From a virus (taxonomy: Duplodnaviria; Caudoviricetes), in the IMG/VR virus record IMGVR_UViG_3300037722_000240, positions 13,678 through 77,677 of that record: DNA of 64,000 bases, one strand, 5' to 3'. This document shows positions 1 through 64,000 of the stretch, piece by piece. The notes under the pieces are model-generated. The model did no database searches, was not told the DNA's origin, and saw only the letters and a list, made by a program, of their open reading frames with translations. Positions within the stretch are counted from its first letter, which is position 1, and each line of letters begins with the position of its first letter. The translations under genes and the position numbers were made by a program.

Positions 1-110
1 TTTTCTGCAAGCCCGTTTTGGAAGAAACACCCTACAGTATTTACAAATTTAAGAAGTCAAAACAAAATTTCTTTATGGCTTCATCGAGTTAGATAAAAAG
101 AGGCTATAAA

Positions 111-356
111 ATGTATTTTGTAGTAAAAGAAAAAATGACCGAAAAACCTATTCTTTTTATTCTTACACCCTCTTTAGTAAAGGCAAAGTCACTTATGGCA
201 GAATGGGCAGTAAATAATGACCATGTAAATAGTGATGGAGAATTGGTCCATTTTTATGATACTCATTATATTGTTGAAATTAATTATCAACTATTTGATG
301 AATACGTTAGCCCCAAGTGGGAAGTAATATTTCAAGAAGTAGGAGAAACTAAATGA
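111..356 (+). CDS. hypothetical phage protein; N-terminus paralogous to 750..1007
   Basis: ORF track; starts MYFVVKEKMTEKPILFI; in a tightly packed operon. Confidence 0.7.
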   Translation: MYFVVKEKMTEKPILFILTPSLVKAKSLMAEWAVNNDHVNSDGELVHFYDTHYIVEINYQLFDEYVSPKWEVIFQEVGETK

Positions 357-748
357 TTACTCTACAAGAACTAGCCGATAAATATCTCTATCTAAAAAGA
401 GAAAGAGGAAAAGAAGTAAATGAACTACAAAAATTTCTACAAACACATAGATACCTTTTTTCTACAAATCGCACCACAGATGCTCATGAATTTACTTATA
501 CTGAGAGAATTGTTGAGGGAATAAGTGTTGATATTTATTGGAGTCCTAGAAGCGGGGTTATTAACATTGTTACAGGAACTCTTTATTCTGAGTTTGGGCA
601 CTATATAGTTGAAAGAGATTCTCCACCAGACCCGGAGAAGATAAAGAAAGCTATTCAACATAAGATTAATAGTATGTCTGATAATTATAAGTTTGATATT
701 AAAAAGATAAGAGATTCGATTTCTATACTAAAGAAAGCAGGATTATAA
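353..748 (+). CDS. hypothetical phage protein
   Basis: 131 aa ORF with ATGA overlap to the previous gene and AGGAG upstream. Confidence 0.75.
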   Translation: MITLQELADKYLYLKRERGKEVNELQKFLQTHRYLFSTNRTTDAHEFTYTERIVEGISVDIYWSPRSGVINIVTGTLYSEFGHYIVERDSPPDPEKIKKAIQHKINSMSDNYKFDIKKIRDSISILKKAGL

Positions 749-749
749 A

Positions 750-1007
750 ATGTACTTTGAGGTAAAAGAGATAATGACTGAAAAACCTATTCTTTTTATC
801 TCTGCTTCTTCTAAACGACAAGCTTTTAAGTTTGCAGATAATTTTCTACTTTATAACGAGCGTCATTGGAAAAACCATCGTATGGTTCAAATTACTAAGA
901 AAAAGTTTGATAAATTTGCTAATCGTTCTTATGGTATAATTTATGAAGATTCACCTAAAGCCTACCTTGGTTATTATCTTAATAGACGATATGATGGAGA
1001 AAATTAA
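750..1007 (+). CDS. hypothetical phage protein; N-terminus paralogous to 111..356
   Basis: starts MYFEVKEIMTEKPILFI. Confidence 0.7.
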   Translation: MYFEVKEIMTEKPILFISASSKRQAFKFADNFLLYNERHWKNHRMVQITKKKFDKFANRSYGIIYEDSPKAYLGYYLNRRYDGEN

Positions 1008-1009
1008 TA

Positions 1010-1363
1010 ATGAGTTACGCTAGAAAAAGTACATCAGATTTATATTTAGTAGGAACTACAGGGCATGGTGGTAACATTATTTATGAATGTATGTCATGTG
1101 AATTAATGGATAAAGTACAACAAGAATCTATATTCCAAGCTGGAATATTTTACGAAATATATCCCACATATATTATGCACAATCATACTGCCATGATGCG
1201 TCATTTAAGACATCATATGCTTGCCGGCCATCAAGTTAATTATGAAACAATAGTTAGAGTATTGAGTGAGTATTATGATAAAGTTTTTCCAAAGGAAAGT
1301 AAATACATTTCAGATGAATATTCCAAGTTATTTGCTCAGTTTGATTATGAACAAGAGGAGTAG
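1010..1363 (+). CDS. hypothetical phage protein
   Basis: 117 aa; GGAG upstream; abuts previous gene. Confidence 0.7.
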   Translation: MSYARKSTSDLYLVGTTGHGGNIIYECMSCELMDKVQQESIFQAGIFYEIYPTYIMHNHTAMMRHLRHHMLAGHQVNYETIVRVLSEYYDKVFPKESKYISDEYSKLFAQFDYEQEE

Positions 1364-1371
1364 TACGAGCA

Positions 1372-1569
1372 ATGAAACTGAATAAACTAAAGTTCAGGAT
1401 GCTATGTCCAAACTGTCATGCTTATGTTTATATTCATTCTGTAGGCATTAATATAAATAGTTTACAGAATGGGAATATTGGTATTAGTTATGACTGTCCA
1501 ACATGTAAATCAACTCTACAAATACAATTACAAAGTAGTGAAATAATACAAAGTAGTGAAATAAAATAA
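1372..1569 (+). CDS. small Zn-ribbon protein
   Basis: CPNC...CPTC motifs; GAGGAG upstream. Confidence 0.7.
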   Translation: MKLNKLKFRMLCPNCHAYVYIHSVGININSLQNGNIGISYDCPTCKSTLQIQLQSSEIIQSSEIK

Positions 1570-1651
1570 TTATCTTAATTTTTATACACAACCTGTTACT
1601 CACGATTCAAAACTAATTTTGTTTCACACAAATAAGGAGAGAAACTAAACT

Positions 1652-1831
1652 ATGATGCCACAACAAGATTACGAGCGAGAATTTAGTAAAATAATAAATA
1701 TGTCAGTACATACTAATAATCACACTTATATAACATATAAACTTGTTAGATTTGCTGTATCTATTTTAATGCATATACTAAGAGAACGATATAACGATAT
1801 TTTGAGGAAAACTAACGATGCCACAAACTAA
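1652..1831 (+). CDS. hypothetical 59-aa protein (below ORF-track cutoff)
   Basis: AAGGAGAG upstream, ATG at 1652, MMPQQDYERE..., TAA at 1829-1831 overlapping the next gene. Confidence 0.55.
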   Translation: MMPQQDYEREFSKIINMSVHTNNHTYITYKLVRFAVSILMHILRERYNDILRKTNDATN

Positions 1832-2075
1832 CGATACTACACAATTACTACAATATCAATTATTTCTATGTACAGATTCTTTTATAACTAGACTAGATTA
1901 TACTACTGCTAAAGAAATGTGGAAAGTATGTATACGTAATAATTATAATTTTATAGAATGGAAAGAGTTTTATACAGAACAAGACGCAGAAGAATATGCT
2001 CAAAGCCATCTCCGTAGATATACTCATTGGATTTGTTTTAGTTCAGATACTAAGCAGGAAATATTTAGGTCGTAA
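1818..2075 (+). CDS. hypothetical phage protein
   Basis: 85 aa; GAGG upstream. Confidence 0.65.
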   Translation: MPQTNDTTQLLQYQLFLCTDSFITRLDYTTAKEMWKVCIRNNYNFIEWKEFYTEQDAEEYAQSHLRRYTHWICFSSDTKQEIFRS

Positions 2076-2402
2076 TATGAGTTCATTAATTCTAATTTAT
2101 ATAGCGTCGCGGTTACTTGAAAACACTAACTTACTTTGTTTTACTGAAAGATTCATAAAAAAAAACAAACACCGGCATAAAGTATTGTCGGTGTATTTTT
2201 TTGTCCAGGAATCTGGTACAGTGGTATGGTGGTACCTAAGGGGATTGTATTAGGAGAACCAAGGGGCGGTTATGGTACAGGTACTCTTTTAGTGCGAGAA
2301 CCGGGTATCCGTATATTGGCCCACCGGACACCAGGAATATTAATCCCCGGTTCAAATAAGATTTACGTTATAAAACATAGATTTATCTATACAATTGGAT
2401 AC

Positions 2403-2432
2403 TTGACCTGGTCCACATACCTGGCGTATAAT
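2403..2432 (+). promoter_or_regulatory. sigma70-type promoter
   Basis: TTGACC-18bp-TATAAT upstream of 2532. Confidence 0.6.
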
Positions 2433-2531
2433 CAAGCTGAGGCAGGCCCGCGTCAATTTTGACTGGTACGTGGGCGTGCTTTTTGTTTACAGGATGCGGT
2501 TGGTGCCGTTCAATAGCCAAGGAGAATCCAT

Positions 2532-2972
2532 ATGGCAAAGAATAGAAAGGCCCAAGCCGCAGGTACTGACGAGGCCGCTGACGCCCCAGTTAGTGCCGCT
2601 GGTTCCATCATGCAACAGATAATTGATGGAACCGTAAGTCAACTGGTGTTTATCATCAACCCTGCACCGTTTATCCGTGAGGACTCGGTGGAAGAGGGTG
2701 AAATGCACCGTGGTAATACTCCGTGGTTGATTCACTTGCCTGCACTTGGAGTTACGGTACAGGCATTGAACCACAACGGAGAACCCAAGGTCGGATATTA
2801 TGACTATCGGGAGGCGATGGACCACGCTCGCCAGATTTGGAACCGATGTGTCGAGGACCCGTCAATTATTGAGGGTCTCCGTACCGAGTCAGCAAGTTAT
2901 TGGCCTGGAACCGTTCATTCAGACGGTAAGATTATGTTCAGGTACATCGACGTTCAGCCTCTCAATTTGTAG
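2532..2972 (+). CDS. hypothetical early protein
   Basis: 146 aa; AAGGAG RBS; GC content higher than the flanking genes. Confidence 0.8.
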   Translation: MAKNRKAQAAGTDEAADAPVSAAGSIMQQIIDGTVSQLVFIINPAPFIREDSVEEGEMHRGNTPWLIHLPALGVTVQALNHNGEPKVGYYDYREAMDHARQIWNRCVEDPSIIEGLRTESASYWPGTVHSDGKIMFRYIDVQPLNL

Positions 2973-3043
2973 TCTGAACGTCTAGTATGTACCGCATCCT
3001 GTAAACTCCTCTTTCGCTTGGGTTCAGAAAAAGGAGAAATCAC

Positions 3044-3229
3044 ATGAACCCCAATTTAGAATACCGAACCAGATTTATGATTCAAGGCGATTACTACGAA
3101 GAATTACCCAGGAGGCGGTCCCAATTCAAGGTAATTGGTTCACATCAAACCGATGTGCCTATTGAAAAGAAAGCGGAATGTACCGATAATCCGCATCGAG
3201 ACGATAGACCACAAACTCGGTTCAAATAA
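3044..3229 (+). CDS. hypothetical small protein
   Basis: 61 aa; AAGGAG RBS. Confidence 0.5.
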   Translation: MNPNLEYRTRFMIQGDYYEELPRRRSQFKVIGSHQTDVPIEKKAECTDNPHRDDRPQTRFK

Positions 3230-3244
3230 AGGAAAAGTGTACCA

Positions 3245-3748
3245 ATGGCAAAGAAAGCTACAAATGGTAAAGTAACTGCACCAATTCTTCCTCAGCCGCG
3301 TACAATATCACAATCGCCGCTGTATACCCTTGTACCAACAATTAGGGACCAGTTTCGGCGAGTTGAACTTCGAGATGCGAATGGTGCGGTCAAGGCTATC
3401 TTGATTGACCAGGACCAGAAGAAGGAACAAAATGTTGGTGAAGCGAATCTGAACTTCCTTTGTGGTTTAATTCTAGGCGCTACTGGCGGTCGAGGGGACA
3501 AACCCGATGGTGCATGTATTTGGGTTGCTGGTAACGCTACCCAAATGAAGAATTTGAACGATTACATTCTGTACATGGAACCACGAACGCGTGGAACCAT
3601 TTTGGAAGCGCCGGTATCGAGGTTTCTGAGTATCGTTTCGGCCCGTGCCGCCGTCTTGGGACCATCATTGGAGAAGTACCCTCCAACGGTTAAGGTGCGT
3701 GATGTAAGTATTGGTGCGGAAGAAGAGGAGGTCGAAGTCGTTTTATAA
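3245..3748 (+). CDS. hypothetical early protein
   Basis: 167 aa; AAGGA RBS; basic N-terminus and acidic C-terminus. Confidence 0.8.
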   Translation: MAKKATNGKVTAPILPQPRTISQSPLYTLVPTIRDQFRRVELRDANGAVKAILIDQDQKKEQNVGEANLNFLCGLILGATGGRGDKPDGACIWVAGNATQMKNLNDYILYMEPRTRGTILEAPVSRFLSIVSARAAVLGPSLEKYPPTVKVRDVSIGAEEEEVEVVL

Positions 3749-3773
3749 GCTGTAGCACCCTCACCACAATAAG

Positions 3774-3978
3774 TGAGCGGTACGGAGGTCAACATGACTC
3801 TGTACCGCTCATTAGTGGGTTAAGGAGAGGTTATAAAGATGGTTCGGAAATCAATCGAACATTAGGAGGGCACCTATTGCCCGTCTTTATAACCTATCCT
3901 ATCTACATTGTACCATAGGAGCTAATCCCCACACCGGGTAGGATACCCATATTAGTTTAGCCAGGTTACAATGTAGAT
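3774..3978 (+). ncRNA. candidate structured RNA(s): three consecutive closed stem domains upstream of tRNA-Ile2
   Basis: helices 3774-3811, 3823-3900 (three-way junction) and 3901-3978 visible by complementarity; no credible ORF. Confidence 0.4.
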
Positions 3979-3981
3979 TCT

Positions 3982-4054
3982 GGGCCCATAGCTCAGGGGT
4001 TAGAGCAGCCGGCTCATAACCGGTAGGTCGTAGGTTCAATTCCTACTGGGCCCA
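3982..4054 (+). tRNA. tRNA-Ile2 (CAT; Met not excluded)
   Basis: cloverleaf with acceptor GGGCCCA/TGGGCCC and anticodon arm GCCGG-CT CAT AA-CCGGT; C4-G69 and C5-G68 match TilS determinants; no encoded CCA. Confidence 0.9.
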
Positions 4055-4057
4055 CTA

Positions 4058-4312
4058 CACCAGTATTACACCGTGGAACAACCATTTATAATGGTAACCG
4101 GTAAGATACTGGTGGATATAGACGCTCTGCCAAGCGGATTGACTGAGTACCACTCCGTCGGCACCAAGATAGCAACACCATAGACAGTAAGTGTACCACT
4201 TATGTTGCCTTGGTAGCCTACCCCAACATATGGGTAGCATTACCGGGTGTTATAGGAAGTAGAATAGAGGGTATATAGAGTACCAAGGTGCTTTGGCAGA
4301 GCGCCTTTTTTT
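4058..4312 (+). ncRNA. candidate structured RNA(s) downstream of tRNA-Ile2, ending in a T7 run
   Basis: hairpin 4058-4114; 12-bp closing helix 4123-4134/4292-4303 enclosing several stems; T run 4306-4312. Confidence 0.4.
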
Positions 4313-4622
4313 ATTAATCTTTATGGTTCAGATGTCCTAATTTCTACAGACAACCCGTTACCGGTGGTGCGAACCAGGGTTTAGGGGTTCGCTGATATCA
4401 ACTTACGATACTGGTGCAGATATCGCTTTAGTGTGGGAACCGGCTGTTTGGGACGGTGGTACCTAGGGCGTATACCAAGTTGTACCATATTTGTGGTGCG
4501 CGTACTAGTGAGATACTGGTTCCCATACTCTTCCATTTTAAAGGCGTCACGCTCAGACGAGCGTATAGTACAGGAACCGGAAAATCTGGTAGTATACCTG
4601 GTAGTTTCGATATGATTGGTTA

Positions 4623-4651
4623 TTGAAATACAACGTACCATATAGTATACT
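4623..4651 (+). promoter_or_regulatory. sigma70-type promoter
   Basis: TTGAAA-17bp-TATACT upstream of the 4718 operon. Confidence 0.5.
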
Positions 4652-4717
4652 AAGATGATGGAAAGTGTGGGGTCTGTGTACCACAAAAACCGGTTCGATT
4701 ACCAGGAGGATGGTGCA

Positions 4718-5230
4718 ATGCGTAAGAAACGAATAGCCATACGCGAAACTGGTACAGAGTTTGAAACTGGGGTCGTTTTTAGTCCAAGCTGGGACGACTT
4801 CAAAGCAGTGTTAGGCAGACTTTGGGAATTGGGCATGGAACCAGAAATCATGCCATATAACACATCAATCCAAGAAACATTGAGAAACCGGTCTATAGCC
4901 AACAAAGTGGTTCCTGATATGTTGGCTAAGGCAGAGTACCGAAAACTTCACGAAAATGCACCTTTTGTGGTACAAGCTGGTCTATGGGTTATTGCATGTT
5001 ACAATTACAAATGGTGCAGAGGCCCTTATCCTGGCACCATAAAGAAATATAGGGCACCAAAGCGGAAGCCTGTAATGGAGTTTCGGTGCCCTTACTGTGG
5101 TAACATATGGACACCGAACCCCCGGTTCAAGAATAGAAAGGTGATACTATCACAATTTGCTTCTTGGATTGCGAACCACAAATCGTGCAATTCCGTTACT
5201 CACATTGAGTTAGCACCAGGAGTAGTATAA
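4718..5230 (+). CDS. hypothetical protein with CxxC motif
   Basis: start moved to MRKKRIA after AGGAGG; CPYC motif. Confidence 0.7.
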   Translation: MRKKRIAIRETGTEFETGVVFSPSWDDFKAVLGRLWELGMEPEIMPYNTSIQETLRNRSIANKVVPDMLAKAEYRKLHENAPFVVQAGLWVIACYNYKWCRGPYPGTIKKYRAPKRKPVMEFRCPYCGNIWTPNPRFKNRKVILSQFASWIANHKSCNSVTHIELAPGVV

Positions 5231-5712
5231 TGAATATCTTCTATTTGGACCAGGAACTAGACAAGATAGCTGAGTACCACGCCGATAGGCATGTAATCAA
5301 AATGCCGGTAGAAAGTGCACAAATGTGTAGCACCGTAGCAAGAGAACGGTGCGGGATTGATGTTGGTTATAAATCAGTGTTTATCAACCATCCTTGTACC
5401 AGATGGACGGCGGCAAGCCGAGAAAACTGGTCCTGGAACCTATCTCTTGCAACATGGTTGTGTGCTGAGTATACGCACCGCTGGGGCAATATACATGCCA
5501 CAACTGACGTTATTGTGGAACTTACTGAGCACAAGAACCAGATTTTGAAACATCTACCAGATGTTCCTTTCACTGAACCACCAAAAGTGGTTTCTGCTGA
5601 ATTCAAGCACTTGCCAACAGTGGACGCGTACCGGCAATACTATATTGTAGTGAAACAACGACTTCACAAGTGGACCAATCGACCTATACCAGAGTGGATT
5701 CCAAATGAATGA
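5230..5712 (+). CDS. pyrimidine dimer DNA glycosylase / DenV-like family protein
   Basis: MNIFYLD...HVIKMPVESAQMCST...HPCTRW...CAEYTHRWG..H signature. Confidence 0.85.
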   Translation: MNIFYLDQELDKIAEYHADRHVIKMPVESAQMCSTVARERCGIDVGYKSVFINHPCTRWTAASRENWSWNLSLATWLCAEYTHRWGNIHATTDVIVELTEHKNQILKHLPDVPFTEPPKVVSAEFKHLPTVDAYRQYYIVVKQRLHKWTNRPIPEWIPNE

Positions 5713-5797
5713 CGATACGGTCCGTAAGTTAGTTTGGTGGTTAACGTCTCAACCTTGGTGGCCTGAGATATGGGAATATCTAAGGAGGAACCAATGA
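5705..5797 (+). CDS. 30-aa Trp-rich micro-protein
   Basis: MNDDTVRKLVWWLTSQPWWPEIWEYLRRNQ; overlaps both neighbours, ATGA at the 3' end. Confidence 0.45.
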   Translation: MNDDTVRKLVWWLTSQPWWPEIWEYLRRNQ

Positions 5798-6003
5798 GTC
5801 TGATTGAAGACCCAGAACAACACGACTGTACCGGCGAAGTCCTAGAGATACCGGAGGATTATTATGATTACAAAGATAATGATGGACCGTACCGAGAGGA
5901 CGATATTCGAGAATGGAGTTCCGGTAGCGAATCTGTCCGAAGAGGTAGTGATGACGTGTCCAGAGTGTTTGGCACCAGCGGTACGGGTCATCACCCTGCA
6001 TGA
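5794..6003 (+). CDS. acidic hypothetical protein (overlaps 5864 ORF in another frame)
   Basis: strong AAGGAGG RBS before MSLIEDPEQ. Confidence 0.35.
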   Translation: MSLIEDPEQHDCTGEVLEIPEDYYDYKDNDGPYREDDIREWSSGSESVRRGSDDVSRVFGTSGTGHHPA

Positions 6004-6328
6004 TAAGATATACTACGGCCATTCTGGTACAGGGGGTGATTTCGGCCATATGTGCGAAGCTGACCCGATAGATGCACCAGACGCTATTACCATTCTGGAA
6101 TACGGAGAACCGCGGTACCTAGGATGGGAGCACCACGAGTATGAATCCGAACCAGAACCAGGAAAGCCAGAAGAATATCCTGATTGGGTTCAAGATTTTC
6201 TGGATAGTATAGATAGTGATGACCCATTCGATGACCCAGATTATCGGGACCAGTTAAACAATCCTGATAATTGGATTTCTGGTTTAGATGATGAAGATGG
6301 TCCCATTAGCCCAATAGGGAATATATGA
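5864..6328 (+). CDS. hypothetical protein, CxxC plus acidic C-terminus
   Basis: GGAGG RBS 6 nt upstream; CPEC motif. Confidence 0.7.
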   Translation: MITKIMMDRTERTIFENGVPVANLSEEVVMTCPECLAPAVRVITLHDKIYYGHSGTGGDFGHMCEADPIDAPDAITILEYGEPRYLGWEHHEYESEPEPGKPEEYPDWVQDFLDSIDSDDPFDDPDYRDQLNNPDNWISGLDDEDGPISPIGNI

Positions 6329-6519
6329 TGTGTGGTGCGTGTGACACCAAAGCATCTATTCGAGCCCGAAAATGGGTACAGGAAACCCGTGAACGAGTTA
6401 TGAACCAGGAGGCCGCCAATGCTTTACTACGTTTGTGTCCGCACCAAGAGTTCAATAAGAAAGTGTTTGGTTCAAGCACCAAACGGGTTTGTCGCTGTGA
6501 TGTATGTAATCTTGCATGA
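6325..6519 (+). CDS. small Cys-rich protein
   Basis: CGAC, CPH, CRCDVC; ATGA overlap. Confidence 0.55.
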   Translation: MMCGACDTKASIRARKWVQETRERVMNQEAANALLRLCPHQEFNKKVFGSSTKRVCRCDVCNLA

Positions 6520-6722
6520 CATACAACATCCACTACGAACCGAGATTAGAAACGTGGAGGTTGAACCATTCTATGTGTACCAAGACCGTTATGTAGATGG
6601 TTATTACTCAGGTTTCTATATGTACACTGTACCAAAAGATTTCGAGTATAATCCGGGAGGTACAAACCGCATACAAGAAAACTGAACCCGAACCAATTAA
6701 TTTCTATCAGGAGGAAAACAAA

Positions 6723-6833
6723 ATGAACCAGTACCCGTATCTAACAAGGATGATTAAGTTGTCATGCTTGCTGTGGAAAATTCGGTACGTTATGCGAACC
6801 ATAGTGAACCAGAACCAGGAGGAAACAAAATGA
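6723..6833 (+). CDS. 36-aa hypothetical protein
   Basis: AGGAGG RBS; MNQYPYLTRMIK... Confidence 0.45.
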   Translation: MNQYPYLTRMIKLSCLLWKIRYVMRTIVNQNQEETK

Positions 6834-7060
6834 CACTATATACAGTACTTGTAATGATTGACTATGGTAACGGCAATATCCTAAAGAAACTGTTTTTGGT
6901 ACAAGAATTAAATCCAAAAGATGCTGTGAATAAGGTATTAGCGTTACCAATGTCTAACAGTACAGCTCTTACATTAACAATAGAGTGCCGGACCACGTTT
7001 TCTGATATTAAGAAGCCGGTATTTCTTGGACATATGGCTTCAGTTCCTGTGAGAGAATAA
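6830..7060 (+). CDS. hypothetical protein
   Basis: AGGAGG RBS before MTLYTVLV; ATGA overlap. Confidence 0.65.
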   Translation: MTLYTVLVMIDYGNGNILKKLFLVQELNPKDAVNKVLALPMSNSTALTLTIECRTTFSDIKKPVFLGHMASVPVRE

Positions 7061-7087
7061 CCGAACCCGAACCACCTAATTTCCACC

Positions 7088-7124
7088 GGGAGCCAGTTAC
7101 CTCCAGTAGCTGGTTCCCTTTTTT
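7088..7124 (+). terminator. intrinsic terminator of the early operon
   Basis: GGGAGCCAGTTAC-loop-GTAGCTGGTTCCC followed by T6. Confidence 0.85.
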
Positions 7125-7739
7125 ATTTGAAATCATGGTTCAAAACGAGGCTAAAGATAAATCGTACTCAGATATTGGTATTATATGCTATAGTAGTATG
7201 TATAGTATAGAGTATAGGGTACAAGGAGTATGTTTACTGGGTCAATCAACGTTTTAGGGGTACAATGAACATATTTATTGGGACAATCAACCTTTTCTTG
7301 GTATGTACTGACAAACATACACTTTGTACCATATAGTTGCACAATTCTATCGGAATATGCGTAAATGTACCATTATTGACAAATGGCTACCAGGTTGTGC
7401 ATATCATGGTACCTAAGACCAGCAACCCTAATTGCTTATACCTTTCCTGTTACCGTAACCAGTGGTACCTATACTATATAGCATAAAGGGATTATTGAAC
7501 CATGGGTCCATTTTTAGTCGCCCATGAACATATGTTCTACCGGGTTATTGGTACATATATTCTAATTGCTAATTTGAACCGTGTTACTGGTACACTGGTA
7601 CCCATATATATACTATACATATCGTGGTACCGGGGAGCCTAATCGGGGCGAACTGGTATCGTGGTACCAATGCTGATGGTAGTGGTGCAGATTTTGTGAA
7701 AGTACACTAACCAGGAAAATGGTACCAAATATCCACATT

Positions 7740-7886
7740 TTCTAATTGGCTTAACGGTACCGTTACCGGGGTATCATGGTACCACACTTTCTAATTGCCA
7801 ATGTGGTACCGTTACTTTGATATCGTGGTACCAGATATTCTAATTGCCTCATTGGTACCGTTACTGAGATATCATGGTACCGGAAA
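7740..7886. repeat. three tandem 49-bp units, each with two GGTACC sites (degenerate copies extend left to about 7401)
   Basis: TTCTAATTG at 7740, 7789, 7838; GGTACC at 7756, 7778, 7805, 7827, 7854, 7876. Confidence 0.9.
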
Positions 7887-8003
7887 CAGCGAAAATTTTT
7901 TAGAACCAATGTTCTGGTTCCTGGGCGCGATTCTTCTTGGCGGATATTAGAACAGGGGTTCTAAACGCGGATCGAAATTAGCACGTTCGTTCTATAAGGG
8001 ATT

Positions 8004-8743
8004 GGAGTCAACCTCACAACGTTGCCGAGTCAATTTAGAACGGAAGTTCTACAGGAAATCAACCTCAGCGAGTCGCGCTTGTCCGCGTCCGCCAGCAGTC
8101 GGCCATTGCAAAATGGCCTCCGCGTTTGAGACAAAGGCCGCGAGAATTCCCAAGAAAGCGGCCGCGGGATATTCGACAGACTCGCCGTTGGCGCCAGTTA
8201 GAGTCAGACTCTGGATTGTGTATCCTGACTCTTGTATGGCGTTATTCAGCAGCAAACCTTTGAGGGTTGACTCTGCTGAGCGACGAGTCGGGCTTGGCAG
8301 TTGGCCGCTTGCAATGCTGAGAGCGAAGTAGCTCAGCACTTGAAACGCCTCAGCGACCGCGTTTGATTCGGAAACTTGACGCGTCGCGTATGCGTGACGA
8401 ATTGCTGGAGCATTGCGCCTTAACTCGCGGCCGTTCGCGTCGCGTGCGGGTTGCCAAGCCTCCAGCACAACCTCGCGACTTTCCTTGCCAACACTCCAGA
8501 CAACCCTACCGCTGACCGTCCGATTACCGAAGGTCTGAGTTGTCGCATTGGTCATTGGAGCCTTGCTGTTGTCGTTCGGCTCACGCCTCCGACTGAAGTC
8601 GCGAATGACAGACTCGAAACTTGCCAGAATGTTAAAGCATACCGCAACAAGTGCGACATTGGCCTTAACGCTGGCGTTAACCTTTACTTGTTTCTTTGCC
8701 ATCGTAACAGATTCCTTAATGTTGACGTTGTGAGGTTGACTCC
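8004..8743. repeat. perfect 19-bp inverted repeat pair (8004-8022 / 8725-8743) flanking ORF 8049..8702
   Basis: GGAGTCAACCTCACAACGT and its reverse complement. Confidence 0.85.
8049..8702 (-). CDS. hypothetical protein in GC-rich island
   Basis: 217 aa; TAAGGA RBS. Confidence 0.75.
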   Translation of the reverse strand: MAKKQVKVNASVKANVALVAVCFNILASFESVIRDFSRRREPNDNSKAPMTNATTQTFGNRTVSGRVVWSVGKESREVVLEAWQPARDANGRELRRNAPAIRHAYATRQVSESNAVAEAFQVLSYFALSIASGQLPSPTRRSAESTLKGLLLNNAIQESGYTIQSLTLTGANGESVEYPAAAFLGILAAFVSNAEAILQWPTAGGRGQARLAEVDFL

Positions 8744-9031
8744 TAGGAGTCTACAATCTCGCGAGATTGTAGACTAACTCTTCACTAGCAAAACAAGAAT
8801 TTGATACTGGACTTTGTCTAGCATAGCTCGATACCGTCTAGCTTCGTTCGATTCGAATTGTGCTAGGCCTCGAGTCGCGTAGTGCATCGCGTAACGATTC
8901 GCAGACGATTGATGACTCTCGATAAGATTCAACAAGCGGCCGCGACGTGCCTTAAGTTCGTCAAGCTCCACACTCTTTAACATTGGTAACTCCTTAAGGT
9001 TGTGGATTGTAGACTCTTAGGAGTCAACCTC
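8732..9031. repeat. 27-bp inverted repeat pair (8732-8758 / 9005-9031, 26/27 match) flanking ORF 8774..8983
   Basis: GAGGTTGACTCCTAGGAGTCTACAATC versus GATTGTAGACTCTTAGGAGTCAACCTC. Confidence 0.85.
8774..8983 (-). CDS. hypothetical basic helical protein in GC-rich island
   Basis: 69 aa; TAAGGAG RBS. Confidence 0.65.
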   Translation of the reverse strand: MLKSVELDELKARRGRLLNLIESHQSSANRYAMHYATRGLAQFESNEARRYRAMLDKVQYQILVLLVKS

Positions 9032-9392
9032 TTCGCGTGCACGCGTCCACGCGTACACAGTTCGATTGTCTGAGGGATAAACTCTCGCCGCCTATTCGAG
9101 TCCTTTGCAGAATCTCGCGGAGGGCATATTGGAGTCTATCATGTTAACGTGCTACCACTAGTCTATCACACATTCTATATGAATAGGGTCACGGTAATCT
9201 TAAAATATTCAAACTCGATACCAGACCTCCGGCATTGATTGCTTTAAGGTTAGACTTGACCCAATGTTAAAGGAATGGAACCCCGCCCAATTACTGAAAA
9301 AAATGTCACTGGTTCTGGGCCAGATGGCGGCTGTGTACCCCAATGACAATGAAGGACCTTTTATTATCGGTATCGGATTGTGCCAATAAATG

Positions 9393-9418
9393 AAAAAGCC
9401 CCCTAAATAAAGGAGGCT
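9393..9418 (-). terminator. intrinsic terminator ending the late operon
   Basis: minus strand AGCCTCCT-TTATTT-AGGGGGCT then a T run. Confidence 0.7.
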
Positions 9419-9594
9419 GTTGTAATATTGTATATAAAATACTAAGCTTATCGGAACAGTAGTATAAGTATTACATGATAGTAGAATATAAAACTAAAGG
9501 AAAGGCTAATCAAAGTTGATATTAATCCTATATAATGTGCTCAATATTCTTGGCATAATATATTGCTATACATCTACTACTACCTTTAAAGGGT

Positions 9595-9786
9595 TTAAAC
9601 TGCACCTGGGTCACTGGGGCGGCCCACAGAAGCTAAATGGTACTGATTATCCGTCGCATATTCCTCTGCATCCTCTTTAGTATCAAAAGAAAGCATATAT
9701 TCGCCGTCATATAGAACATCTTTTCTATTAACATACTGTAGCACCCAGCCCCATTTTTCATTGATGTATACAGGAGTTAGTTTCAT
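9595..9786 (-). CDS. hypothetical protein
   Basis: 63 aa ORF after the lysis genes. Confidence 0.55.
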   Translation of the reverse strand: MKLTPVYINEKWGWVLQYVNRKDVLYDGEYMLSFDTKEDAEEYATDNQYHLASVGRPSDPGAV

Positions 9787-9837
9787 AGCACAGCCTATTG
9801 TACAGCGTATTGAGGGTAGAATGAGGGGACTTTAGTT

Positions 9838-10059
9838 TTAAGCGCCATCAGCGGTAGATGGGCGGTCAGTAAGGTGTACATGATAATTACCTCTTACAAT
9901 TACACTATCAGTACCAGACCACTGTGGAGTATATGGATAATACACCCAATTATTATAGGACTGACGCCACTCTTTACCGCATACCCTACAATAACACACA
10001 TCACATACAGCACAGTAATCTACTGAATGTTTACAAACAACATGATTATGCTTATTCAT
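9838..10059 (-). CDS. small Cys/His-rich protein
   Basis: CKH, CAVCDVCYCRVC; GGAGAGG RBS. Confidence 0.65.
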   Translation of the reverse strand: MNKHNHVVCKHSVDYCAVCDVCYCRVCGKEWRQSYNNWVYYPYTPQWSGTDSVIVRGNYHVHLTDRPSTADGA

Positions 10060-10079
10060 TTCTTCCTCTCCTATAATAA

Positions 10080-10430
10080 TTAGATACCGAATATCCGCAG
10101 AATAAATGTAATAATACCAATACCAAGAGCAATTATCGACATCAAATTAGCACGGTTAACAGATTCTTGGTCGGCTTTGCCCGATGCTATATCCGAAAGG
10201 GCCTCTAACTTATTTATTCTATTTCCTAATTGTTCTATATCCGCCTTGGTTCCCATAGTTGCCTGCTGGTCTTTTATAGTTTCACGAAACTCATTCATCC
10301 CCTCTAGTCGGGTATTAATAGTTTGCTCAGCTTTGTCAACAGCCCGTTGAATATCTAAAAATCTTTGGTTAAAATGCTCCTTTAGAGAAACCCCGTCTTT
10401 ATGAGTAAATTGGTCATTACCTTTAGTCAT
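10080..10430 (-). CDS. holin-like membrane protein
   Basis: coiled coil plus C-terminal TM helix; directly after the endolysin. Confidence 0.55.
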   Translation of the reverse strand: MTKGNDQFTHKDGVSLKEHFNQRFLDIQRAVDKAEQTINTRLEGMNEFRETIKDQQATMGTKADIEQLGNRINKLEALSDIASGKADQESVNRANLMSIIALGIGIITFILRIFGI

Positions 10431-11194
10431 TATACTTTTGCCTCAATGCTGTCTACTGCGCTACGAATTTGTTCTAACTCAGATACAACGTCAATATCAG
10501 ATGGAGGTTGTGGAGGAGACGGAGTTACAAATAAATTAAAGTACCATTCCTGCATTCTATCCATGTCAATATCATAGCTACTTACTCCATGAGCATGGCC
10601 TTTTCTATTTCCATCAGCTTCCCATTGCCAATTTATGAATTGGTCCTCAGCAGGTATAGCAATACCTCCAGAGGTCTTTTCCCAACCAATAGGTACATAT
10701 ACAGGCATAAGTTCATTGGTGTAATTAGCTACAAATAAATCCCAGTCATGTATCCAACCAGGTTTTATACTATAGAAGTCCTGCCATACAAACTTGGCTG
10801 TATAGATGGCCGGCATACGTACGCCTGTCCACCAAGACTTCAATAGATATAGAAATTTTAGAACTTCTCCTAGGGCTTGACTCTTAGTAACACTATGTTT
10901 ATGCTCTACGTCTAATACTGGTGGAAAGGTCAAGTCTGGTGGTTGAATTCCTTCAATCATCTTAGAAAACTGTTTTTCTACATTGTATCCAGCATAAAAA
11001 TAATGATAAATTCCAAAAGGGAGTCCTTCTGTCTTAGCGCCGTCAAAATTGTCCCAAAATCTTAGGTCACTATAGTATCCAATACTTTTTCTACAATAGA
11101 CAAACTCTGAACCAGCACTTCTCATGGTTTTGAAATTAACGTCCCCCTGATGAGCACTTATATCGTTTCCATTTATCCAATTCACTATACACAC
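10430..11194 (-). CDS. GH25 family endolysin (muramidase)
   Basis: DISAHQG, GIYHYF, PPVLDVE, IYT, WQW...DIDMD motifs. Confidence 0.9.
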   Translation of the reverse strand: MCIVNWINGNDISAHQGDVNFKTMRSAGSEFVYCRKSIGYYSDLRFWDNFDGAKTEGLPFGIYHYFYAGYNVEKQFSKMIEGIQPPDLTFPPVLDVEHKHSVTKSQALGEVLKFLYLLKSWWTGVRMPAIYTAKFVWQDFYSIKPGWIHDWDLFVANYTNELMPVYVPIGWEKTSGGIAIPAEDQFINWQWEADGNRKGHAHGVSSYDIDMDRMQEWYFNLFVTPSPPQPPSDIDVVSELEQIRSAVDSIEAKV

Positions 11195-11197
11195 TCC

Positions 11198-11542
11198 TTA
11201 ACTTGTACTGCCTAGAGGAGAATCTACTTTAAATCTATATTTTGTACTATAGAAGTCCTGTCCTACGGATGTTAGTTTTACCTGTAACTGGTACTGACCT
11301 TTCAGGGTAAACACGTTATCATCTTCTGTTATAGTATAAACCAAAGAACCGTCTATACCATCTGTTTCAAACTCTGGAGTAATATTTACTACAGTTCCAT
11401 TAGGGCGTTCAAATTTATATAACAAAGTAGAAAATCCCGATATATCGGCTACTTCCCACGCACTAGTATCATAATTATAATCTTCCATAATTACTTTTAC
11501 TAGATAACCATAGCTTGTTTTATATACTACCTCTATTGTCAT
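11198..11542 (-). CDS. BppU-like baseplate/fibre Ig-like protein
   Basis: FERPNGT...DGSLVYT...GQYQLQVKL...FKV pattern. Confidence 0.55.
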   Translation of the reverse strand: MTIEVVYKTSYGYLVKVIMEDYNYDTSAWEVADISGFSTLLYKFERPNGTVVNITPEFETDGIDGSLVYTITEDDNVFTLKGQYQLQVKLTSVGQDFYSTKYRFKVDSPLGSTS

Positions 11543-11543
11543 T

Positions 11544-13445
11544 TTACATCCTCAATGTTTTTCTTATTTCTGATGTTATTCTTTGTACAGTTTGTAAAAC
11601 TGGTGTAATTCTAGCTGTATATTGTATACCAGCATTATAACGTAATGTTGCTCTTATTTCATTAACTTTTGCTATAGAAATTGTCTTTATTCCGCTTATA
11701 ACATCTGATATAGTAACATCATCTGAAAGTAGAATAGCAATTATAGCAGGTACAATGCCATTTGCTGTATCTGTTATTCCAACTGCGTCAGTAATTGTCA
11801 AAAAAAGATGTCTAGTTATTGATACGATATCAGATATAGATATACTATCCACTAGAGTTATAATATGCTGTACTGTTCTTGAAATAACATCTGATATAAT
11901 TACTGTATTCTGAATTATTCTTCTATAATCAATAGCTCTAGATAAGGTATCTGTAATTGCAACACTATCAGAAATTAATACAGATAATGCTGTCTTTAAA
12001 TAGTCTAGAACATCTGTAATTCCCACCGCATCAGCAATTAATATAATTAACTGTCTAATTGACAATACAGTATCAGAAACAGATATATTATCTACTAATG
12101 CTACTACATAGTTTATAGCTCTGAAAATAGCATCAGAAAGAGTTACTGTATCTTGAATAGACCTTCTATATTCTACTGCTCTTGAAAAAACGTCTGTTAT
12201 ATCTACACCATTAGAAATTAATATAGCCACTGCTTTTATATAGCTCAGACTGTCTGTAATACCTACTGCATCCGCAATAGCAATAAAAACTACTTTGCTT
12301 GCAATTATAATATCTGTTATACCTACCCCATTTTGTAAAGTTCTAAATATCCCCCTAGCAGTAGTCAAATTATCTGTTATCCCTAAAACATTTTGAATTG
12401 TTTTGGCAAGTGTTCTAGATTCAGCTAGACTGTCAGTTATACCTATAGCATTGACTATATTCACAACTACAGACTTGAAAAAGTCTAAGGTATCAGTAAT
12501 TCCTATATTATCAGATATGTTTATAAGAAGCTGTTTAGCAGATGTTAAAATATCAGTTATTGTTAAAGAATCTTCGACTATTCTATTATACGAGACATTT
12601 CTAGATAAAATATCTGTAATTCCCACCGTATTTACTATTAGTATTGATTTTCCTAGTATAATATTTATAATATCAGTAATTCCTATAGATTCTGATATTA
12701 AAATATTTCTTCCTACAGAGGTAGAAAGTATATCGGTTATATCCAAAGAATCAGTTATAGTAGCAAAAAAGTTATCGCCGCCGCCAGCTACCGCCGCGAT
12801 TCCGATTGCAACACCTATAACATCGTCGGTACTGGCCGATGAAAGGTTGCTCCAGCCTGTTGTACTGTCAGCACTGGCGAGGTCATGTTGAACTTGAAGT
12901 GCCCACTCATTACCGCCAGCCACAAGCTGAACTTCATCGTCCTCGGTGAAATTGGCGTCAGGCGTGATACCCGTATTGCTGGCTCCGTCCAAGACACCGG
13001 CCAGCACAGTTGTATCGGTAGCAGGGGTTGCGTGGGTTAGCGTAAGCGTTGAAACAAATCCGCCCGTGGAATCAAAGAAGAAGTCAAAGTCTACGGGAGT
13101 ACCTCCATCGTAGTTTGTGACTTCGTATACTGCGATCCACTTGAGACGACTGTTCACGGCAAATGTTGCAGTGACGGCCCCGGAGCCGGGGGTTGCTCCG
13201 AGGACCGCCCTGCCAGCGGCTAATACAGCACCTTTGCCGCCCTGAGACCCAACGCGAGAATCGGTTGTCCAAGAGCCGGAACCAGTAAAGGAGTCCACAA
13301 TGGACGACAAATCAACCAAGTTGGCATTAGCTGCTGCCGTTATCACGACAAGAAGAGCATCAGCCGCTGGACTGATTGTACCAGAACTTATGTTGTTAGT
13401 ATTTGCAGAATCAGTGACAAGGGTGAGCAAGGTTATGGATGGCAC
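11544..13445 (-). CDS. tail fibre/spike-like protein with about 18 x 20-aa repeats
   Basis: repeats of consensus DxVGITD; GC-rich N-terminal domain of about 220 aa. Confidence 0.75.
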   Translation of the reverse strand: MPSITLLTLVTDSANTNNISSGTISPAADALLVVITAAANANLVDLSSIVDSFTGSGSWTTDSRVGSQGGKGAVLAAGRAVLGATPGSGAVTATFAVNSRLKWIAVYEVTNYDGGTPVDFDFFFDSTGGFVSTLTLTHATPATDTTVLAGVLDGASNTGITPDANFTEDDEVQLVAGGNEWALQVQHDLASADSTTGWSNLSSASTDDVIGVAIGIAAVAGGGDNFFATITDSLDITDILSTSVGRNILISESIGITDIINIILGKSILIVNTVGITDILSRNVSYNRIVEDSLTITDILTSAKQLLINISDNIGITDTLDFFKSVVVNIVNAIGITDSLAESRTLAKTIQNVLGITDNLTTARGIFRTLQNGVGITDIIIASKVVFIAIADAVGITDSLSYIKAVAILISNGVDITDVFSRAVEYRRSIQDTVTLSDAIFRAINYVVALVDNISVSDTVLSIRQLIILIADAVGITDVLDYLKTALSVLISDSVAITDTLSRAIDYRRIIQNTVIISDVISRTVQHIITLVDSISISDIVSITRHLFLTITDAVGITDTANGIVPAIIAILLSDDVTISDVISGIKTISIAKVNEIRATLRYNAGIQYTARITPVLQTVQRITSEIRKTLRM

Positions 13446-13454
13446 TGGAAAATC

Positions 13455-14144
13455 TTACTCCACGCTCAACTGAAAGCCACCAAACAGGAAGGCGTCATCC
13501 GGGTCTACCATATGACCATGAATCTCAAGTCGGTAAGCCGTGTATGCCTCTTCAACCGGAATGACGTACTGAAAAACGGCCGGAGGGCCGACGAAACTAC
13601 ACTTGCCCGTACCGAACGGGCTCTCTACTCCGGGGCGGTGGAACACCATTATCCATGGCTCATCCCAATCGACCTGTCCATAGACCGTAACCTCAGCCAC
13701 GCCTTCATGCATATGGTGAGCCTCTATCATGCGAAGAACAATCGTACTGTGGCTTCCAGATACGGCCACGTCTTGCCATAGCCAGTCCTCGCCACCGATG
13801 GGCCAATCATCAAGACCGGCTATATCACGGTCCATCTGGGCATAACTTGTGCCGGTTGGTTCACAGACCAGTGGCCGATGGACCGTCCAGTGCCCATTCA
13901 CGAACTGCCAGCCATCGAAACCCTCCTCGAAGTCTCCATTGATGAGCAGGTTTTCACCGGATGGTGGCGGAACGGTCGGCGTTGGGTCTGTACCCCCTGG
14001 CGTTGGAACTAGCGGCGTATTACTAGCCGTTGGACGCACGCGGGGTGTTGCTGTGGGCGTTTCAGTCCGTTGAGGCATGGCCCCACTACAGGCAACCAAC
14101 AGCCCCAAAAGAAGTACCAACAGAATGTATTTCAAGTAATTCAT
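13455..14144 (-). CDS. lipoprotein with Pro/Thr linker and CBM4/9-like domain
   Basis: AGGAGG RBS; lipobox LLVAC; TPTATP linker; NLLINGDFEEG..GW. Confidence 0.75.
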   Translation of the reverse strand: MNYLKYILLVLLLGLLVACSGAMPQRTETPTATPRVRPTASNTPLVPTPGGTDPTPTVPPPSGENLLINGDFEEGFDGWQFVNGHWTVHRPLVCEPTGTSYAQMDRDIAGLDDWPIGGEDWLWQDVAVSGSHSTIVLRMIEAHHMHEGVAEVTVYGQVDWDEPWIMVFHRPGVESPFGTGKCSFVGPPAVFQYVIPVEEAYTAYRLEIHGHMVDPDDAFLFGGFQLSVE

Positions 14145-14158
14145 TTCGGCATATCCTC

Positions 14159-15511
14159 CTAGTTGCTTGGGCCAATCCATCCGGATGGCACGGCACCGGC
14201 GTCAAGCTCATTACATACCTGTCCGCCACAGAAATAGATATCCCGTTCCGGCGTGTTCGGCGGGTCGAAGGCGTTGCCCAGGATGCTTGTACCAAAGGCT
14301 TTTCCATAGCGACCAGTGAATGCCGACACTAGCTTGATTGGGTGGCAGTCCGGCCCCGGTGCCGTACAAGATTGGTTCAAGTCACCGAAGCGCGTAACGA
14401 AGCCCTCCGCCGTGATGCGTCCTACTCGTGGGTCCATATCGAATCCTTCCAAGTTATCCCATGCCACCGGTATTTCACCCACAATTTCATGGACCGTGGT
14501 TGTCGAGTTGTTGTATTTGCACCCCGGAACCGGCGAGAACGTCAGACCCCCATCTTCCGAGCACAGCCAGCGGAAGGTGAATGGGTAGGTCAGGTCGCCG
14601 GAGTCAAGCACCTGATAGATGTCACGCGCTCTGAATAGCAGGGCGAACAGCTCGCTACCGCTGTCGATGTTCACCGGCTCGCTGATCCATGTCGTGTTGG
14701 CTCTTCGCTGACCGGCGACAAAGGATGCGTAGGTCGGATAACGGTCGCACTTCGGCTCTGGGCCGAAGCAGTCCACGGTGAAGTACGGCTCACGCGGTGA
14801 GGCATATGCCGGTAGCGGGGTGTCCGGATATTGAAGGACGGTTCCCTGGTAGGGACTGGTGCGCTGGCCGTAGTCCTGAAGCTGGTTGGCGAAGATGTAG
14901 CCATAGTCAGTGGGGTCGTCTGTTCTGCATTGACGTAGCAGTCCTACCGCACTGTGCAGTCTAGCCTCGAACTCGATGCTGTAGTCCCCGAAGCCATGAT
15001 ACTGGATAACAGCGGCGTCCACGCCGGTTGGGACTCCCTCCCGTCCGGTACAGCCGGTCGCGCTGGTTAGGTTGACATCCCACTTAAGTCCGCCGTGCTT
15101 GTGGGTGTTCTCTAGCGGGCTTGATGGGTTTGTATGACCTACACTCACGCCACCAATTAGTGCCCTCAGGTCGAAACCTGGGAAGGCTTCGGCTACCTCG
15201 TCTGTAAACGGATATGTACCATGTTCATGGTCATAGCGGCAGCCTTGTGCACTGTCCCAGACTGTGTGGAACACGTTGTAGTCGTGGTCTGCAATAGCGT
15301 TAGCACACAGCGGGGCATCGGGGAATGGCTCGATTGGATCGCCCGGCTCGTCTGTTGGTGTGACACCCGGCGTATCAGTTGGAAAAGGAGTGATAGGTAA
15401 GTCCGTAGCCGTTGGTGGCGCTACGGTTGCAGTTGGCGGTGGTGTCGGCACAGGCGCACAGGCGCTCAATAATAGTATAGCCAATACAGAACTAACTATA
15501 AATTGTTTCAT
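14159..15511 (-). CDS. lipoprotein with Pro/Thr linker and His/Cys-containing globular domain
   Basis: lipobox LLSAC; PT-rich linker; DHEHG and HKHGG motifs. Confidence 0.75.
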   Translation of the reverse strand: MKQFIVSSVLAILLLSACAPVPTPPPTATVAPPTATDLPITPFPTDTPGVTPTDEPGDPIEPFPDAPLCANAIADHDYNVFHTVWDSAQGCRYDHEHGTYPFTDEVAEAFPGFDLRALIGGVSVGHTNPSSPLENTHKHGGLKWDVNLTSATGCTGREGVPTGVDAAVIQYHGFGDYSIEFEARLHSAVGLLRQCRTDDPTDYGYIFANQLQDYGQRTSPYQGTVLQYPDTPLPAYASPREPYFTVDCFGPEPKCDRYPTYASFVAGQRRANTTWISEPVNIDSGSELFALLFRARDIYQVLDSGDLTYPFTFRWLCSEDGGLTFSPVPGCKYNNSTTTVHEIVGEIPVAWDNLEGFDMDPRVGRITAEGFVTRFGDLNQSCTAPGPDCHPIKLVSAFTGRYGKAFGTSILGNAFDPPNTPERDIYFCGGQVCNELDAGAVPSGWIGPSN

Positions 15512-15533
15512 TTTATTCTCCTAATATAATCTA

Positions 15534-16076
15534 TTACGAACCTAATAGTGTAAGTTCCCAAGTAATAACTAAGGTGTCAGCAGTTAGTACATCTACAGCG
15601 GGGCTGATTTCAGCATAGGCTAGAGTATCAGTTCCATTTCCTAGAAGTGCTTCATCAATACCTGTTGAGTTTAAATCACCGGCTTCAAATGTAGATTTGT
15701 AAACAATAACATTATCATCAGTCGCGGCCCAATCACCCTTAGTTTGAGGATAGCCGGCATCCATAGCCTCATCTGCGCCAGTTTGAGTTACAAGCGCGTC
15801 GGTTGTTTTGGCTTCTGCTGTAAATCCTGTTCCAACTCCAATAACACCGTTGGCATTATCAACTTTGGTTCTTTCTGGTGTTTCTTGTAGAAGGTCAGCA
15901 ATTAGGGCATCGCCCTCATTTGTAACAATATTATGGTTTATAGAAACCATTGGTTTAGCTGGTATATTAAATAGTCTATCTAACCAAGTTCTTTTTCTAT
16001 TCTTTACTTGACCATCAGGACCATAAACAGTTGCATTAACTAAACCCTTGATTCCCAGATTGTTTTTTCTAATCAT
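15534..16076 (-). CDS. tail fibre-associated structural protein
   Basis: VTNEG...GVGTG...EALL...DTLVITWEL pattern common in phage fibre modules. Confidence 0.6.
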   Translation of the reverse strand: MIRKNNLGIKGLVNATVYGPDGQVKNRKRTWLDRLFNIPAKPMVSINHNIVTNEGDALIADLLQETPERTKVDNANGVIGVGTGFTAEAKTTDALVTQTGADEAMDAGYPQTKGDWAATDDNVIVYKSTFEAGDLNSTGIDEALLGNGTDTLAYAEISPAVDVLTADTLVITWELTLLGS

Positions 16077-16126
16077 TTTGTATCTCCTATTTATATTACT
16101 TCCCGTTTTGGGAAGTTTACTATACT

Positions 16127-16135
16127 ATTATACCA
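16127..16135 (-). promoter_or_regulatory. extended -10 promoter element inside the tail operon
   Basis: TGGTATAAT in the 85-bp gap; leader hairpin 16099-16115. Confidence 0.4.
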
Positions 16136-16160
16136 TTAATTTATATGTTTAAGCTAAATA

Positions 16161-17618
16161 TTACCCGTAAGGCCATACTACATAAACACTCCCTATATCT
16201 GGTACCCATCCCTGCCCTGTATCTAAAAATAAAGTAGTACCGTCAGGCTCATATAATTTAATTCTATCTATACCGCTAGATGTAAATGTTATATAATCTA
16301 CAGATAAATTTGTTCTTCTTTTTGTCTCTAATAAACTCGGTATATTATTATAAATTTCTCCTTTACATCCTACAGGAAAATTTGATATTATTAAAGAAGA
16401 TTCAGTAGTTCTTACACTAAATTCATGAATTCTCCACCAGTTTGCACTAGCTTTATGACATTGCATTTTTACATATCTTCCTGCACTAGATGAGATAAAA
16501 TTATCTGATTCATTAAATATATATTCTATCCAACCTCCAGTATATGCGGGAGGCGATGTTTCCCATTCTGCAACAAATTCCTCCTCGCCACCAAAAGCAC
16601 CAGTAGATGATAACCATATATTAAACCAATCATCTGGTACATCGCTAGAAGCAGAATCATTATAAATTCTAACAGCATCTATGGTTTTAGTACTTCCCAT
16701 ATCAAATACAATATAAGGCTCATCCTGTAAAGCATCAGCATAAGCAAAATCCGTTAGATTATCATTTATACTGTTTGCAGTATCATTCCATGTTGGAGCC
16801 CCAGTACCCCCTGTATCAAAGACAGAAAAATTATTACTTACCTCAGAAGATTCTAACCAACCTCCACCAGAAATAGTTGTATAAAACTTTAATGATGCAC
16901 TGCCTCCACCTATTCCTGAAATAGTAGTAAATTCTAGCCCATTCTCTGTACCATTTACTACTACAGCTCGCCCCGCTTGACCTGTATATGTTGATGGGGT
17001 ATCATCTAATCCTATAAAATCTAGTCCAGTATAAGTGCCATTAAAAGTTACTGCATCATCAAAAACAGCTCCACTATCAAATGTCAGTAATCCGGTAACA
17101 TTTCTACTACCAGTTACTAATAAATACTGAGTATGGTCGTCGTCTAACAGTCCAGTAAGAGCCCCGTGGTCTGTTACCCCCCCGCCTCCCCCACTACTTG
17201 CCGAAACAGTAATAGTAGCAGTACCTTCATTTAGTGTTGCTACAACTCCATCCCCTACAAAATTAAGAACTGTAGCATTTCCTAAGCTCGTCCCTTCATC
17301 AGCTATTCCTACAGGAATAATTCCGCTAGCAAGTTCTAGTAAATTTAATCTATATCTAATATGAGATAGATTATCATAAAGAGTTCCACTAGGAACATTT
17401 GTTTGAATTCCTAAATAAGCCGCCTCTGTAGTATCATATGCTACTCTCTGCTGAGGAAGATAACCAAAAGTACCGCCAATGGGAGTTCCACTACCTCCGC
17501 TAGTTCCTGGAATTCCCCCTAGATTTATAGGTGAACTCCACCATTTATTAAAGCGAGATACATCTCGCATGGTTTCGAGCAGTTCTTCTTGATAATTTCT
17601 TACAATTGTAGGGGGCAT
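16161..17618 (-). CDS. tail protein with C-terminal F5/8 type C (discoidin-like) domain
   Basis: PYIVFDMG..KTIDAVRIY...GRYVKM...WWRIHEF; Gly/Ser linkers. Confidence 0.7.
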   Translation of the reverse strand: MPPTIVRNYQEELLETMRDVSRFNKWWSSPINLGGIPGTSGGSGTPIGGTFGYLPQQRVAYDTTEAAYLGIQTNVPSGTLYDNLSHIRYRLNLLELASGIIPVGIADEGTSLGNATVLNFVGDGVVATLNEGTATITVSASSGGGGGVTDHGALTGLLDDDHTQYLLVTGSRNVTGLLTFDSGAVFDDAVTFNGTYTGLDFIGLDDTPSTYTGQAGRAVVVNGTENGLEFTTISGIGGGSASLKFYTTISGGGWLESSEVSNNFSVFDTGGTGAPTWNDTANSINDNLTDFAYADALQDEPYIVFDMGSTKTIDAVRIYNDSASSDVPDDWFNIWLSSTGAFGGEEEFVAEWETSPPAYTGGWIEYIFNESDNFISSSAGRYVKMQCHKASANWWRIHEFSVRTTESSLIISNFPVGCKGEIYNNIPSLLETKRRTNLSVDYITFTSSGIDRIKLYEPDGTTLFLDTGQGWVPDIGSVYVVWPYG

Positions 17619-18188
17619 TTATATAATTCTCACTTCTTCTAAATCTGTAACTATGGCTCCACTAATCATTGCTGTCCAATTTGTAGGATAGATGGCTACC
17701 AAAAGAGCATCTATACCACTACCAGTTGTAGCTATAAGTACTTTTTGATTTGATATGCCAGATAGTCCAATTAAAAATCTAGGACTTTCGGGGATTTCTG
17801 GAAATACTACATCTATTCCTAACTCGTTAGGTACACCACTAGCTAATGCCCATGAATTTTGTGTTTCTGGATAATAGCTAGTATAAATATCCATTCTATC
17901 TTGTGTATAAAAATTTACTATACCGGCTGTAGCTAAAGATAGCCCATAATCAGTTAGAAAGTTACTAATCATTGTATTACTATTTACTGATGATGTAGTA
18001 ATATCAGGACTTATATCATCAACATTTCCACCTGAAACAGTAGTTCTAGATATTCTCCACGTTCCTACATATACAAAATTAGTATCAGCAAATAGTCGAG
18101 CAATTTGATGCATATTGCCTACAGCACCAGACCATATAACTTGTTTATTCTCCCAAGAATCTGTTGTTTTCCACACCACTGTAGCCAT
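17619..18188 (-). CDS. minor tail protein
   Basis: position in tail operon; beta-rich. Confidence 0.6.
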   Translation of the reverse strand: MATVVWKTTDSWENKQVIWSGAVGNMHQIARLFADTNFVYVGTWRISRTTVSGGNVDDISPDITTSSVNSNTMISNFLTDYGLSLATAGIVNFYTQDRMDIYTSYYPETQNSWALASGVPNELGIDVVFPEIPESPRFLIGLSGISNQKVLIATTGSGIDALLVAIYPTNWTAMISGAIVTDLEEVRII

Positions 18189-20944
18189 TACTCAAATGTC
18201 CTATAATCAAACGCATCTAAATCATTACCGCTCTGTCCTGTGGATGGGTCTATTTCAAACCTGTCTGTAAAAAATTCCTCAAAATCAATAAAATCTAATG
18301 TTCTACAAAATCGTCTATTATTTGAACTACTTTTATCTAAATTTCCATAAAAATATTGATAATTTAATTGTTCGGGTTCTGGATAAAGAGCTACTATCAT
18401 ATAATCGTCATCAAAATCAGTATTAGGTAAATATGTTGTAGCTCCATTAGTATATCTTACCAGAGGATTATTTGATACATCTTCTTCCATACCAACAGGC
18501 TCGACATTTCCAAATCCAGGAATTCCTAAAGCTGATGTATCCATAATATCTTCTTTTATAACAGAACTATTTTCGTAAAATCTTTGAATTGTAGAAGGAG
18601 CAGTTGTTACAAAGTAGCCATGATAAGAGTAAATATTACCAGTCCTAACATTTGCTAAATTAGCACCTCCTTTAAATGTTCCACTTCCACTAACAGTTCT
18701 GTTTATACTGAATTCATGTGTAATATCTCCTGTAGAAAAATCAATAGAAATGACAGGAACATGGGTATGAGTTTCACTTGGGCCTGCAGTAACTCTCCAA
18801 AAATGTTGTAAAGTAAAACACTTTCCTGAACTATCAACTGCTAATTGAGAAACTCTACTTGCCCCGTTCATGTTGTAAGAAGTACCTAAAGAATCTATAG
18901 TTTCATCGTAATCAACATATGCGCTAATTTCAGATATAGGATTATCAGTAACTACTCTAGCATGTATAATAAATGTGTTTGCCGATGCAGAAAACACATC
19001 TTCCCAACCAGAAAAACAAATTCTAGCGGCGTCTGTATCAGAGTCTGGGTCAAAATGTATTCTATAATTTCTGTATCTGTCATTAGCAGATGCTGTAAAA
19101 AACTGCTCATCGTGTATTTTATCCCAAGTTACCCCACTATCATTAGTTCTAAATACTTCACATCTAGCGCCGTTAACGTGTGTATGGGTAGCATCTGCGT
19201 GTATTACGGCAGCATACGCTATAGTTCTATTACTAGGTAATGACCATATACCTATTCTATAAATACCATTAGCATTTGTTAATCCTACATTTAGAGGCAA
19301 TGATGTAATCGGACCCTCTCCGTCCCAAACTCCCGCCAAAAGCCTTGCATTACCCACTGTTTTTGCCCAATAAATACTTTCAACGGGAGTTTCAGTAATA
19401 ATAGTAGGCCTTCCTGATATTAGAACATATGATGAATTATCTATAGCCCCTATAATATCATGTGCTACAACATCATAGTCTGAACCAGATGGTACAATCC
19501 CTGACGGTGGAGTATGTAACTGAATACTGCCCCAAGTAGTTCCAAAGTTTTTAGTTGTATAAATCCACGCTCTAAAAAATCCTGTTGGCATAATTGATGG
19601 GCCTGATACTAGTACATGGAATGTTCCGTATCTAGTAGGCTCATCTACTACCTTCTTTAGCTTTAAATCCGTGTATTGAGGGACTTCATCGTCGCCCACA
19701 TCGTTTACAGGAGTAGGAAGGTCTGGAACAGCTACCCAAAATCCAGTAAAATATGGCCGTCTATATATACCGGCCTCTGTAATAATCATGCTTTGTCCAT
19801 AACTATTTACAGATATATTACTTACATTTAGTTCCCCTGCTGTCGTTAATCCAGCGTTAGTGGGAACAAATGATTCCCCACCATCCCAAGAAACACCTAC
19901 TCCCCCACTAATTGTTGACACATATACAGGGCTTGGAGGTAGAGCAATTGAAAGTCTTGGACATTTCTCTCCAAATGTTAATCTTGTTGTAGCTCCATCA
20001 GGCCCTACCCTAGCATATATACTAGTAATTACTCTAGAACCATCGTAATTCCAATCCTCATGCCAATCTATATTAGCTATTTCTCCCACCTGCAATGTAG
20101 GATAAAATCCATCCAAAGTAAATAATTGAATGTCGTCTATACTATTAACTACACTTAAAATTCTAGATGCTACTATATAACTGTATAATTGTCTTGTTAT
20201 GGCGGGATTGGTTACAACTACCGTCTTATCTGCAATAAGCTCAGATATCTCTGTCCGTGCTGTAGCAAATACTTGTTCTGATAGCCCTGTTTCTATATTA
20301 AATCTAAACCCACCATATACTTTTACTACATTTCTGGTTTTATCTGTGCTTAGGGTTCTTTCAGCCGCTACTGCCGTATCAACAGTTATCTGAGGCTCAG
20401 AAGTATTCAATCTAAATGTCTTTAGTTTATCTAATACTGAATCATATTTTACATAATATGCGGCTAATCTCTCTAATCTAGCTATAGCATCACCCACAGT
20501 TTGAAATCCTAGTGGAGTTCCTGGGTCAACCGTTACATTTGAACTAGCCTGAAACGATACACTAAGGCCTGCCAACCCTGCTAAATAACTAATCCAGTAG
20601 TTTACAGATTCCCCATTAGATTCTAATTGTTCAGGTATAAAGTAATCAAATAGCCTAATAGACTTATCAGCACCCTGAATAATATATGAACCTGGGTCGT
20701 AACTTTTAGTAATATCTACTAAATATCCCCTTAGTACTCTAGTAGCAGAGCCCCCGTAACGCTCCCGTATTACTATTGAATCATAAGGATTTAATACCGT
20801 CGGATGTTCAGGGCTTAACTCTAATGTAAATGAATCCCCCATTTCACAAATGCTAGATTTGCGTTCATAAGAAATTACATATTCAGTTCTATCAGTACCC
20901 TCTATTTCTATTTGAACATAGTCGGGTGTATAAAGCTCTGCCAT
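18188..20944 (-). CDS. tail tip/baseplate hub protein with beta-propeller (BNR-like) C-terminus
   Basis: N-terminal hub region TRNVVKVYG; SWDGGESF, TKNFGTTW, TNDSGVTW Asp-box motifs. Confidence 0.7.
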   Translation of the reverse strand: MAELYTPDYVQIEIEGTDRTEYVISYERKSSICEMGDSFTLELSPEHPTVLNPYDSIVIRERYGGSATRVLRGYLVDITKSYDPGSYIIQGADKSIRLFDYFIPEQLESNGESVNYWISYLAGLAGLSVSFQASSNVTVDPGTPLGFQTVGDAIARLERLAAYYVKYDSVLDKLKTFRLNTSEPQITVDTAVAAERTLSTDKTRNVVKVYGGFRFNIETGLSEQVFATARTEISELIADKTVVVTNPAITRQLYSYIVASRILSVVNSIDDIQLFTLDGFYPTLQVGEIANIDWHEDWNYDGSRVITSIYARVGPDGATTRLTFGEKCPRLSIALPPSPVYVSTISGGVGVSWDGGESFVPTNAGLTTAGELNVSNISVNSYGQSMIITEAGIYRRPYFTGFWVAVPDLPTPVNDVGDDEVPQYTDLKLKKVVDEPTRYGTFHVLVSGPSIMPTGFFRAWIYTTKNFGTTWGSIQLHTPPSGIVPSGSDYDVVAHDIIGAIDNSSYVLISGRPTIITETPVESIYWAKTVGNARLLAGVWDGEGPITSLPLNVGLTNANGIYRIGIWSLPSNRTIAYAAVIHADATHTHVNGARCEVFRTNDSGVTWDKIHDEQFFTASANDRYRNYRIHFDPDSDTDAARICFSGWEDVFSASANTFIIHARVVTDNPISEISAYVDYDETIDSLGTSYNMNGASRVSQLAVDSSGKCFTLQHFWRVTAGPSETHTHVPVISIDFSTGDITHEFSINRTVSGSGTFKGGANLANVRTGNIYSYHGYFVTTAPSTIQRFYENSSVIKEDIMDTSALGIPGFGNVEPVGMEEDVSNNPLVRYTNGATTYLPNTDFDDDYMIVALYPEPEQLNYQYFYGNLDKSSSNNRRFCRTLDFIDFEEFFTDRFEIDPSTGQSGNDLDAFDYRTFE

Positions 20945-20946
20945 CC

Positions 20947-21921
20947 TTACCTCGTTAAAGTTACGTTTTGAACAAATCCGCTTCTATCTATAACAGATTC
21001 TACTCTGTATATAAACCAATCTCCTGAAACTCCTGTATAAGCATCTGTAACAGTTGCAACATCTCTAGCTACAATTTGATGGTCGCCTTCTATACTTAAT
21101 GTAAGTCTTTCAGTTAATCTATTAAATAGAGCTAAGTTAAAATCAGCCGCTAATTGACATTTTCCAACTGTATCAAGATAGGGAGTAGCTATAACAGCAG
21201 TTTTATAAAAACCTGCTGGAAGATATGGGCTTACAGCAGAAGCATCTGCACTAATATTATCTTTTCCATATACAACTACTCTATTTCTAAGATTTTCCGT
21301 GGACTTGGTATAATCTATAGCCGTTACATTATCAGTGCCTACTGTCCAGGAATAAGATGAAGAATCTCCAGCCATTACATATGGTTTTCTATCCAATAAT
21401 TGAATATCACCATTCCTATCGGCGTAAATATGCCAAGCCATCATATCAACAATACTTTTAGCCGCCGCCCACGCCATAATCAAGTTTATTTCAATAGGGC
21501 CATTAGTACCCCAAGTAACACTTAAAGGTAAATTAGCATTAATTCCACTAATATCTGCTTCGGCTAAAATACCCGCAACTAAAGTCTCTGTAGATACATT
21601 TTCAAAACTCAAGGGGTTTTCTGGATCATCAGATGCTATAAAGTAATCCAATGCTTTAGCTAATACATCTTCAAAAGTTATAGTAACAGTTCTTTCTAAT
21701 GTATTTTGTGTAATATCTCTAACAAAACCTTCAAATACTTTATCTGTATTGCCTAAGTATCCTATTCTAAAAGAAAACGAATCTCCCAAAGAAAGAGATG
21801 TACCATCTCCCTCTATGATGGCCTGTGCCACTGGGGAATTAAAGGATTCTATAAGTCTAATACTAGTAACATTATCAATAGCAGTTATATTATGAGCTAC
21901 TATTCTAATTACTGGGGGCAT
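20947..21921 (-). CDS. baseplate hub / tail tip protein
   Basis: IYADRNGDIQL, LRNRVVVYG motifs; follows the Dit-like gene. Confidence 0.65.
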   Translation of the reverse strand: MPPVIRIVAHNITAIDNVTSIRLIESFNSPVAQAIIEGDGTSLSLGDSFSFRIGYLGNTDKVFEGFVRDITQNTLERTVTITFEDVLAKALDYFIASDDPENPLSFENVSTETLVAGILAEADISGINANLPLSVTWGTNGPIEINLIMAWAAAKSIVDMMAWHIYADRNGDIQLLDRKPYVMAGDSSSYSWTVGTDNVTAIDYTKSTENLRNRVVVYGKDNISADASAVSPYLPAGFYKTAVIATPYLDTVGKCQLAADFNLALFNRLTERLTLSIEGDHQIVARDVATVTDAYTGVSGDWFIYRVESVIDRSGFVQNVTLTR

Positions 21922-21922
21922 A

Positions 21923-22285
21923 TTATGTCCTTACGGTACAAGTTACTTTATATACGGGAGCTGTTTCATCCTGTAATGGGTCTACTCTTTGAGCATATAC
22001 ATTTTGTCTTGATGATTGTACATTCATAAGTAAAACGGTAACGCCTCCAGGAATTAAATCAGTAACTAGGGATACATTACTACCAGAACCATTCATAATG
22101 GTTTCTAAATATCCCGAACCTATTACCGTTCCTGCTAAATTATGAGTTCTATTAGGAGTCATAATATAGTGAAATACGGATTCGGACCCGGCGATAGGTT
22201 GAAGCTCTGCAATTACTGGCTCATTAATCTCTTCATCACCGTCAACATATATATCTGCTCCATTTATTTTCCAAATACTTGACAT
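21923..22285 (-). CDS. distal tail (Dit-like) protein
   Basis: small beta protein immediately after the tape measure. Confidence 0.5.
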   Translation of the reverse strand: MSSIWKINGADIYVDGDEEINEPVIAELQPIAGSESVFHYIMTPNRTHNLAGTVIGSGYLETIMNGSGSNVSLVTDLIPGGVTVLLMNVQSSRQNVYAQRVDPLQDETAPVYKVTCTVRT

Positions 22286-22287
22286 TT

Positions 22288-25200
22288 TTACTCCACTATA
22301 TAGCCAACAGTTCCGGTTCTTTTCTTAGCTGTCTTGAAATCATTAAATAGCCTCTTTTGAAGAGTTTGCATAATTTGAGAACCATCAATAATAATAGGAA
22401 TTGTAGCTTCAAGAGCTGTATTAATTGTAACCGGAATTGAGCTTGGCATATTCGCTATAACACCTTCAAAAAATCTTTGAACATCGGGGCCTATATCACT
22501 AGCCAACCATCTCTCCGGTTGATTTATTGGTGTACCAGATGTCTTTAATGAACTATCCAAAGATTTTCCAAAAACGTCACCAATTTTTTGTAAAATTAAT
22601 GGGTTATATACTTCACCAGTAGCACTTCTATCATTAGCTAATTGAAAGCCTAATATAGTTTGAGCTATTAGATTTTTTGATGTAGTACTTAATTCTCTAT
22701 CTATTGATTTTTGTATAGTTCTATCATCTACTGCCCCCCTTCCGGGTAATGGAAGGTTTGTCAATCCTCCACCACCCCCTCCCCTTGGAAACGGGGTGTC
22801 TGAGAAGTAGATTCCAGGAGTAGCAGGAATAAACGCCGTCATTCCTTCTGGAATATTGAAAATACCCTCTAATTGTTCTTGGTTTATTTCAATCAAATCT
22901 TGCATAGCCAAGTTCAATAGAGAAAGGTCAACATGTAAAGTATCAATACCATCTTCAAATATAATAGCAGTATCTTGTCTACTTGGTTGGAAAGCGCCTC
23001 CAGTAGCGGCTATTAAGCTATTAGCTATAGCTTGTTCCATTGCTTCTAATCTTGGCACATCTGCGGTTGATAGACCTTTACCTCTAAAGTCTTGGAAACC
23101 TATTGACCTAAATCCAGTACCCAGTCCTTGTTCTTGAAGTGCTTCTTGAATAAATTTTTGAGGGACTTTAGTAGTAAAATCTAAGAAGCTTCTTTCAACG
23201 CCTTCCCCTATAGCAAGCATGGCGTCCTCGCCTCGGTCACGCAGTTCTTCTCTAATATGTTCCGGCAATTTTTGTCCGGTTGCTAATTCTATAGCATCAA
23301 ACCATTCTTCTTGAAGTTGTTCAGCAATTTGAATAGTTGTTTGTGCTTGACGCTGACTAACATCCCCCAATTCTATAACTCCTGGAACTTGTGTAAGTCT
23401 AGTTTCAACTTGAAGAGATGTGGCTCCATATAACTGACCAAAATTTGATACAGCAAGATTAAAAGCTTCCGCTGACCCTGTTCCTTCATCCAAGGCTTTC
23501 TTTGTTAGTAGTACATCATTTGCTAGAGTATTTAATCTAGTTCTTTCTTCATCTGAAATATTTAGTAAAACGTCTAAAAGACTATTCAAATCCTCATTTA
23601 TACCAGCAGTATCAAAAGCGGATACAAATGTTCTGGCTTGATTGTCTAATCTACCAATTAATTGTTCCGCCTCTTGTAACTGTCTAACACCTATTCCAGA
23701 TTCTCCTCTTTGGAATCTCTGTAACTGCTGTTCATAGAATTGACTGCCCGCTATTTTAGATGCTCGTTCTATTTCATCAGCTCTACCGGCGGATATAGGA
23801 GTAAAAGCCCCTTCATCTAATTTTCCTAAATCTTCTCTAATTTGTAAAATCTCTCTATAAGCGGCAAGCTGTTCTTCTGTTATTTGGTCCCGCCCTAATA
23901 AACGATTAGCTAAAAATCCTCCTATACCCCCTCCTCCGCCAATATCCTGTCCCGAAGCCGCCTGTAACTGGCCTAATCTCAAAGTTTCTGGAGTTATTTC
24001 TTTTGCTCCAAAAATATTACCAATACCTGACAATAATCTTAAATTAAATTCATTGGCAAATCCCGGTTCAATTATACCCTCTAATTCTTCTAATCTTGTT
24101 TGAACCCTCTCTTGCGCTGTTTCAGGAGCAGGCTGAATTGTTCTTAATCTTTCTATTTCCTGAGAAATACTTGTCAAATCTTTAGTAGCAGTATCTACAA
24201 ATGCTCCACCAATAACAGTTCCTATAGCTATTCCAATAGGATTACCTTGTGAAATAAGACCACCAGCAATAGCACCGGCTATTTGTCCACCTGCCCTAGC
24301 AAAGTCTCTTTCTTGCTCTCTTCCCCCTCCAGCGGCCAATCCGCTAACAATACTACCTCCAGCGGCAATAGCGGGAATAGCGGCCCCTAGTAGCCCAGTT
24401 CCTCCTAAAAGCTTACTTAACCCTGTTCCTCTAAATCCTTGGTCTAAAAATGATAATCCTTGTCCAATTGTAGGGTCTAATCCCTGTCCAGGAAGGTATC
24501 CCCTCCCTGTTGGTAGTTTGCCAGCAAGCGCCAGTCTTTGAGCGCCGGCCCCCCCTAATAAATTTGCAACTCCAAGAGGTAATGGTCTATTTAGAGCTTG
24601 ACCTGCTTTAGTAAAATCAAGTAATCCAACAGTAAGCAATAATCCGGCTATTACTGGAGTAGCATCGCCTATACCTCTGACTACGCTATTTAGTGCATCT
24701 ACAAAAAGTGTTAAACCTTGAACTATTAGAGTAATAGTAGATAAAATTCCTCCCTCCTGTCCAAGAGTTTGAGCCAGTCCTGTAAGAGCGTTTTGTAGTT
24801 GCTGAATTGCTACAGCTACAGTGTCTAACTTGATTCCCATAGCCTCAGCCGCGTCACCAGAAGCAGTTAGAGATACTTCCGTTAGCTCTAATGTTCTCTG
24901 GTCAACGCCCAATAATGTAGCTAATTGCGCTCCTCTACGGAAACCTCCACCCACAATATTTGTAATTTCTTGAACATCTTCTGGTGATAAGAATCCTTTA
25001 TCACGAAGACTTATTATTTCAGCCATAATTTCCGTAAAACTTCTCATTTGACCATTAACATCACGAACAGCTATACCAAAACTAGCCAAAGCGGTTTCTG
25101 CCTGTGGGCTTTGTACTCCAGAAATAAAACCTCTAAGAGCATTACCAGTTTCATCTGCTGAAAGTTTTGTGGCTTCTGCTAAAGCCGCCGCCATTCCATT

Positions 25201-26607
25201 TAATGCATCAAAAGAAATGCCGGCATCCTCAGCGGCTGTTCCTACAATAGCATAAGTTGATGCCAGAGTATTAATAGATACGTTAGCGTTCTTAGACACT
25301 GCAATCCAAGAATCCATGATTTGAGACCCGTCTGTTAATTCTAGTTTAGCCTGTCTTAATGCTCCTACTAATGTATCTAGAGCTTCTGCTTGTTCTATAC
25401 CCGCTAGCTGAGAAAGAATCATAGAATCTTTCAATAGTACTTGGGTTGCTACAGTTCTTTCAGCCTCGTCACCTATTGATGCTGTTGCCGCCGCGGCTTC
25501 ATTATATCCAGCCAGGACTCCAGTTAAACTAGTTCCTGTTTCTTTAGCTATACGAGCGGCGGCTTCAAATACACCAGTAATACCTTGTGTTGTTTCAGAA
25601 AGTACAATCTGTGCTTCGGCTAATGAAGTTTGTAGTTCTATAGATTCACTAATTAACTGATTTAAAACTCTAATAGGCGTATATACAAGACCAATAGCAA
25701 CTGTCCATTTTATAACTTCTAGGGTATCTCGTATAATACCGCCAGTAAATGATTGAAACTTTCTAGATGTATTAGATAAAACGTTTCCATACCTATCCAT
25801 TACAACTTGGGCCTTTACCATAGCACCGGCACTATTTGTAGCTTCTACTGTCATAAATTGCATACCAGTAGCCGCATCAATTATAGGCTTGTGTATTTGT
25901 CCCGCTGTAAGCTTCAACTTATCTAAAGCCTGCTGAAAATTTAATAATCCAGCAGACCCGCCAGGAATTAGTCCTTCAATGTTAGAAATTTGAGAAACAG
26001 GTAAAAGGCCTTTTTCAGGAAATCTGTTAGATACTTGTCCTTCGGGCAATCCTGTACCAGCCGCTCTTAATATTCCCCTACGATCCCCTAAAGCATTTAT
26101 CATGCCTCTAATGGCGTCTGCTCTAGCTCTATCTACAAGTAATTGTTTTTCTGCCTGAGAAAGGGATAATCTTCGTTGCTCAACTTCATCAGATATAGCG
26201 GCGGCTACTCCTTTTTCGGCTGTTTGTGCTCTTAGTAGGCCTTCTATAAGGTCAGCATTTCTAGCTTTTTCCGATTGGAAGTATCCAGAAGGAGAACCTG
26301 CTATTGCCTGCCTTCTAATATTCATAACCTCTGGAAGTCTTGCTTCTGTAGCGGCTACTTGCAGTAGTTCATTTCTTAATTTAGCTACTGCGGGTGCATT
26401 AACTCCTAACTCTCTAAGACCTACAGAAACTTTATTAATAGAAGTAGCCAAAGCATCAAAGGAGCCGGTAATTCTAGTCCCCTCTAATTGATTTAAAACA
26501 TTAATAAGCTCACTAAGAGTAGTAGCGGCTGTTGAACTTTGTTCACTTAAATGTGATAAGTTTGTAATTATATTTCTAAGATTTTGTTCAACTCTTTGTG
26601 ATGCCAT
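22288..26607 (-). CDS. tail tape measure protein (TP901-like core)
   Basis: 1439 aa, helical and Ala/Gly-rich; TP901-type segment (GISFDALNGMAAAL...ETGNALR); hydrophobic middle. Confidence 0.9.
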   Translation of the reverse strand: MASQRVEQNLRNIITNLSHLSEQSSTAATTLSELINVLNQLEGTRITGSFDALATSINKVSVGLRELGVNAPAVAKLRNELLQVAATEARLPEVMNIRRQAIAGSPSGYFQSEKARNADLIEGLLRAQTAEKGVAAAISDEVEQRRLSLSQAEKQLLVDRARADAIRGMINALGDRRGILRAAGTGLPEGQVSNRFPEKGLLPVSQISNIEGLIPGGSAGLLNFQQALDKLKLTAGQIHKPIIDAATGMQFMTVEATNSAGAMVKAQVVMDRYGNVLSNTSRKFQSFTGGIIRDTLEVIKWTVAIGLVYTPIRVLNQLISESIELQTSLAEAQIVLSETTQGITGVFEAAARIAKETGTSLTGVLAGYNEAAAATASIGDEAERTVATQVLLKDSMILSQLAGIEQAEALDTLVGALRQAKLELTDGSQIMDSWIAVSKNANVSINTLASTYAIVGTAAEDAGISFDALNGMAAALAEATKLSADETGNALRGFISGVQSPQAETALASFGIAVRDVNGQMRSFTEIMAEIISLRDKGFLSPEDVQEITNIVGGGFRRGAQLATLLGVDQRTLELTEVSLTASGDAAEAMGIKLDTVAVAIQQLQNALTGLAQTLGQEGGILSTITLIVQGLTLFVDALNSVVRGIGDATPVIAGLLLTVGLLDFTKAGQALNRPLPLGVANLLGGAGAQRLALAGKLPTGRGYLPGQGLDPTIGQGLSFLDQGFRGTGLSKLLGGTGLLGAAIPAIAAGGSIVSGLAAGGGREQERDFARAGGQIAGAIAGGLISQGNPIGIAIGTVIGGAFVDTATKDLTSISQEIERLRTIQPAPETAQERVQTRLEELEGIIEPGFANEFNLRLLSGIGNIFGAKEITPETLRLGQLQAASGQDIGGGGGIGGFLANRLLGRDQITEEQLAAYREILQIREDLGKLDEGAFTPISAGRADEIERASKIAGSQFYEQQLQRFQRGESGIGVRQLQEAEQLIGRLDNQARTFVSAFDTAGINEDLNSLLDVLLNISDEERTRLNTLANDVLLTKKALDEGTGSAEAFNLAVSNFGQLYGATSLQVETRLTQVPGVIELGDVSQRQAQTTIQIAEQLQEEWFDAIELATGQKLPEHIREELRDRGEDAMLAIGEGVERSFLDFTTKVPQKFIQEALQEQGLGTGFRSIGFQDFRGKGLSTADVPRLEAMEQAIANSLIAATGGAFQPSRQDTAIIFEDGIDTLHVDLSLLNLAMQDLIEINQEQLEGIFNIPEGMTAFIPATPGIYFSDTPFPRGGGGGGLTNLPLPGRGAVDDRTIQKSIDRELSTTSKNLIAQTILGFQLANDRSATGEVYNPLILQKIGDVFGKSLDSSLKTSGTPINQPERWLASDIGPDVQRFFEGVIANMPSSIPVTINTALEATIPIIIDGSQIMQTLQKRLFNDFKTAKKRTGTVGYIVE

Positions 26608-26906
26608 TATCCAATCTCACTCTCATCAATTTCAAATATAACCTCATCTTTTGGTGAATCTTTATATAAAACTCTATCAAACCATTCATCCAATTTTTCA
26701 GGAGGTAGGTACCAAATATAATCATCGGGAGGTCTCTTATCTTTGGGTAATTCCTTGAAGGATTCTACCTGCGCTCGCTTTCTAAGTACATAGCTTATAG
26801 TCCAAGGAAGTTCATCTATAGGCGGTAATTTTTTATGCAACGGAATCTTCGTATTGCTATGTATAGTCCAATACGACGCTATTGCGTTGCTTCTGGCAAT
26901 TTTTTT
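26607..26906 (-). CDS. -1 frameshift extension of the tail assembly chaperone (gpGT-like)
   Basis: A7 slippery site at 26900-26906; the -1 frame is open into ORF 26607..26840. Confidence 0.75.
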   Translation of the reverse strand, partial: KKIARSNAIASYWTIHSNTKIPLHKKLPPIDELPWTISYVLRKRAQVESFKELPKDKRPPDDYIWYLPPEKLDEWFDRVLYKDSPKDEVIFEIDESEIG

Positions 26907-27622
26907 AGCTCTTCTATACCAAGCTCTAAACTTTTATAGTTCTCTACCAAAATAGTCTTTATTACAGTAGCGGCATTATCAAAAGTATCAAATGAACTAA
27001 ATGCGGGTTTCTTGAAATCAGCCCCCAAATATGTTGCATAATAGGTGCACATATCATAGTAACTACTGTTCATTTCCTCAGAGCAAAGTCTATCCATAAG
27101 AAGTGCCTGATAGGTAGAATATAGTTCTGCTTTTTTTACACTACTTAGTTCTTTTCTTCTTTCTTTACTTATTTTCTGTATATTTTTATCTAATTCTTTT
27201 GCAAATTTAACAGGATAGGAGTCTATTTCTTCTTGAAACTTTTCCTGAGCCTCTAAACTATCATCGGATTTAGGAGACTTGGGCTCCTTTACCTTTGTAT
27301 CCCTTAATGCTTCTGCTTGAATATCAGGCAAAAGCAGTAAAATAATCATAGAAACAAGGGTTTCTTTATCCTGAAATTCCTTTATTTCATTTACAAAAGC
27401 AACTCTTTCGTCACTACCTTCTTTTTGCAAATTCCTTCTTAGTTCTGCTGACTTTCTCAAAGCATAAGCTCTTGCTCTATTAAGGTCAGCATCCCCAACC
27501 AAGCGAAGGTGTACCGTCATATTTAGGTCCCTAGCAGGGTCCCTAAGTTCGACTTCTTTAGTCCATCTGAATAGTTGGGAAATATCCACATCATTTTTAT
27601 CAATTTCTCTTTTTCTAGACAT
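26879..27622 (-). CDS. tail assembly chaperone (gpG-like)
   Basis: between tail tube and tape measure; carries the slippery site near its end. Confidence 0.8.
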   Translation of the reverse strand: MSRKREIDKNDVDISQLFRWTKEVELRDPARDLNMTVHLRLVGDADLNRARAYALRKSAELRRNLQKEGSDERVAFVNEIKEFQDKETLVSMIILLLLPDIQAEALRDTKVKEPKSPKSDDSLEAQEKFQEEIDSYPVKFAKELDKNIQKISKERRKELSSVKKAELYSTYQALLMDRLCSEEMNSSYYDMCTYYATYLGADFKKPAFSSFDTFDNAATVIKTILVENYKSLELGIEELKKLPEATQ

Positions 27623-27646
27623 TTTTTCCTCTCCAATTTAATAATT

Positions 27647-27688
27647 AAAAGGGGCCACAACAATCAAAAAGATTGATGTAGCCCCTTT
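27647..27688 (-). terminator. intrinsic terminator after the major tail gene
   Basis: AAAGGGGCTACATCAATC...GATTGTTGTGGCCCCTTTT hairpin. Confidence 0.7.
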
Positions 27689-27717
27689 GTTATTACTCCC
27701 TTTGGCTAACTTTTAGT

Positions 27718-28905
27718 TTATCTCGAACCACTGTAGATAATTATATCACCATCTTCTGACTTAAAGTCGAATGTTTGTTGAGCGTTGGCATTCACGTTTG
27801 AAGTGTAGCCATCACTTGTAATTACTACAGCAGGAACGTATACTGTCTTTAGAATAGTAAACGGTTCCACTTTATCTGCTGGGTCTTGTAGCGCCAGGTC
27901 TAGTGAAATATTTGCGGCTGTATACTCAGAAGCTTTCCACTCGGTATCACCCGAAGCAAGGCTTCCAGTTGAGAATAGGTCAATTAATTCAGTATCCGTG
28001 TCCAAAACCGTAATAGTTCCGGTTACACTAGGAACTTGTAGCTGATAACCAACTACGTCCCTATTACCCATCTCTCTAACTGTTTCTGGATTGAATGTGC
28101 CATTCAAAGTAACTGATTGTACACGGTCAATACCATTAGCTGATAATAGAACAGGAACATCCAAACCACGAATAGCGGCTGGCATAACTGTTTCTGCTAC
28201 ATCGGCCCAATTAGTACCTGTAGGTACAGCTTGATAAATTACTAATAGCTGGCTAGTTCTAGAATCAAATGTAGTTAATGTAGTACCTGCTACTGAATAT
28301 TCTCCAGTAGCGGGGCCAGCGGCAACTTCTTCTAGATATATACCATCAAGAATAACAGAAATAGCCTCATTTCCATTCTTTAGTGTAACAGGTGTTTCTG
28401 CCAAAGAAAACGAAGTTGTTCCGGTTACAAACTTTTCAACCACAATATCGTTTTTGAACCATCTTTTCTCGGTTCCGATAAGTGTATATTCCTCAGTTGA
28501 TTCTCCATCTACTGAGTAGCTGAATGAGAAATCACGAACAGTACATTTTCTGGCGTGGGCCATCTTAACGTAATCTTCTAGAGAAGCGTCTTTAATTTGT
28601 GCAATAAGGTCTGCTTCTTTAATTTCGCTAATACTTACACCTGATGCGGGATACGCTGTATAATCATTTCCTGTTAGAATTGAAAACAGCTTAATACCAA
28701 CATCCATTGACTGGAATGTGGCAGTAACATTTGGAGCATCTTCTACTGTACCAGCGTGTAGGCGATTACCCAACTCATCAATGTCCGTTGATGGTCTATC
28801 AGCGGTGATTGATAACCTCTGGATTCGTGGAACTACAAGGGCGTCCTTTTCTCCCACTAATTTTAATTGAACATGCTTAGACGGAATCGCGACTCTACGA
28901 CTCAT
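27718..28905 (-). CDS. major tail tube protein
   Basis: 395 aa beta-rich; canonical position; followed by a terminator. Confidence 0.8.
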   Translation of the reverse strand: MSRRVAIPSKHVQLKLVGEKDALVVPRIQRLSITADRPSTDIDELGNRLHAGTVEDAPNVTATFQSMDVGIKLFSILTGNDYTAYPASGVSISEIKEADLIAQIKDASLEDYVKMAHARKCTVRDFSFSYSVDGESTEEYTLIGTEKRWFKNDIVVEKFVTGTTSFSLAETPVTLKNGNEAISVILDGIYLEEVAAGPATGEYSVAGTTLTTFDSRTSQLLVIYQAVPTGTNWADVAETVMPAAIRGLDVPVLLSANGIDRVQSVTLNGTFNPETVREMGNRDVVGYQLQVPSVTGTITVLDTDTELIDLFSTGSLASGDTEWKASEYTAANISLDLALQDPADKVEPFTILKTVYVPAVVITSDGYTSNVNANAQQTFDFKSEDGDIIIYSGSR

Positions 28906-28921
28906 TTAACAATTCCTCCAT

Positions 28922-29374
28922 TTAGAACGGGTTGTATTCAGAATAAAATCTGATACTTGTTCTCCAATACATTTTTTCTACGAGTTCGGGAAAAATTCTT
29001 ACAGGCATAGCCGTTATATCGGTGGCTCTTAGCAACCCCAACTGTGTTGGAGAAACGCTAGGTGGAAACCCCTCATCATAATCATAAACAGGAATTCCTG
29101 TATTTAATTCTTCCAGTGTTTTGTACGAAAGTTCGTCCCTCTGGTCTTTATTTTTACCTATAACATCAAGTACCCACAGTCTTTCATTTAACCTATCCCT
29201 ATTACCCATCTCATATTCTACTGGTCGTATTACATCACTTTCGACTGTGATTGAGGGAAGCTGTAAATCTGCTTCTGGGTACCCATCATTAATGGTTAAC
29301 CAGTCCAGATGTTCAGAAAAGATGTCTCTCAACCAGTAGTATATACTTAGGTCTATTTTTCTTTGTAGATGCAT
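28922..29374 (-). CDS. tail terminator-like protein
   Basis: position; LPSITVE...LDVIGKNKDQRDEL pattern. Confidence 0.6.
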   Translation of the reverse strand: MHLQRKIDLSIYYWLRDIFSEHLDWLTINDGYPEADLQLPSITVESDVIRPVEYEMGNRDRLNERLWVLDVIGKNKDQRDELSYKTLEELNTGIPVYDYDEGFPPSVSPTQLGLLRATDITAMPVRIFPELVEKMYWRTSIRFYSEYNPF

Positions 29375-30219
29375 TATACTAATCTCACACCTAGTAGCTG
29401 TCTTTTAGGAGTTATATAAATTTCATACTTTCTTCCTTTATCATAAAAGGCACCTAAAACTTGTTCTGGTACAAATTGTTGAGGATTTTCAAAAAATACA
29501 TCAGCGGCCCTTTCTAGTTCAGCCTCTTCATCAAGTCTAACCTGTTCAAGAGCGGCGTCAAACAACTGTTGTGCCGCCTTTCTACTATTTTCTAGAAAAT
29601 GAGTACCAGCAAATCTAGGATAGCGATATCTTAGATTATGGTTTCCAACCTCTAGCCACAGCCAATAGGGTGTTTTTCCTCTCCAAAAGCCCATTCTTAC
29701 ATTTATAGCTCTTGGATAATATGTACTTATAGCCCTATTTTGTTTTCTAATAGAAGTTTCCTGACTTTTTGCAGGAGGGGCTATACCCTCTCTAGCAGGT
29801 TGATATACAAATACTTTCCAAAAGTGTGCTCTTCTTTCTATAGGCTTTTCTGTATCTACCTTAAGAACGTGTCTAGCCGCTTGAACACCATCATTAAAAT
29901 CATTCCAGTTTCCAGCTATATCCTCTGCATTGAAATAGATTTCTCCGTCATTAGTAATTTTTACCAATTCAGGGTCACTAAAATTTTCTACCAACGGTCC
30001 ACTCAGTTCTGGAGTATCATATTCTTTTGTTATTGCGACAGCATTTAGTAAATTAGTTTGAATAATTTGATATATCTGTTCTCTAACCTGACCAAAAGCT
30101 ATGGCTATACGACCTTTACCTCCCGCACCAAGAGCATTTGTTTCTAACCAACGAGCCCACTCTTTAGCACGAAAGCTCATTTGTCTTATCACTTCTGGAT
30201 CAGAATAATCTACTGGCAT
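29374..30219 (-). CDS. neck/tail completion protein (putative)
   Basis: position between head closure and tail terminator; PYWLWLEVG motif. Confidence 0.5.
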   Translation of the reverse strand: MPVDYSDPEVIRQMSFRAKEWARWLETNALGAGGKGRIAIAFGQVREQIYQIIQTNLLNAVAITKEYDTPELSGPLVENFSDPELVKITNDGEIYFNAEDIAGNWNDFNDGVQAARHVLKVDTEKPIERRAHFWKVFVYQPAREGIAPPAKSQETSIRKQNRAISTYYPRAINVRMGFWRGKTPYWLWLEVGNHNLRYRYPRFAGTHFLENSRKAAQQLFDAALEQVRLDEEAELERAADVFFENPQQFVPEQVLGAFYDKGRKYEIYITPKRQLLGVRLV

Positions 30220-30220
30220 A

Positions 30221-30454
30221 TTATTTCATAATCAGGCCTTCAACATCTCCGAATAAAGTTCTCATCGTAGAACGTGTATAATCGTTCATACCATCTAAAA
30301 TAATTTTTCTTACAAACTTGTATTCGTTAGATTCAGGCTCCATACTTTCCTCTAACTCGGCTAACATCATAGCTATAAACTTATTTCTCTTTTTGGTAAT
30401 ATACTTTACTACATCAATAACATCCAATCCATCAATAGTAACCTTTGCTTCCAT
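30221..30454 (-). CDS. hypothetical protein
   Basis: 77 aa in the neck operon. Confidence 0.65.
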   Translation of the reverse strand: MEAKVTIDGLDVIDVVKYITKKRNKFIAMMLAELEESMEPESNEYKFVRKIILDGMNDYTRSTMRTLFGDVEGLIMK

Positions 30455-30455
30455 C

Positions 30456-30905
30456 TTATTCTCCTTCCTTCTCCTGTAGCGTTACAAGTATTCTATTTAT
30501 CTCAGGAACGCCTCTAAGGTCTACAGCCTTCTTAACATATTCTCGATTATCTACTACGAAATATGAACTATTATTTACATATTCCATATTAGCAACGGTA
30601 TGCTTAAATTGTACCAAAGCATCGCCATCAACTATATAGCCGCCCACTTCAAATACCGGAGTATCAATTTGTCTAGTTCTAATATGAGCTATAACTTCCA
30701 CGCCAGATACGGTTTCCAACCACCAATTTCCTCCACAAACAGGACAATACTGATTTGTGGAAAGATTAGTTACAGGGTTTAGAGAATCTCCAGAAAATGT
30801 ACAAGGTATGCCAGATATAGTGGTGTAAATAGTAATATTTCTTCCAATGGCATCCCTTATCTGGTCTGTTATATCTGTTGTATTAGTAGGCCATGTTGCT
30901 ATCAT
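30456..30905 (-). CDS. head closure/stopper-like protein
   Basis: CPVCGG Zn motif, GGYIVDGDA, position. Confidence 0.55.
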   Translation of the reverse strand: MIATWPTNTTDITDQIRDAIGRNITIYTTISGIPCTFSGDSLNPVTNLSTNQYCPVCGGNWWLETVSGVEVIAHIRTRQIDTPVFEVGGYIVDGDALVQFKHTVANMEYVNNSSYFVVDNREYVKKAVDLRGVPEINRILVTLQEKEGE

Positions 30906-32131
30906 TATTCCAATACTTCTCTAAAAATATTATGAAATTTCATGGAAATTTTCTTCCAAGAATATTCAGGACTTGTTATTCTATTATACGATTTATCAGC
31001 CATTCGTGCCAGTTCTTCTCCCCCACTTCTCCAGTCATTATATGCATATTCTAGAGCCTCAACAACACTATATAAATCAGGAACTCTTGCTAAGGTATGT
31101 GTTTCAGTATACATAAAAGTTTCATCTGCTTTTATTAATATACCACTATCTTTCCATAACTCTGAACAAGCTGAATGATTAGGAACTATTTGAGGACGAC
31201 GGGCCGCCCCATGTTCCCAATTTGTAAGACCCCACCCTTCTCCTAAACTAGTATTAATACCTATTGAAGTACCATTATAAACTTCATTAAGACGGCTGTC
31301 TGGAATATTAGGCATATTATGATGAGTAGATGATATAATTAGCTTTTCATCAAAGAAATATCTATTGGCTAATTTTATAATATCATAGCCTACATCTTTA
31401 GCCCCCATGTGAAGATATAATCTAACATCGGGTTTATCCTTTTGAAACTCTGCAAAAGCTCGAATAGTTATATCTATACGTTTTCTAGGTTGATTTCTAT
31501 TAGCATTTAATATAATGAAATCTGATCTAAAAGACGGTTGTTTACTTACAGGGTAGAGAGCTTCGCGAGCTATTATCTCACCAGTTTTGATAAGCCTTCC
31601 TGCTCTATCAAATACGTCTCCAAGAGGATGAAAAATCCTAGTATCTATTCCATGAGGTATTACGCTAAGCTTATCTTGTAAACCAGGTTCGGCCTGTAAT
31701 ACTACCCTTCTCCCGAATTCTGTGTAAACACATACACTCTCTACCGATTCATAACCAGCATACCATACGGGGTCGTGCTCCTCTGCATCTACAGGAAAAT
31801 ACACAACGATTGGAATATCATTAATCTTTGCTTCCTCTAGAATTTTTAGGTACTGAGATATAACCCAAGGGTCGTTAAGAATAAATATTAAATCAGGTTT
31901 AATCTCTTTGATTAGATTAACTACTCTACCAAATCCCCATACATCCCCGCCAAGCATTGCTGGATAAATCTTATGTTTGAAATCATTAGGGTCCCCCATA
32001 TAGTTAATACCTAAATGGTGAACCTCATATTTTCTAGGTAAATTTGAAATAATACTATGATTTACTCTGGCAAAACCAGTAGTAGCTACTGCATCACCAA
32101 TCCAAAAAATCTTTTTCCTATCCTTTTTCAT
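30905..32131 (-). CDS. GT4 family glycosyltransferase
   Basis: TGFARV, VIPHGID, NANRNQPRKRID, EGWGL (EX7E region). Confidence 0.85.
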   Translation of the reverse strand: MKKDRKKIFWIGDAVATTGFARVNHSIISNLPRKYEVHHLGINYMGDPNDFKHKIYPAMLGGDVWGFGRVVNLIKEIKPDLIFILNDPWVISQYLKILEEAKINDIPIVVYFPVDAEEHDPVWYAGYESVESVCVYTEFGRRVVLQAEPGLQDKLSVIPHGIDTRIFHPLGDVFDRAGRLIKTGEIIAREALYPVSKQPSFRSDFIILNANRNQPRKRIDITIRAFAEFQKDKPDVRLYLHMGAKDVGYDIIKLANRYFFDEKLIISSTHHNMPNIPDSRLNEVYNGTSIGINTSLGEGWGLTNWEHGAARRPQIVPNHSACSELWKDSGILIKADETFMYTETHTLARVPDLYSVVEALEYAYNDWRSGGEELARMADKSYNRITSPEYSWKKISMKFHNIFREVLE

Positions 32132-32144
32132 TAGTCTCTCCTAA

Positions 32145-32630
32145 TTAGTATTCATTTGGATTATTTATATATCCCGGTAAATGTGACTTACCTGGAGAAG
32201 CCAGTCTCTTTTGAGGAGGCTTCAATATACTAGTTAATTCCTTCCAATCTCTTACTAATGATGAATCTTTTCTCCTACCCGCCTCTATGTTGGAATATGA
32301 AATCTCAGCATCACGCCACGCTCCCAAGTTCCAAGATAGATTCTCCAACTCGCCCGTTTTTATTAAAATAGATGCCATTAATACAATAGGACGATTATCT
32401 ACATCTTGAATAACAGGCGGAGTAGCATGAAGAAATTTGACATGAGGGTTTCTATAGACCTCATCATTTTCATCTAGAAGATATTTAAAATTCCACCACG
32501 ATTGTAGGCCTTCCACAGATGCAACTAAAGCTATTTCTAGCCACTCTTCTGTGTACCTAGACTCATCTCTGTCACCTACAGCAAGTCTAAGACGCGATAG
32601 TAAATAAGTAATATCTACTGTTTCTGTCAT
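32145..32630 (-). CDS. head-tail adaptor-like protein
   Basis: LRLAVGD...YTEEWL pattern; position after the capsid. Confidence 0.55.
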   Translation of the reverse strand: MTETVDITYLLSRLRLAVGDRDESRYTEEWLEIALVASVEGLQSWWNFKYLLDENDEVYRNPHVKFLHATPPVIQDVDNRPIVLMASILIKTGELENLSWNLGAWRDAEISYSNIEAGRRKDSSLVRDWKELTSILKPPQKRLASPGKSHLPGYINNPNEY

Positions 32631-32632
32631 TA

Positions 32633-33136
32633 TTACTCTTCTTCATTTGATTGATATGATGATAACTGTATTTCAGAAAGTTTTTCTTCAATACGGCCTA
32701 CGATTGCATCTGATTTTTCTAATTCTCTAGCCCTATTTAAAAGTCTAAAAACCGGAGCCTCGTCTGTAAATTTATCCAACTTAGCCTTAAAAGCAAGGAA
32801 CTTCATTTGTAGCATTTCATCTAGTTTTTCATCTGAAATACTATTTGGGGATTCCGGCAATTTAGGAAGTGGGCCTTCTACAGCAGATAGTCTACCGGCT
32901 TCAAAATGCTTTCTATTAATTTTCTTGAAAAAAGCATTTGCTTTATCAGACCAAATTTCTACCATTGTACCATCACGTTCAGATGTTTTTGCGTAGTCCC
33001 CACTAAGAATTAATTCTTGGGGTTCTTGAGAAAACTCATCTAAAACTGTAACATGAACCTTTCCTAGAATAGTTTTCTTATATCTAGCGAGAGGCTCACC
33101 GTCCTGCATCATAGAAAATAAATCATTACCTGCCAT
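32633..33136 (-). CDS. hypothetical head-region protein
   Basis: 167 aa directly after the capsid gene; AAGGAG RBS. Confidence 0.7.
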   Translation of the reverse strand: MAGNDLFSMMQDGEPLARYKKTILGKVHVTVLDEFSQEPQELILSGDYAKTSERDGTMVEIWSDKANAFFKKINRKHFEAGRLSAVEGPLPKLPESPNSISDEKLDEMLQMKFLAFKAKLDKFTDEAPVFRLLNRARELEKSDAIVGRIEEKLSEIQLSSYQSNEEE

Positions 33137-33204
33137 TTTTGTTCTCCTTATTATTTATAGTAGGGAGAGGGCCAAGTTAATGACCCTCTCCCAAGTTTTA
33201 TAAC

Positions 33205-34116
33205 TTAGCTCAAAGCACCCAAAACAAAGATTCCCATAGCATTATCAATAATCAAACCAAACTGTTGATAAATTTCTAGCATCCACTGAGGAGGGGTTGG
33301 GTTCATATCACTCCACTGCTTTGTTTTCACATCGCCATAGGTAATAAAGTCTCCAACATTCTCACCAATGACAAGAATCTTGTCAGTTGGAATTAGAGCA
33401 TTATAGTCCTCTAAGTTGTCGAATACTTGCTCAATTGCTCTAATAGGAACTCCATAATAGCGACCCAACATACCAGTTTGACGAATTTCGTCAATAGCTG
33501 TTTGTGAGCCCTCTACGTTTGAACCATCACTCCAGAAAGCACCAAACTTAGTAATAGGTGTTACAGCCGCTCTAGAACCAAGAATTACCTTAGCTCCAGC
33601 GGTAGTCAAGTTAATCTGGTCAATAGCACTCTCCAGAGCAGTAGATGTAATGGCACCGCCTACTGCTGTATAGTTATCTGGAGTATTAACCGCTGACCAT
33701 ACTGTGCTTAGTGCAGTAAATACTTTTTGAACATAGAAATCATTTAGCTTCTGGGCCATTTCTCTACGAATTTCTGCTACTGTGCCAATCTCACCGCTTT
33801 CTAGTTCCCACTGGTTATAAGTAACCTTCACGTCAGCACCGTCTAGAATGTAGTTCATACGGTCTGATACTGTGATTTCTGATGCCAAATGCACTGCACC
33901 GGGAACTAATGTACGAACCTCAATACCCTTTCTAATTTTCTTTACCAAGCTATCGCCGGGCTTTAGACTACGAGTATTTAGAATATCACCAACAATTTGA
34001 TTTGTTAGGTGATTAGGTTGTACAAACTCTACGATGATTTCAGCAAGAGCGTCCCTCTTATTAGGGTCTCTCATATAAGAAGCAACGGCCTGTGCTAATC
34101 TCTCGTTATCTTTCAT
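33205..34116 (-). CDS. major capsid protein (HK97-like)
   Basis: 303 aa; GMLGRYYGVPI motif; position after the scaffold; downstream hairpin 33163-33192. Confidence 0.8.
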   Translation of the reverse strand: MKDNERLAQAVASYMRDPNKRDALAEIIVEFVQPNHLTNQIVGDILNTRSLKPGDSLVKKIRKGIEVRTLVPGAVHLASEITVSDRMNYILDGADVKVTYNQWELESGEIGTVAEIRREMAQKLNDFYVQKVFTALSTVWSAVNTPDNYTAVGGAITSTALESAIDQINLTTAGAKVILGSRAAVTPITKFGAFWSDGSNVEGSQTAIDEIRQTGMLGRYYGVPIRAIEQVFDNLEDYNALIPTDKILVIGENVGDFITYGDVKTKQWSDMNPTPPQWMLEIYQQFGLIIDNAMGIFVLGALS

Positions 34117-34142
34117 GTTAGGCTATCTCCTTTATAATAAAA

Positions 34143-34727
34143 TTATAGTGTCCTAAATGTTAGTTCACCGGTCTCAGAATTATATCTTTCGACCCTTGCT
34201 ACTGTAGCTGAACCACCAGCATCGTGTGCAAGTTTTCCTGCTTCTGCGGCTGTATCGTCTGCCGCATTCAAGACTTCTAGCGGCGCACCGGGAACTTCCA
34301 GTGCGGCGTCATATACCCAAGCTCCCGAAGGAACTGTGAATACGCCTCTATCAAAGGCTAGTGCTTGGAAACCAGATGGGATTGTTACTCCATCACGATT
34401 TCCTGGGTATGTCAAATGAACTGCCGCAGTAAATGGAACATTTGCGGCTTGGTCAAATCCATGTCTCAATGCCCAATCAAAACTAGGCTGAGGTACAAAC
34501 ATTTTAATAGGACCATGTGCGGTAGCATTGCTAACAGGCCATGTTACGATATATTTAGCTAGTGCGGCTTCTGCGGATGTTGCAGGAACCTTAACTCCGG
34601 GCAGGTCAGTACGGCTTCCAAAGTCGTGTTCACCTGGAGTATTCTCTGTCATAAGAACCATACGGCCCTCTGGAATATCCGCTACAACAACGCAACCTAC
34701 AATGTCCGTGTATTTATTGATTTGCAT
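34143..34727 (-). CDS. capsid decoration/cement protein (putative)
   Basis: Ala/Pro-rich beta protein immediately upstream of the capsid gene. Confidence 0.55.
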   Translation of the reverse strand: MQINKYTDIVGCVVVADIPEGRMVLMTENTPGEHDFGSRTDLPGVKVPATSAEAALAKYIVTWPVSNATAHGPIKMFVPQPSFDWALRHGFDQAANVPFTAAVHLTYPGNRDGVTIPSGFQALAFDRGVFTVPSGAWVYDAALEVPGAPLEVLNAADDTAAEAGKLAHDAGGSATVARVERYNSETGELTFRTL

Positions 34728-34749
34728 GACTCTATATCCTCCAAGTCAA

Positions 34750-35919
34750 TTACTTGTCAAAAGTCTCACGAAGAAACTCTACTGCGTCCCTCGTGCTGAC
34801 TCTTCCATTACCAGGGTCGTCAGATGAATCTATGCCCGGTAAATCAGATGTTAAATTAATTGAGGCCTCTGCGTCAGCATTTGAAACGGCTTTTCTACTA
34901 AAAGCAACAAGTTCCTGAATGAAGAAATCAAGGGATGCTTCCGTCATTTCAAGCAAAATTTCCTCTTTCTCATTCATAAAATCGTCGTCTACAGTAATTT
35001 TAGCATCGTTTAACTTCTGGCGAATGCCATCAAGTTTTTCCTGCTTCTGCTTTGCCTCGTCTGCTTCATTCTTAAACTGTTCTAGAGTCGCATATTTAGG
35101 TTTCAACTCTTCGAGTTCAACCTTTAGGGGCTCTAGCGTTTCGATTGTAGTAGTTGCTGTTTCTAGTTGTTTCTTAAACGTATCTAGGTCAGCTTGAAGT
35201 CCATTCACAATCTTTTCATGGTCTTCGCGAGTAATTGTATCCATTGGTTCGTTTTCTCCTCTAATTAAGATTTCATTAATCTCTGCGAGAATTGTTGTTT
35301 CCATTTCTGATAAATCTTTACCATCAGAAATTTTAGCTAAAATAGTATTAAATTTGGTATTAGCCTCTTTACTAATAGATGCTACCGCTAAAACAGGAGT
35401 TCGTCCCATATATGACGGTAAATCTACAATTGTAGCCGCGTTCATAACAACGCCTCTTAAATTAATATGACCATCGTCTGTAGTTTCTGAGATAGAATCA
35501 TCATATTTTAATTCCCAAGAAACATTAACAGGTTGGCCGTTATTAAATCTTTGTTTAATAAGGTCAATATCTTCTGGACGTTCGGCACTCCATAGAGCGG
35601 CGATAGCCTCGATATGGTCCTCGTTTTCTCTTAGATGGGTAATAGTTCCAATAGGCTTGCTACCAAGGTGATTCAGTTCCAAAGCCTCTGCCGCTTGTTC
35701 AGAAAGTTTGACTGGCATAAACATACCAGTTTTTATAATGTTGGCAAATTCTTCTTTTGGAACTCTTTGTTCATTAGCATTAGGTTTATCATCTGTTAAA
35801 ATAAACTTAATCCAAGTAACAAAAGGGTTCTGTGACAATGATGCCATAGATTCTCCTGCACTAGAACTATTGTTCACAATTAATTGTACACTTTTTGCTA
35901 ATATATTGTCAGTTTGCAT
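34750..35919 (-). CDS. prohead protease / scaffold fusion
   Basis: N-terminal protease-like domain (NHL, PIG, VSWEL) and coiled-coil acidic C-terminus. Confidence 0.7.
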   Translation of the reverse strand: MQTDNILAKSVQLIVNNSSSAGESMASLSQNPFVTWIKFILTDDKPNANEQRVPKEEFANIIKTGMFMPVKLSEQAAEALELNHLGSKPIGTITHLRENEDHIEAIAALWSAERPEDIDLIKQRFNNGQPVNVSWELKYDDSISETTDDGHINLRGVVMNAATIVDLPSYMGRTPVLAVASISKEANTKFNTILAKISDGKDLSEMETTILAEINEILIRGENEPMDTITREDHEKIVNGLQADLDTFKKQLETATTTIETLEPLKVELEELKPKYATLEQFKNEADEAKQKQEKLDGIRQKLNDAKITVDDDFMNEKEEILLEMTEASLDFFIQELVAFSRKAVSNADAEASINLTSDLPGIDSSDDPGNGRVSTRDAVEFLRETFDK

Positions 35920-35945
35920 AGTATTTTATCCCTTTTAAGCCCATT

Positions 35946-36158
35946 TTATTGATTTTTATTGGGTCCTAATGCCGTACCAATGGCATTTAATCCCTCAAAT
36001 AAATTTAGCTCATGTTGATTAAAAGACGCTTTTTCGTCTTGTTGTGGTGTTCTTCCATGCCTCTTAAAGTAAGCAATTGCACAAATGCGTTGAGCATCTT
36101 TTTCTGAATGGCCTCTGCTTATCTCAGACTTTACACATTCTTTATATTCTTTAGGCAC
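35946..36158 (-). CDS. 70-aa hypothetical protein
   Basis: GTG start after GGAGG; PKEYKECVKS...QRICAIAY. Confidence 0.55.
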   Translation of the reverse strand: MPKEYKECVKSEISRGHSEKDAQRICAIAYFKRHGRTPQQDEKASFNQHELNLFEGLNAIGTALGPNKNQ

Positions 36159-37650
36159 TGCTACCTCCAGCGGAATTCTCTGGTGCATTACCACCGGAAG
36201 GTCTACCGGGCTCATTAGAATGAGGAACTGGCTGGAAAGGCTGTAGACTTCTGGCCTTAAACTTTTCATCCTCATGTTCTCTCTTGTCCAGTTGTTCATC
36301 CAAGATATAGCCATATGCCTTAGAGTAATCTTCTCTTGACAAGTTACCCGTCTCATACAAGCCCTTTATACCTTCAAAGAACAACTGCATACTCATTAGA
36401 TTAATAGGCTTAAACTCTATTACTGGTACATTGTTTATAGACTCATTATTTTTCGCTAGTTCAAAATAAACTGTATTAATAATAGGCAATAATGCTCTTC
36501 TTAATCTATCCATTGTATGAACCGGAGAAAGAGTAGCAATTTGGGGGTCTGATGCAAATGAACGCTCCGTCTCTCCAGTAATCAAGATTCTAGGAAACCC
36601 TAAAGCAACTAAAATATCTTGATTCACGGTTTCATATTTATTATTATCAAGCAGTGCTTTTACATCGGGAAATATCCACTGCAAATCAACCGTATGATTA
36701 GTAACAAGCAAGAATACTCTTTCAATATCATCCTGTGCTAAATTATCTCTCCACTTGAATTTACTTTCAATTTTGTCAACTTCGTCCGATTGGTCCTCGG
36801 TTAAAGGAAACTCATCGCTTCCTAGCTTACCATGTAAAATAGCACTAATAACTCTTGCGGCAATAGAATAATCCATTCGTCTTAGATTTCTCTTATGCTT
36901 TAATGCTTCTAGTGCTGAATAAAGATAAGGGATTGGGTACTGAGAATCTGCTAGAGACGTTGATTTTATTATGAGAGGGTTTTCTAGACGAATTTTGGTT
37001 TCCCCTTCTAAAATCTGTTCTACAAATTTTGGATATAAAGTAGCAATTTTTCTATATAATTCTTTATCTTCTCCACCATCATCATAATGCCCCTTATTCC
37101 TAATAAAACTTAAAACATCTTCTGGCATTATTACGAAGTATGATTCTTCGTTACCTATGGGTGGACGTTTTATTTCTATATCTTTAGAATCTCTAAGCCA
37201 CATTTCTGTAGGATATAGTAAACTAGATAGCCTAGAAATTCTCTTTTTTCTTAGAAATTCTTGATTTACTCTGGTTAGTTTTATTTCTGGAACCAACAGT
37301 CCAGTTAATAGATACTCAAAAGCCGCTTTTCTTATAAAGTCATACAGGTCATTAGATATAGCATTGAATACATCCTGTTCTTGTTGACTTAATCTAGTAG
37401 CGCCCTCTGTATTGATTACCAAATCAGTAATTGCTAGGTCTACCATCTTACCAATAACTGTTGAAGCTAAAGGGTCATGTCTAAAAAAGAATCTACAATC
37501 TCTTATTATATTCCTGTAGTCTCTATGTTCTTTTGATGTAAGAAGGTCTACTATTCCTATCCAGGGATTTGGTTCCATAGTACTAGTGTTTCCCGGATAG
37601 AAAGAAAACCCTGCTGTAGCCAGTGATAATTTCTTATTATTTTCTGCCAT
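36151..37650 (-). CDS. portal protein
   Basis: follows TerL; about 500 aa; start MAENNKK after GAGG. Confidence 0.85.
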   Translation of the reverse strand: MAENNKKLSLATAGFSFYPGNTSTMEPNPWIGIVDLLTSKEHRDYRNIIRDCRFFFRHDPLASTVIGKMVDLAITDLVINTEGATRLSQQEQDVFNAISNDLYDFIRKAAFEYLLTGLLVPEIKLTRVNQEFLRKKRISRLSSLLYPTEMWLRDSKDIEIKRPPIGNEESYFVIMPEDVLSFIRNKGHYDDGGEDKELYRKIATLYPKFVEQILEGETKIRLENPLIIKSTSLADSQYPIPYLYSALEALKHKRNLRRMDYSIAARVISAILHGKLGSDEFPLTEDQSDEVDKIESKFKWRDNLAQDDIERVFLLVTNHTVDLQWIFPDVKALLDNNKYETVNQDILVALGFPRILITGETERSFASDPQIATLSPVHTMDRLRRALLPIINTVYFELAKNNESINNVPVIEFKPINLMSMQLFFEGIKGLYETGNLSREDYSKAYGYILDEQLDKREHEDEKFKARSLQPFQPVPHSNEPGRPSGGNAPENSAGGSSA

Positions 37651-39212
37651 TATATTCCTCTTACCCACCTAAAGGCGCTCATTAGTACAGGCTTCTTTTT
37701 ACCAAAAAGTTGGTCCGTTGTTTTTACATAGTAAGCTATAATTCCAGCTAACAATGCTGAAACATTGTGGTCGTCGCCTCTCTTACCGCCGCCCGGTGTA
37801 AGGGTCTTGAATGAAATTTCTCCATTTTGATTCTTAGTATAAGTCATTCTTTCCATTTCTGTAACCAGTTCTGTATCTGTAGAAGAATATACAATCCTAT
37901 GAGCATTGGTATATTCTTGTAAAAGAGTAACACTGTATGGCTTCAATTTTACTTTGATTTCCTCACCATCATCAGATTCTCCTAATGTTAACCAAGAACC
38001 AAACTCTACAGGATACAATCGTTTCTTATAATTCTTGTGTATATAATTCTCATCTAGTAACATCTGCTGTGTTAAAGCTTTACCAGATGAGCCCGCATCT
38101 ATTCCCCAAATTTCAGGATAACCGAATTTTGTATCTAAAAAGTCTAATAGCTTAATTTGTATAGGATACTCCACTTTTTGCAAAACAATACGAGCATGTT
38201 GTTTAATCTTACCATTCTTCTCATATAATACCACAATTGATGTAGGGTCTGTATATCCCAAGTCAACCCCAATTATCGTTAAATCTATCTTTTCTGGCAA
38301 TTGAGGAAGCAAAGCAAGTCGATGAACCATCTCTTCATAAGTTTTAACGTCGATACCGGAGAACTTTATCTTATGAACGGGGTAGTTGTCTATTTGCATT
38401 AATCTTCTATCAAATACAGCAAAGGTTGGGGAACCATGTCTACCCAAAACAAAATGAGTGTAATCCTCGCTATCTACTCCTCCATACTGTACTAGGTTTC
38501 TTTCCTCATCCTCATCTGAATATCTAGGATTATCATGGGCGGATGTTCTATGGTGGCTGAAATTATCATCAACTTCGTCTACATGATAAAGAACATTATT
38601 CTCTCGCAATCCCGTAGGTACTCCAGATACGAATAGTCTAAACCCAGGTTCCCATGTATTAAGGGTAGGCTGTAGTTCCATCCAAGTTCCCCAAGGATAA
38701 TAACCCGCCTCATCTAGTATAACCTCTGGCGTGTGCAAACCAATAACATTTGCCCCTGTTCCACTCTGTCCAGCAATACGGCATAATAGATGCCCGCCAT
38801 TAACCAGCTTTATCGTATAATTAGAAGCGTTGATACCCTTGTACGGCTCCAAATAGTGCTTTAGCAAATCATTATTTCTAAAGTCCTTGGTCAGCCCGAA
38901 AAACACTGGTTCTAAGTGAACCTTGTTTGGAACGGTGTATACAATATAGTCACCATTATGGAGATTATTGGTCATAGACCAAATAATTCTTCCCTTTAAT
39001 GCTTCTGTCTTTCCAACGGCACGGGCACAGCAGAGAGAAACGTAACTATTAAAGTCAGCAACATATTCTTTTTGATATTTAGAGTACTCCCATTTTTGCT
39101 GTTTCCAGTCCGGTATATCTAGAGTTCTATAAAATTCTCCAGATAAAACAGGGTGTCTAATAAGCTCATATAATATTAAATCTTCGTGCGTTACTTTTTC
39201 TGCAATAGCCAT
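37650..39212 (-). CDS. terL: terminase large subunit
   Basis: ARAVGKT Walker A, ILDEAG Walker B, GVDLG...D and DD..SA nuclease motifs. Confidence 0.92.
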   Translation of the reverse strand: MAIAEKVTHEDLILYELIRHPVLSGEFYRTLDIPDWKQQKWEYSKYQKEYVADFNSYVSLCCARAVGKTEALKGRIIWSMTNNLHNGDYIVYTVPNKVHLEPVFFGLTKDFRNNDLLKHYLEPYKGINASNYTIKLVNGGHLLCRIAGQSGTGANVIGLHTPEVILDEAGYYPWGTWMELQPTLNTWEPGFRLFVSGVPTGLRENNVLYHVDEVDDNFSHHRTSAHDNPRYSDEDEERNLVQYGGVDSEDYTHFVLGRHGSPTFAVFDRRLMQIDNYPVHKIKFSGIDVKTYEEMVHRLALLPQLPEKIDLTIIGVDLGYTDPTSIVVLYEKNGKIKQHARIVLQKVEYPIQIKLLDFLDTKFGYPEIWGIDAGSSGKALTQQMLLDENYIHKNYKKRLYPVEFGSWLTLGESDDGEEIKVKLKPYSVTLLQEYTNAHRIVYSSTDTELVTEMERMTYTKNQNGEISFKTLTPGGGKRGDDHNVSALLAGIIAYYVKTTDQLFGKKKPVLMSAFRWVRGI

Positions 39213-39856
39213 TATCTAGGCACCTTAGACCAATAGTTTATAAATTCTTCTATTTCTTCAAAGCTATAAAAATGTCTAGCAAATCTAGAGTTGTATACCT
39301 TTTCTAAATAAGATTGTGATATGACTCCATTAGTTTTAGACCACCTATAGTAAGGTGCGGCCTTTCTATGTTGCTCCACAGTTCTATGTATATGAGAAAG
39401 TTTTATATCAATGTTCAAAAATTCTTTTATATACTTGTTTCCTTTATTATTGTAATCTTCGATTCTAAAAACTAGAAGTTTATTATCATATATTGCATAT
39501 TCATTGAATAGTGTATTATAAACATCTATTCCTAAAAACGGTTCAATTTTATTTTCAAACCAGTTTAAACAAATTTCAGGGGGATATTTTGAAATTAATA
39601 AATCAACCAGCCGCTGTGAATCTTTTACAGAATATTGTAAATAGTGTTTATCAAACTTAGTTATATTATGAAAAAAAGCAGACAGGTTTCTAGCTACGGG
39701 GTCCCTAACCGGAGATATATATTTATCATTTGGTGTGGGATTTTTTACCCTATCCAATCTATGAGTATGTCCTGCATCTATTCCCGCATTTATAAGGTCC
39801 CTTTGCACAGAACGAGAACCAACCTTTCCCATTTGATATACTATAATATTAGACAT
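39212..39856 (-). CDS. sulfotransferase-like protein (capsular polysaccharide synthesis/NKWYS-like)
   Basis: QMGKVGSRS PAPS-binding loop, VRDPVARNLSAFF, YxSRFARHFY. Confidence 0.7.
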   Translation of the reverse strand: MSNIIVYQMGKVGSRSVQRDLINAGIDAGHTHRLDRVKNPTPNDKYISPVRDPVARNLSAFFHNITKFDKHYLQYSVKDSQRLVDLLISKYPPEICLNWFENKIEPFLGIDVYNTLFNEYAIYDNKLLVFRIEDYNNKGNKYIKEFLNIDIKLSHIHRTVEQHRKAAPYYRWSKTNGVISQSYLEKVYNSRFARHFYSFEEIEEFINYWSKVPR

Positions 39857-40508
39857 CAAATAAACTCTCATATTTTATTTTAGGAAGTATATCTTCTGAA
39901 AGGGCTGTTTTTTCTGTAGCGTTCCAAAGCTGTCTATGATGAGCATTGTAATATGTTCTAGCTAATCTATATGCTTTTTCTGACATTCTTAAATTTGGAG
40001 GGTCCCATCTTATTCCTTTTCCAAAATACTCTTTATGAAAATGATTAGGGTCATCACCTTCTGAAACTATACCCCTCCCCCTCTTTTTTACAGACCCACT
40101 TTGGTCGTAATAGTGGTCTAGACCAACCACATAAACGGGGTTCATACCCATATAATAGGCTAATTGCATTGCTACAAAAGTAACTGTATGCCCCTGCCAT
40201 ATTGGTTTACTAGCGTCGGGTTGAAATCTTGGAATGTCGGAAGTCCAGTGTAGTCTTTGGGTACCTGGTAAAGAATTAGAAAAAATATCTTTACAACGAA
40301 CTTTAAGAATCTCATTACCAAACTGTTTTTCTACTAAATCGTTGCATACTACAAGATAAGTAATTGGTAGACCTTCTTTTAGATATCCTCTATTCAAAGC
40401 AATTACTACATCGTTTTTCATAAGGGTTACATCTATATCATTTAAACTATTACCATTGGCGATTATAAAGCCCCTTTGTCCCTGATGTTTATTATAATAT
40501 ACTTTCAT
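39849..40508 (-). CDS. DUF115/Maf-like (sialyltransferase-fold) glycosyltransferase
   Basis: IIANGNSL, IALN, AYYMG..PVYVVGLDH, DPNHF..EYFG. Confidence 0.7.
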   Translation of the reverse strand: MKVYYNKHQGQRGFIIANGNSLNDIDVTLMKNDVVIALNRGYLKEGLPITYLVVCNDLVEKQFGNEILKVRCKDIFSNSLPGTQRLHWTSDIPRFQPDASKPIWQGHTVTFVAMQLAYYMGMNPVYVVGLDHYYDQSGSVKKRGRGIVSEGDDPNHFHKEYFGKGIRWDPPNLRMSEKAYRLARTYYNAHHRQLWNATEKTALSEDILPKIKYESLFDV

Positions 40509-41151
40509 AAATCTCCCCTAACAATCTTCTATAATCTGCAAACTCCGCCATGTCATGATAAAATTCCATCTTAAAAGTACTCAGTCCAAACCGTCTTATC
40601 GCTAAGTTTATAGCATCTGTATAACTTAAAGGCTCATTTTTATTCCATAATTTTGCTACATCTAGTGACCACACAAGCGCCCCCCAAGCATCATATACTC
40701 CATCTTTTAATGGTTGTTTATTTAGTACTTCCTTAGATTCATAGTTTATAATCCCAAATCTTTCCGGCATAGTAGTGGAATGAACTCCTAGTTGAAAAGG
40801 GGCATTATTTATACTTCTAAAAGTCCCTAGAGGTATATAGGTATCTGGCATAACAAATAAATTAGTTTCTGTATTCCAAGAAAAAGAGCTTTCTATAGCA
40901 CTATATATATCATTGACTCCGTCTTGAATTTTAAATATTATATCACTATCGCGATATCTAAAATGACTCGCATGTGCAGATATCTTTTCTGGAGTTGTTA
41001 TAATAACTACCCTCTCTGCCCCGCCCACTCGACATGTAAGCACAGCTCTATCTATTAGATGCTCATTATGGCCCGTTGGAAGCAATTCCTTGTAATAGCC
41101 TCCCCATCTTGAACCAGTGCCGGCGGCAGGTATAATCCCTGTTATAGTCAT
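40492..41151 (-). CDS. sugar-phosphate nucleotidyltransferase (RmlA-like)
   Basis: GIIPAAGTGSRW...KELLP; VMPD; RFGII. Confidence 0.85.
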   Translation of the reverse strand: MTITGIIPAAGTGSRWGGYYKELLPTGHNEHLIDRAVLTCRVGGAERVVIITTPEKISAHASHFRYRDSDIIFKIQDGVNDIYSAIESSFSWNTETNLFVMPDTYIPLGTFRSINNAPFQLGVHSTTMPERFGIINYESKEVLNKQPLKDGVYDAWGALVWSLDVAKLWNKNEPLSYTDAINLAIRRFGLSTFKMEFYHDMAEFADYRRLLGEIYESIL

Positions 41152-41738
41152 TGCCTGTATTTCTCCAAAAACCGTTTTCTATTTAATTCTCTAATTTCAG
41201 AATATTTTGAAATATCATATCGAGTTTTTCCTTCAAAATGAGTTATCGGAAACTTTTGCTTCTGAATACTAAAACCCGCATTCTTTACTCTACGGCAGTA
41301 ATCAACATCTTCAAAAGCGGCAACCTCAAACTGCTCATCAAAATATCCTACAGTATTCAAAATTTTTCTAGAAATTAGCATAAGATGGCCTACTGTATAC
41401 CCTCCCCATGCTTTTTGTAAAGTATCTCCATACATTACATCTGGAGAAAGTTGTGTTACTATATTATAAAAAGAATTATTACATAACATGTCATTATTAA
41501 GTATAAGAATCCAGTCAGCATTGGTACATAGTTTAATACCTACATTAATCGCCGCGGCATAAGAACTTAGTGGAATTCTTTTTAGTAAAACACCATCTAT
41601 TTCTGAATAGGGGTTTTCAGAACCATTATCTATTAAGACTATATTACACAAGGGTTCTTTATTTAATAAAGATTGTATAAAAGGCTCTGTATATTGTTTC
41701 CACCGATTTATGCCAATAATTACAGCATATAATTTCAT
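41148..41738 (-). CDS. GT2 family glycosyltransferase
   Basis: LIDNGS, AAAINVG, ILNND, GYFDE.F...FEDVDY. Confidence 0.85.
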   Translation of the reverse strand: MKLYAVIIGINRWKQYTEPFIQSLLNKEPLCNIVLIDNGSENPYSEIDGVLLKRIPLSSYAAAINVGIKLCTNADWILILNNDMLCNNSFYNIVTQLSPDVMYGDTLQKAWGGYTVGHLMLISRKILNTVGYFDEQFEVAAFEDVDYCRRVKNAGFSIQKQKFPITHFEGKTRYDISKYSEIRELNRKRFLEKYRQ

Positions 41739-42604
41739 TTTTTCATCCAGGACTCTATGATTTTTACTTCGTTATCTCTAGTATCAATTTTTAACCCATT
41801 CACCGGGTTTTTTCTAGATTCTTTACCCGGTTCCCCGCCCCATTTTTGAACATAGAATTTCTTATTTAAGGGAAAATATTTATCATTTGTTTTCTTCATA
41901 CCCGCTTCATGTATAGTCCTACTCCAAAAATGAAAATAGGGGGAGTTTCTAGTCCTGACCAACTTAGCTCCAGATAATTGTGCTCGCCTAGCATAATCAT
42001 TATCTTCGTAGTATGCCGGATAAAAATTAACATCTACGTATCCTATCTTGTCAAATATAGACCTTTTGAATAAGCATAGATTATGGCTGTCGCCTATTAT
42101 TCCATAATTTCCCAAATCAGCTAACTCTCCGGTCATAGGAGGCTCGGCTTCTTTCCATACATAAAAATTTTCGTCTATTAAATTAAAATTTCCATCAAAT
42201 TTATTTCGATACTGTGGAAATTTTCTAACAAATTTTCTTGGGGTTAGAACGGCTACCCCACTAATCCACTCATATTCCGTAGAGTTAGCCACGAGTACCA
42301 AATTGTCAATAGAACCGGGAAACGCCATAACATCATTTCCCATAATTATAACATTAGCATTAGGATTTTCATTCCAAGCTATATCGTATAAGTCATTAAT
42401 AGCACTAGGAAACCCCCAGTTTTTTTGACGTTGTTTACAGTATATTCCCTGAGAGTTGCACCACTCTTTAGTACCGTCTCCTTGATTATCAGAAATAACT
42501 AGAAGCTTGAATGGAGTTGTAGTACCATCTATTATGGATTTTATAGCCAATTTTGTATATTTTAGATTCCCATATGTAGCTACTCCAATATATAAATCTA
42601 CCAT
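41735..42604 (-). CDS. GT2 family glycosyltransferase
   Basis: VATYG, NWGF..AIN, MGND, IGYVDVNFYPAYYEDND. Confidence 0.85.
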   Translation of the reverse strand: MVDLYIGVATYGNLKYTKLAIKSIIDGTTTPFKLLVISDNQGDGTKEWCNSQGIYCKQRQKNWGFPSAINDLYDIAWNENPNANVIIMGNDVMAFPGSIDNLVLVANSTEYEWISGVAVLTPRKFVRKFPQYRNKFDGNFNLIDENFYVWKEAEPPMTGELADLGNYGIIGDSHNLCLFKRSIFDKIGYVDVNFYPAYYEDNDYARRAQLSGAKLVRTRNSPYFHFWSRTIHEAGMKKTNDKYFPLNKKFYVQKWGGEPGKESRKNPVNGLKIDTRDNEVKIIESWMKK

Positions 42605-43266
42605 TAGGGCACCACTACATTCTCTAAATTCTTATTATCTGTTTCGTAAAGAGTTGAAAGTTTTACATCAAACTTTTCTCCACATCTTTCGCAAGTACAA
42701 TGAAGAATATTATGAGCATCCGGATAGTTTAACCAAACAGTAGATAATAGCATTTTACATTCAGGACAAAAGATATAAAGCATTCTTTCTTTATAAAATA
42801 TTCTGGCCTTTTCTCTCAAATCTTCAATGGCATTAACTACGCTTGCTTCTTTACTCATTTTTCTAATTTTTCTAGTAAGTTGAAGGTCCCCTGAAATATC
42901 CGAAATATTTTTTACTAGTCTAGTTTGAATACCACTAATCTTGTCTAGTACTTGAACTATAACAGGGTCGTCTGCATCCTTTCTTAAAGCAAAAGCAGTT
43001 AGGTCGAGTTCCTCTAACTGTAGTTGAGAAAGTAGAAGGCTACGAAGTTGTGATAAATCGTTCGCCTTCATATCCGTTAAATCGTAGTCCTTGCCTAACT
43101 CTTCTAATTTTTCATCTAGTTTTTCTTTTAGCCTTTCTGGAGATATTTCATATTCATCGGTAGCAATGTCCAAAGCGGCTTCAAATTCTTCATCAGACAT
43201 GTCTCGATACTGAACTAGATTTCTAAGCTTCGCTTTATTCGGAAGCGTCATTCTTTCTTTTCCCAT
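42604..43266 (-). CDS. terminase small subunit candidate with C-terminal Zn finger
   Basis: helical core resembling P27-type TerS; CPEC...CERC; upstream of TerL. Confidence 0.45.
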   Translation of the reverse strand: MGKERMTLPNKAKLRNLVQYRDMSDEEFEAALDIATDEYEISPERLKEKLDEKLEELGKDYDLTDMKANDLSQLRSLLLSQLQLEELDLTAFALRKDADDPVIVQVLDKISGIQTRLVKNISDISGDLQLTRKIRKMSKEASVVNAIEDLREKARIFYKERMLYIFCPECKMLLSTVWLNYPDAHNILHCTCERCGEKFDVKLSTLYETDNKNLENVVVP

Positions 43267-43274
43267 TATACTCC

Positions 43275-43463
43275 CTATATATTACAACTTGACCACCCAC
43301 AATTGGGGCAAGTTTTACAACGTCCATTGATTATCATTTCTTCTTCACAATCGGGGCAGGGGTTCCATTTTTCTTTCTTAATTTCTACTTTAATAAAAGC
43401 ACTGTCAATACTGGCGTATGCAACAATGCCTCCCTCATCGGCGGGGGCAAAACTGAGTTCCAT
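43275..43463 (-). CDS. small Zn-finger protein
   Basis: CPDC...CKTCPNCGWSSC; AAGGAGG RBS. Confidence 0.7.
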   Translation of the reverse strand: MELSFAPADEGGIVAYASIDSAFIKVEIKKEKWNPCPDCEEEMIINGRCKTCPNCGWSSCNI

Positions 43464-43476
43464 ATTTCCTCCTTAA

Positions 43477-43507
43477 ATTATAGCACTTATGCATATTTTT
43501 TGCATAA
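43477..43507 (-). promoter_or_regulatory. extended -10 promoter with adjacent palindromic operator
   Basis: TGCTATAAT at 43477-43485; TTATGCA-N7-TGCATAA at 43487-43507. Confidence 0.55.
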
Positions 43508-43519
43508 ATCTGTAGGTTT

Positions 43520-43702
43520 TTACTCATTTAGTAGTAATAAATTAGGGTTCTTTCTTGCTTTCTTTGTACATTCGCCTTTATGAAGAAATATACTTTCAGT
43601 TCTTAAAGGCAAGGTATAATAGTCTTTAAATTCTATTTTCTTTTTACACACAGGACATATATGAGTATGCCTGTGGTCCCACATTTTCAATTTTCTAGTC
43701 AC
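43520..43702 (-). CDS. small Zn-binding protein
   Basis: CPVC...H..C. Confidence 0.55.
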   Translation of the reverse strand: MTRKLKMWDHRHTHICPVCKKKIEFKDYYTLPLRTESIFLHKGECTKKARKNPNLLLLNE

Positions 43703-43916
43703 TCTGGCCCGCTCTTACGTACTTAAGAACAGTTCTAGAAAGTCTTTCAGTTAATAACTTTCTATCTCCACTAGCAATATAATTTACCAATCTATTTAAA
43801 TCTTCTCTTAGAAATGGCACCATTATAACGTCATGCTCGTTCTCACACTCCCTTGCTTTTTCAACATCTTTGTAATATTTCTGACAATAAAAGCAAGTAT
43901 GTTTATTCTCCAACAT
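43695..43916 (-). CDS. small C2HC Zn-finger protein
   Basis: CFYC...ECENEH. Confidence 0.65.
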   Translation of the reverse strand: MLENKHTCFYCQKYYKDVEKARECENEHDVIMVPFLREDLNRLVNYIASGDRKLLTERLSRTVLKYVRAGQSD

Positions 43917-44907
43917 AATGTTCTAATCTCCTCTTAGCTACCTGTAAACTTTTATTCTCGATTTCCACTCCGGTAACGTGGTCCCATCCTGCCAATAGGC
44001 ATCCTATCATTTCTGAACCAGTACCAGAAAAAGGAACAAAGAGTCTTCTAGGAGCATAGGCTCCCGGTGGCAAAATAAGACTTGATAAGTACCTTATCAA
44101 ATCAATTGGTTTAATAGTAGGATGTGGGTTCTTTTCGTTTAATCCGGCGTTCTTTTCTTTTACAGTAGGTTTCATCTGATAAAAGAAATCATCAAAAGGT
44201 AAATCAAAACCGTCTGTACCTATCAAATTAGCAGGCCACCTTCCCTTGGTATTGATTTTCTGTATATACTTTGGTCGAATCTTTTCTCCAAATCCAGACC
44301 ACTCCTCTAAAACATTTATAGGTACCGGTTCCCCTGCAACACGGCCAGCACCAATATTCCAAACACCCGCTCCAGTTTTTTCAATAGCATCCCACATTTT
44401 ACCGGGGTACGCTTTTTGAAAAACACATATGGGTTCAATAGAGCCCTTTAACACGTTTCTGTTATAATAAAAATCGTCCCAACCATCTTCTTTCACTTTG
44501 GTTGGGTGAGGAAATCCCTGACTATTTATCCAAGCTATCAAGGGGTAAATAATAAAACCGGCCTCTTCAATAGCTGAGGCCATTCTATGATAATTTCTAG
44601 AGTGACTAAACGCCATTCCTATAGCACCATCATGCATTAATTCTCCGAACACTTTCCAAGTGTCGGAATAAAAGGCTATATCCGTGTCCCATTCTACTCC
44701 AAGAAATCCACTCGCTAATCTTGCTAAACCATCTGAGCGATTTCTAATCCTATCCGCTACAATCCCCTCTGAATCTTTATTCATATTTCCATAACGCTTT
44801 TGAACAGTATCTAAAAAGTAGGGTGGGTCACAAATAAGAGCGTGAAACTTTGGGCCATCATATTCCTTAGCCCATTCTACAACATCGGTATTATATAAGT
44901 GATACAT
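43903..44907 (-). CDS. N6/N4 DNA methyltransferase (beta class)
   Basis: DPPY near the N-terminus; HPTIKP; PFSGTGS near the C-terminus. Confidence 0.9.
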   Translation of the reverse strand: MYHLYNTDVVEWAKEYDGPKFHALICDPPYFLDTVQKRYGNMNKDSEGIVADRIRNRSDGLARLASGFLGVEWDTDIAFYSDTWKVFGELMHDGAIGMAFSHSRNYHRMASAIEEAGFIIYPLIAWINSQGFPHPTKVKEDGWDDFYYNRNVLKGSIEPICVFQKAYPGKMWDAIEKTGAGVWNIGAGRVAGEPVPINVLEEWSGFGEKIRPKYIQKINTKGRWPANLIGTDGFDLPFDDFFYQMKPTVKEKNAGLNEKNPHPTIKPIDLIRYLSSLILPPGAYAPRRLFVPFSGTGSEMIGCLLAGWDHVTGVEIENKSLQVAKRRLEHYVGE

Positions 44908-45097
44908 AATATGTAATAAAAAAAAGATATGCTATTTCTAAACTAAACCCTGTAATAAATACCAACATTTCATTTTCTACAAATATATCTCCTATATACC
45001 ACGCCAATCCAAGAGGCCAAAATAATATCAACACCAAAATAATCAATGGCAAAGTTAATATGACATAAAAACTTGTTATAACTTTTTGTATATTCAT
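44891..45097 (-). CDS. small membrane protein
   Basis: two hydrophobic helices. Confidence 0.6.
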   Translation of the reverse strand: MNIQKVITSFYVILTLPLIILVLILFWPLGLAWYIGDIFVENEMLVFITGFSLEIAYLFFITYYVSLI

Positions 45098-45132
45098 TAC
45101 CGTACTCCTTATTATACTACAACAGGGTGTCC

Positions 45133-45345
45133 TTATGACGGTTCCTCTAGGTTTTCACTATTGACAATGACATCGAAATCGTTTATAATATCGTCTATGT
45201 AGTCAAGAAGCAGGTGGTGGTTTTCGATTTCGGGCAAGTTTATACCAGGAGCCACTTCCATTACCGATAGCATAGTTTCATGGTGCCTCTTGCGGCTAGT
45301 CAGGTAAGCTTTAAATAGTACTAGTCTTTTTCTAATATCATCCAT
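45133..45345 (-). CDS. hypothetical protein
   Basis: AAGGAGG RBS; first gene after the leftward promoter. Confidence 0.7.
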   Translation of the reverse strand: MDDIRKRLVLFKAYLTSRKRHHETMLSVMEVAPGINLPEIENHHLLLDYIDDIINDFDVIVNSENLEEPS

Positions 45346-45385
45346 GTATGAACCCTCCTTTGATTTGCTACACAGGGATTTCCCT

Positions 45386-45414
45386 ATTATAGCATATATT
45401 CATTAATTTGTCAA
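45386..45414 (-). promoter_or_regulatory. consensus sigma70 promoter (leftward)
   Basis: TTGACA (45414-45409)-17bp-TATAAT (45391-45386). Confidence 0.85.
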
Positions 45415-45428
45415 GAGGGAGTTGGTAC

Positions 45429-45457
45429 TTGACAGATGAGCGGTTTTATGGTATAAT
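45429..45457 (+). promoter_or_regulatory. consensus sigma70 promoter (rightward, replication operon)
   Basis: TTGACA-17bp-TGnTATAAT. Confidence 0.85.
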
Positions 45458-45553
45458 AGGACTACTGTCCTGAGAGGAAGGTTAAGTTAATTAATAGTTA
45501 ATAATATATAATAGTTAAAAATAACTTTAATAATTAAAGTCTAAGGAGGTTAA

Positions 45554-47506
45554 ATGAGATTAATTAAGGACCTTGGTTCGGAAAATATGAAAGTTCTTAT
45601 TTCACGCTTACAGAACGAAGATATTATAGGATTCGATGTTGAAGCGTCATCACTAGATGTATATGAATCGGTTCTGCTTTTGATACAAATTAGTTTTAAG
45701 GATAGAGAAACCTTTGTTATTAACGTAGGTAAGGCAGACCCCAAGATTATAAGATATGTATTAGAGCTAATACATGATAGAAATATTTTAACTATAGGTC
45801 ACAATTTTAAATTTGATGCTAAAATGATTTATCATCATTTTGGAATACTATTTAAAAATCCATTTGATACTATGCTAACAGAAACTTTAACAAAGCCGGG
45901 TGTATCTATGTTGTATCCATCATTAGATGACCTGTTAGAGAAGTATTTTAACATTAGAAAAGACATGAATATTAGACATACTTTTTATGGTAAAACGGAT
46001 TTTGATTTTACACCCGACCAATATAACTACGCTTCTAGGGACGTAGAATTTCTTATTCCAATGGCAGAAATTCAGGGAAATTTAATTGACAGAATAGATA
46101 TGCAAAAAGTTTGGAAAATGGAAATGAATTTGATACCTGTTATTGCTATGATGGAGTATCAGGGAATTTCTTTTGACCAAAAAAGTTGGATGGCTTTAGC
46201 AAAGATAGCCGAACAAAAAAGTCAAGAATATGAAAGTAAAACGCTTGTCTATATGGCGGACAATTTTCATAAAATAGCTCCTAATACTAATAACGCTCTA
46301 GAAGCTATAGATTCTCTGAGTATAAGAGAGGACCTTGCTGGTGGAAAATTTACTGCAAAGTTTAGAAGAAAACAATACGAGCAGATAACTCCTAGAGAAG
46401 AGATTGTAGCAACAGTAATTCCTCTTATAAATATGGCAAGTCCTAAACAAGTGGTTAATATTCTTAATAAGTTAGGGATTTCTACAAAATCATCATCAGA
46501 AAAAGAGCTTCAAAGATTTAGGGGTAATGAGTTTGTTGACCTGTTGTTAAATTATAGGGGGTATTTCAAAAAGAGCACTGCTTTTGGTGAAGAGTTTCTA
46601 AAATATGTAAACCCTATAACCAGTAAAATACATACTGATTATAGTCAGTTAGGGGCAGTTACAGGAAGGTGGGCCAGTAGTAATCCTAATATGCAACAAA
46701 TTATAGCGGATTTTTTATATAGAGCTTGTTTTATAGCACTACCTTCATACAAGCTAGTTACTTTAGACTACTCACAAATAGAGCTAAGATTGATGGCTGA
46801 AACTAGTGGGGAATCTTTGATGATAGACGCCTTCAATAATGGCGTAGACCTTCATGCTTTAACAGCATCCCTTGTTTTTGATATACCATTAGAGAAGGTT
46901 ACAGATGAAAAGAGGCAAGTTGGAAAAACTTTGAACTTCGCTGTTATCTATGGAACTACCGAGTACGGGTTGAATTATAACTTTGGATGGTCATTAGAAC
47001 AAGGCAAGGAATACTTGGATAAATTCTTTTCTCAATACAAAACGTTATCTAGATTTTTAGCTGTTATGGGCAGTGAAATTATTAAAAGAGGGTATAGTAC
47101 AACTCATTATGGTAGACGAAGATACTTAACTTATCCTAAGTCCCCTGTAGGGATTTTTCCTTGGCTTTATAACAAGAAAATTTCTAAAGCCAAAAGACAG
47201 GGTATCAATCAAATAATTCAAGGGGACGCGGCCGAAATTCTAAAACTGGCTATGCTAGATATGTTCCATGATAATCCCTTTGGTTGGGAAAAGTTTAGAA
47301 TGTTATTACAAGTACATGACGAACTTGTTCTAGAAGTACATGATAGTTTAGTTGAAACATATTATGAAGATGGGGAAGAAAAATTCAGGCTTAACGCAGA
47401 TGCTAAAACATTTGTTGATAAATGTATGCTAAAGCCTGCTAACTATTTTTTGAACAGAGTACCTATTGAATATAACTCAAAGGTAGATAAAGTATGGATA
47501 AAATAG
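45554..47506 (+). CDS. polA: family A DNA polymerase (3'-5' exonuclease plus polymerase, no 5' nuclease)
   Basis: GFDVE, HNFKFD, DYSQIELR, KTLNFAVIYG, QVHDE. Confidence 0.95.
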   Translation: MRLIKDLGSENMKVLISRLQNEDIIGFDVEASSLDVYESVLLLIQISFKDRETFVINVGKADPKIIRYVLELIHDRNILTIGHNFKFDAKMIYHHFGILFKNPFDTMLTETLTKPGVSMLYPSLDDLLEKYFNIRKDMNIRHTFYGKTDFDFTPDQYNYASRDVEFLIPMAEIQGNLIDRIDMQKVWKMEMNLIPVIAMMEYQGISFDQKSWMALAKIAEQKSQEYESKTLVYMADNFHKIAPNTNNALEAIDSLSIREDLAGGKFTAKFRRKQYEQITPREEIVATVIPLINMASPKQVVNILNKLGISTKSSSEKELQRFRGNEFVDLLLNYRGYFKKSTAFGEEFLKYVNPITSKIHTDYSQLGAVTGRWASSNPNMQQIIADFLYRACFIALPSYKLVTLDYSQIELRLMAETSGESLMIDAFNNGVDLHALTASLVFDIPLEKVTDEKRQVGKTLNFAVIYGTTEYGLNYNFGWSLEQGKEYLDKFFSQYKTLSRFLAVMGSEIIKRGYSTTHYGRRRYLTYPKSPVGIFPWLYNKKISKAKRQGINQIIQGDAAEILKLAMLDMFHDNPFGWEKFRMLLQVHDELVLEVHDSLVETYYEDGEEKFRLNADAKTFVDKCMLKPANYFLNRVPIEYNSKVDKVWIK

Positions 47507-47991
47507 ATACGACTAATCCTCCCTACATGGCGTGTGGTCATAGAGCTAATAGTTTAGGCAAAAAGGCGGGGGATAATGAACTAGGATGGGCATGTGTTAT
47601 ATGTAGTTGTTTTGATGTTATTGAGAAACCACATTTAGAAGGACGCAGAGCAAGATGCACTTCTTATGGCAGACCGTGGGGGCGGGATTTTCATTGTATA
47701 TATATAAATGACAAAAGAACAGATGTAAATTCTTGTAGAAGCAAGGAAACAATTTGTAATTGTGAAAGACCTTCTGATGAGTTTTTGCCCTTCTTTGAGT
47801 ACAGAGGAAAGGGCTCAAAATACGCTAAGCAACATTGTGCTAATTGTAGATATGTGGAAATAGCACACATAAAGAAACAGAAAGAATTTTTTGTACCAAA
47901 ACATTCGAGTAAAATTTGTGATAATTTTACTCCTGTTGGACCTCAAGAATTTGACGCATTTTATTGTGGATGTTCCGTTGGATGGGACTAG
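47494..47991 (+). CDS. Cys-rich hypothetical protein
   Basis: multiple CxxC/CxC motifs. Confidence 0.7.
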   Translation: MDKIDTTNPPYMACGHRANSLGKKAGDNELGWACVICSCFDVIEKPHLEGRRARCTSYGRPWGRDFHCIYINDKRTDVNSCRSKETICNCERPSDEFLPFFEYRGKGSKYAKQHCANCRYVEIAHIKKQKEFFVPKHSSKICDNFTPVGPQEFDAFYCGCSVGWD

Positions 47992-47999
47992 GAGAATAA

Positions 48000-49052
48000 A
48001 TGGCAAAGAAAGAATATAAAAGTTTTGATGAAATGGTTATAGAAGAGTTTGGTGAGGATTTTTTATTGAAAGATGAAAGTGAAGAAGTTTTATCTATTTC
48101 TACAGGTGCCTTGTCTATTGATGTATCCACAGGTATAGGGGGAATTCCTTTGGGAAGAGTTACTGAAATATTTGGACCTGAGTCTGGAGGTAAGACAACT
48201 CTTTCTTTAGGTATAGTTAAGAACGCTATGAAGCAAGGATTAAATTGTTTATATGTGGATACAGAAAATAGTTTGGATTTAGCATACGTTAGGGATATTT
48301 TGGGAGAAAATTATGATGAAAGCCTACTTACTATAGTTCAACCTGAATCAGCAGAAAGCGCCTTTAAGTTAACCGAGGCCGGCATTAATAGTGGTTTTAG
48401 AGTTATAGTTTTTGATTCTATAGCATCATTATCCCCCGACGAGGAGTTGGAAAAACCCTTTGACAAAGCAACAATGATGCTGTCTCCTAGATTGATTTCT
48501 AAATTTCTTAGAAGAAATATATTCTCTATCAATAAAAAGAAAATAGTTTTTATTTTTACTAACCAAGTAAGAGCAAAAATAGGGGATTTTTTTGGGGGCT
48601 ATACCACTCCGGGGGGTCACGCATTAAGACATTATATATCCCTAAAAATTTATATTTCAAAAGGTAAAGCTATTAAAGACGGTACAGCAAAAGATGCGGA
48701 ACAGATTGGAAACTTTGTAAATTTTACTATTCAGAAGAATAAAGTTGGAAAACCCTATAGACAGGCTACTACAAATCTATACTATGGAAAGGGCATTGAT
48801 TTTGAGGTAGATGTAATATCGTTTGGTTCTTTACTAGGGGTTATTAAGAACAGGGGCTCCTATTTCGGGTTTGAGGATGATACTATTGGTTCCAGCCCCG
48901 GTATTCTGAATACGGCCCAGTATCTAAAAGAAAACCCTGAACTACTTGACAGAATAGTAGATTTGTGCTATAATGTAGTAGATTCGGAAAGGAACCACTT
49001 TATTTCAAAGGAGGCGGTTGCCAATGACGACGGTGATGTTGAAGAAAGATAA
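48000..49052 (+). CDS. recA: RecA-like recombinase
   Basis: GGIPLGRVTEIFGPESGGKTT, IVFDSIA, FTNQVR, TPGGHAL. Confidence 0.95.
   Translation: MAKKEYKSFDEMVIEEFGEDFLLKDESEEVLSISTGALSIDVSTGIGGIPLGRVTEIFGPESGGKTTLSLGIVKNAMKQGLNCLYVDTENSLDLAYVRDILGENYDESLLTIVQPESAESAFKLTEAGINSGFRVIVFDSIASLSPDEELEKPFDKATMMLSPRLISKFLRRNIFSINKKKIVFIFTNQVRAKIGDFFGGYTTPGGHALRHYISLKIYISKGKAIKDGTAKDAEQIGNFVNFTIQKNKVGKPYRQATTNLYYGKGIDFEVDVISFGSLLGVIKNRGSYFGFEDDTIGSSPGILNTAQYLKENPELLDRIVDLCYNVVDSERNHFISKEAVANDDGDVEER
48946..48974 (+). promoter_or_regulatory. consensus sigma70 promoter inside the recA 3' end
   Basis: TTGACA-17bp-TGCTATAAT. Confidence 0.7.
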
Positions 49053-49278
49053 AGACATACCTAGTGTTATATTACAGGGGCATGGACTAAAAGAATTAGT
49101 TAATATTTTAGATGCTGATTCTTTGAACACTAAAGAGTTACTCGTTGATACTTTTAGATTTGTAATTAATTATTATGTTGGTACAGGTGTTGTATTAGAA
49201 AAGGATGATTACCTTATACGCCTGTTTATGCATTTATTATACCACTATGGAAAAGAGGAGGGCTGGCTAAATGAGTAA
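49018..49278 (+). CDS. hypothetical protein
   Basis: AAGGAGG RBS; exact start uncertain. Confidence 0.65.
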   Translation: MPMTTVMLKKDKDIPSVILQGHGLKELVNILDADSLNTKELLVDTFRFVINYYVGTGVVLEKDDYLIRLFMHLLYHYGKEEGWLNE

Positions 49279-49588
49279 AGAGGATGCGGTAGGCGGGGTT
49301 CTTAACAGAACTAGCGCAATTAGTAGAACATATTCTTTAGGGGATTTCAAAAATATAAAGGTATTTGATAATATTGTTAATATTCCAGAGGATTTGGCAT
49401 TAGACCCTATAGCTATAGAAAGTATTCAATTACATCAGCTTATTACTATAGAAATTGCTTATAGAAATTATTTAACATTGATTAAAGAAATTCCTTATGA
49501 TATGGATAGTGATGAAGCACTTCAGGCCTTAGATGATATGCAGAAGGCCACTATAAATACGCTAAATGAGCGACTAAATAGGAGATAA
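49271..49588 (+). CDS. hypothetical protein
   Basis: 105 aa; overlaps previous stop. Confidence 0.7.
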   Translation: MSKEDAVGGVLNRTSAISRTYSLGDFKNIKVFDNIVNIPEDLALDPIAIESIQLHQLITIEIAYRNYLTLIKEIPYDMDSDEALQALDDMQKATINTLNERLNRR

Positions 49589-49590
49589 CC

Positions 49591-50418
49591 ATGAGCGCGT
49601 TTGCAGATATTCCAGAAAGCCAGAATGGAGAGGGCGGTGGGGGTTCGGAGTTTAGACAGATTTTTTATACCAAGATTATTCCCGGTGTAAATTCTCGTAT
49701 AAGGATTTTAGATAGTAAGGCGGTTCATTTTCAGAAGTATTTTATTCCGAGCCAGAGAATTAGTATTATTGCTCCAGAAGATGAGGAACAAGACCCTATT
49801 TGGCAAAATAACGGTAGATTATTGAAAGAAAATCCTAATAGTAAGCCTAATGAGATTAAGGGTTTTATTCCTAGACAAAATCGTTATGTTGTGAATGTAC
49901 TTAATAGAACATTAGTCAAAAGAACTCCTGCGGGAAACATTGTATTTCCGGGTGTTTCGGGCTTTCCTACACACGACCCAGAAACAGGAGAATTAATTGC
50001 AAATATTGAACCTACTCCTCTAAATAGAGTAGAAATTCTAGAAAGAGGTCCGACACTGTTTTCTCAGCTTAATCAAATTAATCAGCAAGTTTGTGATGAT
50101 GCTGGAAATCCGTTAGGACTTACTACATTTGATATTGTAATTTCTGCTACAGGGCAGGGCCGTAAGATGGTTACGAATGTTATTCCATATGCAAATCATA
50201 ATGATGTTGTAGAGATATCACAAGAAGAATTGTATGATATTGAAAATGAAGTAGGAATTAGATTACAGCACGATGAGATTGTAAAGGTTCTCAATGGTGT
50301 ATCTTTGAAAGATATCTTTGCCGCTAGACGTGGCGATGATATTGCCAGTGAGGCCATTGCTAATGAAGGTATTGTAGACAATTTTGATGATAGTATTTCT
50401 AAACTGTTCGGAAGCTAA
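49591..50418 (+). CDS. single-stranded DNA-binding protein (gp32-like)
   Basis: RIRIL, RYVVNVLNR, DIVISATGQG pattern and acidic tail ending in F. Confidence 0.65.
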   Translation: MSAFADIPESQNGEGGGGSEFRQIFYTKIIPGVNSRIRILDSKAVHFQKYFIPSQRISIIAPEDEEQDPIWQNNGRLLKENPNSKPNEIKGFIPRQNRYVVNVLNRTLVKRTPAGNIVFPGVSGFPTHDPETGELIANIEPTPLNRVEILERGPTLFSQLNQINQQVCDDAGNPLGLTTFDIVISATGQGRKMVTNVIPYANHNDVVEISQEELYDIENEVGIRLQHDEIVKVLNGVSLKDIFAARRGDDIASEAIANEGIVDNFDDSISKLFGS

Positions 50419-50430
50419 ATATTAGGCTAA

Positions 50431-50459
50431 AGGAGGGGGGTACATGTACCCCCCCTCCT
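50431..50459. terminator. near-perfect palindromic hairpin after the SSB gene
   Basis: AGGAGGGGGGTACATGTACCCCCCCTCCT. Confidence 0.55.
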
Positions 50460-50477
50460 CTCTAGGAGATATATACT

Positions 50478-50678
50478 ATGAAATTACACTATGTAAACGG
50501 TGATGATTGGGTAGGACTTTATGTAGATGGTGTATTAAAGAAACAAGGGCATTCTCTTGATGTTAGAGATATTATTGAAGCACTGAACTTGGAGTATGAA
50601 ACCCTATTTCCTGATGCAGAGTGGCTTTTTGAGGTTGGTTATTTACCTGAATCTATTGATGATGTAGTGGAGGAATAA
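50478..50678 (+). CDS. hypothetical protein
   Basis: AGGAG RBS; DDWVGLYVDG. Confidence 0.7.
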   Translation: MKLHYVNGDDWVGLYVDGVLKKQGHSLDVRDIIEALNLEYETLFPDAEWLFEVGYLPESIDDVVEE

Positions 50679-52001
50679 GTGGAGCCCGAAATTTTTCAAA
50701 CACAAATAGAATATGAATTTCTTAGAACACTTATTATGAACGGCGATTTGATTTATGAAATAAAATCCGAAATTGCTCCAGACATGCTAAGCTCTAATGC
50801 ACACCAGTATATCTATAGAGCCCTAGAATCCTTAGCAGATAGAAATGTAGGTATCAGTAGAGAGATTTTATTAGGTGAATTGAATGATAAGAAGTGGTTA
50901 GAGAAAGCAGGAACAGCGTCGTATTTGGATGATGTAATTCTAAGCGGTAGACCTAATGTAAAGGGTCTAAAAGAGCACGTAAGAAAAATTCAAAGTAATT
51001 ATAAGAAACGGGCTTTATTAGAAATTAATAGTAAAATTCCCGGTCTTGTTGATGGTAATGAAAATGTTGATGCTGTAATTAGTAAAGTTAACAGGGATTT
51101 AGACGAACTAGTAGCATCAGCGGGTATTAGTAAGAAAACCGTACTAGTAGCGGAAGTTATTGACGGTATAGTAGACGACATTAAAAGAAGAAAAGAAAAC
51201 CCCGCTTTACCCGGTATATCATCTGGTTTTGGTAATATTGATATGTATACAGCAGGGCTTATGCCCGGTGATATTTGGTATATAGCCGCTAGGCCTTCTA
51301 TGGGTAAAACTACGTGGGTATTAAAAGCTCTTTTGAATATAGCTATGCAAGGAATACCCTGCTTATTATTTAGCCAAGAAATGAGTCAAAGAGCCTTGAA
51401 TGAAAGACTCATTTCTATGATAGCAGAAGTTGACCATCAGAAGATTAGATTAGGAAGGATTAGTGATGATGATTTTTCTAAGATTGAGGAAGCTAAAGAA
51501 TTACTGAAAACAATTCCTCTCTACATAGATAGTTCATTTTTTATTACAGTAGATGAAATAGTGGCAATTATCAGAAAACATCATCAACTATATGGAATCA
51601 AAGTAGTAGGAATAGATTATATTCAATTGATTGTAGACAGGGGCGGGGACGCTACAGCCGAGTTAGGTAGGGCTTCAAGACTTCTGAAACTGATTTCTAA
51701 TGAGCTGTCTATTACTACTGTTATTATTTCACAGTTAAATCGTGACGTTGAAAAGAGAGATAACAAACGTCCTTTGATGTCTGATATGAGACAGAGTGGT
51801 AACTTGGAAGAGGATGCTGACATCATGGCCGCGTTATATAGGGATGAGGTATATGTAGAAAATTCTCCCGATGCTGGCAAAATGGAGTTTATTATTCGTA
51901 AAGCACGAAATGGACCTATAGGAACTATTATTCTAAACTTTAATAAAGAAACTGTTAATCTTTATGACGCAGTTATGTATGATTGGATGAGAAATGATTA
52001 A
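50679..52001 (+). CDS. dnaB: replicative DNA helicase
   Basis: AARPSMGKT, GIDYIQL, SQLNR, SDMRQSGNLEEDAD, KARNGP. Confidence 0.95.
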   Translation: MEPEIFQTQIEYEFLRTLIMNGDLIYEIKSEIAPDMLSSNAHQYIYRALESLADRNVGISREILLGELNDKKWLEKAGTASYLDDVILSGRPNVKGLKEHVRKIQSNYKKRALLEINSKIPGLVDGNENVDAVISKVNRDLDELVASAGISKKTVLVAEVIDGIVDDIKRRKENPALPGISSGFGNIDMYTAGLMPGDIWYIAARPSMGKTTWVLKALLNIAMQGIPCLLFSQEMSQRALNERLISMIAEVDHQKIRLGRISDDDFSKIEEAKELLKTIPLYIDSSFFITVDEIVAIIRKHHQLYGIKVVGIDYIQLIVDRGGDATAELGRASRLLKLISNELSITTVIISQLNRDVEKRDNKRPLMSDMRQSGNLEEDADIMAALYRDEVYVENSPDAGKMEFIIRKARNGPIGTIILNFNKETVNLYDAVMYDWMRND

Positions 52002-52428
52002 TCAAAAAAGAAAAGGCAACCAGTGGGAAAGGGATGCCGCTAAAGAATTGAATAAAAACTTTCCCGATGTTTGGAAACGTATTGCCATGTCAGGCGCTAT
52101 GGGCACCCATATGGATGTTCCTCTGTTGAAGGCTGATGTGGTAGGAAAGTACCCCTTCATTGAAAAGCAGTTTGTAGGGGAGTGTAAAGTAGGCTATGGT
52201 GGTAAACAAATGACTATACGAAAAGACTGGTTTGACCATATAGCTGATATAGCAAAAGAATCGTATTCCTATCCTTTAGTTATATTAAAATTTGATTATG
52301 CTAGAGCGGGAGTTAGACATGTTGTATGCATGGATTTTGAAGTATGGGATAGTTTATTAACGGAGATAGAGGAGCTAAGAACATCGTTAAGGCTTTCTCT
52401 AGAGGAATTAAATGGAGAAACAGGATAA
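51994..52428 (+). CDS. Holliday junction resolvase (PD-(D/E)XK)
   Basis: KRKGNQWERDA, SGA, ADVV, ECK. Confidence 0.8.
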   Translation: MINQKRKGNQWERDAAKELNKNFPDVWKRIAMSGAMGTHMDVPLLKADVVGKYPFIEKQFVGECKVGYGGKQMTIRKDWFDHIADIAKESYSYPLVILKFDYARAGVRHVVCMDFEVWDSLLTEIEELRTSLRLSLEELNGETG

Positions 52429-52864
52429 GCACTTTTCTGACCTTATGCTAGAAGAGTTTAAGAGGATTAGAGAGAATGACCCTGATTCATCTATTGATGT
52501 ATGGGATGTATTTATCTCTCTAGTTGGCAAAGAAAAAAATCATCTATTAGTTATGAAAGCCGATTTGCCAATTTTAGAATCTTTAGTGCAGGGTAATTCT
52601 ATAATAAAAACATCTAGAAATTTGGGCATACCTAGCAAGGCTGTTAGAATAGTGTCCGCTCTGTGGGGAATAGAACCTTTGGAGTTAACCCTTGACTTTA
52701 ACCCACTATTGGTGTATAATAGGGGTATGTCAGATGTGGAAATGAGAGAAAAGTTGAAGGACATTATTTTTGAGGATTTAAGTCTAGAAGTTTATAAAAC
52801 TATTATAGATAATATAGAAACTTACTTATCAATAGTTGACTACATAGAGGAGTTTGATAAATGA
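52412..52864 (+). CDS. hypothetical protein (possible HTH)
   Basis: 150 aa in operon. Confidence 0.7.
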   Translation: MEKQDKHFSDLMLEEFKRIRENDPDSSIDVWDVFISLVGKEKNHLLVMKADLPILESLVQGNSIIKTSRNLGIPSKAVRIVSALWGIEPLELTLDFNPLLVYNRGMSDVEMREKLKDIIFEDLSLEVYKTIIDNIETYLSIVDYIEEFDK

Positions 52865-53085
52865 GACTAGCAGAGTGGTTGATGACATTTTTAGCAGTTG
52901 GTTTTATTTTTTACATTTTAACATTTGGCGCTATACTCTTTCGGGCCGAGGCGGAGTGTTATAGATACGGTTATGTGGATGCACATGTGCCTTTTACATT
53001 AACTGCTTACTGTTCTCGCGAAGAAAACGAATATGAGATTATAAAACCTTTATCTGAAATTTATGAAGAACAGGCTGTAGAATAA
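52861..53085 (+). CDS. small membrane protein
   Basis: N-terminal TM helix. Confidence 0.65.
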   Translation: MRLAEWLMTFLAVGFIFYILTFGAILFRAEAECYRYGYVDAHVPFTLTAYCSREENEYEIIKPLSEIYEEQAVE

Positions 53086-53127
53086 TGTTACATAGTAGAG
53101 ACATAAAATACAGGCAGGAGGCCAACG

Positions 53128-53331
53128 ATGACAGCGATTGAGCAGGGCCAAGCTATGCTGGACGAATATACGACGACTGGCGTCTTTGAATTCAAGCTGG
53201 ATGAGGCAGAGTTGATGACAGCCGTCAAGCTGTGTAACGCCCTCGCCGCCCTAGTCGAGGAAGCGAAGGCCATGCAAGCGGAGATTGGGCGTTGGCAGAA
53301 ATGGGCCGACCTTCCACACTGGGCACGATGA
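53128..53331 (+). CDS. hypothetical protein (GC-rich cassette)
   Basis: AGGAGG RBS. Confidence 0.65.
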   Translation: MTAIEQGQAMLDEYTTTGVFEFKLDEAELMTAVKLCNALAALVEEAKAMQAEIGRWQKWADLPHWAR

Positions 53332-53645
53332 CCGCGGCGATTGAGTTTGCCCGAAGGTTCCACGATGCCTACGAAATGATGGCACCTGTATTCGGCTATG
53401 AAACACGGGAGCAAACTCGCCACTTTGACCCCGAAAGCCCCAACGGAAAGCTCATGGTTGCGGTGATAGAGAAACTCGTTATGCCCTTGGTCGAGGAAGC
53501 GAAACTAAGTAAGACATATTTGGAACATGTAATCAAGATACTAAAGTCGGACCAATATGAGGAGATAATTTTGCCACAAATAGAGGAGTATCTTTTACGC
53601 GCCGGCTTGATGTCTGAGGATGATAAGGAGGCCGCTGATGGCTGA
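53328..53645 (+). CDS. hypothetical protein (GC-rich cassette)
   Basis: ATGA overlap; RFHDAYE..AP.FGYETR motif. Confidence 0.65.
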   Translation: MTAAIEFARRFHDAYEMMAPVFGYETREQTRHFDPESPNGKLMVAVIEKLVMPLVEEAKLSKTYLEHVIKILKSDQYEEIILPQIEEYLLRAGLMSEDDKEAADG

Positions 53646-53973
53646 GACGTTATTCGCCCGTATCAAGAGGTTGGCGCGGGTTATTACACCGATACCGTGG
53701 TCACATTCGGGGGCAGGTAACGTCTATTTCGTAGACGCAGAAAATGACGCCCATATTGGGTTTACCATGCTCTCGTTAGATGATGCTCGATTCGTGGCGG
53801 AGTACCGCAACGCCCTGCCGCACATGATGGCCGTGGTCGAGGCGGCGAAGCGGGTGAGTGATAGCGCAGAGCCGGACGGTGCTGTGATGGAGGCCGCTGT
53901 TGTCCCAGAGGATGCTATGGAGGCGATGGAGGCCGCCCTCGCCCCGCTGTTCGAGGAGGCCAACGATGATTAA
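53638..53973 (+). CDS. Ead/Ea22-like small protein
   Basis: TPIPW...DARFVAEYRNALP pattern; AGGAGG RBS. Confidence 0.5.
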   Translation: MAETLFARIKRLARVITPIPWSHSGAGNVYFVDAENDAHIGFTMLSLDDARFVAEYRNALPHMMAVVEAAKRVSDSAEPDGAVMEAAVVPEDAMEAMEAALAPLFEEANDD

Positions 53974-54214
53974 CGTTCACTGCAAGGACAGCCCTACGGG
54001 GAGGCACCGAATGGACGTTCTGACCATAGGACTTGAATGTGTCCATTGTGGATGGGTGCCTAAAAGAGCCGCGCTGCTTAGCCTTGTGAACAGCGCCATG
54101 ATGCTGACGGCTGATGAGGCCGAGCATATAGCTGTCACAATGGGCGAAAGGGGTTGGCGATGGACGCTCACGCAACTGCTCCGTAAGTACGCCCGCCAAT
54201 GGCGAGGAGAGTGA
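53966..54214 (+). CDS. hypothetical protein with Cys/His motif
   Basis: AGGAGG RBS; CKDSPTGRH...CVHC. Confidence 0.6.
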   Translation: MINVHCKDSPTGRHRMDVLTIGLECVHCGWVPKRAALLSLVNSAMMLTADEAEHIAVTMGERGWRWTLTQLLRKYARQWRGE

Positions 54215-54217
54215 ATA

Positions 54218-54472
54218 GTGAATATGGAAATTCTGAGAGAAACCCGTATAATACCACCAATCACTATAGAACCAGGAGATACAATTCAGGTAGAGTACAA
54301 TAATACTATGTTCTTTAATATGTTTAAGAAGAAGCTAGTTATTGTGGATTATATGCTTGAAGAGCAGGATGGTACATGTATAGTCAATTTCGCTGGTATT
54401 TTCAAAATCCCTACAGGTGGATATGGTGGTTATTTTTCTACTGATTCCCAACTTGATGGGGAGGAGAGTTAG
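54218..54472 (+). CDS. hypothetical protein
   Basis: 84 aa; AT-rich. Confidence 0.6.
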   Translation: MNMEILRETRIIPPITIEPGDTIQVEYNNTMFFNMFKKKLVIVDYMLEEQDGTCIVNFAGIFKIPTGGYGGYFSTDSQLDGEES

Positions 54473-54819
54473 TGATGTTAAAAGATTTGTTTGATGGGGT
54501 TACGGAAGGGCCGTTACACCCCGTGCTTGGTTCGGGCAACCATCTTATGACGGCGCTGATGAACGACGACGGCGTGCTGTTTGCCGACTTCTTACCGGAC
54601 TGGGCGCTGTACGATGGAGAGAAGTACGCACCGGAGGACCACCGTCCTAACATGCGCTTTGTGGAGGTCGCCCACCGCCTGTGGCCTATGCTGGCCGACT
54701 TGCAGAAGGCGGCTACCGATTGGGGGCAACTGGACAGTATTGCACATCAGCAAGCGTTTTGGTCCGCCCTAATTACGTTGAATGCCGCCATCGAGGAGAG
54801 TGAGAAATGCCTGATGTAA
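54472..54819 (+). CDS. Ead/Ea22-like small protein
   Basis: TEGP...NMRFVEVA pattern; GC-rich. Confidence 0.45.
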   Translation: MMLKDLFDGVTEGPLHPVLGSGNHLMTALMNDDGVLFADFLPDWALYDGEKYAPEDHRPNMRFVEVAHRLWPMLADLQKAATDWGQLDSIAHQQAFWSALITLNAAIEESEKCLM

Positions 54820-55184
54820 AACTGCCCGACTTTGACGACCTTATAGAGTTGGCAAAGGAAATAGGAAGAATCAAAACGGATTTGGAAATGGATAAGAACA
54901 GGCTAGATAGATGGTTGGCTGAAATTACAGACGTAGTATCTAGTAATAACATATACTTTATTAATGATAAGCCCCCTAGTATGGCATATATAATAGCTAA
55001 TTACCATAGCGTTGGTTATGATGATGGAACAAAAGAACAGTTAGAAAGTTTAAGAGATAATATAGCTACCAATGCGGGCCTTTTGCGAGAGAAGGAAATT
55101 ATAATGGACATTTATAGGGATATGATTGATGTTTGGAGAACGCAAAGCGCCAACGAGCGAAACGCTATGTTTGAGGGAGCGTAA
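54807..55184 (+). CDS. coiled-coil hypothetical protein
   Basis: 125 aa; WRTQSANER C-terminus. Confidence 0.7.
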   Translation: MPDVKLPDFDDLIELAKEIGRIKTDLEMDKNRLDRWLAEITDVVSSNNIYFINDKPPSMAYIIANYHSVGYDDGTKEQLESLRDNIATNAGLLREKEIIMDIYRDMIDVWRTQSANERNAMFEGA

Positions 55185-55927
55185 TGGCAGAAATTAAGCT
55201 TAGTGCTAGTTCTTTGAAAGACTATCTAGAATGTCCTAGACGTTTTTGGTATAGAGTTAATAGAGCATCAGAGGCAGAAACTAATGATGATATGCTATTT
55301 GGTAGTTTAGTTCATTCAGCTATTGAACGTTATAGTAATAAAGATGAGGCTACAGCATTTTTCTGGAGAAAGTGGAAAGAGATTAAAGATAATTCATTTC
55401 TTCCAGATGATATTAAAAAGACTCCTAAAAGTGTTAATAAAATAATGGATGGATATTACGATAAAATTTTACCAAAATTATCTTCTAATCCCGATGTTGT
55501 AAAAGAGTTATTCTTTAAAGCTCCTTTTGATAATATCGGTAAAGATAAAATTGTATTGATAGGAAAGATAGACCGTATAGACAGTGGTATGATATACGAT
55601 TGGAAAACATCTTATAATAGGCCTACTGAATATACTATACAGGATATTCAATTTTATATGTATGATTTAGCATATAATATACTGAATAATACACCGCCTA
55701 TAGGCATTTTTTATGGTCATTTATACACCGGAACGCTATATCCTGTAGAATTAAAGGATAGTTTAAGAGAAAATTTAAGAGAATTAATACTTAAAGTGGC
55801 AGATGAGATAAGAAGTGTAGACCGATATCCTGCGATTACAGGGTATCAATGTAACAGGTGCCTATTCAAGAATATATGTTTTAGAGAGTTGGATAAAAAT
55901 GAGTTGGGTGGTCAGCCAGTACATTAG
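55184..55927 (+). CDS. PD-(D/E)XK RecB/Cas4-like exonuclease
   Basis: SASSLKDYLECPRRF, GKIDRID, YDWKT, QFYMY, CNRC...C. Confidence 0.9.
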   Translation: MAEIKLSASSLKDYLECPRRFWYRVNRASEAETNDDMLFGSLVHSAIERYSNKDEATAFFWRKWKEIKDNSFLPDDIKKTPKSVNKIMDGYYDKILPKLSSNPDVVKELFFKAPFDNIGKDKIVLIGKIDRIDSGMIYDWKTSYNRPTEYTIQDIQFYMYDLAYNILNNTPPIGIFYGHLYTGTLYPVELKDSLRENLRELILKVADEIRSVDRYPAITGYQCNRCLFKNICFRELDKNELGGQPVH

Positions 55928-56291
55928 AGATATGGCCTTCTTAAAAGAGATTACTGATATAAACAGCGATGTTTATAATAATGCTCTTCTAGTTGAACAA
56001 GTTGTAGACAAGCTTGTTAAAGAAAACCTTATAACAGAGTTTGAAAGGGAGGTTTTGTGGGCTATAGGCGCTGGATACTCTTATTCAGAAGCCGCTAGAA
56101 TTTTAGGGTCCCATAGATTAACTATTTCTGATACCTTTAATAGACTTACAGATAGGATAGCGTTTATTCTTGGTGGCGATTTTACCGATTCTGGATTTTT
56201 AGAAAGAGTACAGACTATGGGAAGTCTCTACGATACAGATATGGAACAGATGTTTAAAAGAGGTCCAATGAAGGTAGATACAGATGGCTAA
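55899..56291 (+). CDS. sigma70 region 4-like HTH protein
   Basis: GYSYSEAARILG...ISD. Confidence 0.6.
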   Translation: MSWVVSQYIRDMAFLKEITDINSDVYNNALLVEQVVDKLVKENLITEFEREVLWAIGAGYSYSEAARILGSHRLTISDTFNRLTDRIAFILGGDFTDSGFLERVQTMGSLYDTDMEQMFKRGPMKVDTDG

Positions 56292-56469
56292 AAGAAGGGG
56301 ACATCTGTGCTATAATTGTGGAGAAAAGTTAGAAAAGGGTGAAATAGGAGTTTGTACCTTTTGTTTAGATAGTAAAACAGGTACCTCTAACGCTACAGAA
56401 TCTCGACACGCTAGTGCTGAAAGGATTCTTAATGGGAGACGCAAACATAATGAACAAGACAGAGATTAG
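56284..56469 (+). CDS. small Zn-finger protein
   Basis: CYNC...CTFC. Confidence 0.55.
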   Translation: MAKRRGHLCYNCGEKLEKGEIGVCTFCLDSKTGTSNATESRHASAERILNGRRKHNEQDRD

Positions 56470-57091
56470 ATGTATTCATAGGCATACTATTGAATCACAT
56501 CCTAATTGCTTCAAAAGAGGCTTGATTAAGCGGAGCGACTGGTGGCACGATAAGAGGATAGGATATTTGGATATTGAGGCTAGTAATCTCGACGCTAATT
56601 GGGGATTTATGTTATCGTGGTGTATAAAACCAAGAGGCGAAAAAGCAATCTATGAAGATGTTGTATCACAAAAAGACCTTATAGATTTTACATTTGATAA
56701 AAGAATAACTGAAAGTCTAGTAGAAGCTATGAAACAATTTGATATTTTAGTTACATACTATGGAACCGGTTTTGATATTCCTTTTATTAGAACTAGAGCA
56801 TTATTCAATAAGACTTCTTTTCCAGAGTTTGGTTCTATTTACCACTGGGACCTGTATTACAAAGTTAGAGGTAAATTTAAATTACATCGTAATAGTTTGG
56901 AAGTTGTTACTAGATTTTTTGGTATTGAGGGTAAGACACATCTAAGTCCTGAAATGATGATGAAGGCTAGGTATGGGGATTCCAAGGCTTTGAAGTGGTT
57001 ACTGCATCATAATAGGGAAGATGTTATAATTACAGAGGAGTTACATAATCTACTATGGGAGCACAGCAAATGGATAAAAAAGAGCATATAA
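56450..57091 (+). CDS. RNase H-like 3'-5' exonuclease (YprB/RNase_H_2 type)
   Basis: LDIE, TYYGTGFDIPFI, HWDLY, HNREDV. Confidence 0.85.
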   Translation: MNKTEIRCIHRHTIESHPNCFKRGLIKRSDWWHDKRIGYLDIEASNLDANWGFMLSWCIKPRGEKAIYEDVVSQKDLIDFTFDKRITESLVEAMKQFDILVTYYGTGFDIPFIRTRALFNKTSFPEFGSIYHWDLYYKVRGKFKLHRNSLEVVTRFFGIEGKTHLSPEMMMKARYGDSKALKWLLHHNREDVIITEELHNLLWEHSKWIKKSI

Positions 57092-57444
57092 AGGGAAGTA
57101 TTACAGAAGATGTAGGTGTAAAATCAGAAGCCACACCTTTAGGTAATATTTTTGAAAAGATTACTGGTTGGAGTATGAGTGTTGGCGTAGTTACTTATAC
57201 AGAAGATGATAAAAATTGGGAATGTAGAACGGCCATTACAATTGGTATTACTGATAATGTAAAAGATGAAAAGTGGGTTACTGCATCGTTGCCGGTCAAG
57301 TCTTTGGACACAAATCCAGAAGATGCTATTGCTACAGCATTGATAGCCATTTCTAATTTTGTTAGTGATGATAATGTATATAAAGCTCTTTTAGAACAAT
57401 TAGAGAGCAGGGCCGAGGTTTCAGAAGAACCATCAGAGGTATAA
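57070..57444 (+). CDS. hypothetical protein
   Basis: GGGAG RBS. Confidence 0.65.
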   Translation: MDKKEHIKGSITEDVGVKSEATPLGNIFEKITGWSMSVGVVTYTEDDKNWECRTAITIGITDNVKDEKWVTASLPVKSLDTNPEDAIATALIAISNFVSDDNVYKALLEQLESRAEVSEEPSEV

Positions 57445-57445
57445 C

Positions 57446-57655
57446 ATGGAAGAAAGACTTACTATTCTTCTTCTGGCAGGAACGGATACCATTGTTATTA
57501 GAAAACAAGATAAATCTAGTGTATTTATTACTACACCGGATTCTATTATAATTAGTCGTGATAGCCTTATACTTCTATTAAACTTTTTGATGAAGCGTAA
57601 TATACTTGATATAAAGGTTATAGAGGGTCTGCTTGAAGAGGCTCATACTGGCTAG
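57446..57655 (+). CDS. hypothetical protein
   Basis: GAGG RBS. Confidence 0.65.
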   Translation: MEERLTILLLAGTDTIVIRKQDKSSVFITTPDSIIISRDSLILLLNFLMKRNILDIKVIEGLLEEAHTG

Positions 57656-57663
57656 GAGGAAAT

Positions 57664-57921
57664 ATGCCAAATTTAAACAGAGAGGCTCTTATTGCCAAAT
57701 TACAAGGTAGAGGTTTTAGCATTGAGGATGTAAATGGTAGTGGAGCTAATGGTTATGTTAAAAATTCTGATATTGTAGATTTACTAAATAGTCTGGATAA
57801 GAATCACTCCAGCATGGCGATAGCGTCTTTTGAGTCTCGTGGGGAGATAGTAGTAATGCCTGAGAAAAGCGAAGATGCAGAATCCATGTCCGACCATCCC
57901 GCTAAAGGACTTCGTATATAA
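57664..57921 (+). CDS. hypothetical protein
   Basis: AGGAGG RBS. Confidence 0.65.
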   Translation: MPNLNREALIAKLQGRGFSIEDVNGSGANGYVKNSDIVDLLNSLDKNHSSMAIASFESRGEIVVMPEKSEDAESMSDHPAKGLRI

Positions 57922-58454
57922 TGGTAATAATAGTAGGAGGTAGGGCGGGGGAGGGTAAGACAACATTTTGTAATTATTGTATAGAAGCTCTAACCCTTGC
58001 TGGCCTTAGTGGAGGCATCGTTCCTTTCGCTAGAGGAGTTAAGGAAACAGCTAAATTTATGGGGTGGAATGGTGAAAAAGATGAAAAAGGTCGAAGGCTT
58101 TTACAGCTTGTAGGCTTTGCTGGAAGAGAGTATGATATTAATACTTGGGCTCAAAAGGCATTTGATACCATCAATGAGGAGGAATTAGAAACTGATTTTG
58201 TATTTGTTGATGATTGGAGGTTTCCAAATGAAAAGATATTTATGTCAAATAAGTTTGACCCTATATTATCTGTCAGAATTAGAAGGCCCAAAGAGTACCA
58301 TGCTCTTATAGATACACCCCTCTATAACGATATTAGTGAAACATCTTTATCTGAGGATAATGATTATTATGATTTCGTTGTAGAAAATGATACCGATTTA
58401 GACTATCTAAAAAATATAGCTAGTAAATTCGTAGAAACTCTTGTTAGGAGATAA
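57921..58454 (+). CDS. deoxynucleoside monophosphate kinase
   Basis: GRAGEGKTT, GRRLLQ.VG, VDDWRFPNE, HISE. Confidence 0.85.
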   Translation: MVIIVGGRAGEGKTTFCNYCIEALTLAGLSGGIVPFARGVKETAKFMGWNGEKDEKGRRLLQLVGFAGREYDINTWAQKAFDTINEEELETDFVFVDDWRFPNEKIFMSNKFDPILSVRIRRPKEYHALIDTPLYNDISETSLSEDNDYYDFVVENDTDLDYLKNIASKFVETLVRR

Positions 58455-58456
58455 AA

Positions 58457-58768
58457 ATGTCAAACGTAACGATTGAAGCACTTATGCTATTTGCTGTTTC
58501 TGGTGTACTATGGTCACTAGTATTAGAGTATTTTCCAGGCCTTCACTCTTGGTTCAATGCTCTGGCCGACAACTATCAAAAAGTAGTGATTTTGCTTTCT
58601 GGTCTAGTTGTAGTTCTAGGAGCCTTTGGCCTAAATTGTGTAGGCTTCTTAGTATCAGTTGAAGGTTTAGTATGCACTACGGGTGCCGCATTCGACCTGT
58701 TATCAGCCTATCTAGTGTTCGTTGGTACGTCTCAGGTTACATACCTAGTTACACCTAAGGCCAGTTAA
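58457..58768 (+). CDS. three-TM membrane protein (holin-like)
   Basis: three hydrophobic segments. Confidence 0.6.
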   Translation: MSNVTIEALMLFAVSGVLWSLVLEYFPGLHSWFNALADNYQKVVILLSGLVVVLGAFGLNCVGFLVSVEGLVCTTGAAFDLLSAYLVFVGTSQVTYLVTPKAS

Positions 58769-59001
58769 TGAAACAGCCTTTGAGAGAGATTACTGATTAT
58801 GGATTAATTTCTTTCATTAAAGAACGATTAACAAAAAGAGCTAAGAATTATTATGGGATTAAAATTCCTCTTATAAAGAATAGAGGTAAAGTATTAATTG
58901 ACAACTCCAGATACGCCGAGCTTGTTAATCTATATTTTCGATTTAGAGCAATGAAAAATCCAGAATCTTACGGCAAATTCGATATAGAATTTAGCAGTTA
59001 A
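58768..59001 (+). CDS. basic hypothetical protein
   Basis: 77 aa. Confidence 0.55.
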   Translation: MKQPLREITDYGLISFIKERLTKRAKNYYGIKIPLIKNRGKVLIDNSRYAELVNLYFRFRAMKNPESYGKFDIEFSS

Positions 59002-59051
59002 TACTGGTATTATGTTATAATCAGGGGCAAGGAAAATCACTTTTTGCCCTC

Positions 59052-59080
59052 TTGACAAATCAATACAAGTATGCTATAAT
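59052..59080 (+). promoter_or_regulatory. consensus sigma70 promoter for the tRNA cluster
   Basis: TTGACA-17bp-TGCTATAAT; 13-bp perfect leader stem 59088-59100/59135-59147. Confidence 0.85.
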
Positions 59081-59152
59081 GTGTACAAGTGGGGAGCAAA
59101 TTGCTGAGAGAAGGAAGAAGGCGCTATAGAAGCGTTTGCTCCCCACTAGCAT

Positions 59153-59224
59153 TGTATGGTAGCACAACGGTAGTGCAACGCCCTGTTAAGGCGAGGGTTG
59201 TAGGTTCGAATCCTACCCATACAG
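59153..59224 (+). tRNA. tRNA-Asn(GTT)
   Basis: cloverleaf; loop CT GTT AA; TTCGAAT. Confidence 0.9.
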
Positions 59225-59301
59225 CCTACCGCCACCCGGTTTGTGCGGTATAAATATTGAATCGGGATAAAGTGAGCAGAGGCCGGCCTTTGCTAATACA
59301 C

Positions 59302-59372
59302 ACAAGAGACAGGTATGGACCGAACGCGTCTCCAAAACGTTGTTGCAGGGAGTTCGATTCTCTCCTCTTGTG
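59302..59372 (+). tRNA. tRNA-Trp(CCA), reduced D-arm
   Basis: acceptor ACAAGAG/CTCTTGT; CT CCA AA; T-arm intact. Confidence 0.7.
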
Positions 59373-59390
59373 CCTGAAAGGAGAAACACT

Positions 59391-59588
59391 ATGGAAAAGA
59401 TACTGTTGAATAAGGTAGTATTATTTTGTACAGTATGTAATACAGAATTTACTATTGATAGAGACGAAGCTATATGGTATGGAACCTCACAAGAATGTGA
59501 AATGTGTGGGGACCACGGACAAATTGAATTATATGCAACTTGTTCTAACTGTGATTTTTACTCTGTTATTAATGTATATTCTTGGTAA
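59391..59588 (+). CDS. small Cys-rich protein
   Basis: AAGGAG RBS; three CxxC. Confidence 0.7.
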   Translation: MEKILLNKVVLFCTVCNTEFTIDRDEAIWYGTSQECEMCGDHGQIELYATCSNCDFYSVINVYSW

Positions 59589-59618
59589 TAATTTTAGGGG
59601 ATAATATTCCCCTAACGT

Positions 59619-59692
59619 GTTGGGTGTAGCCAAGAGGTCTAAGGCACCTCACTGTGACTGAGGTATCGTGGGTTCGAATCCCATCACCCACC
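59619..59692 (+). tRNA. tRNA-His(GTG) with encoded G-1
   Basis: CCTCA-CT GTG AC-TGAGG; G-1 opposite C73. Confidence 0.9.
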
Positions 59693-59711
59693 CCTATTGG
59701 CAGTAAGTCAT

Positions 59712-59785
59712 TGACGGTTGGTGTAGCGGTAGCACACATAACTCTGAATTATGTGACTGAGGTTCGAATCCTTGACCGTCAACCA
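59712..59785 (+). tRNA. tRNA-Gln(CTG)
   Basis: TGACGGT/ACCGTCA; CT CTG AA; encoded CCA. Confidence 0.9.
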
Positions 59786-59798
59786 AAGGAGGACTAAA

Positions 59799-59969
59799 AT
59801 GGAAAGGATGATTATAAAATTTAAATCAGAAGTTCCAGTCAAGTGTAATGATACTATTTGTATAGTATGGGGTTTAGATTTAAAACCAAAAGCCGTCTAT
59901 GTAGAAAAAGGTGAAAAAAAGGAAATTCAAGAATTAGAATACGAAGTTATAGTTATATATGATAGCTAA
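59799..59969 (+). CDS. hypothetical protein
   Basis: AAGGAGG RBS. Confidence 0.55.
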   Translation: MERMIIKFKSEVPVKCNDTICIVWGLDLKPKAVYVEKGEKKEIQELEYEVIVIYDS

Positions 59970-59997
59970 CTTTCGGTCTGAAATAAAGGAGGTCAAA

Positions 59998-60183
59998 ATG
60001 AAAATTGAAGTTATTTTGACTTATAAAGATGGTGATGAGGATGCAGAAGAAATTATCAGCCTTTACAGAAAGCTTCGTGATGATGGTAGATTTTTAGAAT
60101 TGGCTAGTGGTGACGGAAAAGACGGTATTCATGGTCTAGATTACTGGTTGTGGTTTAAATTTATTAAGAAAGAAAATCTTTGA
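59998..60183 (+). CDS. hypothetical protein; stop codon is nt 1-3 of tRNA-Gln(TTG)
   Basis: AAGGAGG RBS. Confidence 0.6.
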   Translation: MKIEVILTYKDGDEDAEEIISLYRKLRDDGRFLELASGDGKDGIHGLDYWLWFKFIKKENL

Positions 60184-60253
60184 AGCGTAGTCTAAAGGTA
60201 GGACGCAAGGTTTTGGCCCTTGGTCAGTGTTGGTTCGACTCCAGCCGCTTCAA
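60181..60253 (+). tRNA. tRNA-Gln(TTG)
   Basis: TGAAGCG/CGCTTCA; CAAGG-TT TTG GC-CCTTG. Confidence 0.88.
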
Positions 60254-60259
60254 CCTTAT

Positions 60260-60335
60260 GGTCTATTAGGGGAGTTTGGTCGTCCCCGCTTCCCTGTCAA
60301 GGAAGAAATCGTCGGTTCAAATCCGATATAGACCG
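60260..60335 (+). tRNA. tRNA-Asp(GTC)
   Basis: GGTCTAT/ATAGACC; CT GTC AA; G73. Confidence 0.9.
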
Positions 60336-60379
60336 CCTTACATTTCTTAATATTTATCAAACCGTGAAAGGAAAGATAA

Positions 60380-60598
60380 ATGTCAACAAGAAAAGTAAAA
60401 ATAGCTTTTGAAATTGAAGTTCCATTTATTGAATATAGTAATGAAAAGATTAACAAAAAGGCAGAATCTTCTATTAAAAGATGGATAAAAGAAACATTAA
60501 GAAACGAACTTAGCTATATCCCCTTTTATGTAGAAGAATCAATTGATGGGTCACTGATAGAAGATTGTAGTAGAAAAACAAAAATTATTATGCACTGA
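60380..60598 (+). CDS. hypothetical protein
   Basis: 72 aa; AAGGA upstream. Confidence 0.6.
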   Translation: MSTRKVKIAFEIEVPFIEYSNEKINKKAESSIKRWIKETLRNELSYIPFYVEESIDGSLIEDCSRKTKIIMH

Positions 60599-60613
60599 TA
60601 ACTAGTGCATATT

Positions 60614-60689
60614 GCTCTTGTAGCCGAATTGGCATAGGCGGCGACCTCAAAAGTCGCGACATCTGGTGGTTCGAATCCACTCAGGAGCA
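60614..60689 (+). tRNA. tRNA-Leu(CAA), short variable region
   Basis: GCGAC-CT CAA AA-GTCGC; A73. Confidence 0.85.
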
Positions 60690-60696
60690 CCTAAAC

Positions 60697-60784
60697 GGTA
60701 AGTCAAGCCAACAGTTGGCGATGGCACCCGTCTTGAAAACGGGCGAGCGTAACAGCCTTAGTGGTTCGACCCCACTACTTACCG
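60697..60784 (+). tRNA. tRNA-Ser(TGA)
   Basis: GGTAAGT/ACTTACC; CT TGA AA; long variable arm; G73. Confidence 0.9.
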
Positions 60785-60789
60785 CCTAT

Positions 60790-61104
60790 GGGAGCGCAAG
60801 GGTTCGACAGGAGATTAGTAGTATAAAGTTGCAAGAAACTTTAAAATAAACGCAAAAGATTTTATTACATCTCTAGTTACCAAAATTACTGGAGCCTTCG
60901 CACCCGTTCCTCAGTTGGCGTTTGCGTAAGGTCAGTTAGACTGAAACTCACTCTTGACTCCGCTGGAGAGTTGTAGTATAATGCGGATAGCTTGTAAAAG
61001 GGTTTGTCACCTTTCCCTAACAAGGCGAAAATAAAAGGTGACTACTCTTGTAGACGCTTTATATGAAACTCTTTTGGACGCGGTTTCGATTACCGCCGCT
61101 TCCA
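60790..61104 (+). ncRNA. ssrA: tmRNA; tag reading frame 60852-60929 encodes AKDFITSLVTKITGAFAPVPQLAFA
   Basis: acceptor GGGAGCG/CGCTTCC with G3.U70 and A73; 5' TTCGAC; 3' GGACGCGG-TTCGATT; H2 pairing; ATAAAC-GCA resume context. Confidence 0.92.
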
Positions 61105-61122
61105 CCTTGAACGGAGGAGTTT

Positions 61123-61314
61123 ATGCAACTTTTTATGGTAAAGGAATATCTTGCGGGATATGTAACTATTTATTTGGTTATAGCGGAAAATGAATCCAGC
61201 GTTATTCATAAAATGAAGAAAACAAAATACTTCAATAAAAGCGCCAAGTATGAATTTTCTACTATTGATATGAATCAAGAAGTATTAAGGATAGTAGAAG
61301 TAGACGTATGGTAG
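61123..61314 (+). CDS. hypothetical protein
   Basis: GGAGGAG RBS. Confidence 0.65.
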   Translation: MQLFMVKEYLAGYVTIYLVIAENESSVIHKMKKTKYFNKSAKYEFSTIDMNQEVLRIVEVDVW

Positions 61315-61323
61315 GAGGTTATT

Positions 61324-61539
61324 ATGAGAGACGAAGCTAGAATTAAAAGAATAGTCAATATCCTATACAGAGTGTGGGAATTATATCCTGATTTAAGGAT
61401 AGGACAGCTTTTATCTATAGCCGCTACTTATGGGGATAAGAAGTTTAGTAAGGATGTATTTCCTATTGAAGATGATATTATGGAAAGCGGTCTAAAGATG
61501 ATGCTAAAGAAGTACTACGAGAATAAAACGTCTGCTTGA
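61324..61539 (+). CDS. hypothetical protein; last 10 nt lie inside tRNA-Cys
   Basis: AGGAGG RBS; MRDEARIKRI...W..YPDLRIGQL motif. Confidence 0.75.
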   Translation: MRDEARIKRIVNILYRVWELYPDLRIGQLLSIAATYGDKKFSKDVFPIEDDIMESGLKMMLKKYYENKTSA

Positions 61540-61601
61540 CCGAGAGGCAAGGTTAACACCTGCAAAGTGTTAGTACACTGGTTCGAATCCAGTAGCAGAC
61601 T
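61530..61601 (+). tRNA. tRNA-Cys(GCA)
   Basis: GTCTGCT/AGCAGAC; CT GCA AA; U73. Confidence 0.9.
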
Positions 61602-61603
61602 CC

Positions 61604-61967
61604 TTTAGCCTCGACTCTGCGCTATACAAAGGAAAAGAAATGTTACTAGAGTTTAAATGGGACATTGCGTATGACGATATAGGAATCGCTTTAGTTGTTG
61701 ATTACAACTGGAATTATCAGCGATTTGTACTTATGGCCCATTTTTTGTTTTGGGGATTAGACTTTAGAATTTACTTTGTATAGAGGAAAGTCGGCCCTAC
61801 GTTGCTTAAGGTAGGAGGCGAAAGCCAATTGCACTACCGAGGTAGCAATCCTAAATGTCTTAGCAGGTGAGCAATGCTATAATGGACTGGTTGGAGCCGC
61901 CGAAAGGCCAGCATATATGCTGAGAAAGATGCAGAGATAGAACAGAAGGCCGCTTATGGAGGTTAAA
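61604..61967 (+). ncRNA. rnpB: RNase P RNA with minimal S-domain and ORF-containing P3 insertion
   Basis: P1 TTTAGCCTC/GAGGTTAAA; P2 CTCTGC/GCAGAG; P3 CTATACAAAG/CTTTGTATAG; CR-I GAGGAAAGTC; P4 AAG(T)CGGCC/GGCCGCTT; CR-IV AGAAAGAT; CR-V ACAGAA....GCTTA. Confidence 0.88.
61640..61783 (+). CDS. 47-aa ORF nested in the P3 loop of the RNase P RNA
   Basis: AAGGA RBS; MLLEFKWDIAYDDIGIALVVDYNWNYQRFVLMAHFLFWGLDFRIYFV; TAG at 61781-61783. Confidence 0.55.
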   Translation: MLLEFKWDIAYDDIGIALVVDYNWNYQRFVLMAHFLFWGLDFRIYFV

Positions 61968-62156
61968 ATGGATAAGGTTAAATTTTTTAAGATAGAACAT
62001 AGGGACGGCGATGAATATATATTTTATTGTCCAAAATGTAGTAACAAAGTATCAACAGTTTCTTGGAAAAATATAGCAGAATGTTATAATTGTAATACTG
62101 CATACAAAGTACGGGTTGAGCATTTAATGTTTGTAGAACCCTTAGAAAAGGTTTAA
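61968..62156 (+). CDS. small Zn-ribbon protein
   Basis: CPKC...CYNC; its GGAGG RBS is the P1 3' strand of the RNase P RNA. Confidence 0.7.
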   Translation: MDKVKFFKIEHRDGDEYIFYCPKCSNKVSTVSWKNIAECYNCNTAYKVRVEHLMFVEPLEKV

Positions 62157-62158
62157 TA

Positions 62159-62791
62159 ATGCAACTAATAAGGACAATTTCATATAGTCAAGATGAGATA
62201 TTAGATGGTATAATTACTATACATTGTCCAAACGGTTTTGAGTGTGATATAACATATGGATATGGTGGCTTTTATAAGAAAATAAAAGAGCCAAGATATA
62301 AATTTGATATAGACCCAAAGAAGGAAGATGTAGTTCAAGCTAATTCAGAAAATATACCTTTACAATCCAATAGCGTAGATTCAGTAATGTTTGACCCACC
62401 TTTTGTTGTTGGCCCAAGCAAAAGTCCCGGTATCATGCGGGATAGATTTGGATGCTATAAGAATGTTTCAGAGTTGTGGGACTTCTACAACAAAACCGTG
62501 GTTGAAGCACAACGTATCCTTAGACCCAATGGTATAATGGTATTCAAATGTCAAGACACTGTTTCGGGTGGCGTAAATTGGTTTTCTCATGTTGCTATTT
62601 CAAACATGGCTGTAAAGGCTGGAATGTACCCCAAAGATTTATTTCTACTACTAGCTAAACAGCGGGTAAATAGCCCTAACATGATTAATCAGCAACACGC
62701 TAGAAAATACCATTCTTATTTTTGGGTGATTGAAAATAGGGAGAGTAGAGTAAATTATGAGTCATACTTGGAAGGACACAAAGCAGTTTAA
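62159..62791 (+). CDS. DNA adenine methyltransferase-like protein
   Basis: DITYGYGGF (motif I) and VMFDPPF (motif IV). Confidence 0.8.
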   Translation: MQLIRTISYSQDEILDGIITIHCPNGFECDITYGYGGFYKKIKEPRYKFDIDPKKEDVVQANSENIPLQSNSVDSVMFDPPFVVGPSKSPGIMRDRFGCYKNVSELWDFYNKTVVEAQRILRPNGIMVFKCQDTVSGGVNWFSHVAISNMAVKAGMYPKDLFLLLAKQRVNSPNMINQQHARKYHSYFWVIENRESRVNYESYLEGHKAV

Positions 62792-62984
62792 AGAAGAGTA
62801 TGATAAAATATATGGCTTCACTAGTACATGGCCTAGCTCTGGTAAGTGGTATAAAAAAGAGTTGCATAAGGCTAGACGACAGGTAGACAAACAGATTATA
62901 GAATTTGAATTGGAAGAAATTGATAGAGTTAGAGACGGAAAATTCTGTAACATTAGTAGAGAAGTTAATTGGAGAGGATGGTAA
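62757..62984 (+). CDS. basic hypothetical protein
   Basis: MSHTWKD...KKELHKARR pattern; GGAG upstream. Confidence 0.6.
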   Translation: MSHTWKDTKQFKEEYDKIYGFTSTWPSSGKWYKKELHKARRQVDKQIIEFELEEIDRVRDGKFCNISREVNWRGW

Positions 62985-63022
62985 TTGAAGTTAGCAAACG
63001 GAACGGTGGCAGAGAGGCTTAT

Positions 63023-63373
63023 ATGAAATTATGTGGCAGATGCGGACAAGTAAAACAAATAGATGAATTTCATAAGAATGGAACTAAGTTAGACGGAAGG
63101 CAGGCCTACTGTCGAAAATGTAATGCTGAGAATGTGAATGAAAAGCGTCTTAGAAACAGACAATGGATTAATGAATATCTATCTAATAATTCATGCATTG
63201 ATTGTGGATTTTCTGTTGTCTGTGCTTTAGATTTCGACCATGTGCGGGGAGAAAAGAAATTTACAATTGCCAGAATGAAAGAGACTAGCTATTCAATTGC
63301 ACGATTGCAGGAAGAAATAGATAAATGCGAAGTCAGATGCGCTAATTGTCACCGCATTAGACATTATGGATAG
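63023..63373 (+). CDS. HNH endonuclease
   Basis: CGRC..K...FH...CRKC N-terminus; LDFDH...CANCHRIRH. Confidence 0.85.
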   Translation: MKLCGRCGQVKQIDEFHKNGTKLDGRQAYCRKCNAENVNEKRLRNRQWINEYLSNNSCIDCGFSVVCALDFDHVRGEKKFTIARMKETSYSIARLQEEIDKCEVRCANCHRIRHYG

Positions 63374-63454
63374 GCTGACCACATTGGCGCGTGGTGGTCG
63401 CCTGCTAAGCGATTGCACCTCGTGGTGTTGGGCGTTCGAATCGCCCCCTATCCG
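63368..63454 (+). tRNA. tRNA-Ser(GCT)
   Basis: GGATAGG/CCTATCC; CT GCT AA; long variable arm; G73. Confidence 0.88.
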
Positions 63455-63665
63455 CCTCATAGCTAATGGCGTACTCGACTATAGAAGGGCACCTGTTCGA
63501 GTTAATCGTCCAATCAGGACCCTCACCAGTGTTCCTCACGCTGGTTTATCAAGAGTGAGGTCATGGGTTCCCATCGTGGATTAAATAGGCCTAGCCCATG
63601 TTGGCGAGTTTTGGCGTCGAGCAAGCCGAGTTCTCCCATGAAGAAAACTCAACTATTGCTCTTTT

Positions 63666-63737
63666 GCGGGCTTGGCGTAGTTGGTAACGTACCAGCCTTC
63701 CAAGCTGAGGTCACGGGTTCGAGTCCCGTAGCCCGCT
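63666..63737 (+). tRNA. tRNA-Gly(TCC)
   Basis: GCGGGCT/AGCCCGC; CT TCC AA; U73. Confidence 0.92.
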
Positions 63738-63807
63738 CCTTCTCTGGTGACGATGCCGGAGACTAAACTGAACATTCGTCGGGTCTGGTCCACCATACGG
63801 ACCATAT

Positions 63808-63883
63808 GCAGTCATAGCACAGTTGGTAGTGCGCTTGCTTGCCAAGCAAGAGGTCGCGAGTTCGAGACTCGCTGACTGCTCCA
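63808..63883 (+). tRNA. tRNA-Gly(GCC)
   Basis: GCAGTCA/TGACTGC; TT GCC AA; U73; encoded CCA. Confidence 0.92.
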
Positions 63884-63921
63884 AGCAGTTCCGGCCATCT
63901 GCTTTAACAAAATGGTCCCTT

Positions 63922-63996
63922 GCCGATGTAGCTCTTAACGGCTAGAGCAACCGCCTTGTAAGCGGAGGGTTGTGGGTTCGAATCCCACCTTCGGCC
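63922..63996 (+). tRNA. tRNA-Thr(TGT)
   Basis: GCCGATG/CTTCGGC; CT TGT AA; TTCGAAT. Confidence 0.85.
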
Positions 63997-64000
63997 CCTA

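Follow-up and report, generated by a model that had tools for sequence, protein, structure and literature searches.

RNase P RNA is a classic trans-acting ribozyme that trims pre-tRNA by removing its 5' leader, and its gene is treated by textbooks as purely non-coding. The specificity domain of the RNA (P7-P14) reads the T-loop of the tRNA. Protein genes do lie within other structured RNAs. In group I and group II introns with ORFs (e.g., the T4 td intron), a protein gene occupies a peripheral loop of the ribozyme, which folds around it, so that translation and folding can interfere. The intervening sequences of rRNA genes are additional segments, some of them with an ORF, that sit at the helix tip of a stable RNA gene between complementary arms that rebuild the helix. 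Likewise, tmRNA, RNAIII/hld, and SgrS/SgrT each unite a structural or catalytic job and a short ORF in one RNA. The locus described here has all of these features in common with the systems named, and its closest counterparts by analogy are the ORF-bearing group I/II introns and the rRNA-gene intervening sequences.

The sequence evidence supports the identification of positions 61604-61967 of a 64,000-nucleotide stretch of phage DNA (hereafter, the window) as a phage-encoded RNase P RNA that derives from the bacterial class A type and is without the specificity domain. The RNA is 364 nt long, of which ~222 nt are ribozyme and 142 nt lie inside the P3 helix. The reading that we favor, with a rough probability of 65%, is that this is a phage ribozyme whose P3 has expanded to a 10-bp stem around a conserved 47-codon gene (ORF47), such that one transcript would be both the ribozyme and the ORF47 messenger. 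In contrast to group I/II introns, RNase P has many substrates, on which it acts in trans, and is not removed by splicing, while ORF47 encodes neither a homing endonuclease nor a maturase and its surrounding sequence gives no sign of mobility. Unlike rRNA intervening sequences, the insert has arms of only 10 bp, is single-copy in the record, carries an ORF without a nuclease domain, and belongs to an element that is vertically inherited with conserved synteny. Compared with tmRNA, RNAIII/hld, and SgrS/SgrT, the non-coding job would here be RNase P catalysis, and the ends of ORF47 are built into a helix of the catalytic domain. The original prediction was aware of no description of the arrangement. 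Literature searches turned up no description of a phage RNase P RNA and none of an ORF inside an RNase P RNA, and the coding-insert variant of the phage RNase P RNA is new.

The window covers bases 13678-77677 of a 77.7-kb IMG/VR virus record, an uncultured phage judged 87% complete, and near-identical copies of this phage are present in many sediment and soil metagenomes. ARAGORN and Rfam place 12 tRNA genes and a tmRNA in the last 5 kb of the window, and the RNase P locus is situated between tRNA-Cys and tRNA-Ser in this array. The features of the locus are as follows.

61530-61603, plus strand: tRNA-Cys(GCA), found by ARAGORN and the Rfam tRNA model; its 3' end touches P1 with zero spacer
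61604-61612, plus strand: P1 5' strand, pairing with 61959-61967 (9 bp including one G-U)
61615-61620, plus strand: P2 5' strand CTCTGC, pairing with GCAGAG at 61931-61936 (6 bp) and followed by the GC joiner of the family
61622-61631, plus strand: P3 5' strand, a perfect 10 bp with 61774-61783
61632-61773, plus strand: insert inside P3, 142 nt
61640-61783, plus strand: ORF47, 47 codons and TAG, nested in P3
61774-61783, plus strand: P3 3' strand, pairing with 61622-61631
61783-61792, plus strand: CR-I, GAGGAAAGTC, read from the sequence
61783-61967, plus strand: ribozyme core without specificity domain, by nhmmer and Rfam RNaseP_arch
61788-61796, plus strand: P4 5' strand AAG-U-CGGCC, bulged U at 61791
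61844-61848, plus strand: AGCAA (J5/15-like), in the core
61889-61891, plus strand: GGU of the P15 region, in the core
61923-61931, plus strand: AGAAAGATG, ending where the P2 3' strand starts
61942-61947, plus strand: ACAGAA (motif ACAGAA...GCTTA), CR-V element
61948-61955, plus strand: P4 3' strand, GGCCGCTT, 8 bp with the P4 5' strand
61958-61962, plus strand: GGAGG, Shine-Dalgarno sequence of the next gene, 5 nt before its ATG at 61968
61968-62156, plus strand: zinc-ribbon-like gene, 62 aa, the next gene after the P1 3' strand

P1, P2, and P3 follow one another in 5' to 3' order and close the catalytic domain, with P3 (162 nt in total) interrupted by the 142-nt insert. CR-I and CR-V are joined by the P4 pseudoknot helix with its bulged U (61783-61796 paired with 61942-61955). 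The core further contains a P5-like helix, and only ~45 nt separate the P5-like strands: the specificity domain is absent, and a small hairpin cluster replaces P7-P14. The insert has a GC content of 33%, as opposed to 49% in the ribozyme core, and its composition is coding-like. The start of the RNA is set at 61604 because the P1-GA-P2-GC word at 61604-61621 is a perfect complement of the 3' strands of P1 and P2, is found only here, and leads directly into the P3 5' strand; the P1-NN-P2 word of the 5' side has a single mismatch-free occurrence in the 64-kb window. Like the class A RNase P RNAs of bacteria (E. coli M1 RNA/rnpB; RF00010), the phage RNA has the P1-P2-P3-P4 wiring, CR-I, ACAGAA/CR-V, the bulged U of P4, the AGAUxAAUG joiner before the P2 3' strand, and GGU in the P15 region. 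It differs from them in being without the specificity domain (P7-P14) and P18, which leaves the ribozyme at ~222 nt, in its 142-nt coding insert in P3, in abutting a tRNA, and in scoring below the Rfam cut-off.

Searches with existing models bore out the RNase P assignment only in part. Scanned against Rfam at gathering score, the window gave no RNase P match, and RF00010 and RF00011 found nothing in the whole record. A focused Rfam search returned RNaseP_arch at 61763-61968 with 23 bits (E 8e-5; cut-off 84), an alignment that covers CR-I, AGCAA, CR-IV, and CR-V, with a P1 and P2 that are makeshift and poor. Judged by the refuting outcome that the original prediction had named, the lack of any Rfam hit, this is a marginal result and not a clean one. 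Relatives were more informative. IMG/VR was scanned for CR-I, a spacer, and CR-V, which yielded 67 loci (some duplicated) on large phage contigs and mostly within tRNA clusters; several of these have long stretches of core sequence in common with the window. An nhmmer profile was built from 19 insert-less phage relatives, leaving out the ORF-bearing ones, and it matches the window at 61776-61961 (E 4.8e-22, 72.8 bits) and nowhere else in it. RF00010, the bacterial class A model, in turn aligns full-length to the insert-less relatives at 50-136 bits: L106 scores 136 bits (above the cut-off of 100), L111 85 bits, L108 66 bits, L081 61 bits, and L105 50 bits. The RNase P identity of the window RNA therefore follows from two steps, as RF00010 matches the insert-less relatives and their profile matches the window.

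The secondary structure is upheld across the family. In 20 of 22 members all 8 positions of P4 are complementary, across at least 10 different sequences of the helix, and P2 also covaries. The 5' arm of the relatives amounts to ~45 nt and consists of P1, GA, P2 (6-7 nt), GC, a short P3 hairpin, and GAGGAAAG. Relative to RF00010, the family is without P7-P14 and P18, and the alignment of L081 skips ~140 model positions in the specificity-domain region. Helices and motifs P1, P2, P3, P4, CR-I, CR-IV, and CR-V, which the original prediction had named, were all found exactly where it had put them. Coincidence is an inadequate account of them, given the unique P1-P2 word in 64 kb, the profile E-value, and the covariation of the helices among relatives. 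One further family member, L137, the single match among genome contigs, is a 635-bp fragment in a Flavobacteriales MAG bin that contains a tRNA, a miniature RNase P RNA with a short P3, and a tRNA. It probably represents phage DNA that was binned with a bacterium and is unreliable as host evidence.

P3 is a permissive site in this family of miniature phage RNase P RNAs. The insert-less members have the core sequence family, the tRNA-cluster location, and the loss of the specificity domain in common with the window RNA; in about 60 family loci, however, the P3 hairpin measures ~8-27 nt, as compared with 162-193 nt in the ORF-bearing clade with its conserved ORF. That P3 was the point of insertion, as had been proposed at the outset, is borne out by the RF00010 alignment of L081, in which the P3 hairpin falls exactly where the window has its insert. 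Only one other relative has a comparably long P3: L143 (12314-12666, plus strand) carries an independent, unrelated, GC-richer expansion of ~150 nt with no ORF of more than 28 codons and no Rfam match. Three relatives are circularly permuted, namely L083 (7812-8013, plus strand), L125 (693-893, minus strand), and L142 (minus strand, ~10960-11160 in plus-strand coordinates). In these, P2 forms a hairpin that follows the P4 3' strand, a loop takes the place of P1, and the 5' and 3' ends of the RNA pair to form P3.

The RNA folding of the insert was evaluated with and without the P3 stem. Together with the stem, the inserts of three ORF-bearing lineages fold end to end (z -4.0, -2.75, and -2.4), while the inner insert without the stem has z-scores of -2.3, -0.9, and -0.4. 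A conserved rod-like RNA within the inner insert was considered and rejected, since the lineages do not agree in showing extra stability once the stem is left out; what is conserved as structure is accordingly the 10-bp clamp. Among the alternatives to the favored reading, one accepts the ribozyme and holds that the insert is cut out or nicked in the manner of rRNA intervening sequences, for example by RNase III at the P3 stem. The active enzyme would then be an RNase P RNA in two pieces that P1, P2, and P3 keep joined, with ORF47 translated only from the precursor or from the excised piece. The permuted relatives L083, L125, and L142, whose ends lie in the P3 loop, indicate that a chain break in P3 is compatible with the fold, and the end-to-end folding of each insert with its stem also speaks for this reading. 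Nevertheless, the closing stem has only 10 bp, the stem-less insert is not consistently more stable than its shuffles, and no processing motif or tRNA-like element was found in the insert. We consider excision or nicking to be unlikely, though it is the main rival of the favored reading. At the level of DNA, contigs of four sequencing runs contained no insert-less allele and no joint across the insert.

ORF47 overlaps the helix that encloses it. Its Shine-Dalgarno sequence AAGGA (61629-61633) starts within the P3 5' strand and runs past its end, and its TAG stop codon (61781-61783) lies in the P3 3' strand, the G of the stop codon being the first G of CR-I. When 1.84 billion representative proteins were searched exhaustively with HMMER, only two other relatives of ORF47 emerged, P0002 with 51% identity (47 aa, E 6.5e-8) and P0003 with 40% identity (57 aa, E 1.6e-4). 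The three were still the only ones after a profile search of 5.8 billion protein clusters. The contigs that bear the homologues (L117/L136 and L118/L119) have the same nested layout and synteny as the window. In all of them, tRNA-Cys is followed by P1, P2, GC, a 10-bp P3 with a 5' strand ending in AAGGA, and the ORF; next come TAG fused to GAGGAAA, the ribozyme core, and a methyltransferase gene directly after the P1 3' strand. In L117 and L118, too, the gene immediately upstream of the ribozyme is this tRNA-Cys. A metagenome search with a pattern for the junction of the ORF end and CR-I returned only the same phage.

Several signatures point to a protein-coding role of ORF47. In the three lineages, whose ORFs have 53-61% nucleotide identity, the ATG and an AAGGA keep the same place, and the ORF47 frame has 0 stops in all three while the five other frames have 1-9 stops each. 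Of the nucleotides that are invariant in all three, 17 fall at first, 26 at second, and 12 at third codon positions (permutation p 0.014). Twelve residues are invariant, and 9 of them are encoded by differing synonymous codons, including Arg by CGA and AGA. When unconstrained substitution was simulated at the observed divergence, the frame remained open in 3.8% and 2.6% of trials, a joint chance of ~1 in 1000 if the two lineages are independent. The 10 extra codons of L118 are in frame. Neighboring proteins have 65-69% (methyltransferase) and 56% (71-aa protein) identity, such that ORF47 is only slightly more diverged. Part of the conservation is a constraint on the RNA, as the last codons of the ORF are conserved at the nucleotide level and double as a P3 strand. 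The original prediction had named covariation and dN/dS as ways to probe the insert. Covariation of the helices and the coding pattern were found, but dN/dS (0.27-0.58) is not strongly below 1 and, with dS saturated, adds little, and the near-identical cluster members and population copies gave no usable dN/dS. Taken together, this evidence, which comes from only three independent lineages, makes selection on ORF47 for its coding function likely. The 47-codon ORF in P3, with its ribosome-binding site overlapping the 5' strand and its stop in the 3' strand, stands as first described.

A second alternative also accepts the ribozyme and takes the ORF to be untranslated, the insert being a non-coding expansion of P3 in which the open frame and the peptide similarity reflect common ancestry and RNA constraints. 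Precedent comes from L143, with its expansion of similar length and no ORF above 28 codons; in addition, ORF47 occurs in only three lineages, and its AlphaFold model, a single helix, is of low confidence (pLDDT 67). Such an expansion would, however, have to keep the same single frame open, and the others closed, in three lineages at 53-61% nucleotide identity; in the unconstrained simulation, the ORF47 frame stays open in only ~3-4% of trials per lineage. It would also have to produce codon-period conservation, synonymous codons at invariant residues, and constant positions of ATG and AAGGA, and it is therefore regarded as distinctly unlikely. Aromatic and aliphatic residues abound in the peptide, whose net charge is not consistent; Pfam and PHROG contained no match to it, and its look-alikes in the ESM Atlas are only unnamed small viral proteins.

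How a ribozyme and a messenger could coexist in one RNA may be considered from the geometry of the locus. Because the ribozyme lies directly against tRNA-Cys and has the Shine-Dalgarno sequence of the next gene in its P1 3' strand, it is probably part of a polycistronic transcript, and the dual role of this transcript as ribozyme and ORF47 messenger is probable. Part of the ORF47 ribosome-binding site is in the P3 5' strand and the stop is in the 3' strand, so a ribosome would have to open P3. The 30S subunit would need the top of P3 to be open, and a terminating ribosome would cover CR-I and the P4 5' strand. With P3 opened and CR-I and P4 covered, translation and the catalytic fold would be mutually exclusive on any one molecule, and competition between translation and ribozyme folding is plausible on these grounds. 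Sequestration of the ribosome-binding site is not uniform in the clade, as the AAGGA is modest and L118 has a second copy outside the stem. Our best guess is a kinetic partition, in which ORF47 would be translated while the transcript is nascent or unfolded. With the 3' half completed and the ribosomes gone, P3, P4, and P1 would close irreversibly to give the active ribozyme, with P3 as a long side arm. The closed ribozyme would also mask the ribosome-binding sites of both ORF47 and the next gene.

A more elaborate possibility is that the arrangement is a switch, whereby translation of ORF47 would unfold P3, CR-I, and P4 and so tune RNase P activity, or that the peptide is a cofactor made in cis for its own ribozyme. 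Either form is speculative and seems to us improbable. Were the switch to operate, vigorous translation would mean less active phage RNase P and stalled translation more, and the maturation of phage tRNAs and tmRNA would be coupled to the state of the translation apparatus.

On the favored reading, that of an active ribozyme enclosing a translated gene, the locus is a natural RNase P RNA of half the usual size, encoded by a virus and enclosing a conserved protein gene. It would show that a large coding insert in P3 can be accommodated by the catalytic domain, and it would offer a compact system (a ~222-nt ribozyme and a 47-codon ORF) for work on the sharing of one RNA by translation and ribozyme folding. 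It would also add to the evidence that large phages carry their own tRNA-maturation machinery. Standard annotation misses such genes, since the RNA escapes Rfam and gene callers report nothing more than a hypothetical protein. PF00825 (RnpA) was sought in the 77.7-kb record and not found; in the absence of an RnpA gene from the record, the protein subunit of the host is probably used.

The insert is common to all three ORF-bearing lineages and hence predates their divergence, which allows the history of the helices after the insertion to be followed. Among the three lineages, GGCC/GGCC of P4 has changed to CUGA/UCAG and CCGA/UCGG, and AAG/CUU to AAC/GUU. In P2, L117 and L118 differ from the window at two and three pairs, respectively, all of which are still standard (G-C to A-U once, the others involving G-U). 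P1 covaries in both, with C-G changed to U-A. P3 differs from that of L118 by three pairs changed on both sides and one changed on one side (to G-U), and from that of L117 by one pair changed on both sides and one on one side. Within the population, the variant 61624 A>G turns an A-U pair of P3 into G-U, by which pairing is kept. These compensatory changes in P1-P4 indicate continued selection on the fold. They weigh against the view that the insertion killed the ribozyme and left an ordinary small gene amid its remains. The Rfam score of the window, far below the cut-off, speaks for that view, yet CR-I, ACAGAA, and the bulged U are all intact after the insertion, and a dead ribozyme is very improbable. 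Least credible is a ribozyme that begins at 61763 without P3, with the strands at 61604-61621 coincidental, as in the cmscan alignment of 61763-61968 to RNaseP_arch with an alternative P1 and P2; several pairs in this alignment are non-standard, and a 5' end at 61763 was rejected because the stretch 61604-61620 complements the 3' strands of P1 and P2 perfectly, has no second copy in the window, fits the P1-GA-P2-GC layout of the family, and covaries in L117 and L118.

Other attempts to find the locus elsewhere gave no additional relatives. BLAST of the locus against 50,697 GenBank phages produced no match, the RNA motif was present in 0 of 80 loci retrieved with the neighboring methyltransferase, no relatives were retrieved via the 66-aa neighbor protein, and a first, strict version of a DNA pattern for the RNA had 0 matches.

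The borders of the ribozyme are tightly joined to the adjacent genes. As the 3' end of tRNA-Cys touches P1 without a spacer, tRNA processing must set both the 3' end of the mRNA and the 5' end of the ribozyme. On the other side, the proposal that the P1 3' strand doubles as the GGAGG of the next gene proved correct, in that GGAGG at 61958-61962 overlaps the 5' end of the strand at 61959-61967. Some records start the zinc-ribbon-like gene at the ATG at 61956, which makes it 66 aa long. In L118, the ATG of the methyltransferase likewise lies directly after the P1 3' strand: the gene as called there (L118:1061-1825, 254 aa) begins inside the ribozyme, but the methyltransferase of the window aligns from residue 44, and the true start is thus probably the ATG at L118:1185, after the P1 3' strand.

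Some further observations concern the surroundings and the core. The 71-aa gene upstream (61324-61539) has its stop codon (61537-61539) inside tRNA-Cys. The tmRNA is found at 60790-61107 of the window (Rfam, 119 bits), and ARAGORN assigns it a 25-residue tag that ends in LAFA and not in the usual ALAA. Other contigs of the window phage run past the end of the record into a 487-aa gene with DUF2828 and DUF7788 domains; this gene, at L129:5828-6144, ~470 nt past the last base of the window, adjoins the tRNA/tmRNA/RNase P block. Within the ribozyme core, a hairpin of the P15 region (61855-61885 in the window) has a nearly invariant loop, GGUGAGCA, on a stem that covaries, as seen at the aligned positions of L081, L082, L089-L091, L117, L118, and L120. 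The GGUGAGCA loop may be a tertiary-contact motif that compensates for the lost domains.

What the first reader, a model, noticed from the sequence alone, without database searches (positions are those of the whole stretch)
61797..61871. RNase P RNA has a drastically reduced specificity domain
Seen: only about 66 nt (61801-61866) lie between the P5 strands. They fold into a short multibranch with a GGC-GAAA-GCC hairpin and a CTAC-CGAG-GTAG hairpin. I see no intact CR-II/CR-III (J11/12-J12/13 T-loop module). Without the P3 insert the RNA is about 220 nt. Established: type A and B RNAs use CR-II/III to read the tRNA elbow, and archaeal type T RNAs lack the S-domain. Inference: this is a minimal bacterial-type ribozyme that may have altered substrate rules suited to the odd phage tRNAs.
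Basis: partly seen in the sequence, partly recalled or inferred. Interest (0 to 1): 0.72.

Follow-up and report, generated by a model that had tools for sequence, protein, structure and literature searches.

The report
Phage RNase P lacking specificity domain
A sediment phage carries, inside its own tRNA gene cluster, a copy of the tRNA-trimming ribozyme RNase P in which the half that normally reads tRNA shape has shrunk to one tiny hairpin; dozens of phages share this conserved design, and I found no paper describing it.

Summary
Window 61604-61967 is a type-A-derived RNase P RNA (364 nt, about 225 nt without a 142-nt P3 insert). Rfam misses it. Five close relatives without the insert match RF00010 end to end (E 3e-20 to 3.5e-12). 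A model built without the window finds it at 126.6 bits, E 1.6e-30.

Covariation in 52 relatives fixes the fold (92.5% paired against 73% shuffled; 31 of 37 pairs compensatory). P5 is 61797-800/61842-45, with only 41 nt between its strands. P7 is 61810-14/61834-38 and encloses 19 nt: GA, the GGC-GAAA-GCC hairpin and AAUUGCA. No CR-II or CR-III word occurs in any member. Its last ~25 nt belong to the catalytic domain (J5/15, P15, P16, P17, L17/P6).

The catalytic domain is complete: CR-I, CR-V, P4 with bulged U, J5/15 CAA, L15 GGU, P6 pseudoknot, a GNRA P18.

The link to odd tRNAs is unsupported, because the array's 13 tRNAs have normal elbows.

Most likely it is an accessory ribozyme that works with its catalytic domain alone, probably with host RnpA, on the phage's tRNA/tmRNA transcripts. 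Activity is untested. This scan has noted the same kind of RNA on other phage DNA before.

The parts
61604..61612 (+). P1 5' strand (UUUAGCCUC). It starts right after the CC end of tRNA-Cys (61530-61603).
   Evidence: Pairs with 61959-61967 (9 bp, one G-U), read. The MFE fold gives the same helix. Relatives align to P1 of RF00010.
61615..61620 (+). P2 5' strand (CUCUGC)
   Evidence: Complements GCAGAG at 61931-36. Same position as P2 in relatives.
61623..61782 (+). P3: stem UAUACAAAG (61623-31) / CUUUGUAUA (61774-82) enclosing a 142-nt insert (61632-61773) that holds a 47-aa ORF (61640-61783)
   Evidence: In relatives the P3 region is usually about 10-30 nt. The insert is present in independent metagenome runs.
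61783..61796 (+). CR-I and P4 5' strand (GAGGAAAGUCGGCC; U61791 bulged)
   Evidence: Identical to the RF00010 consensus GAGGAAAGUC. P4 pairs in 98.1% of cells, and 4 of its 8 pairs have compensatory changes.
61797..61800 (+). P5 5' strand (CUAC)
   Evidence: Pairs with GUAG 61842-45. 98.1% paired and all 4 pairs covary. RNAalifold predicts it without my input.
61801..61809 (+). J5/7 (GUUGCUUAA); 61802-07 is the 5' strand of the P6 pseudoknot
   Evidence: UUGCUU pairs with GAGCAA 61869-74. P6 was not in the model yet pairs in 93.6% of cells, with 4 of 4 core pairs covarying.
61810..61838 (+). Vestigial S-domain: P7 (GGUAG 61810-14 / CUACC 61834-38) enclosing GA (61815-16), the hairpin GGC-GAAA-GCC (61817-26) and the junction AAUUGCA (61827-33)
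   Evidence: P7 pairs in 96.5% of cells and 4 of 5 pairs covary. The hairpin's closing G-C is invariant in 52 of 52. It takes the place of about 140 type A model positions. No CR-II/III words.
61839..61845 (+). GAG linker (61839-41) and P5 3' strand GUAG (61842-45)
   Evidence: the linker reads GAG in most members.
61846..61848 (+). J5/15 CAA (counterpart of E. coli A248/A249, next to the cleavage site)
   Evidence: Both A's are invariant in the alignment. Aligns to GCAA of RF00010.
61849..61895 (+). P15 (UCC 61849-51 / GGA 61893-95), J15/16, P16 (GUC 61857-59 / GAC 61885-87), P17 (61861-65 / 61875-79), L17 (61866-74, P6 3' strand) and L15 UGGUU (61888-92, the GGU that binds the tRNA 3' CC)
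   Evidence: P15 pairs in 96.8% and P16 in 98.1% of cells, and all pairs covary. The L15 G-G-U is invariant or at least 90% conserved. Aligned to the same type A elements by Rfam in L040.
61899..61921 (+). P18-like hairpin GCC-GAAA-GGC (61899-908) and a second hairpin AGCAU-AU-AUGCU (61910-21)
   Evidence: Read. Relatives have 0, 1 or 2 hairpins here, most with GNRA loops. Rfam aligns this position to P18 in L040.
61922..61955 (+). J18/2 (GAGAAAGAU), P2 3' strand GCAGAG (61931-36), J2/4 with CR-V AUAGAACAGAA, and P4 3' strand GGCCGCUU (61948-55)
61959..61967 (+). P1 3' strand (GAGGUUAAA). It overlaps a GGAGG Shine-Dalgarno-like site and the start of the next ORF.

Best explanation
Window 61604-61967 is a phage-encoded accessory RNase P RNA descended from bacterial type A. 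It keeps a complete catalytic domain: P1-P5, the P4 core with CR-I and CR-V, J5/15, P15 with the L15 GGU, miniature P16/P17 forming the P6 pseudoknot, and a GNRA-capped P18. Its specificity domain has collapsed to P7 plus one 3-bp hairpin, 29 nt in all. Inferred mechanism: it is co-transcribed with the phage's tRNA/tmRNA array and removes their 5' leaders the way an engineered RNase P made of the catalytic domain alone does. It would find substrates through the acceptor stem, through pairing of the encoded 3' CC with the L15 GG, through the nucleotide just 5' of the cleavage site (N-1) meeting J5/15, and probably through the host's RnpA protein binding the leader. It would not stack the tRNA elbow on the CR-II/CR-III T-loops. 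Shown here: homology, fold, conservation, genomic context. Inferred: expression, catalysis, use of host RnpA.
For: Homology: five relatives lacking the P3 insert match RF00010 over model positions 1-367 at E 3e-20 to 3.5e-12. In L040 every catalytic-domain element aligns and only P7-P14 is replaced, by 39 nt. The window belongs to that family: a leave-one-out model gives 126.6 bits, E 1.6e-30, with no non-standard pair.

Fold: 92.5% of cells pair against 73.4% in shuffles and 33-42% when partners are slid. 31 of 37 pairs have compensatory changes, including the P4 and P6 pseudoknots that were not in the model. RNAalifold alone recovers P4, P5, P7 and P16.

Selection: 52 divergent members share the module. 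A natural variant has changes only in the junction plus a C-G to U-G change in P15.

Context: 35 of 52 members have tRNAs in the fetched locus, almost all on the same strand, median distance 41 nt. The window's copy starts 1 nt after tRNA-Cys, in an array of 13 tRNAs plus a tmRNA. No dedicated promoter or terminator signal stands out.

Accessory status: Achromobacter anxifer and one Gemmataceae MAG hold a canonical rnpB plus a mini copy. The phage record has no RnpA.

Precedent: E. coli RNase P RNA without its S-domain still cleaves, about 120-fold slower, with or without C5, and needs a P6-like pairing (PMC5839562). Archaeal type T RNAs lack CR-II/III yet are described as active (PMC7191817).
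Against: There is no expression or activity data: no RNA run holds the stretch. Removing the S-domain costs E. coli RNase P RNA about two orders of magnitude in rate, so its value to a phage is not obvious. The window's 142-nt P3 insert is unique among the relatives examined and might disturb folding. The phage record is only 87% complete, so an RnpA gene could lie in the missing part.
Confidence: 0.72

Rival explanations
1. The small module is not vestigial. P7, the invariantly G-C-closed hairpin and the conserved 7-nt junction would form a new compact recognition device, for the tRNA T-arm or for a protein, giving the enzyme different substrate rules.
For: Several unpaired positions are strongly conserved: GA after P7, the hairpin's closing G-C in 52 of 52, the A before the P7 3' strand in at least 90%, and the GAG linker. 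The junction often reads U-N-N-N-A, which a T-loop-type turn would allow (my reading, untested).
Against: The array's tRNAs have normal elbows. The hairpin loop sequence and length vary freely (GAAA, UUAU, UUCG, 7-10 nt loops), so the loop is not a fixed contact. The module is too short to hold the interleaved T-loops.
Confidence: 0.15
2. It acts as a decoy or competitor: it binds the host's RnpA protein, or pre-tRNAs, and so redirects or shuts down host tRNA maturation rather than serving mainly as an enzyme.
For: No phage RnpA was found. P3 and the P4 region, where RnpA binds in bacterial holoenzymes (established knowledge), are retained.
Against: All catalytic-core nucleotides (CR-I, bulged U, CR-V, J5/15 A's, L15 GGU) are conserved across the family. 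A mere protein sponge would not need them.
Confidence: 0.08
3. It is a decaying pseudogene of a captured host rnpB.
For: Rfam finds nothing in the window even at E <= 10. There is a large deletion of P8-P14 and a 142-nt insertion in P3.
Against: The same deleted architecture is kept in 52 divergent sequences with compensatory changes in every helix. Identical copies turn up in independent runs. The Rfam miss is explained by the P3 insert, since relatives without it score E 1e-12 to 1e-20.
Confidence: 0.04

Closest known systems
Bacterial type A RNase P RNA (E. coli M1 RNA / rnpB; Rfam RF00010)
   Same: Same order of P1, P2, P3, CR-I/P4 and P5. Also shares J5/15 GCAA, P15 with the L15 GGU, P16/P17 with the P6 pseudoknot, a GNRA-capped P18, the J18/2 AGAUAAAUG-type strand and CR-V ACAGAA...GCUUA. 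Relatives match the model end to end.
   Different: P8-P14 with CR-II and CR-III (about 140 model positions) are replaced by 19 nt inside P7. A 3-nt GAG linker sits between the P7 and P5 3' strands. P15-P17 are miniaturised. The score is below Rfam's gathering cut-off (relatives 47-71 bits against 100; the window gets no hit). It is encoded by a phage inside a tRNA array, and the window's copy has a 142-nt P3 insert.
Archaeal type T RNase P RNA (Pyrobaculum and other Thermoproteaceae; Lai et al. 2010, as cited in PMC7191817 and PMC5839562)
   Same: A natural RNase P RNA in which nearly the whole S-domain, including CR-II/III, is missing while the catalytic domain and a modelled P6 remain. It is reported to be catalytically active.
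   Different: Type T is archaeal, works with archaeal proteins (Rpp30/Pop5/L7Ae), and lacks P18. The phage RNA has bacterial-type sequence, a bacterial L15 GGU loop and a P18-like GNRA hairpin, so the reduction is convergent.
Engineered E. coli catalytic-domain-only RNase P RNA (Eco CP RPR; PMC5839562)
   Same: A type A catalytic domain without the S-domain. [quoted passage not shown] This is the best functional model for how the phage RNA could work.
   Different: It is a laboratory construct, about 120-fold slower than wild type. The phage RNAs are natural, conserved, and keep P7 plus a small hairpin.
   Same: Short CR-I to CR-V spacing. L010 also lies in a phage tRNA array.
   Different: L010 keeps P8, P9 and the CR-II word ACAGAA but has lost P12-P14 and P15-P17. 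The CPR and DPANN forms score only 35-53 bits against the subgroup model, against at least 100 bits for members. These are different routes of reduction.

Membership tests
Bacterial type A RNase P RNA (RF00010) | CR-I (GAGGAAAGUC) and CR-V (ACAGAA..GCUUA) forming P4 with a bulged U | tested here: met
   61783-96 and 61942-56. P4 pairs in 98.1% of cells across 52 relatives, and 4 of its pairs covary.
Bacterial type A RNase P RNA (RF00010) | P1, P2 and P3 enclosing the core | tested here: met
   P1 61604-12/61959-67, P2 61615-20/61931-36, P3 61623-31/61774-82. Relatives align to model positions 1-367. In the window P3 carries an atypical 142-nt insert.
Bacterial type A RNase P RNA (RF00010) | J5/15 adenosines, and P15 with the L15 GGU that pairs with the tRNA 3' end | tested here: met
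   CAA 61846-48, P15 61849-51/61893-95, UGGUU 61888-92. These are invariant or at least 90% conserved, and P15 covaries.
Bacterial type A RNase P RNA (RF00010) | P16/P17 with the P6 pseudoknot (the type A hallmark, in contrast to type B) | tested here: met
   P6 is UUGCUU 61802-07 / GAGCAA 61869-74. It pairs in 93.6% of cells with 4 of 4 core pairs covarying, although it was not in the model.
Bacterial type A RNase P RNA (RF00010) | P18 hairpin with a GNRA loop | tested here: inconclusive
   GCC-GAAA-GGC at 61899-908 sits in the right place, and Rfam aligns the equivalent in L040 to P18. However, relatives have 0-2 hairpins here, and its usual receptor, P8, is absent.
Bacterial type A RNase P RNA (RF00010) | S-domain P7-P14 with CR-II (J11/12 ACAGAAA..) and CR-III (J12/13 GGGUGAAA..) | tested here: not met
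   Only P7 plus 19 nt remain. 0 of 52 members contain ACAGAA or GGGUGAAA inside P7. Rfam deletes about 140 model positions in L040.
Bacterial type A RNase P RNA (RF00010) | Score at or above Rfam's gathering cut-off (100 bits) | tested here: not met
   The window gets no hit at gathering or at E <= 10. Relatives score 47-71 bits.
Bacterial type A RNase P RNA (RF00010) | Cleaves pre-tRNA 5' leaders | not testable with these tools
   No RNA run holds the element. A biochemical assay is needed.
Archaeal type T RNase P RNA | Degenerate S-domain without CR-II/III | tested here: met
   Type T definition taken from PMC7191817.
Archaeal type T RNase P RNA | Archaeal lineage and no P18 | tested here: not met
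   Best Rfam relative is bacterial type A. It has a P18-like hairpin and sits in a tailed phage. Type T lacks P18 (PMC5839562).
   126.6 bits, E 1.6e-30, model positions 1-153.
   The window has 13 tRNAs plus a tmRNA on the + strand, and tRNA-Cys ends 1 nt upstream. 35 of 52 members have tRNAs in the locus, median gap 41 nt.

The most novel reading that the evidence does not exclude
Many tailed phages carry their own S-domain-less RNase P ribozyme, a bacterial-lineage counterpart of archaeal type T. It would be fully functional in vivo with the host's RnpA and would make maturation of the phage tRNA/tmRNA array independent of, or faster than, the host enzyme. The conserved P7, hairpin and junction stub would be a new minimal element that positions substrates or protein in place of the CR-II/III T-loop module.
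Probability: 0.3. Interest if true: 0.85.

Novelty: new variant of a known kind. Interest (0 to 1): 0.68.

Why it matters
RNase P is a textbook ribozyme, and its two-domain design (the catalytic domain cuts, the specificity domain measures the tRNA) is considered universal in bacteria. The only natural exception I could find described for cellular RNase P RNAs is archaeal type T. A conserved phage family of about 210-235-nt type A derivatives with no CR-II/III would have three consequences. First, a bacterial-type catalytic domain would be enough in nature, not just in vitro. Second, it would offer very small natural RNase P RNAs for structural and mechanistic work. Third, it would add a ribozyme to the list of translation-related genes phages carry (tRNAs, tmRNA), pointing to phage control over tRNA maturation. 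It also exposes an annotation gap: Rfam finds nothing in this window, and relatives fall below the gathering cut-off.

Tried and rejected
1. Rfam on the window found no RNase P family at gathering or at E <= 10 on 61400-62200. RF00010 and RF00011 on the whole record found none either. I attribute this to the 142-nt P3 insert plus the missing S-domain, because relatives without the insert do match.
2. blastn of 61500-62100 against GenBank phages gave no match.
3. Expression: no RNA holder is listed among public runs. This is no evidence either way.
5. I looked for CR-II/III remnants. The larger form of the module (GAGAGAAC, hairpin, CAGUAUCG) is faintly like A-NAGAA plus a loop-E AGUA/GAA motif, but it does not match the RF00010 consensus for J11/12 or J12/13. 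I left it as an unexplained motif.
6. T-loop, kink-turn and loop-E readings of the 7-nt junction could not be tested with these tools.
7. The D-arm-reduced tRNA-Trp is not called by ARAGORN even with -ps, and I did not pursue it.
8. The P3-insert ORF has no PHROG match.
10. My automatic P2/P3 parser mis-called several members, including the window. I use its P3 lengths only as a rough distribution.
11. The promoter and terminator scan was at chance level.
12. Selection bias: all relatives were collected with a pattern requiring 130-160 nt between CR-I and CR-V. The collection therefore cannot say how common full-size RNase P RNAs are in phages.

Full report
WHAT THE WINDOW IS. The window is the 3' 64 kb of a 77.7-kb IMG/VR virus record estimated at 87% complete. 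It encodes a tape measure protein, a portal, a large terminase, a DNA polymerase, a UvsX-like recombinase and a DnaB helicase. It ends in a + strand array of 13 tRNA genes plus a tmRNA. The finding lies between tRNA-Cys (61530-61603) and a small ORF followed by a DNA methyltransferase gene.

IS THERE AN RNase P RNA? Rfam says no. No RNase P family reaches its gathering score in the window, and none appears even at E <= 10 on 61400-62200. The sequence says yes. GAGGAAAGUC (61783-92) is identical to CR-I of the type A consensus, and AACAGAAGGCCGCUUA (61941-56) is CR-V. The two form P4 (AAG-U-CGGCC with GGCCG-CUU), leaving the canonical U bulged. Upstream and downstream lie P1 (61604-12/61959-67), P2 (61615-20/61931-36) and P3 (61623-31/61774-82), which the MFE fold also finds.

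RELATIVES. To get comparative evidence I scanned public collections for the CR-I/CR-V pair at this unusually short spacing of 130-160 nt. This returned 15 viral contigs, more than 120 metagenome contigs and 43 genome contigs, giving 157 unique elements. One metagenome contig (L093) carries an identical copy. The viral loci are full of tRNA genes. Five close relatives that lack the window's P3 insert match RF00010 end to end at E 3e-20 to 3.5e-12. Their scores of 47-71 bits are below the 100-bit cut-off. A covariance model built from 42 relatives without the window, with RNAalifold choosing the structure, hits 61783-61955 at 126.6 bits (E 1.6e-30) with no non-standard pair. It is the only real hit in the window. 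The element is therefore a genuine member of a family that is significantly related to bacterial type A RNase P RNA. The Rfam miss is explained by the 142-nt P3 insert combined with the missing S-domain.

THE FOLD AND THE S-DOMAIN. Rfam's alignment of relative L040 places P1-P5, J5/15 GCAA, P15, P16/17, the L15 GGGUA, P18, J18/2 and CR-V on the type A model. It deletes about 140 model positions (P7-P14), leaving 39 nt unaligned.

On a model-based alignment of 52 subgroup members, my structure pairs in 92.5% of cells. Column shuffles give 73.4%, and sliding the partners gives 33-42%. 31 of 37 pairs show compensatory changes. P5 (98.1%), P7 (96.5%), P15 (96.8%) and P16 (98.1%) all covary. So do the P4 (98.1%) and P6 (93.6%) pseudoknots, which were not part of the model. 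RNAalifold by itself recovers P4, P5, P7 and P16.

In window coordinates:
- P5 is CUAC 61797-800 with GUAG 61842-45.
- J5/7 is 61801-09, and its UUGCUU forms P6 with GAGCAA 61869-74 in L17.
- P7 is GGUAG 61810-14 with CUACC 61834-38.
- Inside P7 are GA, the hairpin GGC-GAAA-GCC (61817-26) and AAUUGCA (61827-33).
- GAG (61839-41) links P7 to P5.

The S-domain is thus 29 nt including P7, with 19 nt inside P7 and 41 nt between the P5 strands. Across the subgroup these last two figures range over 18-44 and 40-66 nt, so the window is near the minimum.

The full type A consensus shows CR-II as ACAGAAAacAgACC and CR-III as AAGGGUGAAAaGG. None of the 52 members has ACAGAA or GGGUGAAA inside P7, and 19 nt cannot hold the J11/12-P12-J12/13 module.

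In this sequence CUAC and GUAG each occur twice, so local hairpins look attractive: CUAC...GUAG at 61797-814, and CUAC-CGAG-GUAG at 61834-45. Across the family they pair in only 56% of cells against 53% in shuffles, with no excess covariation. Relatives such as L008 (P5 CAUU/AAUG, P7 GGUGG/CCACC) can form only the nested helices. Positions 61846-66 are J5/15, P15, J15/16, P16 and P17, all parts of the catalytic domain. The conclusion of a drastically reduced S-domain without CR-II/III stands and is even stronger, but the fold is a single coaxial-type stem and not a multibranch.

THE CATALYTIC DOMAIN IS COMPLETE. It has CR-I, the bulged U, the J5/15 adenosines (counterparts of E. coli A248/A249, by alignment to GCAA), and the L15 G-G-U (invariant or at least 90% conserved). 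It also has the P6 pseudoknot, the J18/2 strand and CR-V. The array's tRNA genes encode the 3' CC that L15 would pair with (tRNA-Cys ends ...CC at 61602-03).

SUBSTRATES. The 13 tRNAs have GG D-loops and GGUUCGAAUCC-type T-loops, and Rfam scores of 52-74 bits. No D-arm-reduced tRNA-Trp is called. Relatives with the same module sit among tRNAs scoring 50-79 bits. I see no evidence that the reduction is matched to unusual elbows.

HOW IT LIKELY WORKS. The element starts 1 nt after tRNA-Cys and has no convincing promoter or terminator of its own. Family members lie a median of 41 nt from a tRNA on the same strand. It is probably made from the array transcript, with its 5' end released by tRNA 3' processing (inference). 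The phage record has no RnpA. The mini form co-exists with a canonical rnpB in Achromobacter anxifer and in one Gemmataceae MAG, so it is an accessory gene.

Experiments on E. coli RNase P RNA show that removing the S-domain leaves correct cleavage at about 1% of the wild-type rate, both alone and with the C5 protein, and that a P6-like pairing matters (PMC5839562). Type T archaeal RNAs without CR-II/III are described as active (PMC7191817). I therefore read this RNA as a natural ribozyme that works with its catalytic domain alone. It would recognise the acceptor stem, the 3' CC and the leader, most likely with the host's RnpA. Expression and activity are not shown: no RNA run holds the stretch.

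A natural variant in a soil run differs inside the element only at 61827 and 61831 (both in the junction) and at 61850 (P15, C-G to U-G). This is compatible with the structure but is weak evidence.

RIVALS. A pseudogene is unlikely given the family-wide covariation. A pure RnpA decoy would not need the conserved catalytic nucleotides. It remains possible that the stub is a new recognition element. Its unpaired GA, the invariant closing G-C, the A before the P7 3' strand and the GAG linker are conserved, while the hairpin loop is free to vary. I cannot test that here.

NOVELTY. Five full-text searches and two targeted readings found no description of phage-encoded RNase P RNA or of bacterial-type RNase P RNA lacking the S-domain. 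P Finder states that the minimal type T is found only in archaeal Thermoproteaceae and never mentions phages. Subscription-only literature was not searchable. Earlier notes of this scan report the same kind of phage RNA on other genomes. I used them as leads only, and their central claims agree with what I tested here.

I class it as a new variant of a known kind. It should not be filed as a regular RF00010 member, because the S-domain and score criteria are not met.

Noticed in passing
window 61632-61773 (ORF 61640-61783): P3 carries a 142-nt insert with a 47-aa ORF preceded by an AAGGA motif. Relatives have P3 regions of about 10-30 nt. The insert is also present in independent soil and sediment runs. 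The ORF has no PHROG match, and the MFE fold extends P3 into a long imperfect helix.
   Followed up: partly
window 61956-61970: The P1 3' strand (GAGGUUAAA, 61959-67) contains GGAGG, 5 nt before an in-frame ATG (61968) of the next ORF (61956-62156, CxxC...CxxC). The end of the ribozyme and that gene's ribosome-binding site therefore overlap.
   Followed up: no
L010:10596-10802 (190-kb phage contig): A 207-nt RNase P RNA passes Rfam's type A cut-off (118.5 bits). It keeps P8, P9 and the CR-II word ACAGAA but has lost P12-P14 and P15-P17. This is a different route of reduction in another phage tRNA array.
   Followed up: partly
L184 (complete 0.9-Mb Dojkabacteria genome, G004:C1:753222-753456): The only RF00010 match in this complete CPR genome is 235 nt and 87 bits, below the cut-off. 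The cell's own RNase P RNA therefore appears reduced. It scores only 44 bits against the phage subgroup model, so it is a different kind. Several other CPR and DPANN assemblies gave similar short-spacing hits.
   Followed up: partly
L096:1631-2736; L137:734-1056; L086:1-378: Some contigs hold tandem copies. L096 has three CR-I/CR-V elements about 460 nt apart. L137 has two adjacent copies (103 and 57.5 bits). L086 has a second, cut-off copy.
   Followed up: no
L141, L144, L150, L154, L165, L169, L170, L178: Eight subgroup members, all with the larger module (GAGAGAAC, hairpin, CAGUAUCG, about 6 nt), lie on contigs binned to Gemmataceae or Planctomycetia MAGs, some with up to 16 tRNAs in 8 kb. 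In four of six such MAGs only the mini RNase P was detected.
   Followed up: partly
L011:5642-6103: A GOLLD RNA (178.9 bits) lies about 1.5 kb from a mini RNase P element in the same phage tRNA array.
   Followed up: no
window 59153-63998: Most tRNA genes of the array encode CC but not the final A of CCA (tRNA-Cys ...CC then U at 61604). Only Gln(CUG) and Gly(GCC) end in CCA in the ARAGORN output.
   Followed up: partly
window 62159-62791: Just downstream is a DNA methyltransferase gene (phrog_24333, E 4.5e-63).
   Followed up: no
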